A stretch of 63,535 nucleotides of DNA, the filler included. It is 15 parts of 15 records of this genome, joined end to end, with 100 filler letters (N's around TTAATTAATTAA, not from the genome) between each part and the next. Parts side by side here need not be neighbours in the genome. Positions count along the whole stretch, not along the records: positions 22,041 to 27,068 come from SRR7504441_18117; 14 more parts are not named here. One strand, written 5' to 3'. Below are positions 1 to 63,535 of this stretch, piece by piece. The position numbers were made by a program, and so were the translations under genes. The notes under the pieces are model-generated. The model saw only the letters and a program-made list of their open reading frames with translations. It had not been told where the DNA came from and searched no databases. Numbering within the stretch: position 1 is the stretch's first letter; every line of letters starts with the position of its first letter.

Positions 1-156
1 CGCTGTAGTTAAACCACAAGCCAAGAGCGGTCCACAACCGCCGACTGATCCGGCACCTCCTTAGTCGTGCTTCATGTTTGGTCGCGTTTTACTTTCTATT
101 TATTAAAATTCGATCCACGCGTTATATTCAGACCAGCGATCAGCTACACGATGTAC

Positions 157-1706
157 TTAGGATATACTCAAGTCGATGCCGTAAAGAATCGCTCCCCACA
201 ACGGCCGGCTCGCAGACCCATTACTCCAGAGCATCCCACCGTCGCTCCAGAACCCGGAGCCTGCTAGCGGGGCTGGCTGCGCGTCGGCCAGCCCGACCAT
301 CGGGACCAGCATTACTTGGCTGCTCAAGTTGCGCGCCTCTACCGTCCACGACTCGAAAGTGCCGTGCGCTTCCCAGCTCGGCTGGCAATCTGGAAACCCT
401 TCACACTGCACCAGCGCGCACACGCGCAGCCCCAGTGGTGAGGGGGTCCCGTAGAATCTGAAAGTGCGGTCCAGCGCCAGCAGAGCGTAGTTTGTGACTG
501 GCCGGCTCGTGGCGCGCACCTGCCGGCCGGCTGGATGCAGGCCGAGAATTGGGGCGCACATGCAGGCTCGCTGCGCAGTGCAGAAAGTTGTCCGAGGCAG
601 CGAGGGTGAGCATGGCTCCTGGCACCACCCTGGCGAGCGCACAGCCCACCTATGGATGGTCACGCCTCCGGCGCCAGGCGTGGCACCTGGACTGAGCCTG
701 CAAGTTGCACAGTGCACTGCTGCTGCCTGCTGGGCGAGGCACTCAGCAGAGCCGTAGGCCGGCCTGGCTGCAACGGGGGGCTGGCCGGCTGGGCGGGCAG
801 TGTGGCGACGAGCACCAGCGACTGGCCGTAGGCAGTCGAGTTAAACCAATGGCTCAGCGGGGCCCCGGCGCTGAACAGTCCTCCACCTGAGACCATCGGG
901 GACGCTCCGTTATTGGCCGCGATCAGGTTGGCCTGCCTGGCCCGGCTCCAGCCCTGCTGGGTGAGCAGCGCCGTGTTGAGTGGCGGGATGTTGCCCCAGC
1001 TGGTGCTGAATACGAAGTTGCGCACACCCGCCTGAAGCAGCTGATCCGCAGGCCCCCGGAAGTCTATATCGTAACAGATCATGAACCCAAAACGGACCCC
1101 AAACCTGCCCAGAACTCAACCGTGCCCCCGCGGCCGGCACCGAGCCTTAAACCAGACCGGGTCGGGCCGGGATGGCTGATCGAACCCTGGGCTGGTGCTG
1201 TAGATGTGGCTCTTGTGGTATTTAGCGAGCAGATTGCCGTCCTCGTCGAAAGCCACGTCCGTGTTGAACTGGAGCCGTCCGTCCGACGGGCAGCCCGGCC
1301 CAGCGCACGGCTGGACATCCGCCAGGTTGGCCACCAGCGTGATCTGGAGCTCCCGGGCGGCGCAGCTGAGCCGACGGAGCTGCGGGCTGCCGGCGAAGGC
1401 CGGGTCTGTGCAGGGCGGGGTGCTGGTGCGGGCCGGTACGGCCTCGCAGTACTGGTGGACGCTCGACCGGTTCGAGTAGGTGGCCAACCCCCAGAGGGCG
1501 GCCTCGGGCAGGACCACGATCTGGGCCCCCCGGCCGGCCGCCTGCCTCGAGAGCTGGATCAGCTGCCCTAGCGCGGTGCCGATGTTGAGGCTGGCCGAGG
1601 CTTGGGGCGCCGGCTTGCTGTACTGCACCGCCCCCGCCGTGTAGCTCGCCCCGGCCTGCACCCGCCCGCAGCACAGCGCCAGCACCAGAATCCACACCCT
1701 CGCCAT
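157..1706 (-). CDS. Secreted vanin/biotinidase-like carbon-nitrogen hydrolase (multi-exon)
   Basis: Signal peptide, IVVLPE, FNTDVAFD..LLAKYHKSH and GFMICYDI give the nitrilase E-K-C triad. A 36-nt GT-AG intron (1105-1140) joins ORFs 1116-1706 and 660-1082. A vanin-like C-terminal region continues in ORF 157-717. Confidence 0.85.
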
Positions 1707-1808
1707 GGCACCCCCTGAATTGCCGCCCGTTATTCAGTTCGGTGGCAGTTGGAAGGTCGGCGCGGCGGATTGTCGCTGTGTCAGCTGCGGTGATGCTGGG
1801 GGAGGACA

Positions 1809-2650
1809 TGATGACCGCTGGGTCTTCGCACCTTGCCGGGCCCAAGGGCCCAGACGGCGCGATGTTCGAGCGCCGGCTGCACCGCGGCCAGCGCGCCTGG
1901 AACCCCGAACCGGCCCGTCGAGCCAAAGGCGACAACCATGGGCTACCCGGTCGAGTCGTGATCACAGCACGTAACGAGGATCTCCTTCCGGGGCCGATGC
2001 ACGCCCTGCCCCTCAGCGCCGCCCCGCGCCGCGGCCCCTCCGGTGGCAGCGAACGGCTCGGCCCCGGCGGGCCAACCCGGCGTCCAGACTGGCGCACCAA
2101 GCCCAAACTGGCTCGCAGGGCGCCCCAGCCGGCCAGTCAGCTGCTGGAGGAGCTGCGGGCGGTGCCGGTGGTGCAGGTCGATCACGGGGGCGACCAGACC
2201 GGCCTGGGGGAGCTGGAACCTGGCAGCGGCCGAGGGCAGAGCTTCAGCGAGTGGCCGACGTTCGCCGACGTCCCCAAGCCGACCGGGCCAGACCTGCGGC
2301 GAGCCGAGCGGCTGGCCGAGCGGCTGACCGAGCTGGTGGGGTCTCTGACGGCGCCGTTACCGGGCGATCTGCCGATCAGCGGCCAGTGCAGCAGGCAGCG
2401 GCTGCGGAGGGGGGTGGATGGACACGGGGACCGGATGCGAGCCGGGGGGCGGGCGGTGGACAGCGTGGCGCGGCTGATGGGTGAGACCAACCGGCAGCTC
2501 TCTGCAGTAGAGAGGCAGTGGGCGATGTCCCAGCTGACGGCCAGCACGACACGGAGTGACTTTGGCAATACTCTTCCTCTGAAGGCGAAGACTCTGAAAA
2601 CGAGGGGTGACCAATCCATGAAGCTAGTGGGTCGGCTGCTGAGCTACTAG
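1809..2650 (+). CDS. Hypothetical protein
   Basis: Long ORF divergent from the vanin-like gene and followed by an AT-rich 3' region; no recognisable domain. Confidence 0.45.
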
Positions 2651-2796
2651 CCAACTGCGGCCAGCGTCTAGACAGCGTTGCGCAAGGGCTACTCGGTATG
2701 GTCTTGAGTTTTACTTTCGTTCTATTGAAATAATTGATCGGTGCGTGAATAAAAGCTACTTAGTACTTACTAGTACTGGTCATGGTAGTCAGTAGT

Positions 2797-3936
2797 TCAC
2801 ATGTCCTCGAAAGCGATCGGCGCATCGGTGGAGTTGATTGTGACATTTACACTAAACACGGCCTCCCATCGCATGCAGGCCCCCGTATCATTCCCTGTGC
2901 TGTAGCAGAACGGCCTGTGATCCTCTGTGTAGGTGTAAAACAAAGCGAACTCATCTCGCTCAAGCCAAGAAACCCCGAGCGGCGTCCTGCAGCCCCCGGG
3001 GATGGCAACCGGCCACAGCCGAGGCTGCCAGTGCACGCCGTCCTCCGAGAAGATGATCACCATCCCGCGGGTCTCGTCCATCAGCCCTGTGTGATCGCCG
3101 CCCAGCGCGTCCATAGCAGCCATCCATCCGCCCTGTGGCAGCTTGCTGACCACCGGGTTCTCGAGATACCACCAGCTGGCGTCCCCCAAGCTCTTGCTCA
3201 CCCAGCTCCACGGCCCAGTCACGCGGTCGGCCCGGATCAAGCTGACACACCCGTCGCCTTGCACGCCCGCGCGCGAGGTCAGCGCGTAGTAGCTCCCATT
3301 GATCGGCCCGTACGGATGGAACGTGTCCACTCCTAGCCCGACCGGGGTCTGAATGTCTCCATGGAACACTAGCTCGGGGACCGTCGAGTACGGCCCGGCG
3401 ATCCCGCCCGCCCCGGGTACCTGCGAGCTCAGGCTCCAGATGCTCCCGTTGTACGCCCCGTTCCCTACCACCCCCTGCTGCCCGTTGCACATGTATGCCG
3501 TGTAAAAGACCAGCCAGCGCCCCTGCTGCCTGTCGTAGAACGGGACCGGCTCCCAGACCGCCGCCTGCAGGCTGCCGAGCGCGCACCGGCCCAGCCCGAC
3601 GCTGCTCGAGTTGAGCAGCACGCCCACCCGGCGCCAGCTCAGCCGGTCCTCCGACGCCCAGTGCTCCAGCCGGGTGGCGGTGCCGTACGGGAGAGCGAAG
3701 GTGCCGGCGGTGAACAAGTGGAAGCTCCCGCCGACCCGGACGGCCTTGCCGCCCTCGAAGCCGTGCAGGTTGTCCCCGGCCCCGGGGCTGGTGTGGTTGA
3801 TCACCGATACGGGCGCCAGCGAGCCGGCCGGGGAGGCACGTGGCCAGTGCGCCATGCTGGCCGCCCCGCTGAACTGGACGCGCGGCGGGAATGCCGCCGC
3901 CGCCCCGGCCAGCCACAGCACGAATACCAGCAGCAT
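2797..3936 (-). CDS. Secreted five-bladed beta-propeller glycoside hydrolase-like protein (GH43/32/117-like clan)
   Basis: Signal peptide MLLVFVLWLAGAAAA; GFEGG, Asp-box-like S-x-D-x-x-x-W repeats (SEDRLSW, SEDGVHW), VWEP, YLENPVV. Confidence 0.65.
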   Translation of the reverse strand: MLLVFVLWLAGAAAAFPPRVQFSGAASMAHWPRASPAGSLAPVSVINHTSPGAGDNLHGFEGGKAVRVGGSFHLFTAGTFALPYGTATRLEHWASEDRLSWRRVGVLLNSSSVGLGRCALGSLQAAVWEPVPFYDRQQGRWLVFYTAYMCNGQQGVVGNGAYNGSIWSLSSQVPGAGGIAGPYSTVPELVFHGDIQTPVGLGVDTFHPYGPINGSYYALTSRAGVQGDGCVSLIRADRVTGPWSWVSKSLGDASWWYLENPVVSKLPQGGWMAAMDALGGDHTGLMDETRGMVIIFSEDGVHWQPRLWPVAIPGGCRTPLGVSWLERDEFALFYTYTEDHRPFCYSTGNDTGACMRWEAVFSVNVTINSTDAPIAFEDM

Positions 3937-4046
3937 GACGAACCGCGCGGCCACTGCCAGAGACAGCGGGCCGGCCAACTGACAGCTCGTTGGGATGCCT
4001 TGTCCGCACGACCGGGAGCGCTACCAGTGCAAGGAGTGCGGCGGGA

Positions 4047-4146
4047 NNNNNNNNNNNNNNNNNNNNNNNNNNNNNNNNNNNNNNNNNNNNTTAATTAATT
4101 AANNNNNNNNNNNNNNNNNNNNNNNNNNNNNNNNNNNNNNNNNNNN
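4047..4146. other. Artificial contig spacer (N-run TTAATTAATTAA N-run); recurs near 12.0, 15.8, 22.0, 27.1, 31.1, 34.2, 37.6, 41.3, 44.4, 47.7, 52.8, 55.9 and 59.2 kb
   Basis: Identical palindromic all-frame stop linker flanked by Ns. Confidence 0.98.
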
Positions 4147-4365
4147 GGCACCCAATCCGACTCCAAGCCCGCCAAGCACGGGCACAGGAGCCACCCGGGC
4201 AAGCCCGGAGACCTGGGCGGACGAATGGTCCGTCCTAGGCACCATGGACTGTTGGACGGCGGAGCACACGGCTCAAGCTATCCAAGATCTTGGACTTGCA
4301 CGTACACGGGGCCTGATCGATAACGATAACGGATTTTTAGCCGACCGACCCGCCTGTGTAGTAAC

Positions 4366-7061
4366 ATGGCCTCTAAGACTGACCTCGGAGTGCTGCTGCC
4401 CCCTGGACCCAAAGGGGACCGCTCGTCTACAGAGGCCGGCCGAGCCCTGTTCAGCGCCGCCATCCGAGACGTCGACCCCGCCGCCGCCGACGAGGTTGCC
4501 AAGAAATGGTCCCGTTTCGGTGCCCCTTGCCGCCCGAGCCGGCGGCCGAGCGCCGGCGGCAGGTTACGCCAAGCAGCTGCTACGCAACGTCGAGGTGCCG
4601 CCGCACAGCCCCCCCCAGGGCTCAGGCGCGGTTCAGATTTCGATGGCCCGCCCGGAAAATGCGCTCGGGGTGGCGAAGGCTGGCCTCGAATACGCGCACC
4701 AGACCTTTGAGTTCAACTGCGGCACCGAGCAGGAGCCCAAGATCGTGCCATTCGCCGAGGTGGCCGGCCAGCGCGTCGCAGGGCGAGCTCAGGGCAGGCG
4801 ATGCGGTCCGGGAAGGGCTCGTTCAGCACCGGGTGCATCGAGGGCTCGAAGGCCAAGCCGGCCGCCGGGGGCGACTTCGAGCTGACTGTGCCGTACAAGG
4901 GCCAGCTGCTGCGCGGGGACGCGCTGCTCACCCAACTGGACAAGTGGGTGCACGACGGGGTGATCGAGCTCGACTGCGGGCACGCGATCGCCAAAGTGGT
5001 TCAGAAAAGAGAATGGCTCGACCTGTCGGACAGGTGCTGGGGCGTCGTGCGGGAGGCAAGCGGCGGGCAGGTACTTCGTGCTGCTCGGTGCCTCTTCGGC
5101 GATGGGCCCGCTGCTTGTGCTGCTGGCACTCGGAGCGAATGTGATTGCTGTAGACATCTCAAACAGCATCGGTGCCGGATTCGTCGAGGGCAATTATGAG
5201 GAGGCGAAGCGCAGCCCCAAGCCCAAAGGCGGGCGAAAGGACTGGCTCGGCCCGTGGGCTGGACCGATGCCCGATGGTCGGCGTGGGCTGTTTGCTGCAG
5301 CTGAGGCCTCGTGTGGGAAGCTATACTTTCCTTTGCCAGAGGGCGCCTCCGGGCTGAACATCAACCAGCAAGCGCACCAGGCCGGCTGCGACCTGATCAG
5401 CCAGGCGCCGCAGATCAAGAACTGGCTGGTCCAGTTCTGCAAGGCTAACTGCCAAGGCAAGCAGGTGCTCACGCCTAGCCGGTCAGTTGCTCACGACGAG
5501 TGTGCAGGTTGTAGTGGGTGCGTACGCTTACCTCAACGCTGTCCAGTTCGTGCGGCTTTCGGTGGCGATGGACGGGATCATCCAGGCGATGACGGAGCAG
5601 CTCGACAACGTGGCGATTGCGTACCTGTGCACTCCAACCGACATTCATCTCGTGCCTGCAGCCTGCAAGCCTGCTATCCGGTCCAACGTGGGCCGTTCCG
5701 CCCTCTGGCAGGCACCTCGCCCACCGGCCCGGCAGCGGCTCACGCGTGGGCAGAAAATCTGCGCTGCTTTGCCAAAGATGAATAAGCCCAACCGGGTGAG
5801 GACTGTCCAGCCAACGACTGGGGGGAGCGATCCGCTGCACGCCCTCGACGCAGTTGTGCTTGACCAAGGACCAAACTACATCATGGCCAAGCGGCTACAG
5901 CACTGGCGGGCCGTTGTGGCCCGGGAGGTGTGCATCCGTGCTGCCTGTGGCTCACAGAGGGTTCAGGAGGACAAGTGCGTGGTCTCCTCAAACATTGCCC
6001 CGTCGACCGCCACGTTCAGTGTCGTCTCCAACAAGTGCGGGCAGGGCGTATGCTTGGGCTGAGACCACCGGTAGGAATTTCGCGCTGGCGTACCGCGGGA
6101 TGCACAACTTCAAGCCGATGGAGGTCTTCGAACAGGAGACGTCGAATGCTGTGATGGCGGCTCTGCTCATTTATGACATCCAGTCGCAAGATTCGGCTGC
6201 CCACCCGAGCACTCGGCTTGCCAACCCGCTTTCGCTGTTCTCGTACAACGCGTTCCACGGCGGGGCCTGGCGCTGTGGGTACAAGTTCACAACGATCGGG
6301 ATCCCGTCTGTGCTGGTGCTGCCTGGCCTGACACGGCGCTAACCTTGGCTCGACAGGCGACTCTGCTGGGCGTGCTGGTGCAATACTACCTGGTGGCCTA
6401 CAACGTCGCCCAGGCCTGCGGCTGGCTCAGCGTGCTGCTCTACACGTTTGCAGCCTACTCGGCCGGTCCGACCAACATCTGGGCCTCAGTCGGGGGTGCC
6501 CTCTACTTCTGGCAGAACCTGGCGGCGCTCGAGGTGGTGCACTCGCTCGTGGGTGCAGTGCGCGCCCCGTGGCATTCAACACTGCTCCAGATCGCCAGCC
6601 GGCTCATGGTGGTGGCGACGCTCGACTGGCTGCCAGGGCTGCAGACCAACAAGCACCTGTACGTGATCGCGTTCGCTTGGGGGATTACTGAGGCGATCCG
6701 TTACTCTTGGTACGCGCTCAACTTGCTCGGAATCAACATCAAAACATTCACTCTTATCCGATACTCAACCTTCATCCCGCTCTACCCTATCGGAGTCTAC
6801 GGAGAGCTAGCGCTGGTGATTGCTGCTGCCCCGTTGGTGTCGGAAGTCATGCTCGAGCAAACGGCGCCTTTTTTCATCAGTCAGGTCATTTTCCCGATGG
6901 CCGTCTCTTTCGGGCTGCCGCTCGCGTGGGTGTTTGGCACACTCATCCCTGCGGCATATGTGCCGGGGCTCCCATTCCTGTACAGCCACATGCTCGCCTC
7001 GCGGAACAAGGTGATTGCCAAGTTCAAGGCACAAGAGGAGCAGAAGCTCAAGTCCGACTGA
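4366..7061 (+). CDS. Fusion protein: uncharacterised Rossmann/SDR-like domain + very-long-chain 3-hydroxyacyl-CoA dehydratase (HACD/PTPLA/PHS1)
   Basis: Introns 4520-4562, 4595-4636, 4760-4797, 5034-5070, 5465-5507, (5712-5753 GC-AG), 5928-5966, 6035-6074 and 6316-6356 give one frame. The N-terminal part has FVLLGASSAMGP and GPNYIMAK. The C-terminal part has YLVAYN, LEVVHSLVG, QIASR, EAIRYSWY and RYSTFIPLYPIGVYGE (PTPLA), with a KLKSD dilysine-like end. Confidence 0.85.
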
Positions 7062-7572
7062 AACAAGTCAAGGGAGTTTATAGCTTATTTTATAGCTTAT
7101 TGTAGCGGCCACATCTGTGCACATCAAGTGCACATCAGGGTTAAACGCAGTCTTTCTCAACAAGTGAATATATTTCATGATGATGATAATAATTGATACA
7201 TGTATCGATATTGTCGACGTCGCGCTACTCGCGCATGCGCAATCGAGCACTTCAGGCACTGATCTCAGTTTGCAGGCATTCCGATTATAACCCGGGTCTG
7301 CTCATGTCTATTATCCAAGTAACCCGGGTCTAGAACCCGGGTTGCCTCTAATATGTGCCGGCGTACTCGTACGTGTAGACCCGGTTATGTGCTGCTCAAA
7401 AAACAAAGTTAGCAATATTTTATAATACCATGTATTTTTAACAGTATTTCTCACCTGCGTCAGGCTTTAATTTAAGGCGGTCGGCTCGGCTTTGTAGACT
7501 ACCAGTTTGCATAGTGCAGCCGTACCAGGGCAGGAGACGCCGTGCGGGTGCGGGCTTTGGCCAAGGCTTCAG

Positions 7573-8871
7573 ATGCCGCTCATCATGTCCTCCGGGGGGC
7601 GCATCCACTTGGACTCGTCGGTGAGTCGGCCACTCCGGCGCGGGCCCAGCCGGCTTGAGGTGTCGTCCAAACGCGGTCGATCCGGCTTGACGGACGAGCC
7701 TGCTGAGCCCGGCAGCGGCGCAAAGAGGCGCAAGTCATCCAACAAGATTGGTGGGACTCAGTGCAGCGTGCCCTTGGGGGCGATTCGTATGTGTTGACGG
7801 GCTGGCGTCCAGCTCTGCCAGGCCACGCTCAAGTATCGTGACCGCACGACCCACAAGGACGTATGCCCCGCGGTTATCGAGAAGTGCCCACGAGGTATGC
7901 AGCAGGCTGGCCCTCCTTCTCACCTGACCGCTTTCGGTGGCAGGCTGTGGGGCCAAGTGTCGCCGGGGGGAGATGCCGGATCACCTGGAGGGGAGCTGTC
8001 CGTACAAGCCGCAGAAGTGCCACCGCTGTGACGAGCTGCTCACGCCTCTGGAGAAGCAAGACCACGACAGCACGTGCCCTGGGTTCAGAGTGGCCTGCAA
8101 CCTCGGGTGCCGCCTCATGATCGCCAGACGAGACAAGTTCTCGCACGAACAGAACAGCTGCGAGTATCGTCTGGTCCCGTGCCAGCTCTGCTCTCAGAAG
8201 GTCTGTTACCTGAGACTTTCAAGATCAGACCGACCTGTTTCCAGATTGTCGCGAAAGGCCTCGAGACACACCTGCAGTCAGAGTGCCCTCGCGCCAAAAT
8301 CGAGTGTCCCAACGTGCGCACGTTGGTTCTGTGGTCGCTGAGGGTCTGCCCCAGGGCTGCGGTGCTCGTGTCCCTAGAGCCGAAATGGCAGAGCATACAC
8401 AGAAGCTCTGCCCGCTCAGGCAGGTCGACTGCGACCAGTGCGGATTTAGGATCCTGGCGAGAGACTTGAACGGCCACAAGAAAGAGCAGGTGACTGGTTC
8501 GTTCCCTGGTCTGGGCAGCATCTCGGTTGCAACCAACTGACGACCTGGGAACAGTGCCCTGAGACGCTCGTGGCCTGCCCTCTCGCACAAGACACTGGCA
8601 CGCGCGAGTCTGTCTGGCGGCTGATCGTTTCCAACGGCAGGTTGTCTGCATTTGATCAAGCGGAAAGACCTTGACCGGCACAAGAATGACCACGCACATC
8701 ACCTCACTCTGGCGTTCAAAATGATCAGGTCGGCATTGCCTTAAAGCTATTGCGTTTTTACTTCCAGTGCCTGAGTTCCTATCCGTTTCAAATAGGGACC
8801 AGCAGAAAGAGATACAGAAATTGAAAGACAGCTGCTCAAAGTGTCTCAACATTCCTGCCCAGAACCAATAG
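7573..8871 (+). CDS. TRAF-type zinc-finger repeat protein
   Basis: Repeated C-x2-C...H-x3-4-C-P units (e.g. CRRGEMPDHLEGSCPYKPQKCHRC) across several short introns, ending in a short coiled coil. Confidence 0.75.
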
Positions 8872-9351
8872 CCAGGCAATAACCATCTCGACCGTGAAGC
8901 CTGTGGAAGCTTGATACTCGGGCTTGTTCCCTTTTTCCATGTTGAGCACTATAGGCTGGACCGCGGTTCACGTCGAAGTTCGGCCAAAACAAAATTTGGT
9001 TGTTCGATTAAGCATTGACCGAGCTGCCGGTTGCGTACTTTTATTAGGAGGTCAGCAGTTTAAAAGAGAGCAGAGTTGCAGACCAAAGTCAGTCGCACCA
9101 GAACCAAAGAAAACCCTAGTACAAGGCTCTGTATAACTTCTACGTTAGAACTTTTCTACTAAGGGGAGATCCTTTGCAGAAGGGGCCGCCCGGCCGGTCA
9201 TCCTGATATGATCCTCCACAATCGCGATTGAGATTCATGTCACAATCGACTTGAGAACAAAATTAAAGACGCTTTATTACTCATTTATACTCATTCTCAT
9301 TCTTTAAATGGCTGTAGAATGGCTGTACACCCTCTAAATCAAATTCACCCA

Positions 9352-11604
9352 CTAGGCATGATTTTGCTCGGGAGCTCGGGAGTTCTTACGATTTCGATGA
9401 TGTATCAATACATCTTTATCTAGCCCGTAATCTACCAGCAGCCTGTGCAGTCGATTCACTTCAGACCTCTCGTGTCTCAAACTCTCATTGAGTCTCGTAA
9501 CCTGTCGACCACGGATCTGCTGCCGCCTCGCACGCACACACCTCGGCGTTGCTTTTGCCCAGGGCCTCCGTGACAGTCTCGAGCTTTTCTATCAGCTCAG
9601 CCCGGCCCCACTCTGACCGATCCTTGTACGCTTTAATACTCGACACCATCTTATCCTCCGCCAGCTTGTGCTGGCCTTTCGTCTCCGCCAGCTTGCTCGC
9701 CACTTTCTCCTGCTCCGCTCGCATATTCCGTTCCATTTGCTCAATCCGCTTCTCCAGCCGGCGGACCTGCACCAGACTCGCCCTCGAGCTCGGGCCTACG
9801 GACCTCGCTCTGCGATGAGTATAATACAGCGTGTTCCGTCTGAAGAGACTTTTCGTACTCAACCGCTGCCCTCTGGCCCACCTAAAGCAACTCACACTAC
9901 TAGTACGTGAGCTGGCCGCCCACCAAAGCTTCCTCGTCGAGCTGTCGCTGAAGATTCTGGTTGTCGAAATGGAGCACATTGAGCTGGCCCGATATCTGGA
10001 TGAACTTAGCACTGCAACACCCGCTGTCAGCGCACGCAACAGTGCGGGCACACTGAAACTCGGCAGTGGGTGCGCTGTGCTTCCTGCTCGTTTTCTTTGC
10101 CTTCTCCAGCTCCAAGTTTAGCACCTTCATCTCGAGTTGGTGACACAGCGTCTGGCGCCACCGGATGAGCAGCCAGGATGGTCGGGCCGCACCTCCAGCG
10201 GAACCTTGACGCTTTGGGCGGCAACCAGCTTGGCCTCCAGCTGAGTGCACTGCTCCTCGAAGCTCGAAGATCGGATCATCAGTTCCAGCTGACGCGATCT
10301 GCACGAGCACAGCTCCGCGCAGACCCGCGCATACTCCTTGTCCGCGTCGCGCCCGAGCGCTCGCGCCACCTTTGAAGACACCTGCGCCCGCTCGGTTCTG
10401 GGCACGGCCCTGTCTCGCCTGTTGCTCGGAACGCTGGTCTACACCTGAGCCCAGCACCCAGCTCGAAAAGGCATTGGCGTAGCGCCATTTGTTGAGCATG
10501 CGCGCGAAGATGCGGAGAGCCGTCCCGTCTGTCGACCTGGCCAGGCCTGGGCCAGGCATGAGGCTAGTGGCACCCTCCGATGGCACTGAGGGCAGCTTGC
10601 TTGGCGACCTCGAGCGACCGATCTGACACATTGACTTGGGCCATCTGGAGGATAATAGTCTTGCACTCGAGCAATAACTCAATGTACCGCTTGAGTTCTG
10701 TTGTCTGGACAGACGGAGCCGACCGGACTCCCGAGAGCGCGATGGCTGCTTGCCGGATTGCCCTGAATTCGGTATTGAACAGCTGATCCTCAGGTGACAG
10801 TTTTTGATCCCAATACTCTACAAACTCGGCCCGGCCCAGTCCGCTACCTCCCTCTACGCAGCTCGGCAGCTTCAGCTCCCCCCGAGCGTCAGGGCTGAGT
10901 GAGGCCTGCCACATCTGTAGCAGCTTCACCATTGAGCCTGCGCTGATGCTCGTGCCCTGGCTCTCTACGCAAAGGTCAAAAACCGACTCCAGCAGCGCGC
11001 GCCTGGACTCGGGCTCGCTGGACACAGGCTGCCCGCCCCTGGCCTCCACAGCGGCCACCCTAATTGTAGCTGCAGAGAACGGCGGCTCAAAGAGCGCGTC
11101 CACCTCGTCTACTCCCAGGCCCTCCGTCCGTCCCGCCAGCACGTTGCTTATGTGCTGCTCCAGCTGCTCCAGCCCAGCCCCCTCGCGCGTCCGCTCGTCC
11201 GAATCCGCTTCGAACGCAACCCTCGCCCTGCTGGTCAGATTCTCATGAAGCTTGGCGAGCTTGCTCCTCAGGTGCCGGTGGAGCCTACCAGTGCCGGCTA
11301 ATCTGTGGGCGATCAGCTTCGACATCAGTTGTGTTGGGGCGGTCGGCCACTGGAGCAGGTCGCCCGTTTCGGGGTCTCGCGAGACTGCCACGCCGCTGGG
11401 CATGTGCACAAGCGAATCAAGGTCCTGGTGCAGCGCGACCATCCCCTGCAAGGAGTCCCTGGTGATCTGCTCCGACAGGCTGAGCGCCTCGCGCGCCTGG
11501 ACGACCTCCTTCTCGAAGCAGGCCAGCTCCTCGTCCAGGGCCGACTGGAGCTCGCCAGCCTCCTCGCCCGGCGTGCCCTGCGCGAACTGGCCGTCCGCCC
11601 GCAT
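9352..11604 (-). CDS. Coiled-coil protein with possible degenerate EF-hand pair (multi-exon)
   Basis: ORFs 10564-11607, 10127-10405, 9485-10051 and 9352-9537 are linked by short introns and are heptad-rich. Confidence 0.55.
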
Positions 11605-11940
11605 CACGTCATCAGGTTAGCCGTGTCCTCGCGCTCCTCGCTTATGTTCCAATCCCAAACCTCCCGCACCCGCCCGACCCCCCGCTGTCGCGCGAGCTCG
11701 GCCCACCCCGTGTACAGTACTTGAATACGTATCTCTGTACAGTAATCATAATATAATCATAGATTGACGGCTGTTAGCTATGGCTAACATTTGTTAGCTG
11801 TGGCTAACGAGTCTAAGAATCGTCGGTCTGGAGGATCTAGCCGCTACTCGGTCAACCAGCTGGACGCGCATCTTCAGAGGTGAGTTGGCCGCGCGATCCA
11901 GCCGACCGCGGGCCGAGCGCTGCTGTGCCTTGGCAATGAC

Positions 11941-11998
11941 CAGACTAGCAGAACTGCACAGAGCTGCACAGAACTGCAACAGAACTGCAGCAGAACTG
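11941..11998. repeat. Short tandem repeat (CAGAACTGCA-like, ~6 copies) at contig end
   Basis: cagactagca gaactgcaca gagctgcaca gaactgcaac agaactgcag cagaactg. Confidence 0.7.
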
Positions 11999-12324
11999 NN
12001 NNNNNNNNNNNNNNNNNNNNNNNNNNNNNNNNNNNNNNNNNNTTAATTAATTAANNNNNNNNNNNNNNNNNNNNNNNNNNNNNNNNNNNNNNNNNNNNAC
12101 ACATATTAATAAACAATACCTTCCTTTTAATTTATGAAAGGTGATCAATCTTACATTGTTGAATCTTGAGCTCTTGTTCTGCTATTCTTCTTCTCTCTTT
12201 ATTATGTAGAGATACAATTCATGTACAATAGCGCTAGCTACTGTAGATCTAGCGCTACGAGCACCTACAGAGTACGCATATACCGGTGAAATGGCTGAGA
12301 TGGCTGAAAACTGAGAGGTTTGCG

Positions 12325-15300
12325 ATGTCTGACCCGGCGGTTTCAGCGGGACAGTCTGTGTGCGCAGTAAAGGTTTACACTCGGGTTCGGCCGCCCAGTG
12401 ACATCGAACGGAGCAACGAGCAGCTCGCTGGGCCGTCTGACTTCGGCGAAAGCATCGAACTCGGTGACAATTTCGTAACTGCACTCAGTGGAACCACCTC
12501 ACCTCGTACGTACACGTTCGACGGGGTGCTACTTCCGGGAGCCAGCCAGCAGGATGTCTATCGGACTATCGCTAATGACTTCATTGAGGACGTGGTCGAC
12601 GGGTACAACGCCACTATCTTCGCCTACGGCCAAACTGGCGCTGGTAACCCTCTGCTGAAATTTGATGTCGTTGTGGCTGAAGGTGCGTGGGTGCAGGTAA
12701 GAGCTTTACGATGTTCGGGCCGCCAGACCTCGAGCGTTTCGACGACCATCGGGTGCGATGCTTGACTGCGCAGTGCGTGAGCAAGGGTGCGCAGGCTGGG
12801 CTGGTGCCTCGGGCGCTATACGACTTATTCAGTAAGCTGAATGTAGTACAGCGCCAAAGATTACTGGTGGAGCACGAGTACAAGGTCAGTGTATCGTACC
12901 TGCAAATCTACCAGGAGGCTGTGCAAGATCTGCTCAAGCCAAAAAATGTCAACCTTCGTGTGCGTGAATCGCCGACAGACGGAGTCTATGTAGAAGGGCT
13001 GATGCAAGCTGTGGTGACCACAATGGAGCAAGCGCTCGAGTGGCTGCGGATGGGCGCCAAGAATCGGAACTTTGCCCAGACAGCGTGCAACGAAACCTCC
13101 TCGCGTAGCCACACCTTATTTATAGTGACCCTGACACAGCTCACCTCTGAGGGTTCCAAGCGACAATCCAAGTTGTGCCTAGCTGATCTAGCAGGCAGTG
13201 AGAAGGTAGTAGCCATAGCCTTGCTGGCTGGTGAGTGCTGCGAACAGGTCGGCAAATCGAAAGTAGAGGGAGAACAGTTTGTGGAGGCGCTCACCATCAA
13301 CCAGTCCCTCTCGGTGCCTCATGCATTTAGATCCGGCGAGCCATTATATGATCCAGGTCCTGGGTCATTGCATCCATGCTCTCACATCACGCAAGAGGGG
13401 AGCTTCTCATGTGCCCTACAGAGAGTCAAAGCTGACATTCATCTTGAAGGATTCGCTGGGAGGCAATTCAAAGACTGCCCTGATCTGTGCAGTCTCACCG
13501 CATCCATCACAATGGACCGAGACTGTATCCACATTGCAGTTCGCAGAGCGTGCCAAGATGATGAAGAATTCGGTCTCAGTGACAACAATCATGAGCCACA
13601 CAGCACTGGTAGCCACTGTGGAAAGACTGGAGGCTGAGCTCACTCGGTGTCACGCCCGGATTGCTGATCTGGAGAAGCAACTGGGGATAGCACCACAACA
13701 TGGGCATGCAAAGACACCACCAGCCCAAGCCCATCAGGCCTCTTTGGACTCGCAGGAGACTGCAGCAGCAGAAGGGGCTGCGCAAGAAGGCGACTTTGAC
13801 GAGGGTGAGCTGGAAAGTGCGCTTGAGATGGTCCATGCGGTCGGAACGCAGAATAAGGTGTGAATGAGCCAAACGAGAACTCACTGGTGATGGGCAGATG
13901 CTAGCAAATGAAGCAAGGGCAGCAGCACAGCTGCAAATGGAGGCAGACAAGCTAGCAGCGGCAGCCATGTCGCAAAACACCCTTCTGAAAGAGAGAATTG
14001 CTGAGTTGGAGAGCCAGGTGCGGATTCATTTTTGCTGTCATAATGTAATGGCTGTGCAGATAAGTGACGAGCAGGCACAAGCAGTAGCAGAGATGGCCAG
14101 AGATCATCACTCACTACAGCTCGCTTCGTCACAGGCGCTGGATGTGGCCAATGAGAAGCTCAAGGCCCAGACTGGGGAGCTAGAGAAGGTCATCGCCAAG
14201 TCACAAAGTGAGGCAGAGCATCAGCAGGCTGCTATCAAGCAGAGTAAGCAGCAGTGTAAGGGACTGGAGGCAAAGCTACTTGAACGTGAGGCTGAGCTGG
14301 CAGAGGCAAGGCAAGAGCTAGGACTAGTGCAGCAGGAGAGAGGACGCCTCTGCGTAGAGAAGGATAAGCTGGTTGAGCAGAAGGTATCACTAAAAGAGCA
14401 GCTCAACCAACAGTTGACACAAGGAAATGCAACCTCACATGAATCTACTGGTAATAACGATTGTGTGAGCCATTGTCGTAGCTGATTTAGTGTGAGCAGA
14501 TGAAAAGGCAATGAATCAGATTGGAGAGCTGCATCGACAGTTGGAGACTCAAAAAGTCCAGTTCAATGAGGATTTGCGACAGGCCAAGAAGGAAATGTCT
14601 AACCACTCGAAGACCAAGCTGGACAAGCTTCAGGTTGACAGTTTGCCATGGTAAAGCATAATGAGTTGGCAGAGCAAGATGGACACCCTGCAAAAGGAGA
14701 AGGACAAGGTGGCTGCTAGCCTGATGGAAGTGCAACAAGGTGCTGAAGGCCTTGAGGCCCAACTACAGGCAGCTGCTTGCACTGTGAGCAGATCTGTGGT
14801 AGCAGCGACATGTACTGAGAGCGTGCACAGGCCATCCAAGAATCGCAGCAAAGTGCAAATTTACTGCAAGAAACACAGTTGGCACTAGCTGATTCTGAGG
14901 CAAGAATGCATGTGATGGAACAGGAACGGTGCTTGTGATATACGTATCCAACTAGTGAGGTTGACACATTTTTGGCAAGGTGCAACACCATGTCAGAGCT
15001 CTCTGATAAGATGGAAGAACTAAATCAGGAGAAGCAAAAGATTCGAGAATTGAATGATGATAATGCAAATCTGCGCAACGAGTTGCTCCGTATGCGAAAG
15101 GTGGCAGGCCGCGACTTGGGGTTTTAACTGGTGCTCAGGTGGTGTCCAATGTGCTTGAAGAAAAGAAGCAGATGGCTGACACGCTGCTCGAGAAGGACGC
15201 TACGTCTGAGCAGATCGAGATGCTACGTCAAGAGACCACGTAACTACATCCACGTAGAACTGGAACATAGCTGAACTTGGTGTGTGGGCTGGAATCAGGC

Positions 15301-15642
15301 GACTCCAGATGAGCTCAGAGAAAGCCCATCAAGATGCATTGCAGGCTCACAAAGCCAAGGTATGTATTTTTTATCAATAGCCGCGCCACATTGTTGATCA
15401 TTGCCCCCCAGGATGAATTGAGTGCTACATTGGAAGCCCTTGAGCAAAACTTCATTCGAAAAATCCAGGTGACATCAAAGTCAAACAATCTGTCAGCATA
15501 TTTCCCTTCTCCCCGCTCCACCGGTCGAGATGGTAAAAACAGTGCGGGGGACCTGACCAAGAGCCTGATGACAGCATCATTAACCTCAACCACTCCTCGC
15601 TCATCTCGACGCTTGAATGCAATATCTAATCAGGATGATTAG
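12325..15642 (+). CDS. Kinesin heavy chain-like motor protein (kinesin-1-like) with long coiled-coil stalk
   Basis: GYNATIFAYGQTGAGKSFTM P-loop (split by an intron), NETSSRSH, LADLAGSE, HVPYRESKLT..LKDSLGGNSKT. Confidence 0.93.
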
Positions 15643-15934
15643 CGAATCATCGGCACACAAGTTCAGGGTGCACATGATTGTATGGATCTTAAAATTACAA
15701 GTAATTAATTATTGTAGTTGATGAAGTACTAGTAGGGGAGACTTGTAAAACTCCCGCACTCCCGNNNNNNNNNNNNNNNNNNNNNNNNNNNNNNNNNNNN
15801 NNNNNNNNTTAATTAATTAANNNNNNNNNNNNNNNNNNNNNNNNNNNNNNNNNNNNNNNNNNNNCAATAAAACACTTTTCGGTTTCACCAGCTCGCAGCT
15901 GCTAGTTTCGCTTTGTGATAATTTAAACCTAAAA

Positions 15935-18900
15935 CTACTGCAGGCCAAACTGGTGCGCTGCAACATGGTGCTGCAGATAGAGTGAAGCTGCAGGCTGCTG
16001 TCCGGGCTGCGGTCCAGCTGAGAACACAGGTAACGACTGTCCTGGAAGGGTCAGTGGCCCAGCTTGGATCACTGGTAACGACTGTCCTGCAAGCTGGTTG
16101 CGCTGCACCGCCGGCCGGCCTGTAAATTGGTTTTGATGTCCTACAAGTTGGCTCTGCTGCAATATCGACTGCTGCAAGCTGTACTGCAGCTGCTTGTTGA
16201 TGTGGTGCTGCTGGCTGTTCGATTGCGCTACCGATTGCTGGTTCAGACGACCTTCCTGTTCGAAATCCTTCTGCCAGCGCTCGTACTGCACTTGCCAGTC
16301 TGCGGCCAGTTTGTCACCTTCTGACCTTTGCTTGCACTGGGGGAAGTGCTGAGTCAGCTCCAAACTGTTTGCAAACACAGCCCCGCACAGCATGCACGTA
16401 AATCCCTTTGCCACATCCCTTGAGGCAGCCCATTGCTGCTGGTCCACTGGCCTGGGCTTAATTTGCTGCATGGGCTTATCTGCATACGCCTTGTTGGACT
16501 CGAATTGCTGCATCTGCTGCCGTGTGGCCTCGCTATGCTGGCTAGGAGCTGCCTGCTGCCGCCGCCGACCAGCACAAATGAACTGAGGTGCATCAGACGT
16601 GTCGTGCACGATCACAGTGAACTGCTCGCCTTGGTTCGCATGCCTGCTGGGCGGGCCCGTTGGGCATTCACTCGACATTGGAGCCATTGCTTGTCTCCGT
16701 TGAGCAGGACCCTCCGTTTCGCTCTCTGGCTGGCGATATACTTTATATTTGCGCTTGCCCAGAGTGGGTGCCTGCTCTGTCAGCTCGTTGCACTCGAGCA
16801 CACGCTGCTCGTATTTGGCAAGCACGATCTTGCGTGCGGCCTCCTCTGGCGTCTGGGCCAGACCGATCGTCTTGCGATCTAAAGTCACCTCAAACATCTG
16901 GTTGTGCTCCCTAAAATAGACCCCAGTGACTCCACTCTTGCACGTTTCTGATGCCATCGTCCAGACTGCATCCACCGCGTCAGGATGCGGATACCGTAAC
17001 CCTTTCACAAGCTGCTTATCTGGTTTTGCGGCTGGCTCTTCCGCAGCCAGTGCCGCCGCCTCCACAGCTGCAGCTGGCTCCTTTGCGGCCGGTGTCTCCT
17101 CCACAGCCGAAGCTGGCTCCTCTGCGGCCATTGCTGGCTCCTCCATAGCTGGCTCCGCAGCCGATTGCTCTACACTCGCAGCCGGGTGCTCTAATTCTGG
17201 TGCTGACTGTTCTGGCTGGCTGGGATCCGACTCTAGCTTGAGCACCGTCTGCTTGAGCCTCGCCGCCTTGCCAGCTGGCTGCTGCGGCCGAATAGTTGCA
17301 AACCCTTCGCCAAAACCGTAAGTGGCTATCAAAGGCCCGTGCTGCCCTGGGGCCGAGGCTGGCTCCTTCTTGGCTGGAGCCTGAGCAGTTGACGGTTTAG
17401 CCTGCATCGTTGCAAATCCCTCGCCAAACCCATACTTCGCAATCAGTGGGCCGTGGTCAGGCTCAGTCTTGACTTTTTTCAGAGGTGGCTCGCCCTGGTC
17501 CTGAGTAGGCTCAGCCTGCAGGTTAAGCTGGGGGGCTGTGCAGGTTCCTCCATCGCCCACTGTTGACTCAGCTTGAGGAGCCGGGTACCGACCGTGATTC
17601 GCTGCCTGCGGCTGGGTCGCGTTGCAGTGCCTCTTATGCTGCCCGAGGCTCATCCTAGATGGGAACTCGCGCTGGCAATGCGGACAGACCACCCGTGCTG
17701 GCTCTGGCTGCTCATGAACCCGCTGATCTTCCTTGGCCAGCATCACAGCCTTGGCCAGTGCAGCCGGATCCGGCTTTGACGGCGGGTTATCAATGTGCCG
17801 CAGCATCCTGTTGGCGTTGGCAATCAGGCCCTTGCTGATCTTGAGCATTTTATTGGAAACAGTCACCATTGCTGGGTACTTTTCGGCACAGTACGCCTTG
17901 CAATTGCTGGCGATCAGCTCAGTGTCGCGTGTAAAGCTGGCCACTGAGTCGTACTTGCCGCTCTTGACCCCAAGCACCACCTTGTCTAAGTCCATTGGCA
18001 CAGTCACATACTCAAGATAGTCGGTGTACTCGTTCAAGTCCACTGGTTTACAGAACGGCTCGATCAGGTCCTGGTGCTTTCCCAGCAGCATGCCCACCAC
18101 CCCAGACAATACCGAATGTAACCGCTTGTCCGGAGCGGCACACTCCGGGCAAATCCACCAATCAAACCTCCACCAGGACACGTCAGCACACTTTAGGCAG
18201 AAACCATTTGCGCATGACGCGCAGTGGACTGGAAGCACGTCATGCTGCTGGGCTGGCTGCTCACCACAGGCATGACACTTGTGCAACGGACACACAAACT
18301 CGACCTCATCTCCCTCTACAGGCACCGCGTCCAGCCCGGCAAACCTCCAATGAAACATGCTGCTGCACAGGTCGCACCCTAGCAGCTCACCGCCATCCAG
18401 GCTCTTGAGGCACAGGTCTGCTGACCCAAACAGCGGATGCTTCACGCTGGTCACAGGCTCGGGCTCTGCCAGCGCTGCCCGCCCACCACGGGCACGCAGA
18501 CTAGAGCCAGCAGCCGTCATCATCTTCTCCTCTGGAGCCTCATACATCACTTTGAGTGTGATCCGCCTGAAAGGACTGCAAATCTTTGGCCCCGCCTTGT
18601 GGTAGCTTATGCTCAACACAAGGCACTCACAGTCTGAATGGTACGGCGCGCACAGCCCACCACCGCCCTCCTCAGCCAGGGCCTGCTTGCGCACCTGCAG
18701 CGACTCCACAGCCGCGTGGTGCCTGCCTGCGCGGTAGATTGCATAGGTATTGGGCGGCGGCAGCTCCATCCCTGAAGGCGAGATCTTGAGGAACTCTTGA
18801 GGCACCAAAGAGAGTACTGGAGCCAGCGCCTCCTCGGCCTCCTGCACTAGGAACATTATCTGCGCTAGCGTGCTTGCCTTTTGAAGCCGATAGAACCACG

Positions 18901-21900
18901 CACCTGCACCAGCCATCAGCTCTAGCGTAAGCAGGCACTTGACCTTGCTTAAGTGTCCAAGCCCAAGGCATCTGCAACCACTCGCCAGAGAACTGCAGGC
19001 AGCCCTCCAATAGCGACGGCTTAATCTCATCTTTGAAGAGCCGCTGCAGCAGACTGACCACCACAGATACCTGCATCCGGGCTGGTACCAACTGGAGCAG
19101 GCAAGCTTACCTCTACGGTCTGGCGCAGTGTCTTGTGCCACTTGGCCCTCTCGTCTGTATTGTAAAGCCAGTTGTCTTCAAGCATGGCAACCATCCGGTT
19201 CTCAAGAGACGCGATTCTAGGCTTGAGCAACGGCAGCAGGTTCTCATCAGTCAGCTGCTGCCACTGCCAGTGAGAGATCTTGGGAGGCCCGCCAGCCGCG
19301 ATGTCTGCCTTGAGGCATTTTTCGAGCAGTGGCACCAGCGCTGGTGGCACATTCTTCACTGACTCGGCCAGGTTGGAGAGCAGTGCAGCCACAGTGAATC
19401 CACCTGCGCCAGAGCTTAGCCCAGTCCCAGCCGGGTGGCACCTGTAATGGCATCTTCGACAAAAACGCGGGGGTCGCCCCCAAAGTGCCAGTATCGGTTG
19501 CCTGAGGCTGACTCCCAGCCCAGGGCAGGGAACCGCGACTTGTTGCTCAACTCCGGGGGCTCCGACTGCACCAGCCCCCAGGCCTCCTGCTGCTTCTTGA
19601 AGGCAGCCTCATCGAGCGGCTGTGCCTGCGCCGGTTCCTTCGACGTGACAGCAGGCTCATCCTTTGGGGCAGCAGCCTCCTCCGCAGCATCCTCAGACAC
19701 CTCTGGCTCTGGCTTTGGCTCCTTGGCTTTAGCTTCTGTACCGTCTTCTTCACCTTCCTCGTCCCCCTCCTCGTCCTGCTCATTCGCCTTATCCGCCCCG
19801 TCTTCTTGCTCTTCAGGCTTGTCTTCATCCTCCTGATCAAGCTCCGACGGGACAGCAAGGCTGGCTGACGGAACTTGCGGCAGTGCAGTGAGCACATCTT
19901 TGCCAGTGTCTATGAGCTTTCTAGCGGCCGTCATCAGCGACTTGCAGATCTGGACCAGTTCCGGGTATCTGCTTGTGCAGTAAGCCAAGCAGTTGGAATG
20001 AATCAGTTCCAGGTCTGCGCTGAATTCAACTATTGACTGATACTCCAGCCGCTGGTTCTTCCCAGCCATTGTCTCCAGACACATGGGCTGGCTCACTTCG
20101 TCCAGGTAGTCCGGGCACTCGCTCTGGTCCACTGGTTTATAGAACACTGCGGTCTTGTCGTGGTATTTGCCGACCAACTGTCCGAGCACCCCATTGATCA
20201 CTGCCCTCAGCTGGCCCTCTGCTGTGCGACCACATATCGGGCACACCCACCAAGACTTGTGCCCGTGCCCCTTCCTCTTGCATTTCCTGCAGAACTTGCG
20301 CGCGCACCCCACGCAGTGCACCACCGGCGCATCCTTGGCCTCCGTGCAGCCTGAGCAGCTGTGCAGAGCGCAAGCCCATTTATCCGGCACCTGGCACCGG
20401 CTCAGCCCATGTCTTCCCAGCCGGCCGACGTGTGACCTTGTCCAGCATCACGCATTGTGGGTGGAATAGTCGGTTGCACACGTCGCATCCGATCAAGTTG
20501 CCACCGTCTGAGCACACTAGGCACTCCTCGAACGCCTTGTCAAACACTGCGTGCGGCACCAAGTCGTATTCAAACTCGGCCTGCCCCAGCTCCTCCCCAG
20601 CGCACCAGCCCTGCACACCACATAGCCGTCGGCACTCTCCTGTCCAAGCTCGATCGCCCGGTGCACCGCAGACAGTGAGTTGTACCGCCCTCCCTCCGGC
20701 GAGAAGTACACCTTGTCCGGGCACTTGCCGTCGGTCCGCGACCGCAGCTCCACGCGCCATCCGGGCGGAGGAGACCTCTTGATCTTTTTGAGCGCCGCCC
20801 TGCCGCCGACTAAGTCGCCGCACCCGGCAATCAGCCACTTTGCTTGGTCGAGCACAGACTTTGACAGTCTCCACTTGGTCCCGTCTGTGATCGCAGCCGT
20901 AAGCGCCCGGCCGTCCTTGTTTTTTATGGCCGCCTCGAGCGCGGCAGAAGCCTGCTCGCGCTGCTTGGCTCGCTCCTTCTTACGGAGCGCTTCCTGCCTG
21001 TCGCGAGCTTGCCTCTCGAGCCGCCGTTTCTCCCGCCGCGCAGCCTGCGCCCAGTCAGCAGGCCAGTCGGCGAGCCAGGGACGTCCTGCTGCTCCTTACG
21101 CTGCGCCCGCATCTCCTCCTCCTCCCGCAGCCGCGCTTGGTTCTCCACCAGCCGCTCAGCCGTCACGGTCTCCACCAGGCTGCCATCCACAATCTTCCTC
21201 ACAACCGGGAGCTCACACAGCTGCCGGTCCCAATCAGGGCCGGCCGGCGGCCCGGGGGTGCCTCGGTGCAGAGCCACTGCAGCACGGTGAGCTTGTACTC
21301 TAGCAAAAGAGTCTCGTACGGGTTGCGGATCAGCGCGTGGACCGCCTGCATCAGCGGCTTGCATGAGGGCGTCACTGGGTCTTTGTGCTCCTGGAGCAGC
21401 GCGGCGAACATCTCGGATGGTGCCGTCTTGTTCTCGCTCACGAATGGGCTGGCAGCGGCCAGCGCGGCCAGGACGTCTTCGGCAAAGCTTTTGTCGTCGT
21501 AGTCGGCCTCGCCCGCCCGGTCACAGATGCTTGAGAGCTCCCGCAGAATGGGCAGCGAATACTCGGCTTGGCCGCGGCCTCGGGTGGGCATCAGGTGCGC
21601 CTGATGCACCTGACAGATCATCCGCACCCGCGACTCCAACTTGTCCTCAGCGGCCGGCAGCCGGGCGGCCCTCTGGATGGCCAACCCGATGTGATGCGCC
21701 CAGCTGATCTTGTTCAGCTCCACCGAGCGATCGAGTTGGAGCAGCTTGGCCGCTACCAGAAGCTCGAGCATCGCGATGTGCATCTTGTGCAGCAGTGCAC
21801 AAGGCTCGCGGGCCCGGACCATCCTTTCAAAATCAATCAGACTGATCGCGGAGAGGTTGAGTTGGGTCCGAAATCGCTGGATCGTGAGCCAGCAGCTCAC

Positions 21901-21940
21901 CAGCTCGGCCATCAACCCCGAGCTCGACGCCATACCGGAA
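15935..21940 (-). CDS. BAZ/ISWI-partner-like chromatin reader: DDT, WHIM, MBD-like, PHD/Zn fingers, two bromodomains, C2H2 and AP2-like domain (5' truncated)
   Basis: DDT (WLTIQRFRTQLNLSAISLIDFE..LHKMHIAML), MBD-like (PPGWRVELRSR..DKVYFSPEGGRYNSL), PHD (CLVCSDGGNLIGCDVCNRLFHPQC), bromodomains (FYKPVD..DYLDEVSQPMCL; FCKPVD..DYLEYVTVPMDL), WSD (LGWESASGNRYWHF). Confidence 0.85.
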
Positions 21941-22084
21941 NNNNNNNNNNNNNNNNNNNNNNNNNNNNNNNNNNNNNNNNNNNNTTAATTAATTAANNNN
22001 NNNNNNNNNNNNNNNNNNNNNNNNNNNNNNNNNNNNNNNNGGAGTTAGAGGCTCACCTTAGGCTCAAAATCCGCGGAGGAATTT

Positions 22085-22178
22085 CCTCTTTCTTCCCTCT
22101 CTCTTCTTTTCCCTTTTTTCTTTCTCTTCTTCCCCTTTTTTCTTTCTTTTCTTCCTTTTTTTTTCTTTTTCTTTTTTC
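22085..22178. repeat. Low-complexity T/C tract
   Basis: Almost pure pyrimidine run upstream of the sulfurtransferase. Confidence 0.7.
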
Positions 22179-22235
22179 GGAAGAACCTGCGAAGTCTCGC
22201 CAATAAATTGAGTACAGGTATGGAGGAGCCAGCTG

Positions 22236-23165
22236 ATGAGACGGCCGGTGATCAGCGTGGCTGAGCTGCGCCGGGCGGCGGCCCCGGCCATCTTCGAGGT
22301 CACCTGGCTCCCGGGATCCCGGGCGGCGGCAGCGCACGCAGCGGGTCACATCCCGACCGCCGGGCTGATGGACGTTCAGGAGCACCTCTCTGTGCCCGTG
22401 GACGAGGCCGGGCTGATGTTCACTCGTGAGAGCTGCCGGACCCGGCTGGCCGATCGTATGGGCCGACTGGGCATCGCCAGCGCGCACACGCCGATCGTTT
22501 TGTACTCTCGGAGCGTCGAGGCTGCCATGGCCATGGGCAGGCCGACGCTGCAGGCCCGCGCGGCCACGGGGTTGATGGGCGCCACTCGTGCCTGGTGGAC
22601 GTTAGAATCGTGGGGCTTTACTGCAGTCAAAGTACTCGACGGTGGCTTAGAAGCCTGGCAGGCTGAGGGCGGCCCCATCTGCACAGGAGCCGAACCACAG
22701 CCCCAAGTCGAGTTCATCCTGGACACGCTGACTGATAATGCCCACATGCGAGCCACAGCGCAGGATGTGCTCGCCGCGACTGCGGAGGCCAGCCGCACGC
22801 AGCTGATGGACACTCTCTCTGGATGGCCGAACACGGCGGCTCGGTATGGTAAGCGGTTCGGGCCGGAGCGATCAGGGCACATTGCGAAGGCGTTCAACGT
22901 GGTGTGCTCGCAGTTGGTAGGGGAGGACGGCAAGTTGGTCTCGCCTGGGCGCATGAAAGGGTATTTTGAGCAGCAGGGCACAGACCTGAATCGGCCGATC
23001 ATTGCCTACTGAGGCGGAGGGATTTGTGCCACCATCAACCTATTGTGTTTGGCGGTGCTGCAGGTCCCAAAACAGAGCGTACAGCTGTACGACGACAGCC
23101 TCAGCGGGTGGGTCTCTGATCCCTCGCTTCCTATGGTGCCACTGGCACCAACCGCAAAGATGTAG
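22236..23165 (+). CDS. Selenocysteine-containing two-domain rhodanese / 3-mercaptopyruvate sulfurtransferase-like protein (UGA at 23010-23012 read as Sec)
   Basis: GHIP, RAWWTL..G..VKVLDGGLEAW, RSGHI, then RPIIAY-TGA-GGGICAT. The frame continues to the family C-terminal signature VQLYDDSLSGWVSDPSLP and TAG at 23163-23165. SECIS downstream. Confidence 0.9.
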
Positions 23166-23190
23166 TCTGCGAATCCCTAGTACGGCAAAC

Positions 23191-23282
23191 CGTTGCCTGA
23201 TGCTCTCATGACGACCCGCCTCCTCAACTGTTCCACCACCAACAGCGGAGCCGGGTCTGATAGGGTCTGATCTGTCGCAACG
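23191..23282 (+). promoter_or_regulatory. Eukaryotic type-II SECIS element in 3' UTR
   Basis: ATGA at 23208-23211; helix II GACCCG-C-CTCC pairs with GGAG-C-CGGGTC; unpaired AA at 23226-23227; apical mini-stem CTGTT/AACAG; TGAT at 23258-23261; lower stem CGTTGC/GCAACG. Confidence 0.85.
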
Positions 23283-23466
23283 TACGACCAGTTGACGTAC
23301 CGCAGTATAGTTTCAAGAATTCAAACGAATCATGTGTCGATAAATAATTTAGTTGAGTGTATCCTAATGGTGCGCGAGCTATTAACGAGCTGCTAATCAC
23401 TACATGACTATTCAAGCTGTTAATTAATTGATCAGTGAGCTGCGAGTTAATCAATACCGTGATTGT

Positions 23467-24609
23467 TCAACACACCGGCGAGTCCGATTTCATGTCGCAA
23501 TTGATGCTGTACTGCGCGAGCCAATCGGCCCCGTCGGTGAACTGATCCAAGTACTTGACCAGCCGCTTCTTGTTGGTCCCAGGCGCCACACAGAGCTCCG
23601 CCCCGCAGCCCGCCCCACACCAATTAGCACCGCTATCGAATTCGGTGCTCACTGTGCTGTTGCACTTGCCCTTTGACGGTCCCAGGCAGCCCATGTAGTA
23701 CGGCTTGTGCGGGGTGCCCGGCAGGTTGTAGACGCCGGCTGCGTGGTAGTGATAGGCCACCGTGCCTTGCTTGTCGACCGGGCCGAACTGGCCGTGACAC
23801 TCATCGAGTGGAGTGTTTTCATAGCCAAAGATCCCGAAGCCGTCCGCCGCCACTCCGATCTTGGCCAAGGGGTCCTCCACCTGGTCAAAGCAGTCCGGGG
23901 CCTTGTGATAGTGGTACACAGGCCCAGGCCCGACTGGCGGTGTGACGTGCCCGCCGCAAGGTAGTGGGATCAGCGATGTGTCTACATTATACCCATTCGC
24001 CTCGGCTGGGCCTTTGATTTGGACGCCGTTGTTCATGGCACCGATAACCTGGTAGGCGTTGCCGTTGGTGAGCGCCGAGTTGTTGTACATGTGCAGCGGT
24101 CTGTCCTCCCGGGTCGGGTCCGGGTGAAGACTAAACATAAAGAACTGATAGGTGGGCACCAGCACGTCGCCGGCCGCAGTGGTGTTGGCGGGACAGCCCG
24201 GGGATCCGGGCACGCACGGGCAGACCCGCCCCTCGAACGGAGCACAGTCGGTTGAGTTGCCCTGGGTGGGCGACTTACAGTACCCCTGCCCGATGCCAAA
24301 CGGGCAGTACGCTGGCACGTAATAGTCTGGCACATTGTTCGACTCCATCATGAGCAGCCCGGCCGATCGGTTGGTCCACCATTGGACGCACGAGCGTGTC
24401 TCGGGCCAGCCCTGCCAGCACGAGCTGTTCCACCAGATCGAATCGGGACGGAGCTGAGCCGCCTGAGTGTGCCGGCCTCCTGCCTTGATCATCCGCGTGC
24501 AGCGGCCCCGGATGCAGTGCTCCCCGGTCTGGCATTGGCCGTTCCCCGCACAGCTCGCGGCCGTGCCGCTCAGCCCGCACAGCAGCAGCGCACAGAGGGC
24601 AGCACGCAT
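23467..24609 (-). CDS. Secreted YHYH-domain protein
   Basis: Signal peptide; IGAMNNGV, CGGH...YHYH, IGVAADGFGIFG, LDECHG...YHYH. Confidence 0.8.
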   Translation of the reverse strand: MRAALCALLLCGLSGTAASCAGNGQCQTGEHCIRGRCTRMIKAGGRHTQAAQLRPDSIWWNSSCWQGWPETRSCVQWWTNRSAGLLMMESNNVPDYYVPAYCPFGIGQGYCKSPTQGNSTDCAPFEGRVCPCVPGSPGCPANTTAAGDVLVPTYQFFMFSLHPDPTREDRPLHMYNNSALTNGNAYQVIGAMNNGVQIKGPAEANGYNVDTSLIPLPCGGHVTPPVGPGPVYHYHKAPDCFDQVEDPLAKIGVAADGFGIFGYENTPLDECHGQFGPVDKQGTVAYHYHAAGVYNLPGTPHKPYYMGCLGPSKGKCNSTVSTEFDSGANWCGAGCGAELCVAPGTNKKRLVKYLDQFTDGADWLAQYSINCDMKSDSPVC

Positions 24610-24682
24610 GGTGAGTGAGTGTGTGCAGCAGCCCGATTAGATAGGCGCGGCAGTAGTGTAAGTTAAATCCCAGTTAAACCTG

Positions 24683-25507
24683 ATGGAGGGGGCCCTCGGG
24701 GCAGACTTGGAGCGGGCCCTCGGGGCAGACTTGGAGCGGGTGGCGGCCGCGGTGCGCGAGCCCAGCGAGCTGGTAGTCCGGCAGCTGCGGGCCACCCACA
24801 AGCTGCCCCGGCTGCCCGGCGGGCTCGACGGGCTGACTGCCCGGGCCATTGTGAGGCGGGCCCGGGTGTGCAGCGGGCAAGTGGAGGTCGAGATGACAGG
24901 CCTGGCCCCGGACGGCACCGGCAACCTGGTGGTGGAGAACACTTGCTCCATAGCGAGCCCCAGCCACTCTCGCACCGTGGTCTACCACCGCATCTCGGCG
25001 GAAGGGAAGCTGCTCGGGCAAATCAACAAGCCTGACGAATTTATGGCACTCAGCCAAGCGCTGCCCTGGCAACTCGGGCTGGCCTGCGCCCTCTCGCTGG
25101 TCGCTGGCGGGGCCGATGTAGTCCCGGCGCTGAGCTTGAGTTCGTCGTTAGCTGAGCTCCGTGGGGCCTATCGGGATTATCTGACAGCGGAGGAAGCCGG
25201 GCAACTAGCACAGCTCATCATGAACAAGCACGCCTGCCTCAAGGCGCTCGGGAGCGCCGATTTACCCGCAGAGTATGTGTCTGGCATCCGGCCTCTGCTT
25301 GAGTCTGCCACCGAGTGCTGCAAGCGCGTCGGGCCGCAGTGGAAGCTGATTGAGCACGTCACAGCAGAGCTCTACCCTCACCGGGCTGAGGCGTGCGCCG
25401 AGGAATGGCAGCTTCTGCAGTACCTGGCAGCCGAAAGTGCGAACGAGAGTGTGGAGTGGGTGGTGGCTACCCTGATGGATATCCGCCAACCTGTGCCGAA
25501 TGTGTAA
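24683..25507 (+). CDS. Hypothetical protein (N-terminal 24-nt perfect tandem duplication, ALGADLER x2)
   Basis: Intact 274-aa ORF; GGCCCTCGGGGCAGACTTGGAGCG repeated at 24691-24738. Confidence 0.55.
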   Translation: MEGALGADLERALGADLERVAAAVREPSELVVRQLRATHKLPRLPGGLDGLTARAIVRRARVCSGQVEVEMTGLAPDGTGNLVVENTCSIASPSHSRTVVYHRISAEGKLLGQINKPDEFMALSQALPWQLGLACALSLVAGGADVVPALSLSSSLAELRGAYRDYLTAEEAGQLAQLIMNKHACLKALGSADLPAEYVSGIRPLLESATECCKRVGPQWKLIEHVTAELYPHRAEACAEEWQLLQYLAAESANESVEWVVATLMDIRQPVPNV

Positions 25508-25759
25508 TTGAGCATAAGTGAAAGTTTTCACGATCACCAAAACTTGTTACCCCCGGATTTCTGTTCTAAATGACCCACTCACCCCCCTATTGTTGGCTGA
25601 TTTGTCGCCATGTTCCAAAACTTTGGACCAGTGTTTTTCATTTATGTCGGTTTCAAATATGATTGCAACGAGTTACTAATATAATGAGTTACAGAGTTCA
25701 GTACTGATGCGCATCCTTTCGCCAGTTGTGCGCATCCTTTGGCCGGCCACCCACCCAGG

Positions 25760-26975
25760 CTAGTAAATATACTCGTCGTCCAGAAACTGCTGCGCGAACG
25801 GCGAGCCTTCCGCCACAACATGGAAGATCGGGAACCCTGGCACCGTGAACCCATCCTGGCTCACCAGCTCCCTCAGCGTGCTGTCCAGCTTCACTCGTCT
25901 CCAGCGCTGCTTGGGCTTCTGGCCGTCAGGACCCGGCGCGGCCTCGTACAGTACGACCAGCTGCGGGAGTATGTATTTCCGTTGCTCGTCCCAGCTAGCC
26001 GGAGGGATCGCTGGCGGAAACATCGATTGCAACTGCTCAATCAATGGGCAATCCTCGTGCACGTCCTGCACCAGATCGCTCTGCGCGTGCTCCGGGTACA
26101 GAAACCCGACCTGCCCCCGGGTGAGCCCTGCCCGGACCGGCTCGCACCGCCCAGTGCAGGCAAGATGCCTCGTCTACGTACACTTGCTCGTTCGTGGGCA
26201 GGTCTAGGTGGTATGTGCCGTCCAGCCATTCCGGGCGCGGCCGGAGCTGCACCTTGCGCAGCTCGAGCAGCTGCCGCATCATCCCCTGCACCCGAGCCAC
26301 CTCCTTCTCCTCAGCATCCCGCTCTGCGACCTCCGCCTCCAATTCCGCCCTGCCCGCAGTCGCCTTGGCCGCTATCTCCTGGAGCTCCGCGTTCGCGGGT
26401 TCCACCTTCTGCCCCTCGCTGCAGAACTCGAGGCACTCCGTGAACTTCTTGAGCTTTAGCGCCGCCTGCGCCCCCCGCCAGTAGGGCTTGACTGCAGCCT
26501 TGTTCAGCCGGATAGAGCGCACGCAGTCGTGCATCACGTGCCCCCAGTTCCGGAGCTTGAAGTGCGCCTGGGCCCGGTTGGCCCAGATCACCGCCTCGAG
26601 CGCCGAGTCCCCGCACTTCTGGCACAGCGCGTCGTCGTAGATCGTAATTGCCAGCCGCGGGTTCGGCTTGGTTGCGGCCGCCCCTGCCTGGACCGGCTGG
26701 CCCTTGAGCGCCTTGTTGGCGCGCTCCTTGAGCTCGAGGGCCAGCTCGAGAGGGTCCATCCCGTCGTACTGCAGGCTGGACAACCACTCCACCATCGGGG
26801 CGTTCTCCGGTTTCTGGAGGTCCTTTTCGTCCATGAAGAGCGGGCAATCCCCAAAGCTCTCCGCGTCGATGTTCTCGAGCTGCAGGTCCGAGAACCAGCC
26901 GAAAACTCCGTCCTCGTCCTCCCCGCCCGCCGGCGCGGCCGGCACCACCGCTGCAGGGGCACTGGGCTCGGCCAT
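25760..26975 (-). CDS. TTC4: TTC4/Cns1-like TPR co-chaperone
   Basis: CPLFM, LSSLQYDG..P.E.A..LKERAN, NRAQAHFKLRNWG TPR; C-terminal wheel domain (LHW, FLYPEHAQSDLVQD, ASWD). Confidence 0.85.
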
Positions 26976-27376
26976 TCTCTGTCCCGCGCGCTTAGGCTTC
27001 TGGGATTTCTCGGCAAAGAAAAAGCTGAATTTCTCCTGAGAATTCTCTGGGGCCCGAACGCAAGACTTNNNNNNNNNNNNNNNNNNNNNNNNNNNNNNNN
27101 NNNNNNNNNNNNTTAATTAATTAANNNNNNNNNNNNNNNNNNNNNNNNNNNNNNNNNNNNNNNNNNNNATCGGCTCTTATCAAATTGATCGAGCCTCTTG
27201 TTCATCTTGCGCGTCTTGCACGACGAGCATTTCCGAGTCTTCTCTTCCTCTGGCACTGGCGGGTCCATGGTGGTGCAGTTGCGGCGAGGGGCCTTCCTCG
27301 GCCCTGCCGCCTACCTGCCGCCGTGCTCTGTTGTCCACTCACCTTGCTCACAGAATTTGCCGATCTGTTGAACAAG

Positions 27377-30095
27377 ATGCCGAGGACAGTGATGACCGTG
27401 TATGTGACGCTGTTGGCACTGCCGCTGCTCGTCGGGGCGCACTCAGCAGCGCCTGCAGATGGGAGTGGCGGGCTGCCATCTCATCAGACCGAGTGTCGCT
27501 TGCGGTGGCTGGCCTACAGATTCGCGCTGTCACTGCTACCGGCCCGCAGCCCTCTCCCGGCAGTCTTCGACGCGCTGCGACTGGGCTCGGGCTGCGGCCT
27601 CCCAGCTCCGGGCGCACGGCCAACCACAGCACGCCGAGAAGACGGGCTGCTCCACCCAGCCGCCCAGCTGCGGCTCTGGGTCTCCCCCGGCGGCGACGAC
27701 CACGCCGGCACGGGCAGTGCCAGCGCGCCGTTTGCGAGCGCTGCCCGGGCGGTTCGAGCGATCCGCGGGCTCCGGGAAGACCCGCGCCAGCCGGCCAGTG
27801 TGTTGTTCGCCAGCGGGAGCTACCATCTGGGCCAGCCGCTTCTGCTTGGTCCAGCTGACTCCTTTGTGAGCTTCGAGGCCGCTCCGGGGGCCGCCGTCAC
27901 CATCTCGGGCGGCCTGAGACTGGCCCCGCGCTGGGAGGAAGTGCGCCCGGGGCTAGTTCGGTCCACGGTCCCGGCAGGGCTGCTCAGTCCGTTGGGCACT
28001 GGGTTCAGCTCGCTGTTTGTGGGAGGGCAGCGACGATGGAGGGCGCGGTTTCCAAGCGGCAATCCAGAGCGCGACCTGCAGCCTCAGAATATGCTCCCTC
28101 CAACCGATCAGACGTGGTGGTTGCAGCCGCCCCCGCCGCGGCAGCCGTCAGTCCACCTGGTGGGTACTCCGTTGCGCAACTCGACGAATCAGCCAGGCAC
28201 AGGGATGCGATCGTATTTCTCTCGAATGATCGGAGGGTACGCGGAGCGGTTCGAGGGCGGGGTGCTCGAAGGACCGCCCCGGGCCTGGTGTGGCTGCGAT
28301 GCGTGCCTCGACCGACCGATCCCGCACCCGGTGAGTGGCACGGACAACAGAACTGTCCACTGCGCGGCCACAGTACCATCCGGTGTGGTGTATCCGTCCG
28401 AGTTGGAAGAGCGGGTGCGAAAATGGGACCTAAACTGGACCAGCCCGCCCGTGCTCTGGTGCATCAACGGCGACTACTACTCGAGTCTGCAGTGGCAGAT
28501 CGCCGGCGTCAACCGAACCAGCCGGCGTATAACCTTTGGACGGGGAGGGTTTCAGGCAGGGCAAAGCTCGGCACGCTGTGCTGCGTATTACATTGAGAAC
28601 GTGAAGGAGGAGCTGGATGCTCCAGGAGGTGAGGCCTGAGCCAGGCCGTGCTGAGCTGGGGCAGAGTTCTATTACGACAACTCTACTGGCGAGCTAAGTT
28701 ATTTTCTCAATTCGACCGAGGAGCGCGGTGCGGAGTTCGTTGCGTCCAGACTCAAGACTCTGGTGAGGATTGAGGGGACTGCCTCTCGGCCGGTCGAGGG
28801 CGTGGCCTTTCGCAACATCAGGTCGGCCAGATTGTTCGCGCGGCCGTGTGACTTGACGGCAGGTTCGCACACACAGCTTCGACGGCGCTTGATCCGCACA
28901 CCACCAAGCTTGGCGGAGGAGACTATGCTGTACACCTGGGAGCTGCAGTCGAGCTGAAGGGAACCGAGGGTGTGAGTTTGGAGGGGTGCCTATTTGAGCA
29001 TTTGGAGGGCAATGCGGTACTCCTGCACGGCCATGTAGTGAACACCACAATCTCAAATAATGAGTTTCACAGCATGGGAGCACATGCAATCCTGAGTGTG
29101 GGAAAGTCAGAGATGGTAGATGGGACCAGCAGTGAGCACCCCAAAGGCTCGTGGATCACTTCAAACCTCGCCCATGAAATCGGTGTGTGGCAAAAGCAGA
29201 CAACCTTCTATATGCAAGCTCTGACTGAGAGTGCAGTATTATCGGGCAATGTGGCTTTCAACTCCGCCCGTGCACTTGTGAACTTCAACGATGGCGCGTT
29301 TGGCGGCTCGCGGCTCGATCGTAATCTTTTCTTCAATGCCGTTCGCGAGACTGGAGACCACGGGCCATTCAATTCCTATGACCGGCAGCCGCTGTTGACG
29401 CGTGCTGCGGACGGCTCCGTCTCATACCACCCAGCCGAGAATACGATCTCACGGAACTTTATCATCTCTAACTACAATTCAAAAGTTCCGATTGACCACG
29501 ACGACGGGTCGCAGTATTACACCGACTTTAAAAACTTCGTTGTGTTTGGAGGTGCTTCAGCTGGTGGCGGACCTGTGTGCTGACTTGGTGGGTGACAGGC
29601 GCAAAGAACTTCTTAGGTCAGCACAAGACAGTCCACAGCAATTATTACATCTACCCGGAGGCCGTCAGTGCACTCGATGGTGACTACTTCACAACGAGCC
29701 AGCGGCCCAGCGACCTCGGGGCAATCCAGCGTTTGCCATATTGTGCTGAGTCGCTCCAAACTGATGTCTCGCAGTACAGTGGATTCAGGGATGCGTGGTT
29801 CAATAATACCTGCGTCGCCAGTACTGCACTCAGGACTCCATACTGGTTTGATCCTGATCCGTGTCAGGGCAACAAGAGTTTCCCAAAGCTAAGCAACAAT
29901 CGGTTTCTCGTACCTGCCGGCCATCAGTTGGAGTTCCCAATTTGCAATTCCTCGGGCCAAAGGTCGGCAAAGTTTGATGCGTGGAGACGCAACAACAACT
30001 GGGATGGCACATCGGTGGATGCCGGGTCGGAGATTGGCCAGACACCTACCGATGACGAACTAGAGCGAGTTCCAAAGGCCCTACTTGGCTTTTGA
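27377..30095 (+). CDS. Secreted right-handed beta-helix (pectin-lyase fold, GH141-like) protein
   Basis: Signal peptide; VSPGGDD..GSASAPFAS, ISGG, LFVGGQRRWRARFP, YYIENVKEELDAPGE, NFNDG.FGG, RETGDHGPFNSYDR, IDHDDGS; several short introns. Confidence 0.8.
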
Positions 30096-30766
30096 AGCTT
30101 GCATGAGTAACTATTAATGAATCTATCAAGATTTGGCCAGTGCAATTGCAATAAATTTAATGAACACTCGTACGCCAGCAGCGCAAGCAGATTAGCTGAC
30201 TAGCTATAAATCGAACAAATAGATGTTCTTAAATCCTCTAACGTGGTGGGTTTCGAGGCATGGCTGCTTGGCACATGGATGGTGGGTCGGGTTGCCATAG
30301 CATGCGCAGTGACGCCGGTGCGCATTAGTTAATTAAGCACTAGTAAGTACTCAGTCTGATCATGGCGACATGCTTCGAATTCAGGCCCGACGGCATGTGT
30401 GCGACCATGCAGCACCTCGAGAAAATAGTGCTGGTTACCTCGAGATCGGCACGCTACAGGCCTCTATCTGCCTGAGTACTCGTATATACTAGCTGATACT
30501 GCTAGATACTGCCCAAGTGGACTGCAGCGGCGGTCCGGCCCGCATCTGTAAGGAGGTTAAAGTCAATTTACCCCAAGATCAATTTCTGATCAATTTCTGA
30601 TTGTAAAGTCATGCCTTTTAAAGTAACATTATGACTTTATTAAGTTGCGGCGTCCCCATACAACTGATGCACGACAATCACAATTGCGAAAGGAGCGTGT
30701 TTTCTTCCGGTCGTAGTCAGCTTGGGCGATTAAACCGTCGTCAAGCAGTGACTTGAGCTGGAGCTG

Positions 30767-31042
30767 ATGGCGACTGCGAGGAACGAGTGCGTCAATGTGG
30801 GCAAGTACGTCTGGACGGCGGGCATGAAGGAGCTCAAGTTGGAGCGGGAGCAGCTCGAGCTGGACGGCTTTGTGCGGAGCATCCAGCGGGGCGCTAGGGG
30901 CAGGAAGGAGGGGCTGGGCAAAGGCAGAGTCACTTCTCGAATGGCACGCATCCGTCGATGTAGCAACAACAGCCAGTGCACGGGGTCACGTCCGTCACTT
31001 GATGGTGAATCCTATCTGAATCGGCAACGTTCCCGGCGGCGC
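30767..31042 (+). CDS. Hypothetical protein, 3' truncated
   Basis: ATG-initiated coding-like GC-rich segment running into the spacer. Confidence 0.3.
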
Positions 31043-31199
31043 NNNNNNNNNNNNNNNNNNNNNNNNNNNNNNNNNNNNNNNNNNNNTTAATTAATTAANN
31101 NNNNNNNNNNNNNNNNNNNNNNNNNNNNNNNNNNNNNNNNNNATCACACAAAGACCAAGGACCGGCTAGATCATAATGCTCACACAATGCTTATAGCAA

Positions 31200-32245
31200 T
31201 CAATTGAAGGCGCGCATCCGGGCTGCGTTGGGGTGCACAGGCAGCCCGGGGCACCCGCCCTTGCGAGGGTCATCAGACTCAAACGGAGCCTTCCACGCCC
31301 CGAGCAGCAGCTCCAGCGGCACGCCGGTCACGGTGGCCCCAGGCTTGTCGCATCCGGGCCCCAGAAGCGTCTCGTAAAAGCACCGGATCCAGCAGTCGCT
31401 GGTTGTATTCCGAACCGAGTCGCACCCGGCAAAGCAACCCCTCTGGTCTGCAGCCTCTATCCGGTTATAGATCGTATTATCGCTGGCCAGCGGTCAGCCT
31501 GCGCAGCAGTGAGGCTATACCTGCAGCTCTTGTTGACGCGCTTGGCCGCCTCAGCTACACGCCAGGTGCATTGGTCGGTTGGGCCGTCGCACCAGCCATG
31601 CTCAGTCGTGCTGTACCACTGGCCTCCCATCTTCTTGGCAACATTTGACTGGCCCCAGCCTCCCAGTCGGCCTAGCGAGGGGTATACCCGCCAGCACTCC
31701 CACGCAGGGTCCCCCGCCTTGCAGTCCTCTCCCCCGAAGTGCTGGCTGATGTTCTCTCGGCCAACCGGCGCGCCACACGGCACAGTGTGCCCGTAGTCGC
31801 CGCAGCCGCAGATGTACTGGCCGTTCGTGCAGTTGTCGTGCCCGTGGTGGTCCGTGTGGTTCACACACACGTTGCACCTGCGCCCGGCCCTGGCCCCGAC
31901 GCCCCCAGCTCTCCCGCACCGCCCGTACGGCCCGAACCGCCCATCCACCGCAAGGATCAACTTGGTGATGACCAGATCGTCGGACGTCACCTCCGCGTTC
32001 TGGCAGTCGCGCCCTTCGGGATCTTGGCGGCACTCGATCGGCGACACGACGCTGCGGAAGTCAAAGAACATGTCTCCGCGCGCATCGCCGGTGTCCATCT
32101 GCCGCCGGGCTCAGCCCGGGGTTGGCGGCAGCGGAACGTTGACAGGGGCTGCCCCGAAGGTGGCCTGGTTGACGTGGTAGACGGTGATGTTGGACCAGCC
32201 CGAAGCCTGGGACAGCAGCAACAGGCTCGCCAGCACCGACGACAT
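31200..32245 (-). CDS. Secreted cysteine-rich protein of unknown function (multi-exon)
   Basis: Signal peptide, ITVYHVN..PVNMDTGDARGDMFF, YGRCNVC, GGQWYST, CTWRV..KRVNKSC, CWIRCFYETLLG, GGCP. Confidence 0.7.
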
Positions 32246-32662
32246 GATGAGCCCACTTGTTCAGTCACCTCGACAGTTCCTCACCTGCAGCAGCATGCTG
32301 CTGATGACCTGATCCCGATCATGAGTCGCATGCATGGAGTTAGCATGGAGTCGATGAGTTGGGCAATCGGAGCTTCAGGGTGCCCGAGCTTAATGTTGAA
32401 TATAGCTAGACGGAATAGTTAGACCAAGCCTGGTTCTAATCGCTAGGTGTGAGTGTAGATGATGTGATGTCAGATTTACAGACTGACGGCAGTACCGTGT
32501 CCGTACATGTACGATACAGGCAATCTTATGTACCAATCGATATAATTATCTTCTTGCCCGCCGAGCTGCGTGCTAAGCTTGCAATTGCGCGGTTGGTGAC
32601 AAGCAGTTAGCTAGCGCTGGCGGGGCTTGCGTCGGATCGAATACCAGCATGGATCAATCTTA

Positions 32663-33646
32663 TTAGCTAGTATTCTCTTCGAGCCACCGATAAACAAACT
32701 CGCTAAGCTCGTCATCAAGCGCGACGGGGTGAGGCAGCCGGGCCTCCCGCAAGTGGTTGAAGTAGCTCACCGGCTTCCTATCCACGTTGGTCGAAGCTAC
32801 AATCGCGGCGTGGGCGAGTCCGCACTCTTCTTCCGAGATAGAGATAGGGGCCATGGCAGCCTTGAGTAGCGGCATCACGTACCACGGGAAGCTCGTGCCA
32901 GCAAGCTCGGTTACCACCACTCCCGGGAACATGCCGACAAACCGATACTGGGGGAATCTGACAGCGGCTGCACGCAGCCAAGCATCGCCCGCCACAGCCA
33001 CCGGGAATAAAGTTAGAGGCAGCAGCCCCGGCCCCGCAGTCCGTGAGTGCTCCAGCCGCCAGCGCACTGACTCCGCGGTCACGAACGGGAAATGCTGGGT
33101 TGAAGCTATCGTGTTCACCACGCGTGCGCCGGGCGCCAGCAAGCCGTGGGCGATCAGCCCCCGGAGCACGGCGTGGTGCGCGAGCAGGTCGAGCTGGATC
33201 ACCCGCTCGTGCCCGTCTGGTGAGAACGGGTCGGTGTAGTCCGGCCAGCTCCCCACCGTCAGCACGAGCACGTCGAACCGTCGGCCAGCCGCCGCCAGCT
33301 CGGCCACCAGCCTCTTGGCCCCCTGGACCCTGCTCAGGTCGGCGGGCACCCCGGGCGGCTGCGCGGTGCGGCCGACCACCGTGACAGTGGCCCCAGCCAG
33401 GCTCAGCTGGCCGGCCACTCCCCGCCCTATTCCTCGCGTGCCGCCCACCACCAGCGCTTTCCGGCCGCGGAGCCAGCGGAGGTCAGAGCCGGTGACGTCC
33501 CCAACCGCCGGGTCGCGCGGGCACGAGCCCGCCCAGACGATGCCCGTGAACAGCCCCGGCCCCCAGAGCCTCGCAGTCCCCACCAGGGTCGCAGCCACCG
33601 CCGCCACCAGCCACCCGCTGCGCCACATCCGCTGCAGGCAGCTCAT
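32663..33646 (-). CDS. Short-chain dehydrogenase/reductase-like protein with N-terminal membrane anchor
   Basis: ALVVGGTRGIGRGVA..GATVTVVGR, ADLS, FPGVVVT. Confidence 0.8.
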   Translation of the reverse strand: MSCLQRMWRSGWLVAAVAATLVGTARLWGPGLFTGIVWAGSCPRDPAVGDVTGSDLRWLRGRKALVVGGTRGIGRGVAGQLSLAGATVTVVGRTAQPPGVPADLSRVQGAKRLVAELAAAGRRFDVLVLTVGSWPDYTDPFSPDGHERVIQLDLLAHHAVLRGLIAHGLLAPGARVVNTIASTQHFPFVTAESVRWRLEHSRTAGPGLLPLTLFPVAVAGDAWLRAAAVRFPQYRFVGMFPGVVVTELAGTSFPWYVMPLLKAAMAPISISEEECGLAHAAIVASTNVDRKPVSYFNHLREARLPHPVALDDELSEFVYRWLEENTS

Positions 33647-33687
33647 GAGCTGGCCCAGCGTCCTCCACTCGAGCAGCTGCGGCCGGG

Positions 33688-34174
33688 ATGCAGCTGCAGG
33701 CAGCCGAGGCGGAGCTGCTCGGGTATGGGCTCGACTGGTTCGAGTCGCGCTGCCCTGAGCAGCCCGGCTCGGCGTACAGCCTGTCGGCGGTGCCGGTGGC
33801 TCGGCTCGGACACGTCCACCAGGCCCGGCTGACCTGCCCAGACCGGACCGAGACCGGCCCGGCGCTGGTCTGCCTGCACGGATTTGGGAGCGGGACCGGG
33901 ATCTGGTACGCCGTGCTGCCCGGGCTGCGGGCGATCTGGCCCGGCCCGGTACTCGCGCTCGATTGGTACGGCTGCGGCCAGTCGTCGCGGCCGGAGTGGC
34001 GGCTGGGGCACGGGCGGGATTGCCCGAGCCTGGAGGCGGTGGAGGAGTTTTTCGTGCGGCCGCTCGAGTGCTGGCGGGCCGCGGTCGGGGTCGAGACGAT
34101 GGTGCTGCTGGGGCACAGCATGGGCGGCTACCTGGCCGGCTGCTACGGGCTGCGGCACCCCGAGCGCGTGGCTC
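33688..34174 (+). CDS. Alpha/beta hydrolase (ABHD4/5-like), 3' truncated
   Basis: LVCLHGFGSG, LDWYGCGQSSRP, LLGHSMGGYLA..Y.LRHPERV. Confidence 0.85.
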
Positions 34175-34493
34175 NNNNNNNNNNNNNNNNNNNNNNNNNN
34201 NNNNNNNNNNNNNNNNNNTTAATTAATTAANNNNNNNNNNNNNNNNNNNNNNNNNNNNNNNNNNNNNNNNNNNNCGGCGGGCGAGAAGCTGATCGAGCTG
34301 GCCAAGGACGGGACGAGGCTCGTGCGGCGCTAATTGCTTCTACTACTACAAAGGTTCATATAGGGCATTCGTCATCATTAAAACGCCAGTATAGGCGGCA
34401 TTGTAAGTAAGATTGTAATACATGTAGATTTGGTGAAATCCATCATCACATGTATTCGAGCCATGTTGTAAGGTCGCTAGATTGAATCATAGA

Positions 34494-35902
34494 TTAGTCG
34501 TCTGTGGGGCACCTCCGCACCACCATGTACATATACCTGCACACCCACTAAACAAACAACAGTCTAAACATGATCAACGCTCACCAACACTCACAGCCTC
34601 GCTCCCCAAACTCAGCCTCGATCACGCCCACCTGAGCTCACCGATCGTTTCCTTATTAGAAAGCGGTGACACCAACGCCGCCTTCACGGCCTGCATCCCA
34701 GCCGGATCCTGCCGTTAGCACTCATTGAGCCATTAGGCAAGCTGGCTAACCAGCCCAACAGACGTCTGCAGTGCGTTGGCATGGATTGACCTGCAACTCA
34801 ACAATAATTCCCTCGGAAGCGGCGACCGTGCCACCAGCAGAGCTCGGCGTGCTCGGCGGCCGAGCACCTGCAGTTAACACGCAACATTTCCTTATAAAGA
34901 AGGTAGCAGTTAACATTGTCACCGCTCGCCGATGATTACCGGCCCGGCGTCCAAATCCACCAGCTCGAGCCCTTGAGGCACGGCAGCCCGCACCTGACCT
35001 AACGCTCATTCCCTATCAGATGTATGTGTAACCTCTTCAGGTAGCCGAAGGTAATATGGCACGCAAGCCCGGCCAACAGCCTCCATACTCACCTGAGCTT
35101 AATACTCAATCTCCTGTGAGCCAGGGCAGACACACTGCCCCAGCTGCAGCTGCCCGTTTCAGCGCCTGCCCGAGCACCTGGCGTTATCAGTCATCGCCTT
35201 ACCAGGACGGCGAGGCCAGCCACCGGCCCCCGACCGCTGGGTGGATTGACCCACTGGTGACCCTGCCTCGCCTACTCAGGGCGCTAATCACCCAAACAGC
35301 GTCACCGGGCCTCCGAGCCCACCCACCATAAGGTAGACCCCCTCGCCGCCAGGCCGCATCTCCTCACGTCGCAGTGTCAAGAATGTTGTTAGATCCGCCG
35401 CCGCCCGGTCGGCCCAGGCCTGCCGCGCCGCAGCGGGCGAGTCCGGCTGGTTTGGATGGAGCAGCGGAAACTCGGTTACCGGCGAGGAGAGCCAGTGCAG
35501 GGCGATCATCGACAGGCTCAGGTGGACCGTCCGCTGTGGAAGCAGCTGCTTGTAAAAGCTCCGGGCTAGTAGCAGCGGGAACCACCGGGCTGGCAGCGCT
35601 GCCTGGTCGACGGTCAGCGCTAGCTGGCTGATATCGGATTCGGGAAGCTCTTCCAGGACCAGCTGCACCGGCCGGGTGTCGCCGATTTCGGCCAGCTTCT
35701 CTTCTAGGGCGGCGACCGCTGAAAGACTGGAGGCACCGCCCGCAACCCCGAGGTCCAGGACAGTGAGCGCCGGGGAGGCTGGGTCGGCAGCAACGGCGCG
35801 GGCCAGAGCAGCGAGCAGGGCCGGCCGGGCGAGCTGGTGCGCGTCCAGCTGAGCGTGCGCCGACTGCTCGTAGAGCGAGCCGAGCATCGTGTTGCCGTCC
35901 AT
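34494..35902 (-). CDS. SABATH-like SAM-dependent carboxyl methyltransferase (multi-exon)
   Basis: Y..SAHAQ, VLDLGVAGGASS, ELPESD, RSFYKQLLPQRTVHL..S..ALHWLS, DLTTFLTLRREEMRPGG, VPYYLR; ends YMVVRR. Confidence 0.75.
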
Positions 35903-35931
35903 TGCTGCTTTTCCGTTGCAGATCTGGGAGA

Positions 35932-36719
35932 ATGGCCCACCGGCGGCTGCTCACTCGGCTCACGGCAGCAGGGTCGCTCGCTGGGTCGCTGTGGAGCGGG
36001 CCGGCACACACGGTGGCGGGCCTGCCGGGGCGAGGCTGAGCGGCGGCCGGCCAGAAGGCGAAGGGGGAGGGGGCGCTGATGCGTGAACAGCGGGCGCTGA
36101 TGCTGTTCGGCGAGATCGACGGGCCGGCCGCCAAGCAGCTCGTGAGCGACCTGCTGGAGCTGGAGCTCAAGGCTCCGGGCAAGCCGATCCAGCTGCTGAT
36201 CAGCTCGCGCGGTGGCAAGGTGTCGGCCGGGCTGGCCATACTGGACGTGATCAACGGCATTGAGAGCCCGGTGCACACAGTCTGTCTGGGGAGCTGCAGC
36301 TCGATGGCGGCTGTGCTCCTGGCTGCTGGGGCCGCGGGTCACCGGACAGCGCTGCCCAACAGGCGAGTGCCGGGCTGGGGCTGGGCGAGAGGCGGGGGGC
36401 AGCGTGGTGATGATCCACCAGCCAAAGTCGAGCAATAAAGGCCAAGTAACCGACTTGGTCCGGCGGGTCGAGCAGTCCCAACGGACAAAGGCCAAGCTCC
36501 GTCGGCTGCTGGCGGAGGCCACCGGTCAGTCGGAGCCGGCGATCGAGCTCGCGTGGGACCGGGACTGCTACATGAGCCCGGAGGAAGCCAAGCAGTTTGG
36601 GATCGTGGATCAGGCGGGTGCGTGTCAGGCGCGTGCTGACAGGGGAGCAGGTGACTGTTAGCCTCGGGGTCGGGCAGGCCAATTCAGCCACACCGGCCAA
36701 ACCGCAATCTACGATTTGA
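35932..36719 (+). CDS. clpP: ATP-dependent Clp protease proteolytic subunit, probably mitochondrial
   Basis: Arg-rich transit peptide; ISSRGG.V.AGLAI.D, CSSMAAVLL (Ser), MIHQP (His), DRDCYMSPEEAKQFGIVD (Asp). Two GC-AG introns (36363-36402, 36614-36650). Confidence 0.9.
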
Positions 36720-36834
36720 GACGATTCATTATAGTTCACTCGACGTAAATATTCAATGAATAAATATTACATGTAATTGTCAGCCGACCGAAATCACTGA
36801 ATAATTATAAAACACCACGACGTGAATTGAGGGT

Positions 36835-37452
36835 TCAGACAGCCTCGAGCTCTCGATTGAGCAACTTGGTGACTTCGGAGGCCAGCTCCCGCAGCATCTG
36901 GTTCTTATCCGGGTGCCACCTACCCGCGCTCCCGGCCTGCAGCCCTCAAGAGCTCGCACCGCAGTCGGAGCTCGGCCACTCGCTTCCGCCTCTCCGGGTC
37001 AGGCAGCTCTCGAATGGCCCGGATCTGCTGCTTGACTTCGCGCTCGATCTGAGCCCAGTCGTACCCGCCGCCGCCGCTGCTCTGGGCAGCTGGTCCCATG
37101 AAGCTCTTCTGCTCCCACGGCCGCGCATCGGCCGCAGTCCTCGGCCGACCCACCCGGCGCACGATCGAAGCGTTCGCCTGCACGAACAGGAAGCCCACTG
37201 GCGGCGGGCTCGACAGGCTGTCAGCGCAGCGCTGGCGTATCTGCCCGACTGTCATGGGCGCCGGCCGGCTTGCTGGCCTCTGAAAGCGGCTCGTGCCCGG
37301 TGCACCGGAGGTGGCCGCAGGTCAGCGCCTCCGGTCCGCACGGGTCACCGTCCGGGTGCCAGTCCACCCGGAGCGCTCCGGCGGAGCAGCTGGCCCCCAT
37401 TACATGAAAAGCGGGTGACCCCCTGCAGCACTCTGACGCGTTGCAGTTCCAT
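36835..37452 (-). CDS. Small protein with C-terminal J-domain-like HPD motif
   Basis: After splicing: ERRKRVAELRLRWHPDKNQMLRELASEVTKLLN. Confidence 0.55.
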
Positions 37453-37794
37453 AACGGCAGAGGTATGAAAGAGCACGCTTGAGGGGGGCAAATTAGGCCG
37501 CCGGGGCTGATTTGTGAAGCGAAAGCGCACTTGTTATAGCTCATTTTAATCAGAATNNNNNNNNNNNNNNNNNNNNNNNNNNNNNNNNNNNNNNNNNNNN
37601 TTAATTAATTAANNNNNNNNNNNNNNNNNNNNNNNNNNNNNNNNNNNNNNNNNNNNCATTTTTCGCATTAAAACGGATTATACTCCGTGCGCTCTAGACG
37701 CACTCCACATGCGCTCCATGTACTATAGTATATAGTCTATGTAATTAAAATACGTAATTGAACATTAATTAATACAAATATTAATCTTAGATGA

Positions 37795-40700
37795 TCACAT
37801 CTCGAACACCTCATCTTGGCATGCAATTATCAACGCATCCTCAGCCCCATCTGCCACTTGCAATTGATCTATCGTTGCAGTTGCCTCCTCAACAGAAGCC
37901 TCGATCACAGGTTCTAATCTGGTCTCTACGTTAAATTCTGCTGACGCCACCGGCTCCTCACCTACCGGCACTGCTGGCCCCTCTGCGACTGGCGTCGCTA
38001 TTGCTGGAGTTTCCTCAGCTCCCAATTCCTCAGCTGGCGCCCCTGACTCCGGAGCTGATGCTATATGTACTGGCTCCTCCAGGACAGACGCTGCTGGTGC
38101 CTCAGATGCTGTTTGCGTCTGCTCCTCAGCTGCCGACTGCTCGGTTGGTGGCTGAGCTGGTTCGGTGCACTTTTGCTGCATGCTCCGTTTAAGCTGGCTC
38201 ATTTTGCGCGCCTTGAGTTCAACCCGAGCTACGGCCTGCTCAGCTCCACTCTCCGGCTGGTGCTCGTCCAACATTTCCTCGACCATTGCCACCGTCACTC
38301 GCTCCCACTGACCCTGCAACCAACACCGTCAGCAGTATACATAGCTGGCTCCATTTCTACCGTTTCTGGGTCCGACTGAGCTGGCTCTGGCTCCTCACCA
38401 TCAGCACCGTCGCTGCACCATTTGGCTCAAATGGTACACTACGCGGCAGTCAGACCCTTCGTCTGACGACCAGTCATCCAAAGCAGAGCCATTGTCACTA
38501 GACGAGTCCCACTCCTCCGTTGCCTCAGCACGTGGTTGGTGCGTCAGCGGCACCTGGCTCTCATTAGCCTGCCAGCCCAAGCAATCACAGCCAGTCAACT
38601 AGCTCAGGCCTGGCCTGCCATGATTCCTCAAACTGCTGATTGGAGCTCAGTTGGCCCACCGGGTCAGCATCACTGCGTGCCGTCAGCGCACATACGGGCA
38701 CCAATTTCAGGTCGGCTGGTGGCGGGGGCGGCCTTTCGGTCGGCCGGACCTGCAGAGGGGCTGTGCGGCCGGACCAGGCTACCGAGGCACCAGATGGAAC
38801 TCGGAGTCCGGGTCTAGGCTAAGACTCGAATGGAATGCCACCCGACATTGAAAGCCATGGCCGTGTATCCCTCGCTGAAGGCTTGAGAGCAGCACACGGT
38901 ACGATGGAGGCGCCACATCGCCTGCGGCATAGCTGAGCAAGCACTGGCACAGCAGGGCTAGCCGACCGGTGGCGTCAACCAGACAGCTAACAAAGGCTGA
39001 GCTGAGAGGCCCTCCGGGACTCTGGTAGCCATGCGAGCCGGCAGACCCCGGCTGGCTGGCGTCCTCCACGGAGAAGACCTACCCAAGCATCTACCCAGCC
39101 CGGCAGCCCATCCGGCACCTGCACGTCAGCGAGCACTGTGGGGCTCTTGCGTGACCTGCTCGCACGCAGCCCGAGTTGGCCACCCCGGAACTTTGAGCTC
39201 TTCGGCCCGTCCAGCCAGGTGATTGGCAGTCCCAGTCCATCGCCCCCGCCGTGTGGGGTGTCAATTACCTGGCAGGCTCAGCCCGTCGGAGGATGACATA
39301 CCGCAGTCAGCCGGGAGCCCTCCGGCAACTGCTCAAACACCTCGACCAGCTCAGCCTCGCGCACCGGCCCGGACTTGTCAAAGTCACACGGGGCCTGCTC
39401 GCGGTAGGCCAGCGCCGTTAGGCCAGCTGCACCAGACCCTCTTCTAACGCGCCGTCTGGGCCCTTGAGCTGAGTTGAATGCCCGGAGAAGTGCAAGAATA
39501 ACACGTCCCCGGGCCGGACATCGCTCACTAGCCACCGCAGCGCGGCCAGGATATTGGCGCTGGGCCGGGAGTGAGCTGAGCCAATGCAGAGGCACCGGGT
39601 GGGCTGGCAAGAGGGCGTGCCCCGGTTGCACTTGCTGCCTTCGACTAGCAAAATCTGTCTCCCGCTCAGCAGGCCGAGCGAATCGATTTGGCTGCCTGCA
39701 TGCCACCGGAGCAGTCCATCCCAGCCATCTGCACGGCCTGGCCTTGCCATCACCGCCCCTAGTGCAGTGCTTCACGAATTACCTGGTGGACCACAGCCAC
39801 GTCCCGCGCCGGGCTCGTTAGCCCCGCCGGGCTCACAAAGTACCGGCAGCCCACTAGCACCGACTTGTGCCGCCCCTGCACCGTACGGCATGGCAGCGCT
39901 TCCACCCTGCTCCCCAACTCCTGCTCTCCTGTCAGCTCCTGTCTAGTGCTCTCTAGGAGGCCTGTGCTGCAAGGATCGAGTCTATGGCACGCTCAAAGCT
40001 GTTGTAGTGCAGTCTCAGCGCGGCCTCGGCCTCCGCTGGGCAGGTTTCCGGGAGCACCTGGGACTGGCTGGGCCGGGCACACACCCGAGGGCGTACCGCC
40101 AGGATCTCCTGCACGAGCGAGGCCGTGTTGACCATCTGGGGCGAGGCAGGAGACCGGTCCGAGTTTGAGGCTGGGGAGTTGGGCACGCTGGAGCTCGGGG
40201 TCTCGGCCTCCTCATAGCTTGGGGGCTGCTCATAGGGCACCGCCACCGGCTGGTAGGCCGGGAGTCCGTCCAACGGCGGGCTGGTATACACCGGGGCTTG
40301 CCGCTGCGGAAGCAGGCAACGGCTGCCGTCAAAGTCTAGCGCTAACAGCCTCACAAACACGTCACCTGCAGATTGTTACATCCGACCAGGCCAGGCCGAG
40401 CACACCACAGGAGCTCCCGTCAACGGAGCCAAGCGGCAGCCAGAGCTAGCCCCCCATACATTTAGCTCGCGCGACCGATCAACAGCCTACCGCTGTCTCC
40501 TCCCCCTTGCGCAGCCCAGAGAGTCGAATCTCGGTCTGTGGCGGGTTATTGGTGCAAGGCTCGGCGGGCTGCCTGGCCAATCGTGACGTTTGGGGAGAAT
40601 CGATGGTATTCCACGAGCTGCAGACTAGTAATAAGCACCAGACCAGCAGCAGCATTAACTTCCAGCGAGACGGGCGAGAGTTTGCGGTGGGCTGGGTTCG

Positions 40701-41131
40701 GGATCCCGATCGTGAAAGTCTCCATCCAGACCTGCGTCCACTTGCTGGAGCCAGCTAGATACGCAGCGCGCAGCAGCCAGAGCTCGGAATGACAAGATTT
40801 TGCGGCGGACTAGGCGAGACGGATAGGGCACTAGACAATTGCACCAGCCACCGCTCTGGCGCACCGGGTCTCGCGAGTTGGGTACCCGGGTGGTCTTGTA
40901 CTTTCGTAGTACCCGATGGCTCTCCACACCAAGAACCTGCTCCTCGCTGCCCAGTGGACCCAGCAGCACAGAACCTGCTTATGCGAACAGACCTTGACCT
41001 TGGCGTCTGCCGCCCAAGTTAGGGGTGGTCGGTGCGGGCAGCGCGAGGGGGTTACAGAGGTCTGTGCTGCCGTCCTCCTCGCATCCGGTCAGGTTCCGGG
41101 CTTGGACCACCGTCACCTGAAGCCGCGGCAT
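37795..41131 (-). CDS. C2 domain - UBA/CUE-like - metacaspase-like (catalytic Cys lost) protein with acidic tail
   Basis: LQVTVVQARNL..KTTRVPNSRDPVW.ETF (C2); AEAALRLHYNSFERAIDSIL (UBA-like); GRHKSVLVG, NILAALRWLVSDVRPGDVLFLHFSGH, LPEGSRLTAVIDTPH (peptidase C14). Single-gene continuity was inferred through several introns. Confidence 0.65.
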
Positions 41132-41335
41132 CCTCCTGTACCCTCTATATTCAACTCGGTCGCGCCCCACCCGACTCACGAGGGCCGCCTCACAGAACCA
41201 GTTAGTTGTTCTTCGTGCTGGGAAGGACCGAAGTCGNNNNNNNNNNNNNNNNNNNNNNNNNNNNNNNNNNNNNNNNNNNNTTAATTAATTAANNNNNNNN
41301 NNNNNNNNNNNNNNNNNNNNNNNNNNNNNNNNNNN

Positions 41336-42128
41336 NTGCAGTGCGCCAGGTTGTGGCTGATGCTCGGCGGGCTGTGCTCGGCGGCCTGCATTCCACGATT
41401 CCCGTTCGTGGACCAGGACGGGGCCCAGGTCTCCCGCCAGGAGGAGGAGACCGGGCGCGGCTGCCGGCACTGGCCGTTCCGGGCGGCGGCGGCTTGGGCG
41501 CTCGAGCACGTGTCAGAGGCCTGCGCGGCCCGCCCGTGCCACAGGTGCTCGGGCAAGCCGCTGCACGCGCTCGTGGGCGGACTGGAGCAGGCACTTTACG
41601 CTGCGCGCAACATCGGGCAGGCCGACCCGGCGAGCGCAGAGGGTGTGGGGGCGGTGGAGCAGCAGCTGACCGGGCTGCAGCGCCGGCTGGCCGGGGGCGA
41701 GCAGTTGGACCTGGCTGGCTAGCCTGCAGGCGCTGGGCGAGCCTGGGCCAATGGTGGTCCAGAACAAATTCGACCTGTACCACCGGGGCGAGCAGGTGGC
41801 GCTGAAGCCGGCGGATGTGCCGCGCCAGATGAGCCAGCTCGGGGTGCTGATGGACTGCTACTCGCCGCTATCCGGCTGGCCGTACGCGGCTGCGCCTGTC
41901 AAGGACCCGCATGTGAAGGCGGTGGCTGATGAGCTAGGCTCGCAGCCAGGCACAGTGCTGGTGCGCTGGTTGCTCGAGCAGGGGATGGGCGTGATTGTGT
42001 CCAGCTCGAGCAGACGGCACCTGGACGAAGCCGTCGCCGCGCTGCAGCTGCGGCTGGCCAGCGAGCACGTGGAGCACCTGCAGGCTGGGATCAAGTCGCT
42101 GCTCCGCTCGCCGCTCAATGCTTCCTAG
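41336..42128 (+). CDS. Aldo/keto reductase-like protein, 5' truncated
   Basis: VVQNKF, YSPLSG, DPHVKAVADELG..PGTVLVRWLLEQGMGVI.SSS..HL. Confidence 0.65.
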
Positions 42129-42491
42129 TCAACTGGAATCAGAGCGAAGTGCTAAGCTTATTTACAGAGCCGCAAAGCGTGATAAGTCTAACCGACTCTA
42201 ACAAGTGTGCTTGGTCTAAATGACGAAGATTATCTCAAGTCTTGAAGTGCAGAAGTCACACCATCTAAGCGCGAGAGATTCTTAGGATTCATTGACAAGA
42301 CGAAATCATTGTCATAATGATGTAGAATCGCTCACATTCCAAGTAAATTGTTGAGCTGGTTCGCTGCAGTTGGTGCAGTTCAGCAGTTGGTCACGAGCTC
42401 AGTACTGTCATAACGTCGTCTGGGTCTCACTTGTTGACCGGTCAACAAGTCAGGGCCGGTTTTCCTGCGGCGCCCAGTCCAGATCTCCGCT

Positions 42492-44395
42492 ATGGCGGCC
42501 ACAGAAGAAGACCTGGAGCGGACCAAGCGCACCGAGAGCCTGGACCAGCTCTTCAGCAACTCCGAGTACAAGGCCAAGCAGGCCCTGATCGACAGGCACC
42601 TAGCTAGGGTCACCGCCGGCTCGCTGGTGGGGTACGCCGTCCTGGTCGCCGGCGCGTTCGCCCTCTCCCAAGGGAACCGCCGACTGCTCCCACAGACCGA
42701 GCGGGTGGCCGCGGCCGCGGCGTGCGGCGCATGCTTTGCGGCGGCCCTTTCGGGGCTGATCCGGCTCGGGCTCCAATCGACTCAGATGGGATCCACCTGG
42801 GTTCAGGTTGCGGTCACCTGCGTCCACGGAGTGGCCGCCTGCACCAACCTGATGCTCTGGATGCTCCCAATGCCGGTGGTGAACAACCCGTTCACCGGCT
42901 GCCAAGTCTACATCCTCCGCTGGTGCGAGTGGACCATGTGCGTGCCTCCTAGGGTTAAAACCACCGGGCTAGACTCACCGGGCCGGCCAGCCTCTCCTTC
43001 CTGATGCAATTCCTGATCGAGAGCGTCCAGCTGCCCGAGCGCTACTCGCTCCGTGGGGCACTTGAGTGGGCTGGCGTCATGTGCGGGAGCACGGTGTGCG
43101 GGCTCTTCTTCCCGTTCCTGCCAAACTGGACAAGCTTCATTGTGGTCCTCTCCATCTCCTGCTGGCTCTACCTGCTCATGTTCCCGCGGCTGGCCCGGCT
43201 CAGGATGGAGGTCCACCGAGGGAACGACCGGCGGCTGCAGGTAGCGTACCGGCTGCAGCTCACCTGCGCTTTCACTTGGAGCCTGTTCGTGATCAACTGG
43301 TTTGGGCAGTGGCTAATGCAAGCCATGAGCCCCGGCGAATACTTCCACTGGCCCTTCCTGTCGGAGGCCTTGATCGACGTCTGCGCCAAGGTGCTGTATG
43401 CCAGCGCGATCGAAGGTTTGGATCGCGAGACGCACCAGAATGAGCGGGAGGCACACCAGACCAACATCCAGGGATTGATGACGTCGATCTGGACTCTCTG
43501 TGGGGACATCTTCGTCGTGGCCCATGAGCGCGAGCGGGAGCACAGCCCAATGACCATCTCGCCCGCGGTTAAGCCGATGCTCGGCTGCTCTGAGTGTCTT
43601 GAGTGCGACAACGACTGGCTTGGGTGCACTTGCAACACTGCGCGTGGGCTGGCTTCAAGCGGGTTACTCTCCGTGTACAAGTCGCTGTGGGCCAATGCCG
43701 ACCATGTGTACCGGATGTCGGAGCACATCCTCAAGCACGTCAAAGGGCACAATGTGCACACCGAGATTGGGGCGGCCAAGCATGAGACGCACGGAGGCAC
43801 ATGGATGGTTGCAGTGGTGAGAGATATTACTGACAGAGTGCAAAGGGCCGAGGTAGAGAAAAAGCTCGAGCTAACGGATCTGACCCGTACCAAGGATCTC
43901 GAGGCGGCCCGATTTGCTCGACATGAGATCAAAAACGGTGTGCTGCTTACTCGTGCGCGCAGGCTCACAGTTTGGTGTAGGCATCATCAATTCGATGAGT
44001 GTGCTGCAAGGCGTGCAGGAAATGGTGAGTGAAGGCATTTCGGACAACATGTTTGTTTCGCGCGAGTACGCCATGAATCTGGTTACCCACTGTAGGAACA
44101 CCAAAGAAGAGCTCGAGGACACCCTCAGCTCGGTACTCTGCGATGCGGCAGCGAGAGACCTTATCCATGACAATTACAACCCTCGGCGGGAGCCTCTATT
44201 TCTGCCGGACTTTCTCAAGAACATGTACAGCGGGCCGCAGTTTGTGTACGAGTTTGTGCCCCAGAACTTCCCGGTGCTGGCTTTGGACAAGTTCCTGATC
44301 AAGATTGCTGTGGCCAATGCCGTCTCAAACGGAGTCAAGTACGGCAAGCCAAACGGCAAGATTCGTATCCGAGCAGTGCACGAGCAGAAGGAGCT
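42492..44395 (+). CDS. Microbial (type-1) rhodopsin - PAS - histidine kinase, 3' truncated
   Basis: Eight hydrophobic segments; helix C YILRWCEWTILSFLM (intron 42938-42990), helix F WSLFVINW, helix G IDVCAKVLY; PAC end VAVVRDITDR; H-box RFARHEIKNG (intron 43938-43980); N-box ANAVSNGVKYG. Confidence 0.85.
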
Positions 44396-44495
44396 NNNNN
44401 NNNNNNNNNNNNNNNNNNNNNNNNNNNNNNNNNNNNNNNTTAATTAATTAANNNNNNNNNNNNNNNNNNNNNNNNNNNNNNNNNNNNNNNNNNNN

Positions 44496-45913
44496 GAGCT
44501 CGCTGAAAAGTCGACTTGGTGATCAATAAACGGAGATCGGTCCGTCTCCAGCTCGGAAGGAGTCGCGAGCTCGCCCGTCGAATGCAGAAACAGCGCATTC
44601 CAGCGGCCTGCCTCCGGTGGCCAGCTGCCATCTGAGGTGGACCTCCACTGATCAGGCCCCATGAGAAAGTAGTGCAAGGGCGGCTCCGACTCGGGAAGCA
44701 GGCTGCAGTCGTCCTTGAGCTTGCAATCCATGAACCTCTTCACGTCATGGAACAGCTCGTACTGCGGCACGGTCGATGCGGAGGATGGGGTGGCGCAGGA
44801 CCGGGCGCCGTGGCTCCAAGGCCCAAACGTGAGCTTGCTCTGGCCTGGCGGGAGCGACTGGTGGACCCTAAGCGCAGAACGAATCGAACCCGAGTCGAAA
44901 TAGCCTGCCACCGAGTACACGCTGACCTGGTGCTCCTTGAGCCCAAGATATGTGGCTTCAGTGATCCCGAGGTCTCCCATCGTGACGTTCGCTTCCGAGG
45001 TTTGAACAATAACGTCATCTTTGCACACAATGTTTGGATCACGCAGGGTGGATGCCATATCGAAGTTGTCTCGGTGCTCGGCGATGGCCTGCTCGAGCAG
45101 AGGCTCGTGCCCTTCGATTCCGTAAACCCCGTCCAGCAGCCAGCTGGAGACAAGCTTGAACAGCCAGGGCAGCTCGTTGTCTACATCACTCACAGGCATG
45201 TTCCGTTCGCTTGCCGCGGTGAATTTGCCATACATATCGACAAAGCCGTTGCAGAACACCCCTCCAGGAGCCACCAGGTCCTCATACAGGTCGCCGGGCG
45301 CAAACAGCAACACGGCCGCCTGGACACCTCCTCGTGCGGCCATCAGCGCCCCGGCGATTCCATCATACGAGATCCCGCCAGTCCCAATCCGTCCGTTGCA
45401 AAAGCTCTGTTGGGCCACCCATTGGCGGATCTCCGCGTAGTCTTCCACCTCCCTCTCCACGAGGTCGACGGGCCGGGAGCCGAACGAGGCTCCCGTCCCG
45501 CGCACATCCACAGAGACGAACGCATACCCGGCGGGCACGAATAGCTTGAGGTAGTGCAACGAGCGCATTGGGAAGCTGGCCGAGGGCGAGTCCCCGAATA
45601 GCGGAATATAACGGCTGAACCAGCTCCGCTTCTCGCTCCTGTGGTATCGGGTGAGGTGAAGGAAGGTGGGCAGCGGCGGGTCGTCGGGCGAGTGTCCCGC
45701 CGGCAGGTAAATGTCCACCGCGAGCCGGACGCCATCGCTCATCGTCACGTACTGAGAGCTGCGCTGGGCCGGGGGCGCCGGCGGGGCCGGATGCACCGAG
45801 AAGAAGTTGGCGTCGGTGCAGCGCTCGTCCGGAAGGATCCGCTTGACCCCCAAGGCCACAATCACCGCCACCAAGACCCCGAGCCCGGCGGCTGTGCAGT
45901 AGCCGCGTGCCAT
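44496..45913 (-). CDS. CocE/NonD family hydrolase (peptidase S15), 3' truncated
   Basis: YVTMSDGVRLAVDIYLP, TRY, VDVRGTGASFG, GRIGTGGISYDG, GPWSHG. Confidence 0.9.
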
Positions 45914-46003
45914 CCCAGTGCGTTGGACAACCTGACAGCGGTGGTCTCCGGGACTGTGGGCCACCTCTTCGGGCCGTGCCGACGGTCGCAGCAACGGCAT
46001 TCG

Positions 46004-47611
46004 ATGGTGGGCCGAGCTCTCGTAGTTGGCTTGGCGGGGCTGCTCCAGCTCTCGAGTTGCCTGGACAACGGGCTCGGGCTCACGCCCCCGATGGCCTGGT
46101 CCAGCTGGAACTGCTTCGCCCTCGGGGCCAACGAGTCTGGCGTGCTGGCCAACGCCAGAGCTCTGATCAGCTCCGGCCTGGCCGGCGTGGGTTATCAGTA
46201 CGTCAACATCGACGCTGGGTACCTGGCCGGGCGGGACAGCGCAGGCAAGCTGGTGGTGAATGCCGGGCGGTACCCCTCGGGGATCAACAACCTGTCCGAC
46301 TCGCTGCACGCGATGAAGCTCAAGCTGGGCGTGTACACCGACCTGTCGGGGCACACCTGTGGCAACGGGCCCGGGACGGGCTCCAAGGGGCACTACGAGC
46401 TGGACGCCCAGACCTTCGCCGGCTGGGGGGCCGATTATCTGAAAGTTGACTTCTGTGGGGCCGGCAACGCCAGCCTGGACCCGCGGGACATTAGCCCAGA
46501 CCCGGCGGTGCAGTACGCCGCGTGGTCGCAGCTCCGGGACGCGATCAACAAGACCGGGCGTCCGATCTACTTCTCGATCTGCCCGCATACCAAGGGCGAC
46601 GGCTGGGCGAGCAACAAGCAGTGGCCGCTGTGGTACGCGCCGCCAGCCGCATGGTCAACCGAGCAGCGGCATGCGCTGGCCAACTCGCTGCTCGTGGAGT
46701 ATTCAAACACAGCCGACACCTGGCTGGGCGGGCCGGAGGGCGGCGTGATGTCCAACCTGGACTCGATGCTCCACGCCACCAAGCTCGAGTACTCGGTCCC
46801 TGGATCTTGGAACGACGCTGACATGCTACAAGTCTGTAACTACGGCAAGGGCAAGACCCCGGGCGATGGGATGACCCTCAGCGAGTACCGGGCCCACTAC
46901 AGTGCCTGGGCGATACTGGCCTCCCCGCTGATCCTCGGGGTGGACCTGACCACGCTAGCAGCTGATCACCCGGAGTGCCTGGAGATGCTGCTCAACAAGC
47001 AGATAGTGGCTGTGAATCAAGATCCGCTGGGCGCCCCGGGCCGACTGGTGTGGCAGACTCCGCCGATGAGCCCGAGCTTGACCTCTGTGGAGATCACGGC
47101 TCAGGTCTTAGCACGGCCACTCTCGAACGATCGGTTGGCGGTGTTGCTGCTCAATAGAGGCAGCCAGGCGAGCAATCTGACAGTTACGTGGTCCGAGCTT
47201 GGGCTGCCTGCCGGCACCCGGAACGTGTATGACGTGATTGCACAGAAGGCTGCAGGCGTTGCATCTGGCAGCTTCACAGCGCTGGTTGATTCGCACGATG
47301 TAAGCTTCATTATTTTGAGTGGGTTGTGCCAAGCGCCCACGCCACTGGCAAAGGAGGCGCCGAATGTGATGCTGATCGGCGACAGCATTTCGATGGGGCC
47401 GACTGGCTACTCGCTCTTTGTGCAGGATATCCTGCAGACTGCCACAGATGGCGCGCTCGTCGGCTCGCTGCAGCACGGCGGAGGATTCGACTGGGCTGGC
47501 CAGATGGCCTCGTCTACCAACGGAGCATCCAAAGTGGTGGCGTGTATGGGTAACTGCTCCGGGCAGCTGCCAAGCAAGGCTTGGTCCGTGGTGACGTACA
47601 ATGCCGGGCTG
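46004..47611 (+). CDS. Secreted alpha-galactosidase (GH27) with C-terminal SGNH/GDSL esterase domain, 3' truncated
   Basis: LDNGLGLTPPMAWSSWN, YVNID, WGADYLKVDFC, WNDADML, AVNQDPLG; then VMLIGDSIS...YNAGL (SGNH blocks I and III). Confidence 0.9.
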
Positions 47612-47711
47612 NNNNNNNNNNNNNNNNNNNNNNNNNNNNNNNNNNNNNNNNNNNNTTAATTAATTAANNNNNNNNNNNNNNNNNNNNNNNNNNNNNNNNN
47701 NNNNNNNNNNN

Positions 47712-49563
47712 CTTCTGCGATGGGTGGCTCGCCCCATCGCCGCTGCCCTTAACCTGGGGCCAGCTGCTCTCGGGATCGGGTCCGGCTGCCTCCTGAAGAC
47801 GGCTACGGTGACGAGCGCGTGAGAGTTTGCAAGCCGTGCGCGGAAATAACCTCCGGGCTCCGGCAAGGTATCGCTGGGCCGGATCAGCCAGCCGGCAGCC
47901 AGGGGGGGGCAGCCGTGCCGTCCGCCGCCGTCCCGCCCGCGCCACTGGGCCAGGTGCTCCTGCCAAGGCCCACGCTCTGAGGGGTTGTTCACCCAGGATC
48001 GGGAGGCCCTTTTCGGGAACAGCACCGCCGCGGCCAAGAGCCCGAGCAGGTGGGTTGCGGACGGCGGTGGGCGAGCGTGGGCAGCGGGTTTGGGGACTGG
48101 TTGGCGGGCGGGAGCAGCGAGCAACGGGAGGCGGCCAGGCTGGACGACCAAATCGCGAAACTGCAGGTGCTTTCAGCGCTGTCTGGGGATTAGAGACCTA
48201 TTAGGCTCCGCTGGGCCGGGCGAGCCGGGGACAGGGGCATGCGCTGCGCAAGGCGGCTGGCGCGATTGAGAGTAGCGCCGATGCGCTAGAGCTGATAGTG
48301 GAACAATCAAGTGAGATTGCTATATATGTATACAATAGTCGGCTGACGGACTGTTGTGGAATGCAGGTCAGACCAGGCAAGACCTGCGCAACATTGAAAA
48401 CATCCACGCCACGCTCTCCGCCGCCGACGCTCTGATTCAAAAGATGGAGCGCGGTCCGCCTCTTACTATTGACTGTTTAATCAAAGGCCTCTCTCTCACC
48501 AGTGCGTGTATCCAGGCATGTTTAATCTGGGAAAAAAGACACCCAGCTTCGCCCCCCCGCCGCCCAAGGCGTCCGACGTTGATATCGAGATCCAGGTCAC
48601 GGCAGACTTTATTAATAATAGCTGAGTAGCTTTCAGGTTGCCGGGACCTTTCGCTGGATTAAGCGACTGCTTCGACTGACCGACGATTTCTTCTTAAGAT
48701 TGACCAAAAGCGCCGACTCAGTGCTGGACACTGTAAATTACTGCCAGATCGAGCAGCTCAGAATACAAAGGAAACCCGGCCGGTGCCAGAGCTCCCAATC
48801 GGGTCGGCTGATTCGGCTGGCGGTAGGTTCGTAGTCGAGTTCAACAAGCCAGGTTAACACTTCCTTCCCGATTAGGCAATCACCGCTTAACACAGGGATC
48901 AAGCCGTGGGCTTTGTGGAGTGCCCAAGTCGTCTCACTAGTGCAGCAGGCGGCCAGCGCTGCCGGTCGGGTTGCTGATCGAATGACAGTTGGTCGAACGA
49001 GCGGCCCAGCGAGGCTTTAGAATCCCGGTCGAGTTTGAGCCTGGTTACCACGTCTTTCCTAATAAGGCAATAACCTGTTAACAGGCGCCGAGCAGTTCAA
49101 CTGCGAGCCAGTGACCCAGGTTAACACGTCCTTCCTCATAAGGCAATAACCGGTTAACTCAGGCTCTCGCGGAGGCCCGGGCGGGCGAGGCTTACGGGAT
49201 GGTAAGAGGGATGGCTCAGGCCGTCAACGGGCAGGTTACCAATAACTAACAATTATTGCAATATAGTAATCTAGTATAGCAGCCGCACTGCAGTACATGC
49301 AGTAAGATGCACGACAGTGACACGGCACGGGCAGGGAAAGGTCAACTCGGCGGCGTTCCACGAAGCAATGCAGGTGCAGGGCCTCGGGTTGCAACGGCTG
49401 AGCGGACGGATAGGAGTCGCTGCTGCAGCTGGCAGATATCACGATGCTGCAGAACGAGGCACTGGACCGGCACCAGAAGGATTTGGACGAGATGGAGGAG
49501 CAAGTGCCCGTGCTGCAGGACGCGGTCACCAACCAGTCACAGAGGATTCGAGGCATACGATGA
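47712..49563 (+). CDS. FYVE zinc finger + SNAP25-like Qb SNARE + PH-like insert + Qc SNARE protein (5' truncated, many short exons)
   Basis: Manual splice gives FCDGCSRDRVRLPPEDGYGDERVRVCKPC (FYVE end); ALELIVEQSSQTRQDLRNIENIHATLSAADALIQKME; WIKRLLRLTDDFFLRL..VNYCQIEQLRI..FVVEF; ESLLQLADITMLQNEALDRHQKDLDEMEEQVPVLQDAVTNQSQRIRGIR*. Confidence 0.65.
48853..49162 (+). mobile_element. Three homologous introner-like introns (48853-48895, 49044-49084, 49120-49162)
   Basis: gttaacacttccttcccgattaggcaatcaccgcttaacacag / gttaccacgtctttcctaataaggcaataacctgttaacag / gttaacacgtccttcctcataaggcaataaccggttaactcag. Confidence 0.7.
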
Positions 49564-49789
49564 TGATTATGATGAACATGCGATGATTGATATGATAATA
49601 TTAAATACTTGTAACTAGTGCAATAGATGGCGGTCCAATTTGGTCATTTATCGATTAATCCTGCGCTTTCCAGCCTTTGAACGTTGACCACATTCAAATC
49701 ACACGAGTAGTTGTCTTTACACTGATTGGAACTGAGCCCTTCAGTCACAGTAGTTAGACTAGTTACTACTCACAGCAGCGAGCTCACTG

Positions 49790-50573
49790 TCACGTCACAT
49801 CCTCCAGCCCCTCCCCCATCAACCGCGCCATCTCCTCGCACAACACCTCGCCGGTCGCCGCCTCTATGACACCAAACTGCACCACCAGCCCATCTCCCCC
49901 TTCAACAACCGCCTCAGCTGCAAGCCGCGCCGACAACTCCACAGCCGCACCACGGGCCCCGCAGCCCACCAGTGGCGCGCAGAGCAGTCGCAGCCGCTCT
50001 TGCCTGGCCACCCGCAGCGCAGACTGGTAGCACTGGCCCAGCAGCTCCCGGTCCGGGCAGAGCCTCCACAGCGGCGGAACGCAGTGCACCACCTAGTGTA
50101 ACAGTTAACAAACCTCCCGATAAGGCAGGTGTGACCCACCGTGCTGAACTGGTCGGCCAGCCGGCCGAACGCCGGCGTGGCCACCGCCGAGCCCACGCGG
50201 CACCGGGCGCCCTCGACCACCGGGAGTCGGGCGCAGGCGGCCCTCAGCTCGGCGCCTGAGGCACCTCTCATGCTGCGGCGGGAATAGCCGCACCGGCGGC
50301 CTCGTCGACCAGCCCGTCGAGCACCTGCGTCCGGTAGAACATCCCCGGCCCGGCTTCCATCCCGCCCCAGCCGAGCCCGGCCGCTCCGGGCGGCGGCTGG
50401 CCCAGCATGGGGAAGTAAGGTTGGGCCGGGCCAACAAGAAGCTCGTTGGCAGGGACAACCAGCCCGCGGCCGCTGGACGGGCCCGGCGGGGGGCGGCTCA
50501 CCAGGTCTGGGGTCAGCCACACCTCCGCCCGAGCACCGGCCCGGACCCACCGGCCGAGGCGCCGGAGCTGCAT
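49790..50573 (-). CDS. Macro-domain protein
   Basis: LVVPANELL, LDGLV..GAELRAAC, RCRVGSAVATPAFG, VVHCVPP, LGQCYQSAL, APLVGCGARG. Confidence 0.8.
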
Positions 50574-50669
50574 TCACAGGCCGTAGAGTGAAAAGCCGTT
50601 AAAAAGTGAGAGACGCGGAGAGCCTCGGCTGAGTGTCGGCTGAGTGAGTGATGAGGGACTGGGTGGGCC

Positions 50670-51719
50670 ATGCCCGGCCAGCTGGGGGAGGGGCCAGGCC
50701 GGTCAGCGTTCGAGCAGCTCAACGAACTCAGCCGTCTGCTCTTCCGCGGCGACTGGCCAGAGTTTGCCTCGGGCGGATTCGCAGGGCTCGTACTCGATCC
50801 CGGATTGGGCTCCGAGCTGCCGCTGATCCCGGGGCGGGCGGCGAGCCCGAGTGTGCGGAGGGTGCTTATGGAGGCTAGGAGAGGCGATTTGGAGGCAAAG
50901 TACTGTGTGGGGTGGCTTTGCCTGGCGGAGTCTTGGTGGATCTATCCGCAGCGGAGCTGGTGGTCTGATGAGCTGGAGAGCTTTTTGGAGGAGTGTGCCC
51001 CCGCCCAGCTGCCTCAGACGCTCTACTGGCAGAGCTCAGAGGGGCAGCAGAAGGCTGCGGCGCTGTGGCAGAGTGCTGCCGAGCAGGGCCACATCAAGGC
51101 GACCTACTGGCTGGGCCTGCTTTGCTGCGCAGTGCCGGGTGTCAAGCACAAGGGGGTAGGGCTGATTGAGCTTGCGGCCAAGCAGGGCGGGTACGCGCCG
51201 GCTCAATACTGGCATGGGTGCTCGCTACTGTTTGGGCACGGCGTGCATGAGAACAAAGACCAGGCAGTGGAGCTGCTTCGGAGGTCAGCAAACCAAAGTT
51301 GCCCAGAGGCCCAATTCCAGCTTGGGTGCATGCTGCGCGTTGGGGATAGTGTGCCCGTGGACAAGGAAAGTGCTGCAGCCATGTTTGACCTGGCGTCAGA
51401 GCAGGGACATGCGGCAGCACAGCACCAGCTTGCATGCCTGTGCTACTTTGGCGAGGGCGTCTCAGAGGACAAGTTACGGGCGACGGCGCTGTGGCAGCGT
51501 GCTGTGGAATCTGGTTACGCAATTGCACAATACGTGATAGGCTGGGCGCATGTACGAGGTGATTAGTTACTACCGATCTCAGGGTCAGCTAACTAGCCGA
51601 TCTTGTCTGGTGTGAATTAGGTGAACTGCACCAACTGCCTGGGCCTGCTTCAAGGGTCAGAAAACTTGTGCCCAGTCTGCCGGTCTACTATCAAAGATAG
51701 CCTCAAGGTCTTTGTGTGA
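50670..51719 (+). CDS. Sel1-repeat protein followed by an out-of-frame half RING finger
   Basis: Repeats such as AQFQLGCMLRVGDSVPVDKESAAAMFDLASEQGHAAAQ; CTNC..LCPVCRSTIKDSLKVFV* at 51627-51719. Confidence 0.75.
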
Positions 51720-52832
51720 TGTCATTCAAGTGCACCTCAAGTGACGTCGTGGCAGTCTCGGAGATTGCCGCATTCTAAACGACCTGTGATTACTTGTGAT
51801 CACGACTCCATCGATTATATAGCGTGAGATATTATCGATGAACGGACAGATCCAGAGTACTACCAGAGTACAATGTGCCATCAGTGATAACCGTTCCGGA
51901 TTATGATAGGCGCACTCACATCAGAGAGAGAATTTTTGTTGCTGTTGACACTGCCAATGCTACGTAGTCTGACATGTCGAACATCGATCGTAGATCGGAC
52001 AAGTCACTCTTAGCATGATCTTACTCGTATATGATTGTATTGATATAATTGTACGCTAGCTCCAACATGGCATCGCCGCCTTGTCATGAGAAAACGAGAC
52101 CCAACTCGATCGGTCATCAGCCAGACCGCCTGCTTCTATCCCGTCCCAAAACAGCCACAGCTCATCACGTCGAGGACGTGTTGCCTCTCCAGCCATGATA
52201 ACCTGCCGCTGCATCCCACCAGCGCTAGCCACGCCCAGCCGGATCCTGTGCGGTGGCGCTGGCTCCGTATCATCCCACCTTTCCGTTAAAGTCAGTTAAC
52301 TCACGCTCAAACTCACCAGAGCATTATCCGAGCATCAGCCGGCGCCACCACCTAGCCCAAGTCAGAGCCAATCATGTAATTATATTCATATAATAATGAC
52401 AACACCTTCTCGTGCCGCCCTGGAATCCATTCGCGGCCCCGCTGCTTGTTACACTCGAATCGCCTGCCTCACGCATAATGCCCGCAGACACGCCACTTAA
52501 GACATGACCTTTCGACCATCTGAACTTCGATGCATCCACTCACACTCTCACACACAGTCCCTTCAAACGAAGCTCGTGCAAACCAGCCCGTCGAGCCGCT
52601 GGCCGACGCTCTGTCGATCACCAGCCGGGCGTTCCCATTGGAGTCGAGCCCGAGCTCGTGCCGGCCCCACCAGCTGCGGCCCGGGTCCCGACACGTCCTG
52701 CACCTTCCTAATAAGGGAATACGCCTTCCTAANNNNNNNNNNNNNNNNNNNNNNNNNNNNNNNNNNNNNNNNNNNNTTAATTAATTAANNNNNNNNNNNN
52801 NNNNNNNNNNNNNNNNNNNNNNNNNNNNNNNN

Positions 52833-55800
52833 GTAGTGCGGTCCAGTGCTCCAATCGGTGGCACGGCGTGCTTGCTGAGGCAACAACCTCACAGCAGCCG
52901 GCAGCCTCGATCTCAGGACAACGCGATAAATCCAGCCAACCTGCTGTTGAAGGCCACTACGGGAATTGTCTGGCTCGACAAGAACACCTCAAGCGCAAGG
53001 CGGGTACCATGGGCCAGGATCAGGTGCAATCGAACCCGAACATGCAGGATGAAGCAACGGCTGAAAGCACAACACTTCAAGGCAGCGCTGGTGGGGCGAT
53101 CCCATTGATGGCCGAGGTGGTGGTGCCAATCCAACCAGGTCATCAGTGGCGAGCTGAAGACCGAGTTCAACTTATCGGTCTGAAGAGGGGGACCATGAAT
53201 GGCTCGAATGGCACTATTCGGCTGTATGAGCAGAATAGCGGTCGGTGGCAAGTCGAACTGGACCAAGTCTTCGCGAGTCAGTGCATCTACGCGGTCAAGC
53301 CACAAAATCTTGTGCCGCTTGTGACTGCTGCCGCAAGCGATGACGAACCACCGCCTTGTGAACCGATAACTATCTCAGAGGATCCTGTAAGCAGCTCAGA
53401 GGACGATGATCAGGATCCCGAGGATACTGACGAGGACAGCGCGGAGTACCCAGTGGAGGGCGTGGAGGTTCAGCTGGCCTGGAATCCAGCTACAGGTGGA
53501 AGGGGCCCCTGGTTGGCACGGCAGAAGCGGCGCTGGCGACAGAAGGTAGCCCAGTCCACGCCAGCAGTGGCGACATGCGCTGTGGCTGCAACAAGTGCGC
53601 CTAAGCCGAGTAAGCCTACCAAGGCTGCCAGTGACTTTTGGCTCTGGCTCTGGCCAAGCCTGGAGCGTCTTGGCTGGCGGATCCAGTACGGCCACAGGCC
53701 AGGCGATAGGTGCGTGCTAGCTAGTCGTCGAATGTGACGGGCTGTAGGTACTACTGCCCGCCAGGAGTGAATCGCATGGATCGCGGAATGAAGTCACGTA
53801 GGGACTATTTCGACTCTTACATGCAGGTAGAATCAACTCCATGATATTGTATTAAGCTCCCTTCAGGTTGCAGACCACTGCCGCTCGAGCCCAGATTCTC
53901 AGCTTCAAGCGCTCATCCGACGAGCAGAAACTGCATCTGCTGGGCATTTCCCAAGCAAGCAGCGAGAAGTCCCTTACGAAGAGGACGCTGATGTCAAGAT
54001 AGCAGTAGGCGCTAAAGAAAAGGGCTGGAAGGTCACTGTCATTGGCTATCGCTGTGGGCATCCCCAGGTCAGTGATGCTGGCAATCCATTGGGCTCATGA
54101 CGGTGTTTGTTGCTGGCAGCGGGAAATACGAGACCCTGAGGGCAATTTATTTCATTCTCTTCAGGAAGCCCAGTATACATTCCTCGGTAAGCCAATAGGC
54201 GTGACCCCCAAGATGGGCGGAGGCAAATACTGGGCACAAACCGGGGACCGGCACTGCAAGGGAGTTAGCCGCTACGACCCATCAGCGTTTGACTCCAGAA
54301 AGCCAGCAGTGAAATCAGCAGGCCGGCCAGCCGCCCTACCTGATCCTAGGGCACCTATTCACGAAGCCCCAGAAGATACCTCGGTGTGTGCCTTCTGCGG
54401 TGAGCCGGAGGATACCACCTGCAAGCTCTTTGCTCGACCAGCGTTTCGAGAGAATGGAAGGGATGGAAACTTATGGGTGCACGACGATTGCATGATACAC
54501 AGTCCTGAGGTCTATGAGGGCGAATTGGTTGACGATTTGTACGTGGAGGCATACAATGTGATCCGATCTGTGAAGCGAAGCCGGATGTTGGCATGCGCCG
54601 TGTGTGGTCAGAAGGGCGCCTCTATAGGGTGCTTTGTTGGCAGTTGTAAGATTTCGGTTCACTATCATTGCGCACTGAAGACCACGTGGGACTTTGGCGA
54701 TTCCCGAGAGTTCTACTGCGAAAAGCATCGTGGCAACAGGGCTGTGGAATGGCTGCAGTGTGACACCTGTCAGAAATGGCGAATTTTGCCACGCAGTGTC
54801 AAAGCAGCAAGTGTCGGAGATACCTGGCAGTGTTCTGATGCATACTGGGATAAGACTCTGACGTGCGAAACTCCAGAAACTCTTGACGCATTTGCATCAC
54901 TAGGAGCACAACCTCCTGCACAAGATGTGCACACAGCCGAACAGTCAGGGTTTCTGTCTCGTGGACATGGCAAGCAGCCCAAAAAGAGAGCAGTGGATGC
55001 TGACGACGACAGCAAGATGTGGGTACAGTGTGATATCTGTCACAAGTGGCGTCAGGTGCGGGGCCCGATCCCTGATAGATGGACCTGCGCGGAAAATGAC
55101 GATGCAGCATTCCAGAGCTGTGCTATCCCACAGATCATGTCAGATGAAGAAATCGACAGACAACTCGGCCTCCAGACCAAGAAGCGGAAGGTCAAGCACA
55201 AGCAGCCAGTGTCAACAATGCCATCTCAGCAATCTTTTGCAGAATCATTTGCGTGCCACCGGCCAGTATTCCTGGACTCGGAAGTACACGAGGCCACAGA
55301 TTCAATGAAGTGCGTCGTCTGCCAGTATGTGCTTACCAGCACCGATAGGCTCATTGAGTATCCATGCAAGTGCCATGTTGCTTTGCATGAAGCTTGCTTC
55401 AATGCTCTGCTTGACAGCGACTCGAAATGGAAGAAAAAGTGCCCGTCTTGTCAGCAAACTGTGCGCCTCCCACTCGAGCTGCGCATTCAAAACAATTATC
55501 ATCCATCCGGTGCACAGTCGCCCCTCGCATCGGTCGCAGCCTCTGCAGCGCTCTCCGCTGACCCAGAAGGAACAACTAACACCAAGCGGAAGCGGATCAG
55601 CAACTCGCCCGAGCTAGCCGACCCTGTGTTGGTGCCTTATGAGGGCGAGATCGACTTGTCGCTGTGGCGCTCATCCACCTTACCGAGCGGCTACAGAGGA
55701 GTTTATCGTGACAAAAGTGTTAAAAAACGGCCTTGGAAGGCCCAGATCGCAACACCCAAGGTAAGAAAAGGCTATGTCTGGCTAGGCATGCACGCCACCA

Positions 55801-55838
55801 AAGAGCAAGCAGCAGAAGCTGTGGCGCGGAAGTGGATG
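52833..55838 (+). CDS. Chromatin reader: extended PHD (HC5HC2H), two CW zinc fingers, RING and AP2-like domain (both ends truncated)
   Basis: WVHDDCMIHSPEV..CAVCGQKGASIGC..HYHCA..FYCEKH; WLQCDTCQKWR and WVQCDICHKWR; CVVC..CKCH..HEAC..CPSCQ; SGYRGVY..WKAQI..WLGMHATKEQAAEA. Confidence 0.85.
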
Positions 55839-55959
55839 NNNNNNNNNNNNNNNNNNNNNNNNNNNNNNNNNNNNNNNNNNNNTTAATTAATTAANNNNNN
55901 NNNNNNNNNNNNNNNNNNNNNNNNNNNNNNNNNNNNNNCGGTGAAGACGTACGAGTACG

Positions 55960-56028
55960 GTACCCTAACCCTCACCCAACCCTCACCCTAACCCTCACCA
56001 ACTCTACCGTACCTGGTACTGCCGTCAG
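55960..56028 (+). repeat. Intron containing telomere-like CCCTAA/CCCTCA repeats
   Basis: gtaccctaaccctcacccaaccctcaccctaaccctcacc...cag, with GT-AG ends and an open frame on either side. Confidence 0.6.
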
Positions 56029-56067
56029 TCCGGGAGGACTTCGGAGCACACAAGCATAACGGTCAAC

Positions 56068-56661
56068 ATGTCTGGTGTGGGCGACCCGACCTTCCCTGCT
56101 ACCCCAAACTACGACAGAGTGCGAGCCGCGTTCGACGCAGTGCCCACTGAGCGGGTCCCTCGCTCGCTGATCCCCGGGGCTCGGGCGCCGCCCAGCTTCT
56201 CGCCGGCGCTACTGGCCGGTGAGAGCGCCTCCCGGATCCTGAAGCAGCTCGAGAGCGTCCAACAGGCCGCGATGGCCGACGGGGCCGACTGCCTGGAGCG
56301 GCTGCAGCTGGTCGAGCACCAGGCCGTCCTCTCCGAGGCTGAGATGGCCGCCGAGCGCCGCGGCCGCGACCGGGCCGAGCAGGCGATGGCGCGCGACTGG
56401 CAGCGCGAGCGGCAGGCGCGCGAGCAGGCGGCTTTGGCCGAGCAGGCCCGGGCGGAGCGGGCGGAGCTGGTGGCGTCCGACCTGGCGCTGCAGATGGATG
56501 GGCGAGAGGCTGTGGCCTACCGCCGGCTGATGGACCGGAGCATACTGCCACTCCCGCTCCCGGAGCCGGTCAGGGTCGGCCGGCCCGACATGGGCGGACT
56601 CCGTTATCAGGCGCGCCCGGGCCGGGGGGCGGCTGATGGGAGGAGCAGGCGGATCTTCTGA
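56068..56661 (+). CDS. Hypothetical coiled-coil protein (fragment of a multi-exon gene)
   Basis: Heptad-rich E/R/A/Q ORF. Confidence 0.4.
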   Translation: MSGVGDPTFPATPNYDRVRAAFDAVPTERVPRSLIPGARAPPSFSPALLAGESASRILKQLESVQQAAMADGADCLERLQLVEHQAVLSEAEMAAERRGRDRAEQAMARDWQRERQAREQAALAEQARAERAELVASDLALQMDGREAVAYRRLMDRSILPLPLPEPVRVGRPDMGGLRYQARPGRGAADGRSRRIF

Positions 56662-57038
56662 GGGCGGAGACCGGCCGGATCGAGGCCCGGGCCCGGCAGC
56701 TGGAGGCAAGGCACGCAGCCGTCCGGCTGCCCCCCGGTGAGCCAACAGCCCCAGCCGAGCCTGACCGGCGGACAGCGCTGCTGGCTGGGGGCTATATGGG
56801 CCCGCGAGCTACGGTTGCCGTGGACGTGGACGGCGACGGCTTGCCGGACTATTTAGTGACAGGACCGGACCGGAACTTTGATGGCATCCCGGATGTTTTG
56901 CAGTGGTAATCTCACACGCTATCACCGCGCGACGGGCGCATGAACGCAGAGTTCGCCGGTTCAAATAAGCTTGCACTTTAAAGCTTTACTCGTAGCTACG
57001 TAGTACTCGTTGGCGGTGAATGCACAACATAAGAGTGG

Positions 57039-57808
57039 CTATGCAAACGAGCCGAGCTGCTCCTTGATCTTGCCCAGCCCGTCCAGCATGGTCTGGAGCG
57101 ACTGCTTGCTCAGCTCGAACGAGACTTCGCGGCTGCCTGGCATTTCTAGCGTGCTGGTGGCCTCCTCGTCCAGCTGGCCCACCCTCAGCACACAGGCCTG
57201 AACCCGGCACACCGACAGCTTGACCAACACGGTGGGTATGGCCATCGACACAAGCCGGTTCGACCCAGTCTTGACGTTCACTTGCCAATCCACCGACTGC
57301 AGCTTGGGCAGCGACGGCTGCGCGCTACCCACCCGCTGGCCGTGCCCTCACGGGGGGCGCTACCCGATGGCAGCAGCGCGGAACTCAGGGAGGAGCTTGA
57401 AGACGGTCTTGATGACCAGCACGGCCAGCTCCTGCTGGAACCCCTCGGGGAACAATTCGAGCGCCTGTGGCCGCTGGGCGCCGGCCGGTCTAGTCCGCAC
57501 CTCCTCCTTGGAGACCGGCTCGTACAGCAGCACACCGATCAGATGGCTCGCCGCCCCGAACATCTGCCGCCCAGACATGCCGCCGCGCATCCCAGGCCAG
57601 TCACCGCGGCGGCGGCCGGCTCGTCGCATCCCAGGCTGGCGGCGGCCTCCGCGGCCAGAATGGCCGGGGGTCCGCCGATCCGATGGCTGAACGCCTGCCG
57701 GAGCCAGCGAGCCAACTACCCACCCAGCTCGGCCCGCCCGGGGCCCGACGACCGTACCGCCTCCTTTGACGGGCTCGAGGCCAAGACAGCCAAGGGCTCG
57801 AGCTCCAT
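57039..57808 (-). CDS. COMMD9: COMM domain-containing protein 9-like
   Basis: SLPKLQSVDWQVNVKTGS..MAIPTVLVKL..FELSKQSLQTMLDGLGKIKEQL; N-terminal LASSPSKEA after splicing. Confidence 0.85.
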
Positions 57809-57977
57809 CCGCGGGGCGTCCGTTACAAGCAAGCCAACCAGCTCAGCGCATGGCAATGTTGTCGGGCCGTGTTAGATCTACGGATCTACGCAATAGGTAC
57901 CATGTCCGGCCTTGTGAACATTGTCCACGGGTGTATCCGACTACCAGTGTTGTCTCAAGTGCTTCGTGTTGCTTCAA

Positions 57978-59201
57978 TCACGCATTCATCATACATATAT
58001 TATACAATGGTCGAGATCGATTGATTGCCAGGTGGCCATCAGGCAGCTTTCGAGGCATTGAGCGTGCACGGATCCCCTGCGCAGTCGGCTCAGCACCCGG
58101 GAAGAACAAGGGGTGTCACCTTGTACTTGCTGCCTTGGAATACTGAGATGTCGGCACCCTCAGGGACCAAAGTCCTCCCGCACCACAACCTGCACCAGTG
58201 TGGCTCAGAGCTGCCGCCCAGCTGTTTGCGCACCATTCTGTGAGATTGCGGCACGATTCCTGCACTGTTTCGAGGAACGACGTCTGGTCGTCTTGGTGGA
58301 TTACATTCAGGATTTTCCCGCAGCCATCTGGAGCTGTCACCTAGTTGGTTGCAGCAGGTGAGCCCTGCGCCAGGGACCAGTCCCCACCTCTTCGGGCGTG
58401 AGTCCATACACATCATACGAACCGCGTGAGATGTAGGAAAACCGTGCGGTACCTGGGCCACCCATCAACGTTGGCACAGTCGACAGTTCACCACTCGTGT
58501 CGATCTCAAACACATAGGCGGCACTGCCCTGATACGAATCGAATTCTTGAAGTTTCAGTGCGTGCTCGTGAGGATCTGAGAGGCATTCAGAGATCGAGTG
58601 GCGCGTCAAGGTCTCCTTGAACAGCCCTGCCAGGATGCCACTCACAGTCTCCTCCTCCTGCTGCTCGTCCGAAGAGCCAGGGTTCACAGCAACTTGTGAC
58701 GAGCATGCCGCTGGGTGCGGCTTCCAGAATCCGTTCATCATCATGCTCATCTGCTGCAGCGAGCTCGGGTCGAAATGGCCAAACGGCACAAACATGGCAG
58801 GGTGGCCGACTTTGGAGCTGTCTCTGACGGGCTGCGGATGTACCCACTGCACCGGCTCGGCAGGATCTAGCATGGTCGGGCTGGGCCGCAGTTTGGGCTC
58901 CAGCTCCTCCGTCGGGGGCGGGGTGCCCGTGGTCTGGAGGTGCGCGAGGGCTTTGTTGAGCTCAGCCAGCTTCCCACTCTGCTGGGTGGTGTAGTTGAGC
59001 TTTATCTGCTCAATCTGCCGCTCGAAAGATTGCATCTGCATCGCAGACGTCAGAGCCACGACGCGCCCTGCACACCCCCTACCGGCCGATCTCCCCGCCA
59101 ACCCGACTGTCTACCCGCCCCCTGGCGGTCGACACTGACCACGGGGGGATAGGCCGGCTTCTGCGGTAGCGCCAGCGGGAAGGGGGGGGGGGGGGGAGAG
59201 A
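57978..59201 (-). CDS. Coiled-coil + PAS(-PAC) domain protein, 5' truncated
   Basis: Spliced: RFSYISRGSYDVYGLTPEEV..IHQDDQTSFLETVQESCRNLTEWLWCGR..KYKGIRARSMPRKLPDG. Confidence 0.65.
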
Positions 59202-59301
59202 NNNNNNNNNNNNNNNNNNNNNNNNNNNNNNNNNNNNNNNNNNNNTTAATTAATTAANNNNNNNNNNNNNNNNNNNNNNNNNNNNNNNNNNNNNNNNNNN
59301 N

Positions 59302-62300
59302 CGCAAATCGACTCCAGCGCCTGCGGTGTGGCCGTCATTTCTTGCTGCTGGTCTTCTAGGACAAGGATCCCCTTGCCTGCACTTGGAACAAGACCGCCTA
59401 GCAAACTCGAGAAGTTCTCGATTGTGTCCTCGAGTGTTTCTGACATGCGCCTCGTTTTCTGCTCATTCAATCGAGCCTTCGATGATACTAAAACCTCTTG
59501 AGCTGCAGCTACTTCTGCTGCGTTCCCACGTTCTTGTGCTCTGGCTAGTGATTTCACAGCTATCTCCACGGCTTCTTGGGCTTGCTCTTCCTCACACTCC
59601 TCTCTGGTGAGTTGCCCTGCGAAGCTCTGCTTGGCTGCTGCCATGTGCTGATCTAGTGCTTCAGACATGTGACCTAGGGCTCCAGCCATATGGTCCATGA
59701 GCCCAGGCTCCTCCAGTATCTCGTTCCTAACCTGCTGGAGCTGCTCTTTCGCAGATGGCTCTCCGCCAGCGAGAACTGCGGCATTGTCTCCTTTCTGCTT
59801 GTCGATCGTGTCACGCGAGCTGCGAAGATCCACATATGCCTCGAGGAGAGCACTTTCGGCAGCTTCGACGACCTCTTTAGCTTGCTCTTCTTTCTTTTCG
59901 AGCTGTTGTTGCCTCGCCTGCTGAAGCTGAGACTTAGTTGATTTCATACCCGATCCGAGAGCTTCTGACATCTGGTCCAGCGCTCCGGACATCTGGGCCA
60001 TCAGGCCAGGCTCATAGAGTGCTCGTTTGGCCTCTGCTAGCGCCTTCTTGGCTTTTGCTAGCTGAGCCTCAGCACCAGTTACTGCCTTCTCTTCTTCGGC
60101 AGAGCCTCCTCCAGAGCGCGCTCGGTTTCGCAGCCACTGCTTTGCTGTTTCGAGTTCCTGCTCAGCATCTGCAACAGCAGCTTCCGCTTGCTTTACGCTG
60201 TCTACCACATGGTTTTGATGGGCTCCCTTGAGCTCCTCTTGCGCCACTGCTAGAGCTGCTTCGGCCTGCTCGGCCCGTCTCTCCGCAGATTGCGATTCCT
60301 GACACCGTCAATCAGACTGTCACGGGAATGTGCCAAACCAGTTCGGTGCGTTGGTCCAGAGGACTTACAATTCCGAGTGCTGGGGTAGATATTCCTGTGA
60401 GAGGACTCTGCTGTTGTACATACATCTCCAGTTCAGCAAGTACATCAGTTCCCTGCTCTCCGCCGAGGGAACCGAGGTATGCGAGACTTGCGTCCAGCTC
60501 ACGAGCTTGATCTTTGAGCTGGCTCTGTGACCAAAGTGAGAAAACAGCGCTAAAAGCCGGACCTGAAGGGCCATGTCGACCTCGACCGCTGTTGACAAAG
60601 GCACCACCTCAGTCTTTGCCGGGAATTTCTTCGTACTCGCCTCGGAACTTCCAAACAATTGCGTGATACCCCAGAACCCAAGCCCCTCTTCGCTTTGCGC
60701 TGTATCGGATGCAGTGTCTTTGTTGCGATCATCCTCTTGAGAACTCGTCTTGGGGGACAAAAATAAACTGCTGAGACCCCAAAAACTGTCATCCTCAGAC
60801 TGTCCCAACCGAGAGTCAATTGCTGTCTACCCTTCAAATCACCAATGGACTGGTAGGCCGGAAAGCATCCTCGTTTCCGGAGTCCAGGTCGGAAGCTATG
60901 CTCATTGGACTGGCTCGTTGGAAGGCATACTTATGCTCAATGCCTCCACAAAAAGGAGTCTTTCGTACACTGTCTTGTGCCTCTGACGAATCTTGCACTG
61001 TCGCACACTTGCCGTTAATAATCTAGTGCAATGCACCTGGTGGAGCTGGACTGAACAGCGCGTCGTCAATGGGAGCAAAAATTCGCTTTGACCCCGACAA
61101 CTCAGCAGCAGCCTTGTGTAAGGCCAATATCGCTTTGGCGCCTTCGCCCACCGTCAGCGCTTTTGCACCACGAATGTAGCCTGGATACAGATATCACCAA
61201 TGCACCTAGCCCTAGGCAAGACCGCCCGGGTCGACACACGAAATCCACTTGACCATACACTGATTGCTATCGCCTGGCAGTGGTGTCACGAAGGTACACT
61301 GTGCGCCCAGCGGTCAATTCATCGCGAAGTCTCAAAGCACATACCTGGAGGACCATGCGGCCTCGAATGCATTCACGTTTAGGTGTGCAAAGTAAGTTGG
61401 CTTGTTCTGTTGGGACCGAGGTGCGGACCACTATTGCGGTGGGTTTATCGGTGTCTATCCACTGGCTGAAAACGAAGTCCCTGTCACTGATGATTGGGAT
61501 GGCAACTTCACAGTGGAGCAGCTGTAACGATTCAGAAACCTTGACCAGCTCTGTCACAGTAGTATTCTTTGGAGCTCCTTGGCCGGACCTGAGTAGCATC
61601 AATATCTGTTCGCGTGATGCATTGATCACGCATTCGACTCTCACCCACACTATATTTTTTCGCTCCGCTGCACCTATCCGGTACTCGTTTGCCTCTTCGG
61701 ATGGAGACACTGCTTCCCAGCCCTGTCTCGAGTCTGCTTTGAGACACCTCTGAAGCGCATGATGCGACGTTTCCATGATCTCTTCCTCTGTGTAAGGCGT
61801 TTTAACCTCAGAAACGGATGCGGAACGCCGCGCCCGTCGCCTGCGGGTCTTGATACCCTCCCTCCTCTTCAGTTGCTCTGGCTGAGGGGTCAGCAGCCCT
61901 ATGGGCTTGGGCAGTGCTGTCAGTTGCGACATCTTATTATTCTCGACCTCAGTCGGCGACCCCTCCACTTGTGTCAAGCCAGCAAGCATCACCCAAGCTG
62001 TCTTGATCTTCCAATCCAATGCAAGCTGCTCTGCCAGTTTTGCATCTGGCCCAGGCCTGGCGACATACACAGCCATCACTCTACCTGGCCGGCCTCGCGT
62101 CTGGGTCCAAAGCAGCCCGGCCTTGAGCCGCTCCTGTGTCGCCAGGCTAAGCACGTCCTTCATCGATGCTTTCACCATCCTATAGCTCCGCTCCTCGCCA
62201 ATTTCGTCGCCCTTTTTGAGCTCGCTGTCTGCCAACGCTGGGCTGGGACTTTCCTGCAGAGCTTGACCCTCATAGCACTCTGCTCTGCATTCAGCCTCAG

Positions 62301-63321
62301 CGACACGGTCTGCACCAGCTTCCTGAGTGTCATCCCTGATCTGCCCGTGCACGGGCTGTGGATGCCCACTAGATTCAGCCGCTGCATTCACCGTTTCTCG
62401 GGCCCGATCATCCGGCTCCGGTAGACCCAGCGTCTCCAGGCCAGCCTGGCCGGCAGCCAACACCTCGCCGTGCAGCGATACCATCTCCTCAGCGTACGGC
62501 GAGCCTTCGCTCGACTGGTTACCCTGCGGTAGTTGGAAGCTACACAGCGCGGTCACCGCATGGACCTGCCGCGGGGCTCGTCCCAGCAGCGAGCCGTCGG
62601 CTCACCGCCGCGGCTGGCACTCCGCACGCGTGCGCCCCGTGCCCTGCGCAGCTGCGGAGCGTCCGGGACAGCCCGGAGGCCGCTTTTTGGGTTAGCTTCC
62701 ACTGCAACTGCCGGCTGCATGGTTTGGAGAGCCGATCTGTCCCGGTGCTCGCCACGCAACCGGGGGAGGGGGCACCGAGGTAAGTCTTGACCGTCTCCCC
62801 GATCTGGGACTGGATATTGGCGCACTGTCTCAGGTTCAGGCCGAGGCGGTGGCGGCGGTGGTGGTGGTGGTGGAAGGGGGGGGGCTCGCCTTGGGCTCGG
62901 TATCTGGGTGGGGCGGCTGGGCGACTCGGGGTGCGAGCTGGCTCGCGAGCAGTTCGGCCCGCACCCGAAGCTCCTCCAGCTGCTCGGCTGCCGCCATCGG
63001 CTTCTCCCACCGCGGTGCGAAGATCGAGGGCTGACACTCTCCTAGCCTCAACCGACCTCGTCGGCTACCCCCCTTGAGTGCCTCGCAGAGGCGTGAGCGA
63101 AGTATCAACGGTTGGCCCTGCTCCAACGACGGCAAGCTCCGCTTTGACGCTGCCTGTCGTACTGGTGGCGCTGCTCGTGGTGCTGCCTTCGTGGCTGGGG
63201 CATTCAGTTGGGCGGTTGTGGATTCCCTCCAAGCACGGTCCAGGGATTGGGCGCAGAGATGCAACTTAGCCAGGCCTCCGGGCCGGCGGAGGGATCCAGG
63301 CTGATGGGTTCCTCGCGACAA
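59302..63321 (-). CDS. START lipid-transfer domain protein with C-terminal coiled-coil repeats (3' truncated; start uncertain)
   Basis: GWEAV..VRVECVINASREQI..IPIISDRDFVF..VRTSV..P..ECIRG; downstream EPGLM..M.GAL..MSEAL repeated twice. Confidence 0.6.
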
Positions 63322-63535
63322 ACGCCTGTCACGGACGAATATGCGGGGTGTGGTTTGGTGACGATCCGAAGGAGTCAGACGCCCACTGTTGCGCCCACCA
63401 CCCGGATCTTGTTGGTGCAGGTTGGTTGTGCATGCCTGACATCAGCAGTGTGAGCAACAACAACGACGTAAAGAAGCCGTTCGGACTTCTTCTAAGAAGC
63501 TCAGAAAATGGCTCGTTGTCTCTGCTTCCTAGTTC

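Follow-up and report, generated by a model that had tools for sequence, protein, structure and literature searches.

A putative selenocysteine-dependent, rhodanese-type sulfurtransferase gene of a marine microbial eukaryote with a SECIS-like element in its 3' untranslated region

Introduction

Does the TGA that closes a 258-codon reading frame on a short assembly contig end a protein that lacks its active site, or does it encode selenocysteine (Sec) at the catalytic position of a rhodanese? The question was raised by a first-pass annotation of the window, by which is meant the whole stretch of DNA analysed (63,535 nucleotides), and it concerns a family with some history. 'Rhodanese-related sulfurtransferase' selenoproteins (COG2897 / cd01449) were predicted from Sargasso Sea and GOS metagenomes in 2005 and 2008 (PMC1088965, PMC2398784), rhodanese-like forms 2 and 4 (UxxG) are described in a 2026 review of prokaryotic selenoproteins (PMC13188914), and an algal 'rhodanese' selenoprotein is described as one of 42 families in 'The algal selenoproteomes' of 2020 (PMC7539508). 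As far as these descriptions go, PMC1088965, PMC2398784 and PMC7539508 agree with the annotation's view that Sec-rhodaneses are known from bacteria and from some algae and protists.

Results

The gene and its extended reading frame

The window was assembled from 15 short contigs pasted together with 100-nt linkers (N runs flanking TTAATTAATTAA), and sequence beyond 22041..27068 has no demonstrated linkage to the Sec-rhodanese gene. The gene and its immediate surroundings comprise the following features.

21941..22040, no strand: assembly linker immediately 5' of the gene (from sequence and linker positions)
22041..27068, no strand: assembly contig holding the gene (from linker positions and sequence)
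22236..23165, plus strand: single-exon CDS for a two-domain rhodanese of 309 residues with U259, TAG included (from translation, Pfam, PDB matches and AF2)
Within CDS 22236..23165, plus strand, residues ~5 to 150: inactive N-terminal rhodanese domain
Within CDS 22236..23165, plus strand, residues ~170 to 300: catalytic C-terminal rhodanese domain
23010..23012, plus strand: in-frame TGA, putatively read as Sec (U259), first residue of the active-site loop, right after strand 255-258
23025..23027, plus strand: TGT encoding Cys264, five residues past Sec where the active-site helix starts, candidate selenenylsulfide partner

Under translation table 11 the open reading frame (22236-23012) yields 258 amino acids and ends ...RPIIAY at the TGA (23010-23012). 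When this TGA was read as U, the sequence Y-U-G-G-G-I-C-A was obtained, followed by 50 codons that run via LYDDSLSGWVSDPSLPM to a TAG at 23163-23165, which bears out the annotation's claim that the same frame stays open for 50 codons through the family signature. The N-terminus, MRRPVISVAEL, agrees with MARSPIVTAAEL and MASVSTPLISVAEF of the relatives. As just 195 nt of native sequence lie between the linker at 21941..22040 and the ATG, the promoter region is incomplete.

The TGA was checked against sequencing data. A 251-nt contig from a seawater run (X2) spans 22983-23233 with zero differences and carries the same TGA, which is therefore not a private error of the assembly, with the qualification that the run may be the assembly's own source. 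Contigs from RNA libraries cover just 22245-22924, short of both the TGA and the SECIS-like element, and a match in an RNA library is no proof of transcription. The runs matching the window share small parts of it (at most 0.17 of words), and marine samples contain near-identical pieces; in the four runs compared, the contigs were short and none spanned the gene.

Family, fold and catalytic position

The recoded protein matched PF00581 over two stretches (55.2 bits against a cut-off of 22.2; Pfam). A phmmer search of PDB sequences aligned U259 with the catalytic Cys of E. coli SseA (iiayUgggica against iivsCgsgvta, E 7.9e-23) and also with that of human TST, the latter alignment covering residues 19-293, so that the TGA was found where the annotation had put it, at the persulfide-forming Cys of the TST and MST enzymes. 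An AF2 model of the recoded protein (pLDDT 93.4, pTM 0.92) placed U259 between a strand at 255-258 and a helix at 263-274, and in Foldseek comparisons over ~300 columns the model reached TM values of 0.75-0.85 with MST (human, mouse) and TST (bovine, human). Residues 92-111, modelled by AF2 with low confidence, form an insertion that was counted as a difference from MST and TST. The domain, the tandem layout, the fold and the position of the nucleophile, judged in part from the model, all correspond to those of a two-domain sulfurtransferase of the rhodanese superfamily (COG2897), to which the predicted protein belongs.

Two narrower assignments were rejected. The loop UGGGICA is not the CG[ST]GVTA of 3-mercaptopyruvate sulfurtransferase proper (SseA/MPST), the match to the MST equivalog NF008557 (NCBIfam) reached 113 bits and fell below its cut-off of 250, and the protein lies outside the CGSGVTA group of the tree. 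The loop also contains no basic residue, unlike that of thiosulfate sulfurtransferase proper (TST), whose motif was read from the phmmer alignment as CRKGVTA.

Conservation of the UGA in a eukaryotic clade

Two relatives from metagenomes, L001 (1112) and L002 (1106), have a TGA at the same codon as U259, followed by GGGICATINLF...LYDDSL.GWV. All four of the four closest matches among 783 end at ..AY, and ten of the 13 top representatives of 50%-identity clusters that were fetched end exactly one residue before the TGA (P0242, P0002, P0243, P0245, P0246, P0004, P0249, P0251, P0261 and P0266). In bacterial homologues a Cys codon (TGC or TGT) stands at this position in 76 of 76 readable loci, the other four of the 80 having no recognisable loop; none of the 80 prokaryotic loci retrieved carries TGA, and the pattern AYUGGGI[AC]AT had 0 matches in 185,579 prokaryote genomes.

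Behind the TGA, members of the clade keep 50-53 codons open. Differences at first, second and third codon positions in this tail numbered 19, 18 and 34 between the window and L001, and 7, 8 and 23 between L001 and L002; because third-position changes dominate, the tail is taken to be translated. In a FastTree phylogeny, the one method used, the 12 Sec or truncated rows and a Cys form from Telonema made up one clade (SH-like support 99), which adjoins the bacterial YCGGGI[AS]A group and stands apart from the CGSGVTA MST group. A relative in this clade (L003) contains a GT..AG intron, a calpain gene is the neighbour of the Sec-rhodanese gene in L001, and the EukProt labels on cluster members are Picozoa and, for the Cys form, Telonema. 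These comparisons show an apparently recoded UGA conserved in a eukaryotic clade, with the mark of protein-level selection behind it. The predicted Sec-rhodanese family spans a marine protist clade with good support, in which one member, that of Telonema, has Cys instead of Sec.

A reassigned genetic code is argued against because TGA acts as a stop elsewhere in the window, ending ORFs where their domains are expected to end: a PTPLA ORF is closed 13 residues past the end of the Pfam domain, and a YHYH ORF is closed by TGA on the Sec-rhodanese gene's own contig. The TAA 'stops' of several long ORFs fall in assembly linkers and were excluded as evidence. For an S15 peptidase ORF the best match reached just 63% identity, and no named close relative came up. 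ARAGORN detected no tRNAs in the window, and no Sec-pathway family was present among the Pfam matches listed for 58 of its ORFs or frames; neither tRNA-Sec nor a Sec-machinery gene was thus seen by these two methods inside the 63.5 kb, and on the 5-kb contig no selenium-pathway gene adjoins the Sec-rhodanese.

A SECIS-like element behind the last stop

The 3' region of the gene folds, under constraint, into a stem-loop with the parts listed below, all on the plus strand.

23199..23272: SECIS-like element, type II layout (from constrained fold and pattern filter)
23199-23206 with 23262-23272: helix 1
23208-23211: AUGA, starting 43 nt after the last stop base
23213-23218 with 23252-23257, and 23220-23223 with 23247-23250: helix 2
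23226-23227: AA within the internal loop UCAA
23228-23232 with 23241-23245: mini-stem
23233-23240: apical loop
23258-23261: UGAU

A home-made filter was used to find such elements; it is loose, and AUGA was required, so that GUGA-type elements are missed. One AUGA..AA..UGAU element was detected per 3' region, at 43, 30 and 34 nt past the stop in the window, L001 and L002, respectively, and in the whole of L001 and L002 this match was the sole one on either strand. Shuffled 3' regions passed the filter in 9, 2 and 23 of 300 cases (window, L001 and L002). Over both strands of the window (2 x 63.5 kb) ten matches were found, about one per 12.7 kb of strand; the other nine do not lie behind any credible U-containing ORF and were set aside. 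Rfam SECIS_1 matched 23199-23281 with 16.0 bits (E 4.6 over 601 nt), below its gathering score of 35, no Rfam SECIS match was obtained in L001 or L002, and the free fold of the 3' region of the window gene shows no exceptional stability (z -1.31). The annotation had claimed a type-II SECIS about 43 nt after the stop; of this, the position and the AUGA..AA..UGAU fold were recovered with the home-made filter, but the curated model fell short of its threshold (16.0 against 35 bits). What the three divergent genes are shown to share is a predicted AUGA..AA..UGAU stem-loop 30-43 nt past the stop. Because the same TGA occurs in two other loci, ten of 13 representatives end just before it and a match to the SECIS pattern is rare (~1 per 12.7 kb of strand), the arrangement is held to be more than chance.

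A hairpin directly behind the UGA

A second structure was found within the coding sequence.

23019..23068, plus strand: hairpin starting 6 nt past the UGA, outer stem 23019-23028 with 23059-23068

In the window, L001 and L002 the outer stem falls in one common register: 30 of its 30 cells are paired, and in no pair have both partners changed. The register of the inner stem in the window differs from that in L001 and L002, and the inner stem was accordingly not used as evidence. Stability z-scores were -0.77 for the window, -4.0 for L001 and -5.4 for L002, and against a null of synonymous codons the corresponding values were -0.8, -2.7 and -2.6; the window hairpin ranks 123 among 286 CDS windows and is unremarkable. 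None of the 76 bacterial Cys genes fell below z -3 at the hairpin position, and the bacterial YCGGGI[AS]A forms are without the Q(V/I)P insertion that makes the 3' arm of the hairpin. Rfam matches to miRNA families at 23019-23070 and at 1107-1173 of L002 were discounted, as they merely reflect the hairpin after the UGA.

To our knowledge, Sec-redefinition elements (SREs) have been described for animal mRNAs only. In SELENON and SELENOT mRNAs the SRE is described as a stem-loop in the CDS a few nt past the UGA-Sec codon, present besides the 3'-UTR SECIS (PMC8704476); the hairpin at 23019-23068 resembles it, as so described, in placement, but in the window gene it is no stabler than chance. It is put forward as a candidate for an element of this kind.

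The cysteine five residues past Sec

The annotation had also pointed to an extra Cys five residues past Sec, which was found as Cys264 (TGT, 23025-27). A Cys occupies this +5 position in all three Sec forms readable past the TGA (window, L001 and L002). In the 76 bacterial Cys forms the residue is T in 50, A in 18, S in 8 and C in 0, and in the Telonema protein, the sole eukaryotic Cys form, it is S. This distribution lends indirect support to a Sec259-Cys264 selenenylsulfide.

Discussion

The observation from which this work set out is real, as the statements made about the sequence in the first-pass annotation were all confirmed. The evidence supports the reading of the locus as a putative eukaryotic sulfurtransferase of the rhodanese type that depends on Sec, placed where the persulfide would form, and on a SECIS in the 3' UTR, because the TGA is conserved, purifying selection acts behind it, Cys stands at this codon in all readable bacterial homologues and three divergent genes have a SECIS-like element in matching position. 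The protein looks cytosolic; very probably it comes from a marine microbial eukaryote and is a two-domain rhodanese of MST/TST fold in which Sec is the catalytic nucleophile.

On this reading, a ribosome reaching the UGA at 23010-12 would insert Sec instead of terminating, directed by the SECIS-like element at 23199-23272 through the usual SBP2/eEFSec/Sec-tRNA route, and by analogy with the Sec-redefinition elements of animal mRNAs the hairpin 6 nt past the UGA may slow termination and help. For the chemistry we infer that the selenolate would take sulfane sulfur from a donor, which could be 3-mercaptopyruvate, thiosulfate or a persulfide, and that a Se-S-H intermediate would form and then hand its sulfur to an acceptor. 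When Sec259 is unloaded or oxidised, it could join Cys264 in a selenenylsulfide bond; this could be reopened by thioredoxin or another thiol reductant, and the selenium would thereby be spared over-oxidation.

Were the TGA a true stop, the locus would be a pseudogene or would encode a 258-residue protein without the catalytic loop. That gene callers end the protein at the TGA in every relative and that the curated Rfam SECIS_1 model stays below threshold would be in keeping with this, but the same stop codon recurs clade-wide with 50-53 open codons behind it, in which changes are mostly third-position, and the truncated product would miss the entire active-site loop and helix, so that a genuine stop is considered extremely improbable. 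It is very unlikely, too, that the UGA is read through by other means, whether under a changed code or because a suppressor or near-cognate tRNA inserts Cys, Trp or Arg. Sec machinery has no showing in the window sequence, and a hairpin just past a stop is described as a classic read-through stimulator (PMC8704476); TGA nevertheless ends other ORFs of the window at expected domain ends, this UGA stands only where homologues carry the catalytic Cys, and it is accompanied by a SECIS-like element in three genes. It is hardly credible that the contig comes from a bacterium and was mis-binned into a eukaryotic assembly, in which case the hairpin after the UGA would serve as a bacterial SECIS and the 3' element would match by coincidence. 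The first description of the family was of prokaryotic proteins, for which bacterial SECIS hairpins following the UGA were predicted (PMC1088965); the nearest Cys relatives are bacterial, and the window is pasted from short contigs. Against this origin stand the absence of TGA from the 80 prokaryotic loci and of AYUGGGI[AC]AT from the 185,579 prokaryote genomes, together with the spliceosomal-type intron (L003), the calpain neighbour (L001) and the EukProt labels within the clade; furthermore, the hairpin is weak in the window gene, and Rfam families of bacterial SECIS gave no match in the window, L001 or L002.

A different doubt accepts the recoding and concerns the function: the enzyme might not be chiefly a sulfur transferase, with Sec and Cys264 serving as a redox couple or the protein acting as a selenium carrier (a perselenide feeding selenophosphate synthesis). 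Such a role would suit a loop, UGGGICA, that fits neither the CGSGVTA of MST nor the CRKGVTA of TST, a score of 113 bits against the 250 of the MST equivalog, and a U-x4-C pairing specific to the Sec forms. It is nonetheless thought rather unlikely, since overall fold, arrangement of the two domains and catalytic position all match a sulfurtransferase, the nearest Cys relatives are annotated as sulfurtransferases at source and the 5-kb contig has no adjoining selenium-pathway gene.

The protein shares its fold, its strand-loop-helix site and a nucleophile standing first in the loop with SseA (1urh), human MPST (4jgt/3olh), bovine rhodanese (1rhd) and human TST (8agf), but those MST and TST enzymes use Cys in loops CGSGVTA or CRKGVTA, whereas the window protein would have Sec in UGGGICA, at 23-28% identity. 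Its nearest Cys relatives are the bacterial YCGGGI[AS]A sulfurtransferases (L005-L055, P0006 and P0008; 33-38% identity), the sister group in the tree, found in MAGs of Reyranellaceae, Xanthobacteraceae, Pelagibacterales and Chloroflexota. Their loop is the same except for the U/C exchange and the +5 residue; they differ in having Cys in place of Sec, with A or S at +5, no Q(V/I)P insertion and no strong fold after the Cys codon. SelTryp of kinetoplastids is likewise a eukaryotic selenoprotein containing rhodanese domains, but, as described, its Sec lies in a C-terminal CxxU tail, its rhodanese loops keep Cys and its architecture is different and much larger (PMC1557815).

With the COG2897 metagenome family the window gene shares, by the published descriptions, a two-domain SseA-type rhodanese, a UGA at the catalytic Cys, a loop beginning U-x-x-G and a marine origin. 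Those descriptions treat the metagenome entries as prokaryotic and take a hairpin directly behind the UGA for the SECIS, whereas the window gene belongs to a eukaryotic clade and has the AUGA..AA..UGAU element in its 3' UTR. The algal 'rhodanese' selenoprotein is, like the one proposed here, eukaryotic, SECIS-dependent and rhodanese-like, and is taken by its authors to be a sulfur transferase (PMC7539508); by comparison with that description, the present clade is likely to be identical with the algal family.

The gene is therefore sound but not new in kind, since selenoproteins of this family have been catalogued before, from ocean microbes and from algae. It is a clean example of a selenoprotein cut short by gene callers, and ten database proteins miss their active site, because all ten representatives end at the UGA without the catalytic loop. 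Selenium biology is otherwise unchanged by the finding, which offers two leads, the Sec-specific Cys at +5 and the hairpin just behind the UGA. It is possible, although doubtful, that the clade has two cooperating recoding signals, the 3'-UTR SECIS and the coding hairpin (acting as an SRE, or left as a relic of a bacterial SECIS from a Sec-rhodanese gene that entered eukaryotes), together with a dedicated resolving Cys. If so, some of the 'prokaryotic' COG2897 selenoproteins of ocean metagenomes that were called by such a hairpin may be protist genes, and the invariant U-x4-C would be a selenenylsulfide switch that evolved alongside Sec.

Reading frame and fold of the predicted protein

Under translation table 11, the open reading frame of the predicted Sec rhodanese gene is closed by a TGA codon.

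22236–23012, +, table-11 ORF of 258 aa, ending ...NRPIIAY at TGA 23010–23012

When this TGA was translated as Sec, 50 further codons followed (UGGGICATINLL...LYDDSLSGWVSDPSLPMVPLAPTAKM) before a TAG stop at 23163–23165, giving a recoded product of 309 residues with Sec as U259; the first-pass annotation had described just such a continuation of the frame past the TGA, and translation bore it out. The recoded protein contains two rhodanese domains (Pfam PF00581, 55.2 bits against a cut-off of 22.2) and matched 17 sulfurtransferases in a phmmer search of PDB sequences, the top match being E. coli SseA (7.9e-23). In the phmmer alignments, U259 was found opposite the catalytic Cys of both SseA and human thiosulfate sulfurtransferase (TST), which upholds the earlier placement of the TGA at the catalytic position. 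The AF2 model, generated from 57 aligned relatives (pLDDT 93.4, pTM 0.92), places U259 between strand 255–258 and helix 263–274, which in this predicted structure is rhodanese active-site geometry, and Foldseek comparison with structures of 3-mercaptopyruvate sulfurtransferase (MST) and TST gave TM values of 0.75–0.85. The NCBIfam MST cut-off was not reached by the protein (113 versus 250 bits). As this score is below the MST cut-off and the protein's tree position is apart from the MST group, it belongs to a distinct subfamily of enzymes with the sulfurtransferase fold and is neither MST nor TST in the strict sense.

Genomic context

The 15 contigs of the window are short (about 3–8 kb) and are separated by 14 linkers of 100 nt (N runs around TTAATTAATTAA, a core with stops in all frames). 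As the contigs were pasted together, gene order across linkers is meaningless; three ORFs, S15 peptidase (44444), alpha-galactosidase (47659) and zf-CW (55886), 'stop' at a linker TAA.

4047–4146, 11999–12098, 15765–15864, 21941–22040, 27069–27168 and nine more, linkers
22041–27068, contig carrying the gene
23467–24609, −, convergent YHYH neighbour, 380 residues, Cys-rich (PF14240, 1.1e-06), hydrophobic N-terminus
54042–55886, +, composite ORF with PHD-like, zf-CW, RING and weak AP2 matches, ended by a linker

Besides the YHYH-domain ORF, the stop of which lies about 195 nt from the SECIS end, the gene's contig holds an unnamed ORF and a TPR ORF. Eukaryotic families elsewhere in the window include kinesin, bromodomain, PTPLA, zf-CW/PHD/AP2 and alpha-galactosidase, and no tRNA or Sec-pathway family was found in the window. 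Directly 5' of the gene, between linker and ATG, some 110 nt (22080–22190) consist of C and T only. A candidate uORF (22220–22264, +), called from DNA alone, has an out-of-frame ATG and 14 codons, overlaps the main start at 22236 and ends in TGA.

Evidence for UGA decoding

The closest four of 783 matches all stop at ..(I/V/M)AY, one residue short of U, and bacterial matches among the 783 read AYCGGGIAAT at the same place. A full HMMER search of 1.84 billion representatives returned 4883 matches; in 10 of the best 13 the protein ended at the position just before U, one read YCGGGISAT (EukProt label Telonema subtile) and two were broken or partial. At the DNA level, two metagenome relatives, L001 (43% GC) and L002 (33% GC), carry TGA at the U259 codon, followed by GGGICATINLF...LYDDSL(T/S)GWV and a TAA 52–53 codons downstream. 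The sequences of two closer relatives, L003 and L004, end before the U259 codon. Differences 3' of the TGA at codon positions one, two and three numbered 19/18/34 between the window and L001, and 7/8/23 between L001 and L002; given this third-position excess, the region 3' of the TGA is translated. TGA also serves as an ordinary stop, ending the PTPLA ORF 13 residues past the domain end and the neighbouring YHYH ORF. The first-pass annotation had advised confirming the TGA in reads and aligning Cys homologues. A 251-nt contig from a seawater run, which may be the assembly's own source, spans 22983–23233 with zero differences, and of 80 prokaryotic loci examined, all 76 with a readable loop have TGC or TGT where the gene has TGA. 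Taken together, the gene very probably is a genuine Sec-encoding gene with a rhodanese fold.

Five residues past Sec, Cys264 is present in all three Sec forms readable there (window, L001 and L002); the bacterial Cys forms, 76 in all, have T (50), A (18) or S (8) instead, and the Telonema Cys form has S. In solved rhodaneses, the +5 side chain adjoins the catalytic sulfur. The sequence pattern of Cys264 fits a partner for Sec. We infer the chemistry from the fold and the Sec-linked Cys, and the recoding mechanism from the comparative SECIS signal described below.

SECIS-like element in the 3' region

The first-pass annotation had also claimed a SECIS-type hairpin after the true stop, and an element with AUGA, AA and UGAU is indeed present there.

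23199–23206 with 23262–23272, +, lower helix (fold)
23208–23211, +, AUGA (fold)
+, helix of 6 + 4 bp flanking a C·C mismatch (fold)
23226–23227, +, AA, in internal loop UCAA (fold)
+, 5-bp mini-stem with 8-nt loop (fold)
23258–23261, +, UGAU (fold)

The Rfam SECIS model is weak outside animals. As SECIS_1 scored below gathering in the window (23199–23281, 16.0 bits versus 35, E 4.6) and had no match in L001 or L002, a filter was written (AUGA, 10–14 nt, AA or CC, then GA; helices 1 and 2 of no fewer than 3 and 8 bp, respectively). This filter gave one match per 3' region, at 43, 30 and 34 nt past the stop in the window, L001 and L002, respectively, and no other on either strand of the rest of L001 and L002; dinucleotide shuffles of these 3' regions passed in 9/300, 2/300 and 23/300 cases. 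Over the whole window (127 kb of strand) the filter matched 10 times. The remaining nine matches (including 33645, 38477 (−), 41929 and 60015 (−)) have no ORF with a credible in-frame UGA ahead of them and probably arose by chance in GC-rich DNA. The putative SECIS is thus well supported by comparison and not certified, since the filter is loose and home-made.

Hairpin adjacent to the UGA

A hairpin begins 6 nt 3' of the UGA in all three genes; the SELENON Sec-redefinition element has a 6-nt spacing.

L001 1121–1170 and L002 1115–1164, hairpin, very stable, both relatives AT-rich

The outer stem keeps the same register of 10 pairs (30/30 cells paired); one-sided changes occur in four of these pairs and two-sided changes in none. 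Within the CDS the fold ranked 3/292 in L001 and 1/259 in L002, among the most stable, with z of −4.0 and −5.4 against dinucleotide shuffles and −2.7 and −2.6 against synonymous-codon nulls. That of the window was unremarkable (z −0.77 and −0.8, respectively; rank 123/286), and none of 76 bacterial Cys genes reached z −3 at the same place. The 3' arm encodes Q(V/I)P of an insertion, which bacterial forms are without. In Rfam, the L001 and L002 hairpins came up only as weak miRNA-like matches. As L001 and L002 are close kin, the hairpin amounts to two observations, not three. It is like the Sec-redefinition elements of animal mRNAs as outlined in PMC8704476.

Phylogeny and relation to known Sec rhodaneses

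Among the 76 prokaryotic loops, 55 have the MST form CGSG(V/I/L)(T/S)A and 21 have C(G/A)(G/A)GI(A/S/T)A. In a tree of 97 rows made by a quick method (FastTree; midpoint root for drawing only), a single clade (support 99), adjoining the CGGGI bacteria (99) and separate from the MST group, brought the Telonema Cys form together with 12 other rows, Sec or truncated. The Telonema Cys form (protein cluster handles P0244/P0404; YCGGGISAT) lies within the Sec clade beside P0246, another cluster handle; this nesting suggests a Sec-to-Cys replacement in which the +5 Cys was replaced too. Of the relatives with readable DNA, the closest are L003 and L004 (68% GC), which have a 96-nt GT..AG intron after ...GHIAGA (boundaries GTGAG...CAG in L003); the window gene has none. 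The clade is eukaryotic, given the L003 intron, the calpain gene neighbouring that of L001 (PF00648, 1e-61) and the EukProt labels on its cluster members.

Sec rhodaneses have been catalogued before. Three Sargasso Sea sequences with a predicted bacterial SECIS led to the proposal of COG2897 rhodanese-related sulfurtransferase as a selenoprotein family (PMC1088965), the GOS survey gives eight sequences for cd01449 and one for COG2897 (PMC2398784), a 2026 review also includes the family (PMC13188914), and the 42 selenoprotein families of algae include 'Rhodanese' (PMC7539508); the word is absent from Lobanov 2007 and an Archaeplastida survey at the level of their search listings. Because the Sargasso, GOS, review and algal catalogues already list such proteins, the gene is correctly called a further member of the already described Sec rhodanese selenoproteins.

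Follow-up and report, generated by a model that had tools for sequence, protein, structure and literature searches.

The window analysed here, 63,535 nucleotides in length, consists of 15 short contigs glued together by N-linkers, and one of these contigs, which ends at position 44395 (the N-linker starts at 44396), harbors the 5′ part of a gene from a eukaryotic marine protist. This part spans positions 42492-44395 on the plus strand, as do all features given below, starts with the ATG at 42492 and comprises 602 codons. The upstream neighbour on the same contig is an aldo/keto reductase gene, of which the 3′ end is present (41670-42128; Pfam Aldo_ket_red, E 7.7e-9). It does not belong to the rhodopsin-kinase system, and the intergenic region between the two genes is 42129-42491. 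A tblastn search of the window with the proteins P0005, P0008 and P0006 returned the rhodopsin-kinase gene only, with no second locus.

For 42492-44395, the stretch described in an earlier note on this DNA, a correction is needed: two introns interrupt the frame. Exon 1 (42492-42937) encodes an N-terminal cytosolic helix, TM0, helices A and B, the beta hairpin that connects B with C, and one half of helix C, ending with RWCEWT plus two nucleotides (translation, with the helices taken from the ortholog model); its start and sequence are collinear with the orthologs P0004 and P0005. Intron 1 (42938-42990; 53 nt, GT..AG, phase 2) falls within helix C (RWCEWT/I/LSF). Its joint, 42937 to 42991, was found in one RNA-library contig from run X4, the shorter flank of the joint being 155 nt, and both orthologs read RWCEWTVLSF unbroken across this site. 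Exon 2 (42991-43937) completes helix C and encodes helices D-G, including the Schiff-base Lys, and a long extension of helix G, then the PAS-like domain and the DHp helix that bears the H-box, the first of that region, with domain limits that derive from the ortholog model; identity to P0005 is 57% over 100% of the exon. Intron 2 (43938-43980; 43 nt, GT..AG, phase 1) is located directly after RHEIKN and its removal joins G/IINS. One contig each from runs X1 and X4 contained its joint (43936/7 to 43980/1), and P0005 reads RHEIKNGIINS across the site. Exon 3 (43981-44395), which is cut by the contig end, completes the four-helix-bundle region of the DHp and continues into the ATP-binding (CA) domain, breaking off shortly after the N-box, with 65% identity by tblastn to residues 475-613 of P0005.

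Once spliced, the frame of 602 codons contained no stops, and its translation was 58.7% identical (349/595) to P0005, a metatranscriptome ortholog. The RNA-library contigs came from four runs and left 41337-42560 without coverage; all 24 differences between the window and these contigs were synonymous third-position changes. The gene is thus transcribed, spliced and under purifying selection. A frameshift or pseudogene, considered on account of the two frame changes, was ruled out by the spliced joints together with the synonymous-only variation.

Because the contig end cuts the gene at 44395, the G1 and G2 boxes and everything downstream are absent from the window, and a scan of metagenome contigs with exon 2 for an extension gave 27 pattern matches, with none confirmed. 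With regard to the remark in the earlier note that the window has no photosynthesis genes, this was borne out for the 50 of 87 long ORFs that were scanned, but a stretch of 63 kb is hardly informative on the organism as a whole.

The membrane domain is a microbial-rhodopsin homolog

Pfam did not recognise the membrane domain as a rhodopsin. The Bac_rhodopsin model (PF01036) gave no match on the window exons, values below the cut-off on the orthologs P0004 and P0005 (E 0.38 and 0.014), and a single match among the 48 relatives that were scanned (E 0.0029; 17.5 bits compared to a cut-off of 24.6). A family profile, built from the alignment of 69 relatives that also underlies the conservation counts given below, did find solved rhodopsins, namely both tandem rhodopsin domains of bestrhodopsin (7pl9, E 7.5e-10) and the rhodopsin phosphodiesterase Rh-PDE (7cj3, E 1.5e-7), and these were the only solved chains matched significantly.

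The structural comparisons were performed with AlphaFold models of a 59%-identical ortholog, one of the membrane part and one of the full-length protein. All 49 Foldseek matches listed for the predicted TM domain (pLDDT 91.3, pTM 0.88) were microbial rhodopsins, with Rh-PDE at ranks 1-4, in line with the opsin fold that had been proposed. In VIA, the predicted fold aligned with microbial rhodopsins with Z values of 21-26 over 214-282 residues; the best match was 7d7q_B (Z 26.3, rmsd 3.2, 282 residues, TM0 and the linker helix included), followed by sensory rhodopsin II (Z 22.5). Features from the ESM Atlas, used as a lead only, had Bac_rhodopsin families as their nearest clusters (score 0.81). 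Based on the profile E-values and the fold searches, the membrane domain is a genuine homolog of microbial rhodopsins.

The model also accounts for the seven opsin-like helices plus an extra N-terminal one described in the earlier note, as it contains eight helices. TM0 occupies model residues 14-59 ahead of helix A, and is covered by the VIA alignment to 7d7q_B, which begins at model residue 30; helix G is a single helix (272-321/323) in both ortholog models and aligns with the linker region of 7d7q. The predicted architecture is therefore that of a rhodopsin phosphodiesterase, in which TM0 precedes helices A-G and helix G runs into a long cytosolic helix. Indeed, Rh-PDE from Salpingoeca rosetta (7cj3, 7d7q) was the best structural match, both proteins having TM0, a helix G-linker helix and a cytosolic enzyme on this helical linker, although sequence identity is only approximately 15-16% and the output differs, being a phosphodiesterase in Rh-PDE and a PAS-histidine kinase in the window family. 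The best sequence match of the family profile, bestrhodopsin, is a rhodopsin-bestrophin fusion in which tandem rhodopsins are combined with an ion channel, without a kinase. Bestrhodopsins come from marine algae, haptophytes among them.

The residues expected around a chromophore are largely present. Helix C carries R143-W-C-E146-W147 (42918-42932, from the translation of the spliced frame), where R143, E146 and W147 are, by motif position and by the HMMER alignments to Rh-PDE and bestrhodopsin, the counterparts of bacteriorhodopsin R82, D85 and W86. Arg is found in 68, Glu in 66 and Trp in 65 of the 69 relatives, with Phe in the remaining four at the last position. The Glu had been considered atypical, a view that we do not retain: with HMMER, RWCEW aligned to RYAEW in Rh-PDE and to RYMEW in bestrhodopsin, so that Arg-aromatic-x-Glu-Trp is shared with the former and Arg-Tyr-Met-Glu-Trp is the form in the latter, and a Glu counter-ion is normal for the 8-helix branch because both carry it. 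In helix F, W245-S-L-F248-V-I-N-W252 (43277-43300; W245 codon 43277-43279) provides the retinal-sandwich Trp and has no Pro; within the family this Trp is invariant (69/69), the next key position is Leu in 55, Phe in 11 and Ile in 3 members, and the last is mainly Tyr (40), Phe (16) or Trp (8). Helix G reads D278-V-C-A-K282 (43376-43390), in which the Asp would act as second counter-ion and K282 (AAG, 43388-43390) is the Schiff-base Lys. The Lys is present in 69/69 relatives and the Asp position holds Asp in 49, Glu in 17 and Asn in 3, that is, an acidic residue in 66/69.

Other pocket positions have diverged. Neither Thr-Thr-Pro nor Thr-Cys-Pro follows the helix C Trp, in agreement with the missing TTP motif pointed out previously; the family has Leu-Ser/Ala-Phe there, in contrast to Thr-Cys-Pro in Rh-PDE. 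Besides the absent Pro of helix F, the Tyr185 position is occupied by Phe or Leu. The T89 and D96 positions are both Leu, leaving these pump residues without counterparts, which fits a sensor rather than a pump. Far-red pigments of the NeoR type have a carboxylate at the T89 position. Such a pigment was not supported here, the residue being Leu, as judged against the published NeoR triad.

Taken with the kinase part described below, the gene probably specifies an enzyme rhodopsin that binds retinal and has a two-component histidine kinase as its output; the window covers its N-terminal 602 residues. Retinal binding and light control are what we infer for this protein. The missing counterparts of T89, P91 and P186, as well as Bac_rhodopsin scores below the Pfam cut-off in all members tested, would also be compatible with a sensor that descends from a rhodopsin and has its fold but has given up retinal. 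Its cue might be a small molecule, a lipid, some property of the membrane or a signal that the PAS domain receives, the Lys being kept for structural or other chemical reasons; the PAS-like domain between opsin and kinase could take its own ligand. We regard this explanation as unlikely, since the family retains the pattern of a working chromophore site, with Lys and the helix F Trp in every relative and the helix C Arg, Glu and Trp in 65-68 of the 69, and the solved entries nearest to it, those of Rh-PDE and bestrhodopsin, are named as rhodopsins in their titles. Opsin relatives that are free of retinal usually lose the Lys.

PAS-like domain, kinase core and possible receiver

Helix G is followed by a predicted PAS-like fold, a DHp region with its His and an ATP-binding domain, which are suggested by the model together with conservation in relatives. 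The PAS-like alpha/beta domain would comprise residues ~322-427 (43508-43825), as judged from the ortholog model, where residues 325-437 form a five-stranded antiparallel sheet with flanking helices (DSSP), N-terminal to the DHp region. In the window protein this domain has a Cys-rich loop that is special to the window species. Pfam PAS families gave no matches on the window exons, the orthologs or the 48 relatives, and it is the predicted fold that points to PAS membership.

The best Foldseek matches of the full-length model were PAS/LOV-histidine kinases, with approximately 410 columns and E-values from 1e-11 to 1e-12, and LOV-histidine kinase chimeras, YF1, WalK and HK853 were matched as well; the family profile gave E 0.019 against 6ph4. 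The PAS, coiled-coil DHp and CA parts of the LOV-histidine kinases YF1 (4gcz), the SB2F1 chimeras (8a3u/8a52) and the Brucella LOV-PAS-HK (6ph4) align with the model, and passage of the signal from the PAS core to the DHp coiled coil is likely to be the same as in these proteins. In contrast to them, the PAS-like stretch of the window protein has no flavin-binding motif of the NCRFL type, and the light sensor would be the upstream membrane rhodopsin.

The phospho-accepting His460 (43922-43924, from the translation) is part of the H-box RFARHEIKNG and lies on model helix 439-495; of the 66 family rows without a gap at this position, 64 have His. The N-box NAVSNGVKYG (44316-44345; Asn codon 44328-44330) has its Asn in 58 of 61 such rows. 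In relatives, the G2 box reads G-D-G in 55/56, and the G1 box is N-x-P-G (Asn in 56/60), not D-x-G-x-G. HisKA was never called by Pfam on the window pieces or the 48 relatives, and HATPase_c reached E 0.18 on the window piece and matched 27 of the 48 relatives, five of them above the Pfam cut-off. The PAS, HisKA and HATPase domains named in the earlier note are hence upheld by predicted fold and by relatives, yet not by Pfam calls on the window pieces, where the HATPase_c value just given was the only one. All of its motifs, that is, RWCEW, WxxFxxxW without Pro, DVCAK with its Lys codon, RHEIKNG and the N-box, were found where it had placed them, and its proposal of a rhodopsin and a histidine kinase in one polypeptide agrees with a single spliced frame that carries both, with the predicted PAS-like fold between them.

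Because HisKA is never called and the G1 box is N-x-P-G, the catalytic competence of the kinase is not certain. These same features, along with HATPase_c scores mostly below the cut-off, could be expected if the kinase part were a pseudokinase, a phosphatase-only enzyme or a scaffold, with no light-driven phosphorelay. We consider this highly improbable in view of the conservation of the H-box His, the N-box Asn and the G2 box across the family, and of the superposition of the model on the active kinases HK853, WalK and YF1.

No phosphodiesterase or cyclase families were detected by Pfam in the 48 relatives scanned, the 3′ end of the window gene itself being missing. Regarding a receiver, the C-terminal end of P0005 reads IVAFIDDAAVQ, and the family consensus has the pattern DD...D...S...K. 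Residues 775-940 of a Diacronema member pointed to Response_reg in language-model features (0.89; a lead only), and neither Pfam on the 48 relatives nor the PDB profile search matched a receiver domain.

Relationship to known photoreceptors and proposed mechanism

Those relatives that have a named source come from diatoms and haptophytes and are annotated as 'uncharacterized'. Word-index protein searches returned the orthologs P0004 and P0005 only, and a family-profile search added one unrelated PAS protein. In the literature searched, we found no description of the family, and the lists of diatom and haptophyte photoreceptors in it had no rhodopsin-kinase entry. A large family unseen by Pfam as rhodopsins fits the suggestion, made in the earlier note, of a separate and largely uncharacterised class. 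An open-ocean metatranscriptome study states that rhodopsin-histidine kinase transcripts were undetected (PMC8017926), and a eukaryote-wide census of histidine kinases employed the models for HisKA and HATPase_c (PMC6324907). Since most members of the rhodopsin-PAS-histidine kinase family escape both models, Pfam-reliant surveys would miss it.

Histidine kinase rhodopsins (HKRs) are described as microbial rhodopsins N-terminally fused to a hybrid histidine kinase (PMC12558739, PMC7693036). The green-algal HKRs, such as Chlamydomonas HKR1/Cop5, Cop6/2c-Cyclop and Ostreococcus Ot-HKR, likewise have the rhodopsin upstream of the kinase in one polypeptide, and this similar order, from rhodopsin to histidine kinase and probably to a receiver, would agree with a diverged member of the characterised green-algal HKR/Ot-HKR clades rather than a new class. 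The family could also be among the 17 clusters of uncharacterised rhodopsins which a 2026 survey reports next to 'canonical' and 'noncanonical' HKR clusters (PMC13739731). We nevertheless find membership in the known clades distinctly unlikely. In the window family a predicted PAS-like domain is interposed between opsin and kinase and no cyclase was found in the parts available, whereas Cop5 is listed with HisK, RR, Cyc, SMC_N and SAM, and 'PAS' occurs in the text of that paper as an author name only (PMC7693036). Furthermore, its hosts are diatoms, haptophytes and the window protist, not green algae, neither its opsin nor its HisKA is recognised by Pfam, and its significant matches to solved chains were bestrhodopsin and Rh-PDE only.

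As a broader and tentative reading, which as a whole we hold to be possible but short of probable, the rhodopsin-PAS-histidine kinases may form an old class of their own among the enzyme rhodopsins, nearer to bestrhodopsins and Rh-PDE than to green-algal HKRs, with an independent kinase fusion. They may then be a main retinal-based photoreceptor for sensing in diatoms and haptophytes as well as in one or more other protist lineages, of which the one seen here might be a predator without plastids, and the PAS domain may make the light signal conditional on a second cue.

In the mechanism that we propose for a retinal-binding, light-controlled histidine kinase, all-trans retinal would form a protonated Schiff base with K282, for which E146 and D278 would serve as counter-ions. 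Light would isomerise the retinal and helix G would move; this motion would be passed through its cytosolic extension to the PAS-like domain and on to the DHp coiled coil of the dimer, as in LOV-histidine kinases, and the arriving signal would switch autophosphorylation of H460. The phosphate would finally be transferred to a receiver-like domain encoded past the contig end, as in longer relatives.

Much of the primary production in the ocean is due to diatoms and haptophytes. Provided that the family does bind retinal, it would represent an unrecognised light input to two-component signalling in these important groups of plankton. In that case it would also lend itself to testing how the signal of an 8-helix rhodopsin reaches a coiled coil by way of a PAS domain, and would provide a natural light-switched histidine kinase for optogenetics.

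Gene structure, expression and contig setting

The 63.5-kb window is a composite of 15 contigs of 3–8 kb rather than a single molecule, with the spacer N44-TTAATTAATTAA-N44 between contigs at 14 sites (window 4047–59301). Gene adjacency across a spacer is meaningless, and genes are frequently truncated at contig ends. The rhodopsin-kinase gene lies on the contig at 41337–44395 (3059 bp), where an ATG at 42492 begins its frame; this frame changes twice before the gene is truncated by the contig end at 44395, directly past the kinase N-box.

Both frame changes in 42492–44395 are introns, bounded by GT..AG on the plus strand. For intron 1 (42938–42990, 53 nt), an RNA contig from run X4 joins 42937 to 42991, and for intron 2 (43938–43980, 43 nt), RNA contigs from X1 and X4, two marine metatranscriptome libraries of the same study, join 43936/7 to 43980/1. 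The orthologous proteins P0004 and P0005 are uninterrupted at these points (RWCEWTVLSF and RHEIKNGIINS). The spliced frame comprises 602 codons with no stops. Its product shares 349 of 595 aligned positions (58.7% identity) with P0005, which has 722 residues and comes from a catalogue of marine eukaryote transcripts. The rhodopsin-kinase gene is live and under selection; the RNA contigs differed from the window at 24 sites, each time by a synonymous, third-position change.

The introns are very short against a genome of around 60% G+C, and short GT..AG introns of this kind could aid identification of the lineage. A further X4 contig, matching only 42992–43027, extends upstream into sequence for YIMRWCEWTV, which is that of a P0005-type ortholog, so that the sample holds transcripts of the gene from two or more related species or strains.

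A domain scan of the window, covering 50 of the 87 ORFs of at least 170 aa, showed eukaryotic nuclear domains in other long ORFs (bromodomain, zf-CW/PHD, kinesin, PTPLA, Sel1, DDT and alpha-galactosidase). A kinesin motor domain extends over three stop-free frames at 12253–13860 (+; Pfam Kinesin E 3e-44, 5e-24 and 4e-15), which are probably exons of one gene. The contig after that of the rhodopsin-kinase carries an S15/CocE-type hydrolase gene (44498–45934, −; Peptidase_S15 E 2e-36) and, divergent from it, an alpha-galactosidase gene (45962–47611, +; Melibiase_2 and Melibiase_C). Both show long stop-free frames overlapping on opposite strands, a common feature of G+C-rich DNA.

Motifs, homology and predicted fold of the membrane domain

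The motifs from which the earlier note had read a rhodopsin-PAS-histidine kinase were all found in place in the spliced translation, namely RWCEW in helix C (42918–42932, +), W245-x-x-F-x-x-x-W252 without proline in helix F (window protein residues 245–252), DVCAK in helix G with its Lys codon AAG (43388–43390, +), the H-box RHEIKNG (His codon 43922–43924, +) and the N-box NAVSNGVKYG (44316–44345, +).

With regard to homology, Pfam gave no opsin match on the window exons, and Bac_rhodopsin matched the orthologs at E 0.014 and 0.38. The sole match of P0005 in a phmmer search against PDB sequences was the rhodopsin phosphodiesterase Rh-PDE (E 0.11). An exhaustive HMMER search with P0005 yielded 483 representatives at E ≤0.001 (319 at 1e-10 and 99 at 1e-30). 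Among the 150 matches listed of these 483, 86 also matched the membrane part alone (that search gave 89 matches, three of which were the query itself and pieces from the window), and many of the others were C-terminal fragments. P0005 and 68 relatives, each covering the whole membrane domain, formed a 69-sequence set. Left out of it were partial sequences, P0017, the pieces from the window, and P0004, which retains an intron. In this family alignment, every one of the 69 sequences had the Lys of helix G and the Trp of helix F; helix C held Arg in 68, Glu in 66 and Trp in 65 (Phe in four), and the helix-G carboxylate position was Asp in 49, Glu in 17 and Asn in three.

The full-length profile of the 69 sequences matched both rhodopsin domains of bestrhodopsin (7pl9, E 7.5e-10) as well as Rh-PDE (7cj3/7d7q, E 1.5e-7), with RWCEW of helix C aligned to RYMEW and RYAEW, respectively. 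The remaining solved rhodopsins matched only at E 0.4–7.

Structure models were those of the ortholog P0005, not of the window protein itself. The full-length model, built with the 69-row alignment, reached a pLDDT of 87.8, and residues 1–324 modelled alone a pLDDT of 91.3 and a pTM of 0.88. In the membrane model, TM0 forms the end of a long N-terminal helix and is followed by helices A and B, a B–C beta hairpin and helices C to F; helix G then continues unbroken over 50 residues. A PDB search with Foldseek gave 146 matches at E ≤0.001, with Rh-PDE at ranks 1–4 and microbial rhodopsins only among the 49 matches listed. VIA-align scored Z 26.3 against 7d7q_B (rmsd 3.2, 282 residues, model 30–324), 25.8 against 7cj3_B, 22.5 against sensory rhodopsin II and approximately 21.5 against bacteriorhodopsin. 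The non-opsin predicted fold that would have refuted the original reading was therefore not found, and the extra N-terminal helix described there superposes, in the ortholog model, on TM0 of an enzyme rhodopsin. In predicted structure and in key residues, the protein qualifies as a microbial rhodopsin, but it misses the Pfam threshold.

PAS-like domain, kinase and downstream region

After helix G, the full P0005 model continues into a PAS-like alpha/beta domain (residues 325–437), two long DHp helices (439–495 and 502–536) and an alpha/beta ATP-binding domain. Its top Foldseek matches were WalK, the LOV-histidine kinase chimeras SB2F1, YF1 (4gcz) and a Brucella LOV-PAS-HK; these PAS/LOV-kinase alignments spanned around 410 columns, with E-values between 1e-10 and 1e-14, and bare DHp-CA kinases such as HK853 ranked below them. 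In a Pfam scan covering 48 of the 69 sequences, HATPase_c was detected in 27 relatives (five above cut-off), and HisKA, PAS and Response_reg in none of the 48. In the family alignment, the H-box His was found in 64 of the 66 rows that cover its position, the N-box Asn in 58/61 and the G2 G-D-G in 55/56. In place of the usual D-x-G-x-G, the G1 box has N-x-P-G (N in 56/60), a family-wide deviation that reads V-I-N-x-P-G at P0005 residues 615–624 (relatives P0006–P0154, alignment A1).

The PAS-like domain of the window protein bears a Cys-rich loop (C-x2-C-x-C ... C-x-C; window 43586–43660, residues ~348–372) that is absent from P0005, whose model has a pLDDT of ~52–60 in the matching stretch. 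Longer relatives (~1000–1260 aa) possess a post-kinase stretch, outside the window, with the consensus pattern DD...D...S...K. As a lead only, a language-model look-up placed it adjoining Response_reg clusters (0.89), and UniRef gives one relative the name 'HPt domain-containing protein' (Pfam Hpt E 0.061).

Hosts, related systems and proposed mechanism

The majority of relatives come from metagenomes or transcriptomes and are unnamed. Named members come from the diatoms Corethron hystrix ('Uncharacterized protein') and Rhizosolenia setigera, and from the haptophytes Chrysotila/Pleurochrysis carterae and Diacronema lutheri ('hypothetical protein'). A quick, midpoint-rooted FastTree of 70 membrane-domain rows, built with no outgroup, paired the window protein with P0005; the pair fell in the half holding the haptophyte sequences, apart from a large block with the two diatom-named clusters.

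In the literature covered, we found no description of a rhodopsin-PAS-histidine kinase from diatoms, haptophytes or other non-green protists; searches on accession numbers of named family members, and on microbial rhodopsin with Foldseek and histidine kinase, returned nothing. PMC13739731 lists canonical and noncanonical clusters of histidine kinase rhodopsins (HKRs) and 17 uncharacterised clusters, and its supplements could include the present family. Two further studies report rhodopsin-histidine kinase transcripts as undetected in open-ocean data (PMC8017926) and a search of eukaryotic kinases by HisKA and HATPase_c models (PMC6324907).

The protein most likely works like an 8-helix enzyme rhodopsin joined to a PAS-histidine kinase. 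Like Rh-PDE, whose output differs, it has TM0, a linker helix and Glu as the counter-ion. The idea of a rhodopsin-kinase fusion is common to green-algal HKRs, but the present family adds an interposed PAS-like domain and has different hosts; it is by domain order and hosts that the two are set apart here.

From the protein parts observed, we infer a likely sequence of events from light to phosphorelay. Light would isomerise retinal on K282; E146 and D278 would serve as counter-ions, while R143, W147, W245 and W252 would surround the retinal. Helix G would then shift, and its cytosolic extension would relay the change to the PAS-like core and on to the DHp coiled coil of a dimer, as in LOV-histidine kinases. 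This relay would switch autophosphorylation of H460, whose phosphate would pass to a receiver-like domain encoded past the contig end. Leu occupies the two positions that correspond to T89 and D96 in bacteriorhodopsin numbering, a pattern that fits a sensor rather than a pump. In green-algal HKRs, light inhibits the kinase, according to a review (PMC12558739).

Overall, the sequence observation of the earlier note was confirmed, and its interpretation as a rhodopsin-PAS-histidine kinase is supported. These results support the window protein as an enzyme rhodopsin with kinase output, belonging to a sizeable, database-invisible family whose function would be governed by light.

What the first reader, a model, noticed from the sequence alone, without database searches (positions are those of the whole stretch)
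48853..49162. Introner-like family: near-identical ~42-nt introns with GTTAAC ends and a CCTTCCTAATAAGGCA core
Seen: three of four consecutive introns in one gene are homologous (first versus third 36/43 identical) while the flanking exons are unrelated. They have palindromic GTTAAC-like boxes near both ends and a CCTT..AAGG hairpin core. Related cores occur in introns of an unrelated gene on another contig (34632-34672, 34868-34922) and at a contig break (52690-52732). Established: introners in Micromonas and Aureococcus are tiny non-autonomous transposons that create introns. Inference: an active or recent intron-generating element sized to fit this genome's intron length window.
Basis: partly seen in the sequence, partly recalled or inferred. 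Interest (0 to 1): 0.7.

Follow-up and report, generated by a model that had tools for sequence, protein, structure and literature searches.

The report
Tiny repeated intron family, introner-like
Three 41-43-base introns in one gene of an uncultured marine protist belong to a small family of look-alike introns also found in other genes, a known kind of "copying intron" whose way of spreading could not be settled here.

Summary
At 48853-48895, 49044-49084 and 49120-49162 lie three GT..AG units, 74-86% alike, against 55% mean and 69% maximum for unrelated introns of this window. The likeness ends at the intron borders. A relative's open frame is colinear with the flanking exons: it runs straight through the site of the second unit and carries an unrelated 15-residue insert at the site of the third. 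Both are therefore intervening sequence. Four other contigs of the one public run that holds the locus match only the units (80-89%), inside unrelated, coding-looking flanks. More diverged copies sit in four introns of a methyltransferase gene (34632-35032, minus strand) and at a contig end (52690-52732). Ordinary introns here are 38-59 nt and lack the core.

My best reading is an introner-like intron family that carries its own GT box, branch-like TTAAC box and AG (about 0.6). "Active or recent" is not shown: no copies are identical, no target-site duplication was seen, there is no transposase in the window, and no RNA or whole genome was available. The upstream flanks of the three units share short words, because the protein is repetitive there, so local copying contributed. 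More than a thousand introner families are already described, some as short as this. I file it as a new member of a known kind, of moderate interest.

The parts
48853..48895 (+). c1, a 43-nt family intron (GTTAAC ... CTTAAC-ACAG), phase 1
   Evidence: Sequence. 36/43 identical to c3. A naive coding-potential gene model chose these exact borders without being told. Removing it keeps the frame open. No comparative evidence for this unit.
48940..48988 (+). Ordinary intron without the family core. The 5' border is tentative (48928 and 48931 are also possible). The 3' border is fixed by homology.
   Evidence: All three frames of 48896-49043 hold stops. The relative's ORF starts matching at 48989.
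48989..49043 (+). Exon upstream of c2
   Evidence: tblastn of relative P0262. Colinear alignment.
49044..49084 (+). c2, a 41-nt family intron (GTTACC ... GTTAAC-AG), phase 1. It has no counterpart in the relative's sequence.
   Evidence: The exons on both sides are contiguous in relatives P0261-P0263. One other contig of run X1 matches 49043-49084 only, with 5 differences.
49085..49119 (+). 35-nt exon between c2 and c3
   Evidence: Matches the relative's ORF. Third-codon G+C is 10 of 11, read.
49120..49162 (+). c3, a 43-nt family intron (GTTAAC ... GTTAAC-TCAG), phase 0. A GTGACC 9 nt upstream would also keep the frame.
   Evidence: The relative has a 15-residue in-frame insert exactly here, starting with V and ending with Q. 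Folds as a whole-length hairpin, z -2.3 to -2.6. Chosen exactly by the gene model.
49235..49334 (+). 100-nt intron that starts GTTACC. Not a family member by identity (0.58). Has no counterpart in the relative.
52690..52732 (+). c4, a partial family copy cut by the contig end. The core is followed by the start of a second core.
   Evidence: Sequence. 1 mismatch to the 16-mer. E 0.047 against a model built from c1-c3 only. It lies after an open frame that starts at an ATG on the + strand, read.
34994..35032 (-). c8, a 39-nt intron of the methyltransferase gene. Tentative, diverged member (GTTACAC ... GGGAAT ... GTTAGG-TCAG).
   Evidence: Exons on both sides match homologs P0272 and P0279. 0.70 best identity to the core copies against a background maximum of 0.66-0.69.
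34868..34922 (-). c5, a 55-nt intron. The 47-nt family unit 34868-34914 (GTTAAC ... GTTAAC-TGCAG) is preceded by 8 nt that hold the 5' splice site actually used (GTGACA).
   Evidence: An in-frame TGA rules out GTTAAC as the donor. The exon frames match homolog P0272. 3 mismatches to the 16-mer.
34709..34750 (-). c7, a 42-nt intron. Tentative, diverged member with changed but still complementary boxes (GTTAGC ... GCTAAC).
   Evidence: Flanking exons match homologs. Chosen at every penalty by the gene model. Identity 0.71. 6-bp end stem.
34632..34672 (-). c6, a 41-nt intron with the family core but other end boxes (TCACCG ... CGGTGA)
   Evidence: 3 mismatches to the 16-mer. E 0.17 against the model built from c1-c3 only. 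Flanking exons match homologs. Chosen at every penalty.

Best explanation
The three units are genuine spliceosomal introns of one small sequence family, about 39-47 nt long. Each copy carries what a very short intron needs: a GT-initial box (GTTAAC, GTTACC or GTTAGC), a branch-like TTAAC or CTAAC box 2-9 nt before the AG, and an A/T-rich core (CCTTCCTNATAAGGCAAT). The two end boxes are complementary, so the whole unit can fold as a hairpin.

The family has been copied to new sites in transcribed genes, always in the sense orientation. Copying often happened within the same gene, a few dozen bases from an existing copy. Older copies have decayed towards ordinary introns.

Shown: homology of the units, their intron status, their dispersal and their clustering. 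Inferred: that the copies arose by insertion of the unit (introner-like behaviour).

The copying machinery is not resolved. It could be a minute non-autonomous DNA element moved in trans, or reverse splicing of the excised intron followed by reverse transcription and recombination.
For: Homology
- c1-c3 are 0.74-0.86 identical. 105 pairs of ordinary introns give a mean of 0.55 and a maximum of 0.69.
- The likeness stops within 4 nt of the borders (family D1). TRF finds no tandem array.

Intron status
- A conceptual splice that removes c1, c2, c3 and three other introns gives 157 codons without a stop. It is colinear with relative P0262.
- c2 has no counterpart in P0261, P0262 or P0263.
- For the methyltransferase gene (Methyltransf_7), exons flanking c8, c5, c7 and c6 match distant homologs.

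Dispersal
- In run X1, 4 of the 8 contig pieces laid on 48800-49300 match only the units: 48847-48896, 48850-48891, 49043-49084 and 49130-49164, with 10, 6, 5 and 4 differences. They continue into unrelated sequence.
- For the two pieces whose flanks are shown on both sides, third-codon G+C is 11/11 and 5/7 for one, and 10/10 and 10/10 for the other. The frame is continuous across the unit (read).
- The core motif gives 6 hits against 0.19 expected.

Orientation and distinctness
- 8 of 8 window copies lie in the sense of their gene model.
- 0 of 10 kinesin introns and 0 of 5 other ordinary introns carry the core. These are 38-59 nt with varied GT-hexamers.

Structure
- Mean folding z is -1.39 for 8 family sequences and -0.08 for 15 ordinary introns.
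- Complementary GTTARC..GYTAAC box pairs occupy 7 intervals against 0.19 expected. c7 keeps the pairing through changes on both sides.
Against: - Only 3 copies are strongly alike, and all sit within 310 nt of one gene. Their upstream flanks share short words, and the encoded protein is repetitive there. Part of the pattern is therefore local copying.
- The remote window copies are individually marginal. With a model from c1-c3 alone: c4 E 0.047, c6 0.17, c5 1.7, with a chance-level hit at 0.69 ranked between them. With a covariance model they score E 0.25-0.55, below two other hits.
- c7 and c8 lie at 0.70-0.71 identity, just above the background maximum.
- In c5 the GTTAAC box is not the donor that is used.
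- No target-site duplication beyond the usual CAG context. No copy in antisense or outside a gene model.
- No transposase, integrase or reverse-transcriptase domain in 156 ORFs of 130 aa or more.
- The c3 site is occupied in the relative too, so that position is old or was hit twice.
- The extra X1 contigs have 3-4 times the depth of the locus contig (17-20 against 5.3). They may belong to a related organism.
- X1 may be the sample the window was assembled from, so it is not independent support.
- It is not known whether the relative's contigs are DNA or RNA. The absence of c2 there proves intron status, not gain.
Confidence: 0.6

Rival explanations
1. Local origin only. The trio arose by duplication of exon-plus-intron units, or by gene conversion between the short protein repeats of this one gene. 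The likeness to introns elsewhere would be shared splice and branch boxes plus chance.
For: - The upstream flanks of c1 and c2 share an 8-mer plus GCCWG at the same phase. c1 and c3 share another 8-mer.
- The exons before c2 and after c3 share a 16-mer at 81% (family D12).
- The remote window copies score E 0.05-1.7 with a model built from c1-c3 only.
- Family-like introns are bunched: 3 in about 310 nt and 4 in about 400 nt.
Against: - Four other contigs of X1 carry copies 80-89% alike in unrelated flanks. Chance cannot give 36 of 42 matches in 7 Mb.
- The introns are more alike (74-86%) than the exons beside them. This is the reverse of what old duplicates should show.
- TRF finds no array.
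- The methyltransferase has no internal repeats, and its four family-like introns have unrelated flanks.
Confidence: 0.2
2. Selected motif rather than common descent. Very short introns of this organism would benefit from a hairpin that brings the 5' splice site to the branch box, or from a bound factor. Some introns would then converge on similar boxes and core.
For: - The end pairing is kept with different sequences: GTTAAC/GTTAAC, GTTAGC/GCTAAC and TCACCG/CGGTGA.
- Some ordinary introns also pair end to end, such as 13206-13247 with z -2.7 and 35237-35291, read.
- The 3' box is a good branch-site-like sequence.
Against: - 84-90% identity over the whole length between c1, c2, c3 and the X1 copies goes beyond shared signals.
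- Donor-to-3'-box pairing is not enriched across the window: 34 sites against 38 expected.
- Most ordinary introns do not fold better than shuffles, with mean z -0.08.
Confidence: 0.1
3. Not introns. The units would be coding repeats of a minus-strand gene or an assembly artefact.
For: Each unit is open in one minus-strand frame and gives similar short peptides.
Against: - The + strand has the coding signal, and a relative's protein is colinear with the + strand exons.
- The locus is present with 2 differences on an independent contig of X1.
Confidence: 0.03

Closest known systems
Introners (intron-generating elements of Micromonas, Aureococcus and many marine protists; catalogues of Gozashti et al. 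2022 and 2025)
   Same: A family of look-alike introns in unrelated genes of a marine protist. The likeness is confined to the intron, each copy carries its own splice signals, and all copies are in sense orientation. The published range covers this size: 548 families, 5 to more than 2,000 copies per genome, median length 30-654 nt (passages of PMC9860276). One family of mean length 54.5 nt and 42 copies is listed for a marine MAG (supplementary table). The 2025 paper reports 1,093 families in 201 species (abstract of PMC12130899).
   Different: Only about 12 copies are documented here: 8 in the window, three of them tentative, and 4 in X1. There is no target-site duplication, no terminal repeat beyond 6-nt palindromes that double as splice and branch boxes, no autonomous partner, and only modest identity. 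Copies bunch within genes. In one copy the element's own GT box is not the donor. I could not check whether this family is already in those catalogues.
Fungal introner-like elements (ILEs)
   Same: Multiplied introns with predicted stable secondary structure that degenerate into ordinary introns (abstract of PMC3609843 as listed). Here the well-kept copies fold better than shuffles, and the diverged copies grade into background.
   Different: That abstract describes ILEs as longer than regular introns and present in hundreds of copies. These units are the same length as the host's regular introns.
Miniature inverted-repeat transposable elements acting as introners (recalled from the literature on dinoflagellates, not read here)
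   Same: Palindromic ends and no coding capacity.
   Different: Far shorter than typical MITEs. No target-site duplication is seen. The end boxes vary together between copies, which a transposase-binding site would not be expected to do.
Intron gain by tandem genomic duplication
   Same: Short shared words upstream of c1, c2 and c3, and a repetitive protein region. The mechanism is documented, for example in a potato gene (abstract of PMC4974935 as listed).
   Different: No tandem array. The likeness ends at the intron borders. Copies exist on other contigs.
Euglenid nonconventional or intermediate introns
   Same: Secondary structure that brings the intron ends together (abstract of PMC4770533 as listed).
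   Different: The borders here are canonical GT..AG with a branch-like box, so ordinary spliceosomal removal is the simplest reading.

Membership tests
Introner (intron-generating mobile element family) | Several introns with sequence similarity in non-paralogous genes of one genome | tested here: met
   Copies lie in gene A (3), a Methyltransf_7 gene (2 with the core, 2 tentative) and a third gene at a contig end. Four other contigs of X1 with unrelated flanks also carry copies. Only about 12 copies are known, because no genome was available.
Introner (intron-generating mobile element family) | Similarity confined to the intron and absent from the flanking exons | tested here: inconclusive
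   Ungapped likeness ends within 4 nt of the borders. However, c1/c2 and c1/c3 share 8-mers 8-24 nt upstream, and c3/c5 share about 16 of 23 upstream positions.
Introner (intron-generating mobile element family) | The units are spliced out of the transcript | tested here: inconclusive
   No listed run is on record as RNA. Indirect support: a relative's frame is colinear with the exons without c2, and homolog-supported exons flank c5-c8.
Introner (intron-generating mobile element family) | Signs of insertion: filled against empty orthologous sites, or polymorphism | tested here: inconclusive
   c2 has no counterpart in 3 of 3 relative ORFs, but whether those contigs are DNA or RNA is unknown. 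No outgroup tells gain from loss. No intron-less joint appears in the X1 contigs.
Introner (intron-generating mobile element family) | Transposon hallmarks: target-site duplication, terminal inverted repeats, an autonomous partner, copies outside genes | tested here: not met
   CAG lies on both sides in 4 of 7 copies, which the exon consensus gives anyway (read). The end repeats are 6-nt palindromes. No transposase-like domain in 156 ORFs. No strict-pattern match in viral or prokaryote collections. The published catalogue also holds families without these hallmarks, so this lowers 'DNA transposon', not 'introner'.
Fungal introner-like elements | Longer than regular introns, with stable predicted structure | tested here: not met
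   Length is 39-47 nt against 38-59 nt for 15 regular introns. Structure is moderately more stable than shuffles, with mean z -1.39 against -0.08.
Intron created by tandem duplication | Intron plus adjoining exon sequence repeated head to tail | tested here: not met
   TRF finds 0 arrays in 48600-49400. The exons between the units do not align apart from short words.

The most novel reading that the evidence does not exclude
The units are self-contained hairpin introns that spread at the RNA level. The excised intron would reverse-splice into its own or a nearby transcript and be fixed by reverse transcription and recombination.

This one mechanism would account for five things seen here: sense-only orientation, no target-site duplication, no copies outside genes, bunching a few dozen bases apart within single genes, and end boxes that vary together while keeping their pairing. 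It would be a natural case of a long-proposed but essentially undocumented route of intron gain, in an organism with fast intron turnover.
Probability: 0.12. Interest if true: 0.75.

Novelty: new member of a known kind. Interest (0 to 1): 0.38.

Why it matters
Multiplying introns are the only documented way for genomes to gain introns in bursts, and most described families look like DNA transposons. This family sits at the lower size limit, the same length as its host's ordinary introns. Its two ends are at once the splice box, the branch box and an inverted repeat, and its copies bunch inside genes.

Gene A in a relative carries two inserts that the window lacks and has no counterpart for three of the window's introns. 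That points to a lineage with ongoing intron turnover. With a whole genome and RNA data, it would be a compact system for asking how the smallest introns are copied, and whether copying runs through DNA or RNA. As it stands it adds one more family to a list of more than a thousand.

Tried and rejected
- Whole genome: none is held for this window, so no census, no test of intron enrichment and no search for an autonomous element.
- Metagenome scan with the 18-mer consensus core: 7 loci, all from contigs of 28-53% G+C without the end boxes, so chance matches.
- The core pattern with one N in viral contigs gave 2 loci, which I did not examine. A strict pattern that fits all three units gave 0 in prokaryote genomes and 0 in viral contigs.
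- Sequencing runs: no listed holder is on record as RNA. X2 and X3 gave nothing when laid.
- Earlier findings of this scan: nothing by place, sequence or words.
- Rfam gave 0 families and ARAGORN 0 tRNAs in the window.
- RNAalifold on a MAFFT alignment of 7 copies predicted no structure, because the alignment put the 5' boxes out of register. I did not repair it by hand.
- Covariance model from c1-c3 with the hairpin: no new significant member. The best new hits scored E 0.12-0.55.
- End-to-end pairing as a general property of this genome's introns: 34 sites against 38 expected, and mean end-stem length 5.4 against 5.1. Rejected as a window-wide trend.
- The family designed to hold stop codons in all three frames: 3 of 7 family introns against 4 of 15 ordinary introns, so no clear difference.
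- Naive search for introns that bridge ORFs: more than 7,000 candidates in this G+C-rich DNA, so useless.
- The first codon model was trained partly out of frame and was redone. The gene model misplaces the intron at c2, so it counts only as weak support.
- 49235-49279 as a family member: identity 0.58, which is background.
- Organism identity: the best named protein matches are 44-69% and point to different groups. It stays unassigned.
Full report
**What the window is.** The window is 15 contigs of 3-8 kb joined by N spacers. G+C runs from 0.50 to 0.66. The genes are eukaryotic: kinesin, bromodomain, PHD/CW/AP2 fingers, Sel1 repeats, alpha-galactosidase. No whole genome is held for it. The one public run that holds the locus is labelled a marine metagenome. 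The best named protein matches are 44-69% identical and point to different groups: a dinoflagellate transcriptome, acanthoecid choanoflagellates, a haptophyte, Picozoa and Goniomonas. I leave the organism unassigned.

**The observation.** Three GT..AG units lie on the + strand:
- c1, 48853-48895, 43 nt
- c2, 49044-49084, 41 nt
- c3, 49120-49162, 43 nt

By global alignment c1-c3 are 0.74-0.86 identical. For comparison, 105 pairs of ordinary introns from this window give a mean of 0.55 and a maximum of 0.69. The repeat finder returns the three as one family whose ungapped likeness ends 4 nt outside the borders. TRF finds no tandem array.

The 16-mer core with up to 3 mismatches occurs 6 times against 0.19 expected, and 0 of 100 shuffles reach 6. 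Of 8 GTTAAC sites in the window, 6 lie in the units.

**Are they introns?** A search with the last exon found three ORFs from metagenome contigs of a relative, P0261-P0263. They match the + strand exons. I removed six introns in a script: c1, 48940-48988, c2, c3, 49235-49334 and 49374-49413. That leaves 157 codons without a stop, colinear with P0262.

- The exon before c2 (48989-49043) and the 35-nt exon after it (49085-49119) are contiguous in the relative. So c2 is intervening sequence and has no counterpart there.
- At the c3 site the relative has a 15-residue in-frame insert that begins with V and ends with Q. That is what a 45-nt GT..AG intron read through would give. Its residues do not resemble a translated family unit.
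- The relative has no counterpart for two more window introns and has a 17-residue insert where the window has none. Intron positions therefore differ between the two.
- I cannot tell whether the relative's contigs are DNA or RNA. The same pattern in 3 of 3 sequences favours DNA. Intron status is secure either way; gain against loss is not.
- c1 has no comparative support. It rests on frame continuity and on a naive coding-potential model that picked its exact borders, and those of c3. That model misplaced the intron at c2.
The trio is therefore three of five consecutive introns.

**Copies elsewhere in the window.** The minus-strand gene at 34494-35926 is a SAM-dependent carboxyl methyltransferase (PF03492, E 5e-16). 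The closest relatives found were about 40% identical. Three distant homologs match its C-terminal exons. Together with the gene model they fix six introns in the last 550 nt:

| Intron | Coordinates | Length | Note |
|---|---|---|---|
| c8 | 35032-34994 | 39 nt | tentative member |
| c5 | 34922-34868 | 55 nt | core present |
| ordinary | 34834-34791 | 44 nt | no core |
| c7 | 34750-34709 | 42 nt | tentative member |
| c6 | 34672-34632 | 41 nt | core present |
| ordinary | 34584-34537 | 48 nt | no core |

- In c5 an in-frame TGA shows that the donor is a GTGACA 8 nt upstream of the GTTAAC box. The element's own GT box is not used there.
- c7 has the boxes GTTAGC and GCTAAC, and c8 is weaker. 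Both are only 0.70-0.71 identical to the core copies, just above background.
- c4 (52690-52732) follows an open frame on the + strand and is cut by the contig end, with a second core beginning.

Tests that avoid circularity are sobering:
- A profile from c1-c3 alone ranks c4 (E 0.047) and c6 (0.17) first, but c5 scores only 1.7.
- The reverse profile, from c5 and c6, ranks c3, c4 and c2 first at E 0.17-0.34.
- A covariance model adds nothing significant.

**Copies outside the window.** I laid the contigs of run X1 on 48800-49300 at 80% likeness or better.
- One 1,260-nt contig covers the locus with 2 differences.
- Four other contigs (538, 2,267, 2,452 and 247 nt) match only 48847-48896, 48850-48891, 49043-49084 and 49130-49164, with 10, 6, 5 and 4 differences. 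They then run on into unrelated sequence.
- For the two whose flanks are printed on both sides, third-codon positions are G or C in 11 of 11 and 5 of 7 codons for one, and 10 of 10 and 10 of 10 for the other. The frame is continuous once the unit is removed. These are introns in other coding genes.
- Their 3' tails differ in length between the TTAAC box and the AG (2 to 9 nt over all copies).

Caveats: those contigs have 3-4 times the depth of the locus contig, and X1 may be the window's own sample.

**What ordinary introns look like.** A relative's kinesin (P0141, 75% identical, an uninterrupted 910-residue ORF on a 2,928-nt contig) aligns to contig 3 with gaps exactly where short GT..AG segments lie. 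With five more from the two host genes I listed 15 ordinary introns:
- Lengths are 38-59 nt.
- The donors vary: GTAACC, GTAGTA, GTGCCT, GTGTGA and others.
- The branch-like motifs are loose, and none has the core.

So the family is a distinct subset, and it is sized like the host's normal introns.

**Anatomy.** The 5' box and the 3' box are complementary.
- GTTAAC is its own complement. c7 keeps the pairing as GTTAGC/GCTAAC, and c6 uses TCACCG/CGGTGA.
- c2, c3, c5, c6 and c7 fold as whole-length hairpins starting at or near the first base.
- Mean z is -1.39 for 8 family sequences against -0.08 for 15 ordinary introns.
- Complementary GTTARC..GYTAAC pairs within 66 nt occupy 7 intervals against 0.19 expected.
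- The apical CCTT/AAGG stem is only 4 bp.
- The 3' box doubles as a good branch-site-like sequence. That consensus is recalled, not tested.
- Pairing of this kind is not enriched across the window.

**Against a clean transposon story.**
- The upstream flanks of c1 and c2 share an 8-mer plus GCCWG at the same codon phase. c1 and c3 share another 8-mer. c3 and c5 share about 16 of 23 upstream positions. The encoded peptides before the three units are variants of one short motif, so the protein is repetitive there.
- Family-like introns are bunched: 3 in 310 nt and 4 in 400 nt.
- CAG on both sides (4 of 7 copies) is what exon ends give anyway.
- There is no transposase, integrase or reverse-transcriptase domain in 156 ORFs. 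There is no antisense or intergenic copy, and no identical pair.
- Yet the introns are more alike than the exons beside them. That argues against old exon-plus-intron duplicates and for later copying of the intron itself.

**Comparison with what is known.** Introner families are well documented.
- 548 families in 175 genomes, with 5 to more than 2,000 copies and median length 30-654 nt. Some have target-site duplications and terminal repeats and some have neither (passages of PMC9860276).
- Short families are listed for marine MAGs, for example one with mean length 54.5 nt and 42 copies (supplementary table).
- The abstract of the 2025 follow-up gives 1,093 families in 201 species, from several transposon classes and unknown mechanisms.

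This family fits that kind. I could not check whether it is already listed. It differs from fungal introner-like elements in not being longer than regular introns.

**Verdict.** This is a real, dispersed, introner-like intron family of minimal size, with local copying evident. Its mobility mechanism and its age are unresolved. It is a new member of a known kind.

Noticed in passing
window 11773-11808: Two adjacent 16-nt mini-palindromes of the form GTTAGC-N4-GCTAAC lie in an A/T-rich, apparently non-coding stretch. They use the same box pair as intron c7. They might be box-only remnants of the family outside a gene, or they may be unrelated.
   Followed up: partly
window 11940-11998: The contig ends in about 10-nt tandem repeats (CAGAACTGCA-like units).
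   Followed up: no
window 12325-15570 (+): This kinesin gene has at least 10 introns of 38-59 nt. A 75%-identical relative (P0141) is an uninterrupted 910-residue ORF on a 2,928-nt contig. That is either an mRNA or an intron-poor relative.
   Followed up: partly
window 49235-49334 and 49374-49413; relative ORFs P0261-P0263: These two window introns have no counterpart in the relative's colinear frame. The relative in turn has a 17-residue insert inside the window's last exon and diverges after EEQ, probably into another intron. This points to fast intron turnover between the two lineages.
   Followed up: partly
window 35237-35291 (-): This 55-nt intron of the methyltransferase gene has ends that pair (GGTGAC ... 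GTCACC) but has no family core.
   Followed up: no
window 52857-52897 (+): This is the best new hit of the covariance model (E 0.12), at the start of the contig after the break. Part of it resembles the 3' half of c2. It is not significant on its own.
   Followed up: no
window 36040-36658 (+): A ClpP protease gene is split over two overlapping ORFs (profile positions 13-109 and 106-177). A short intron or a frameshift presumably lies between them.
   Followed up: no
whole window: Contigs differ in G+C (0.50-0.66) and in third-codon G+C (0.54-0.85). The bin may mix genome compartments or organisms. Long spurious ORFs overlap real genes on the opposite strand, for example 44444-46654 (-) against 45602-47659 (+).
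   Followed up: no
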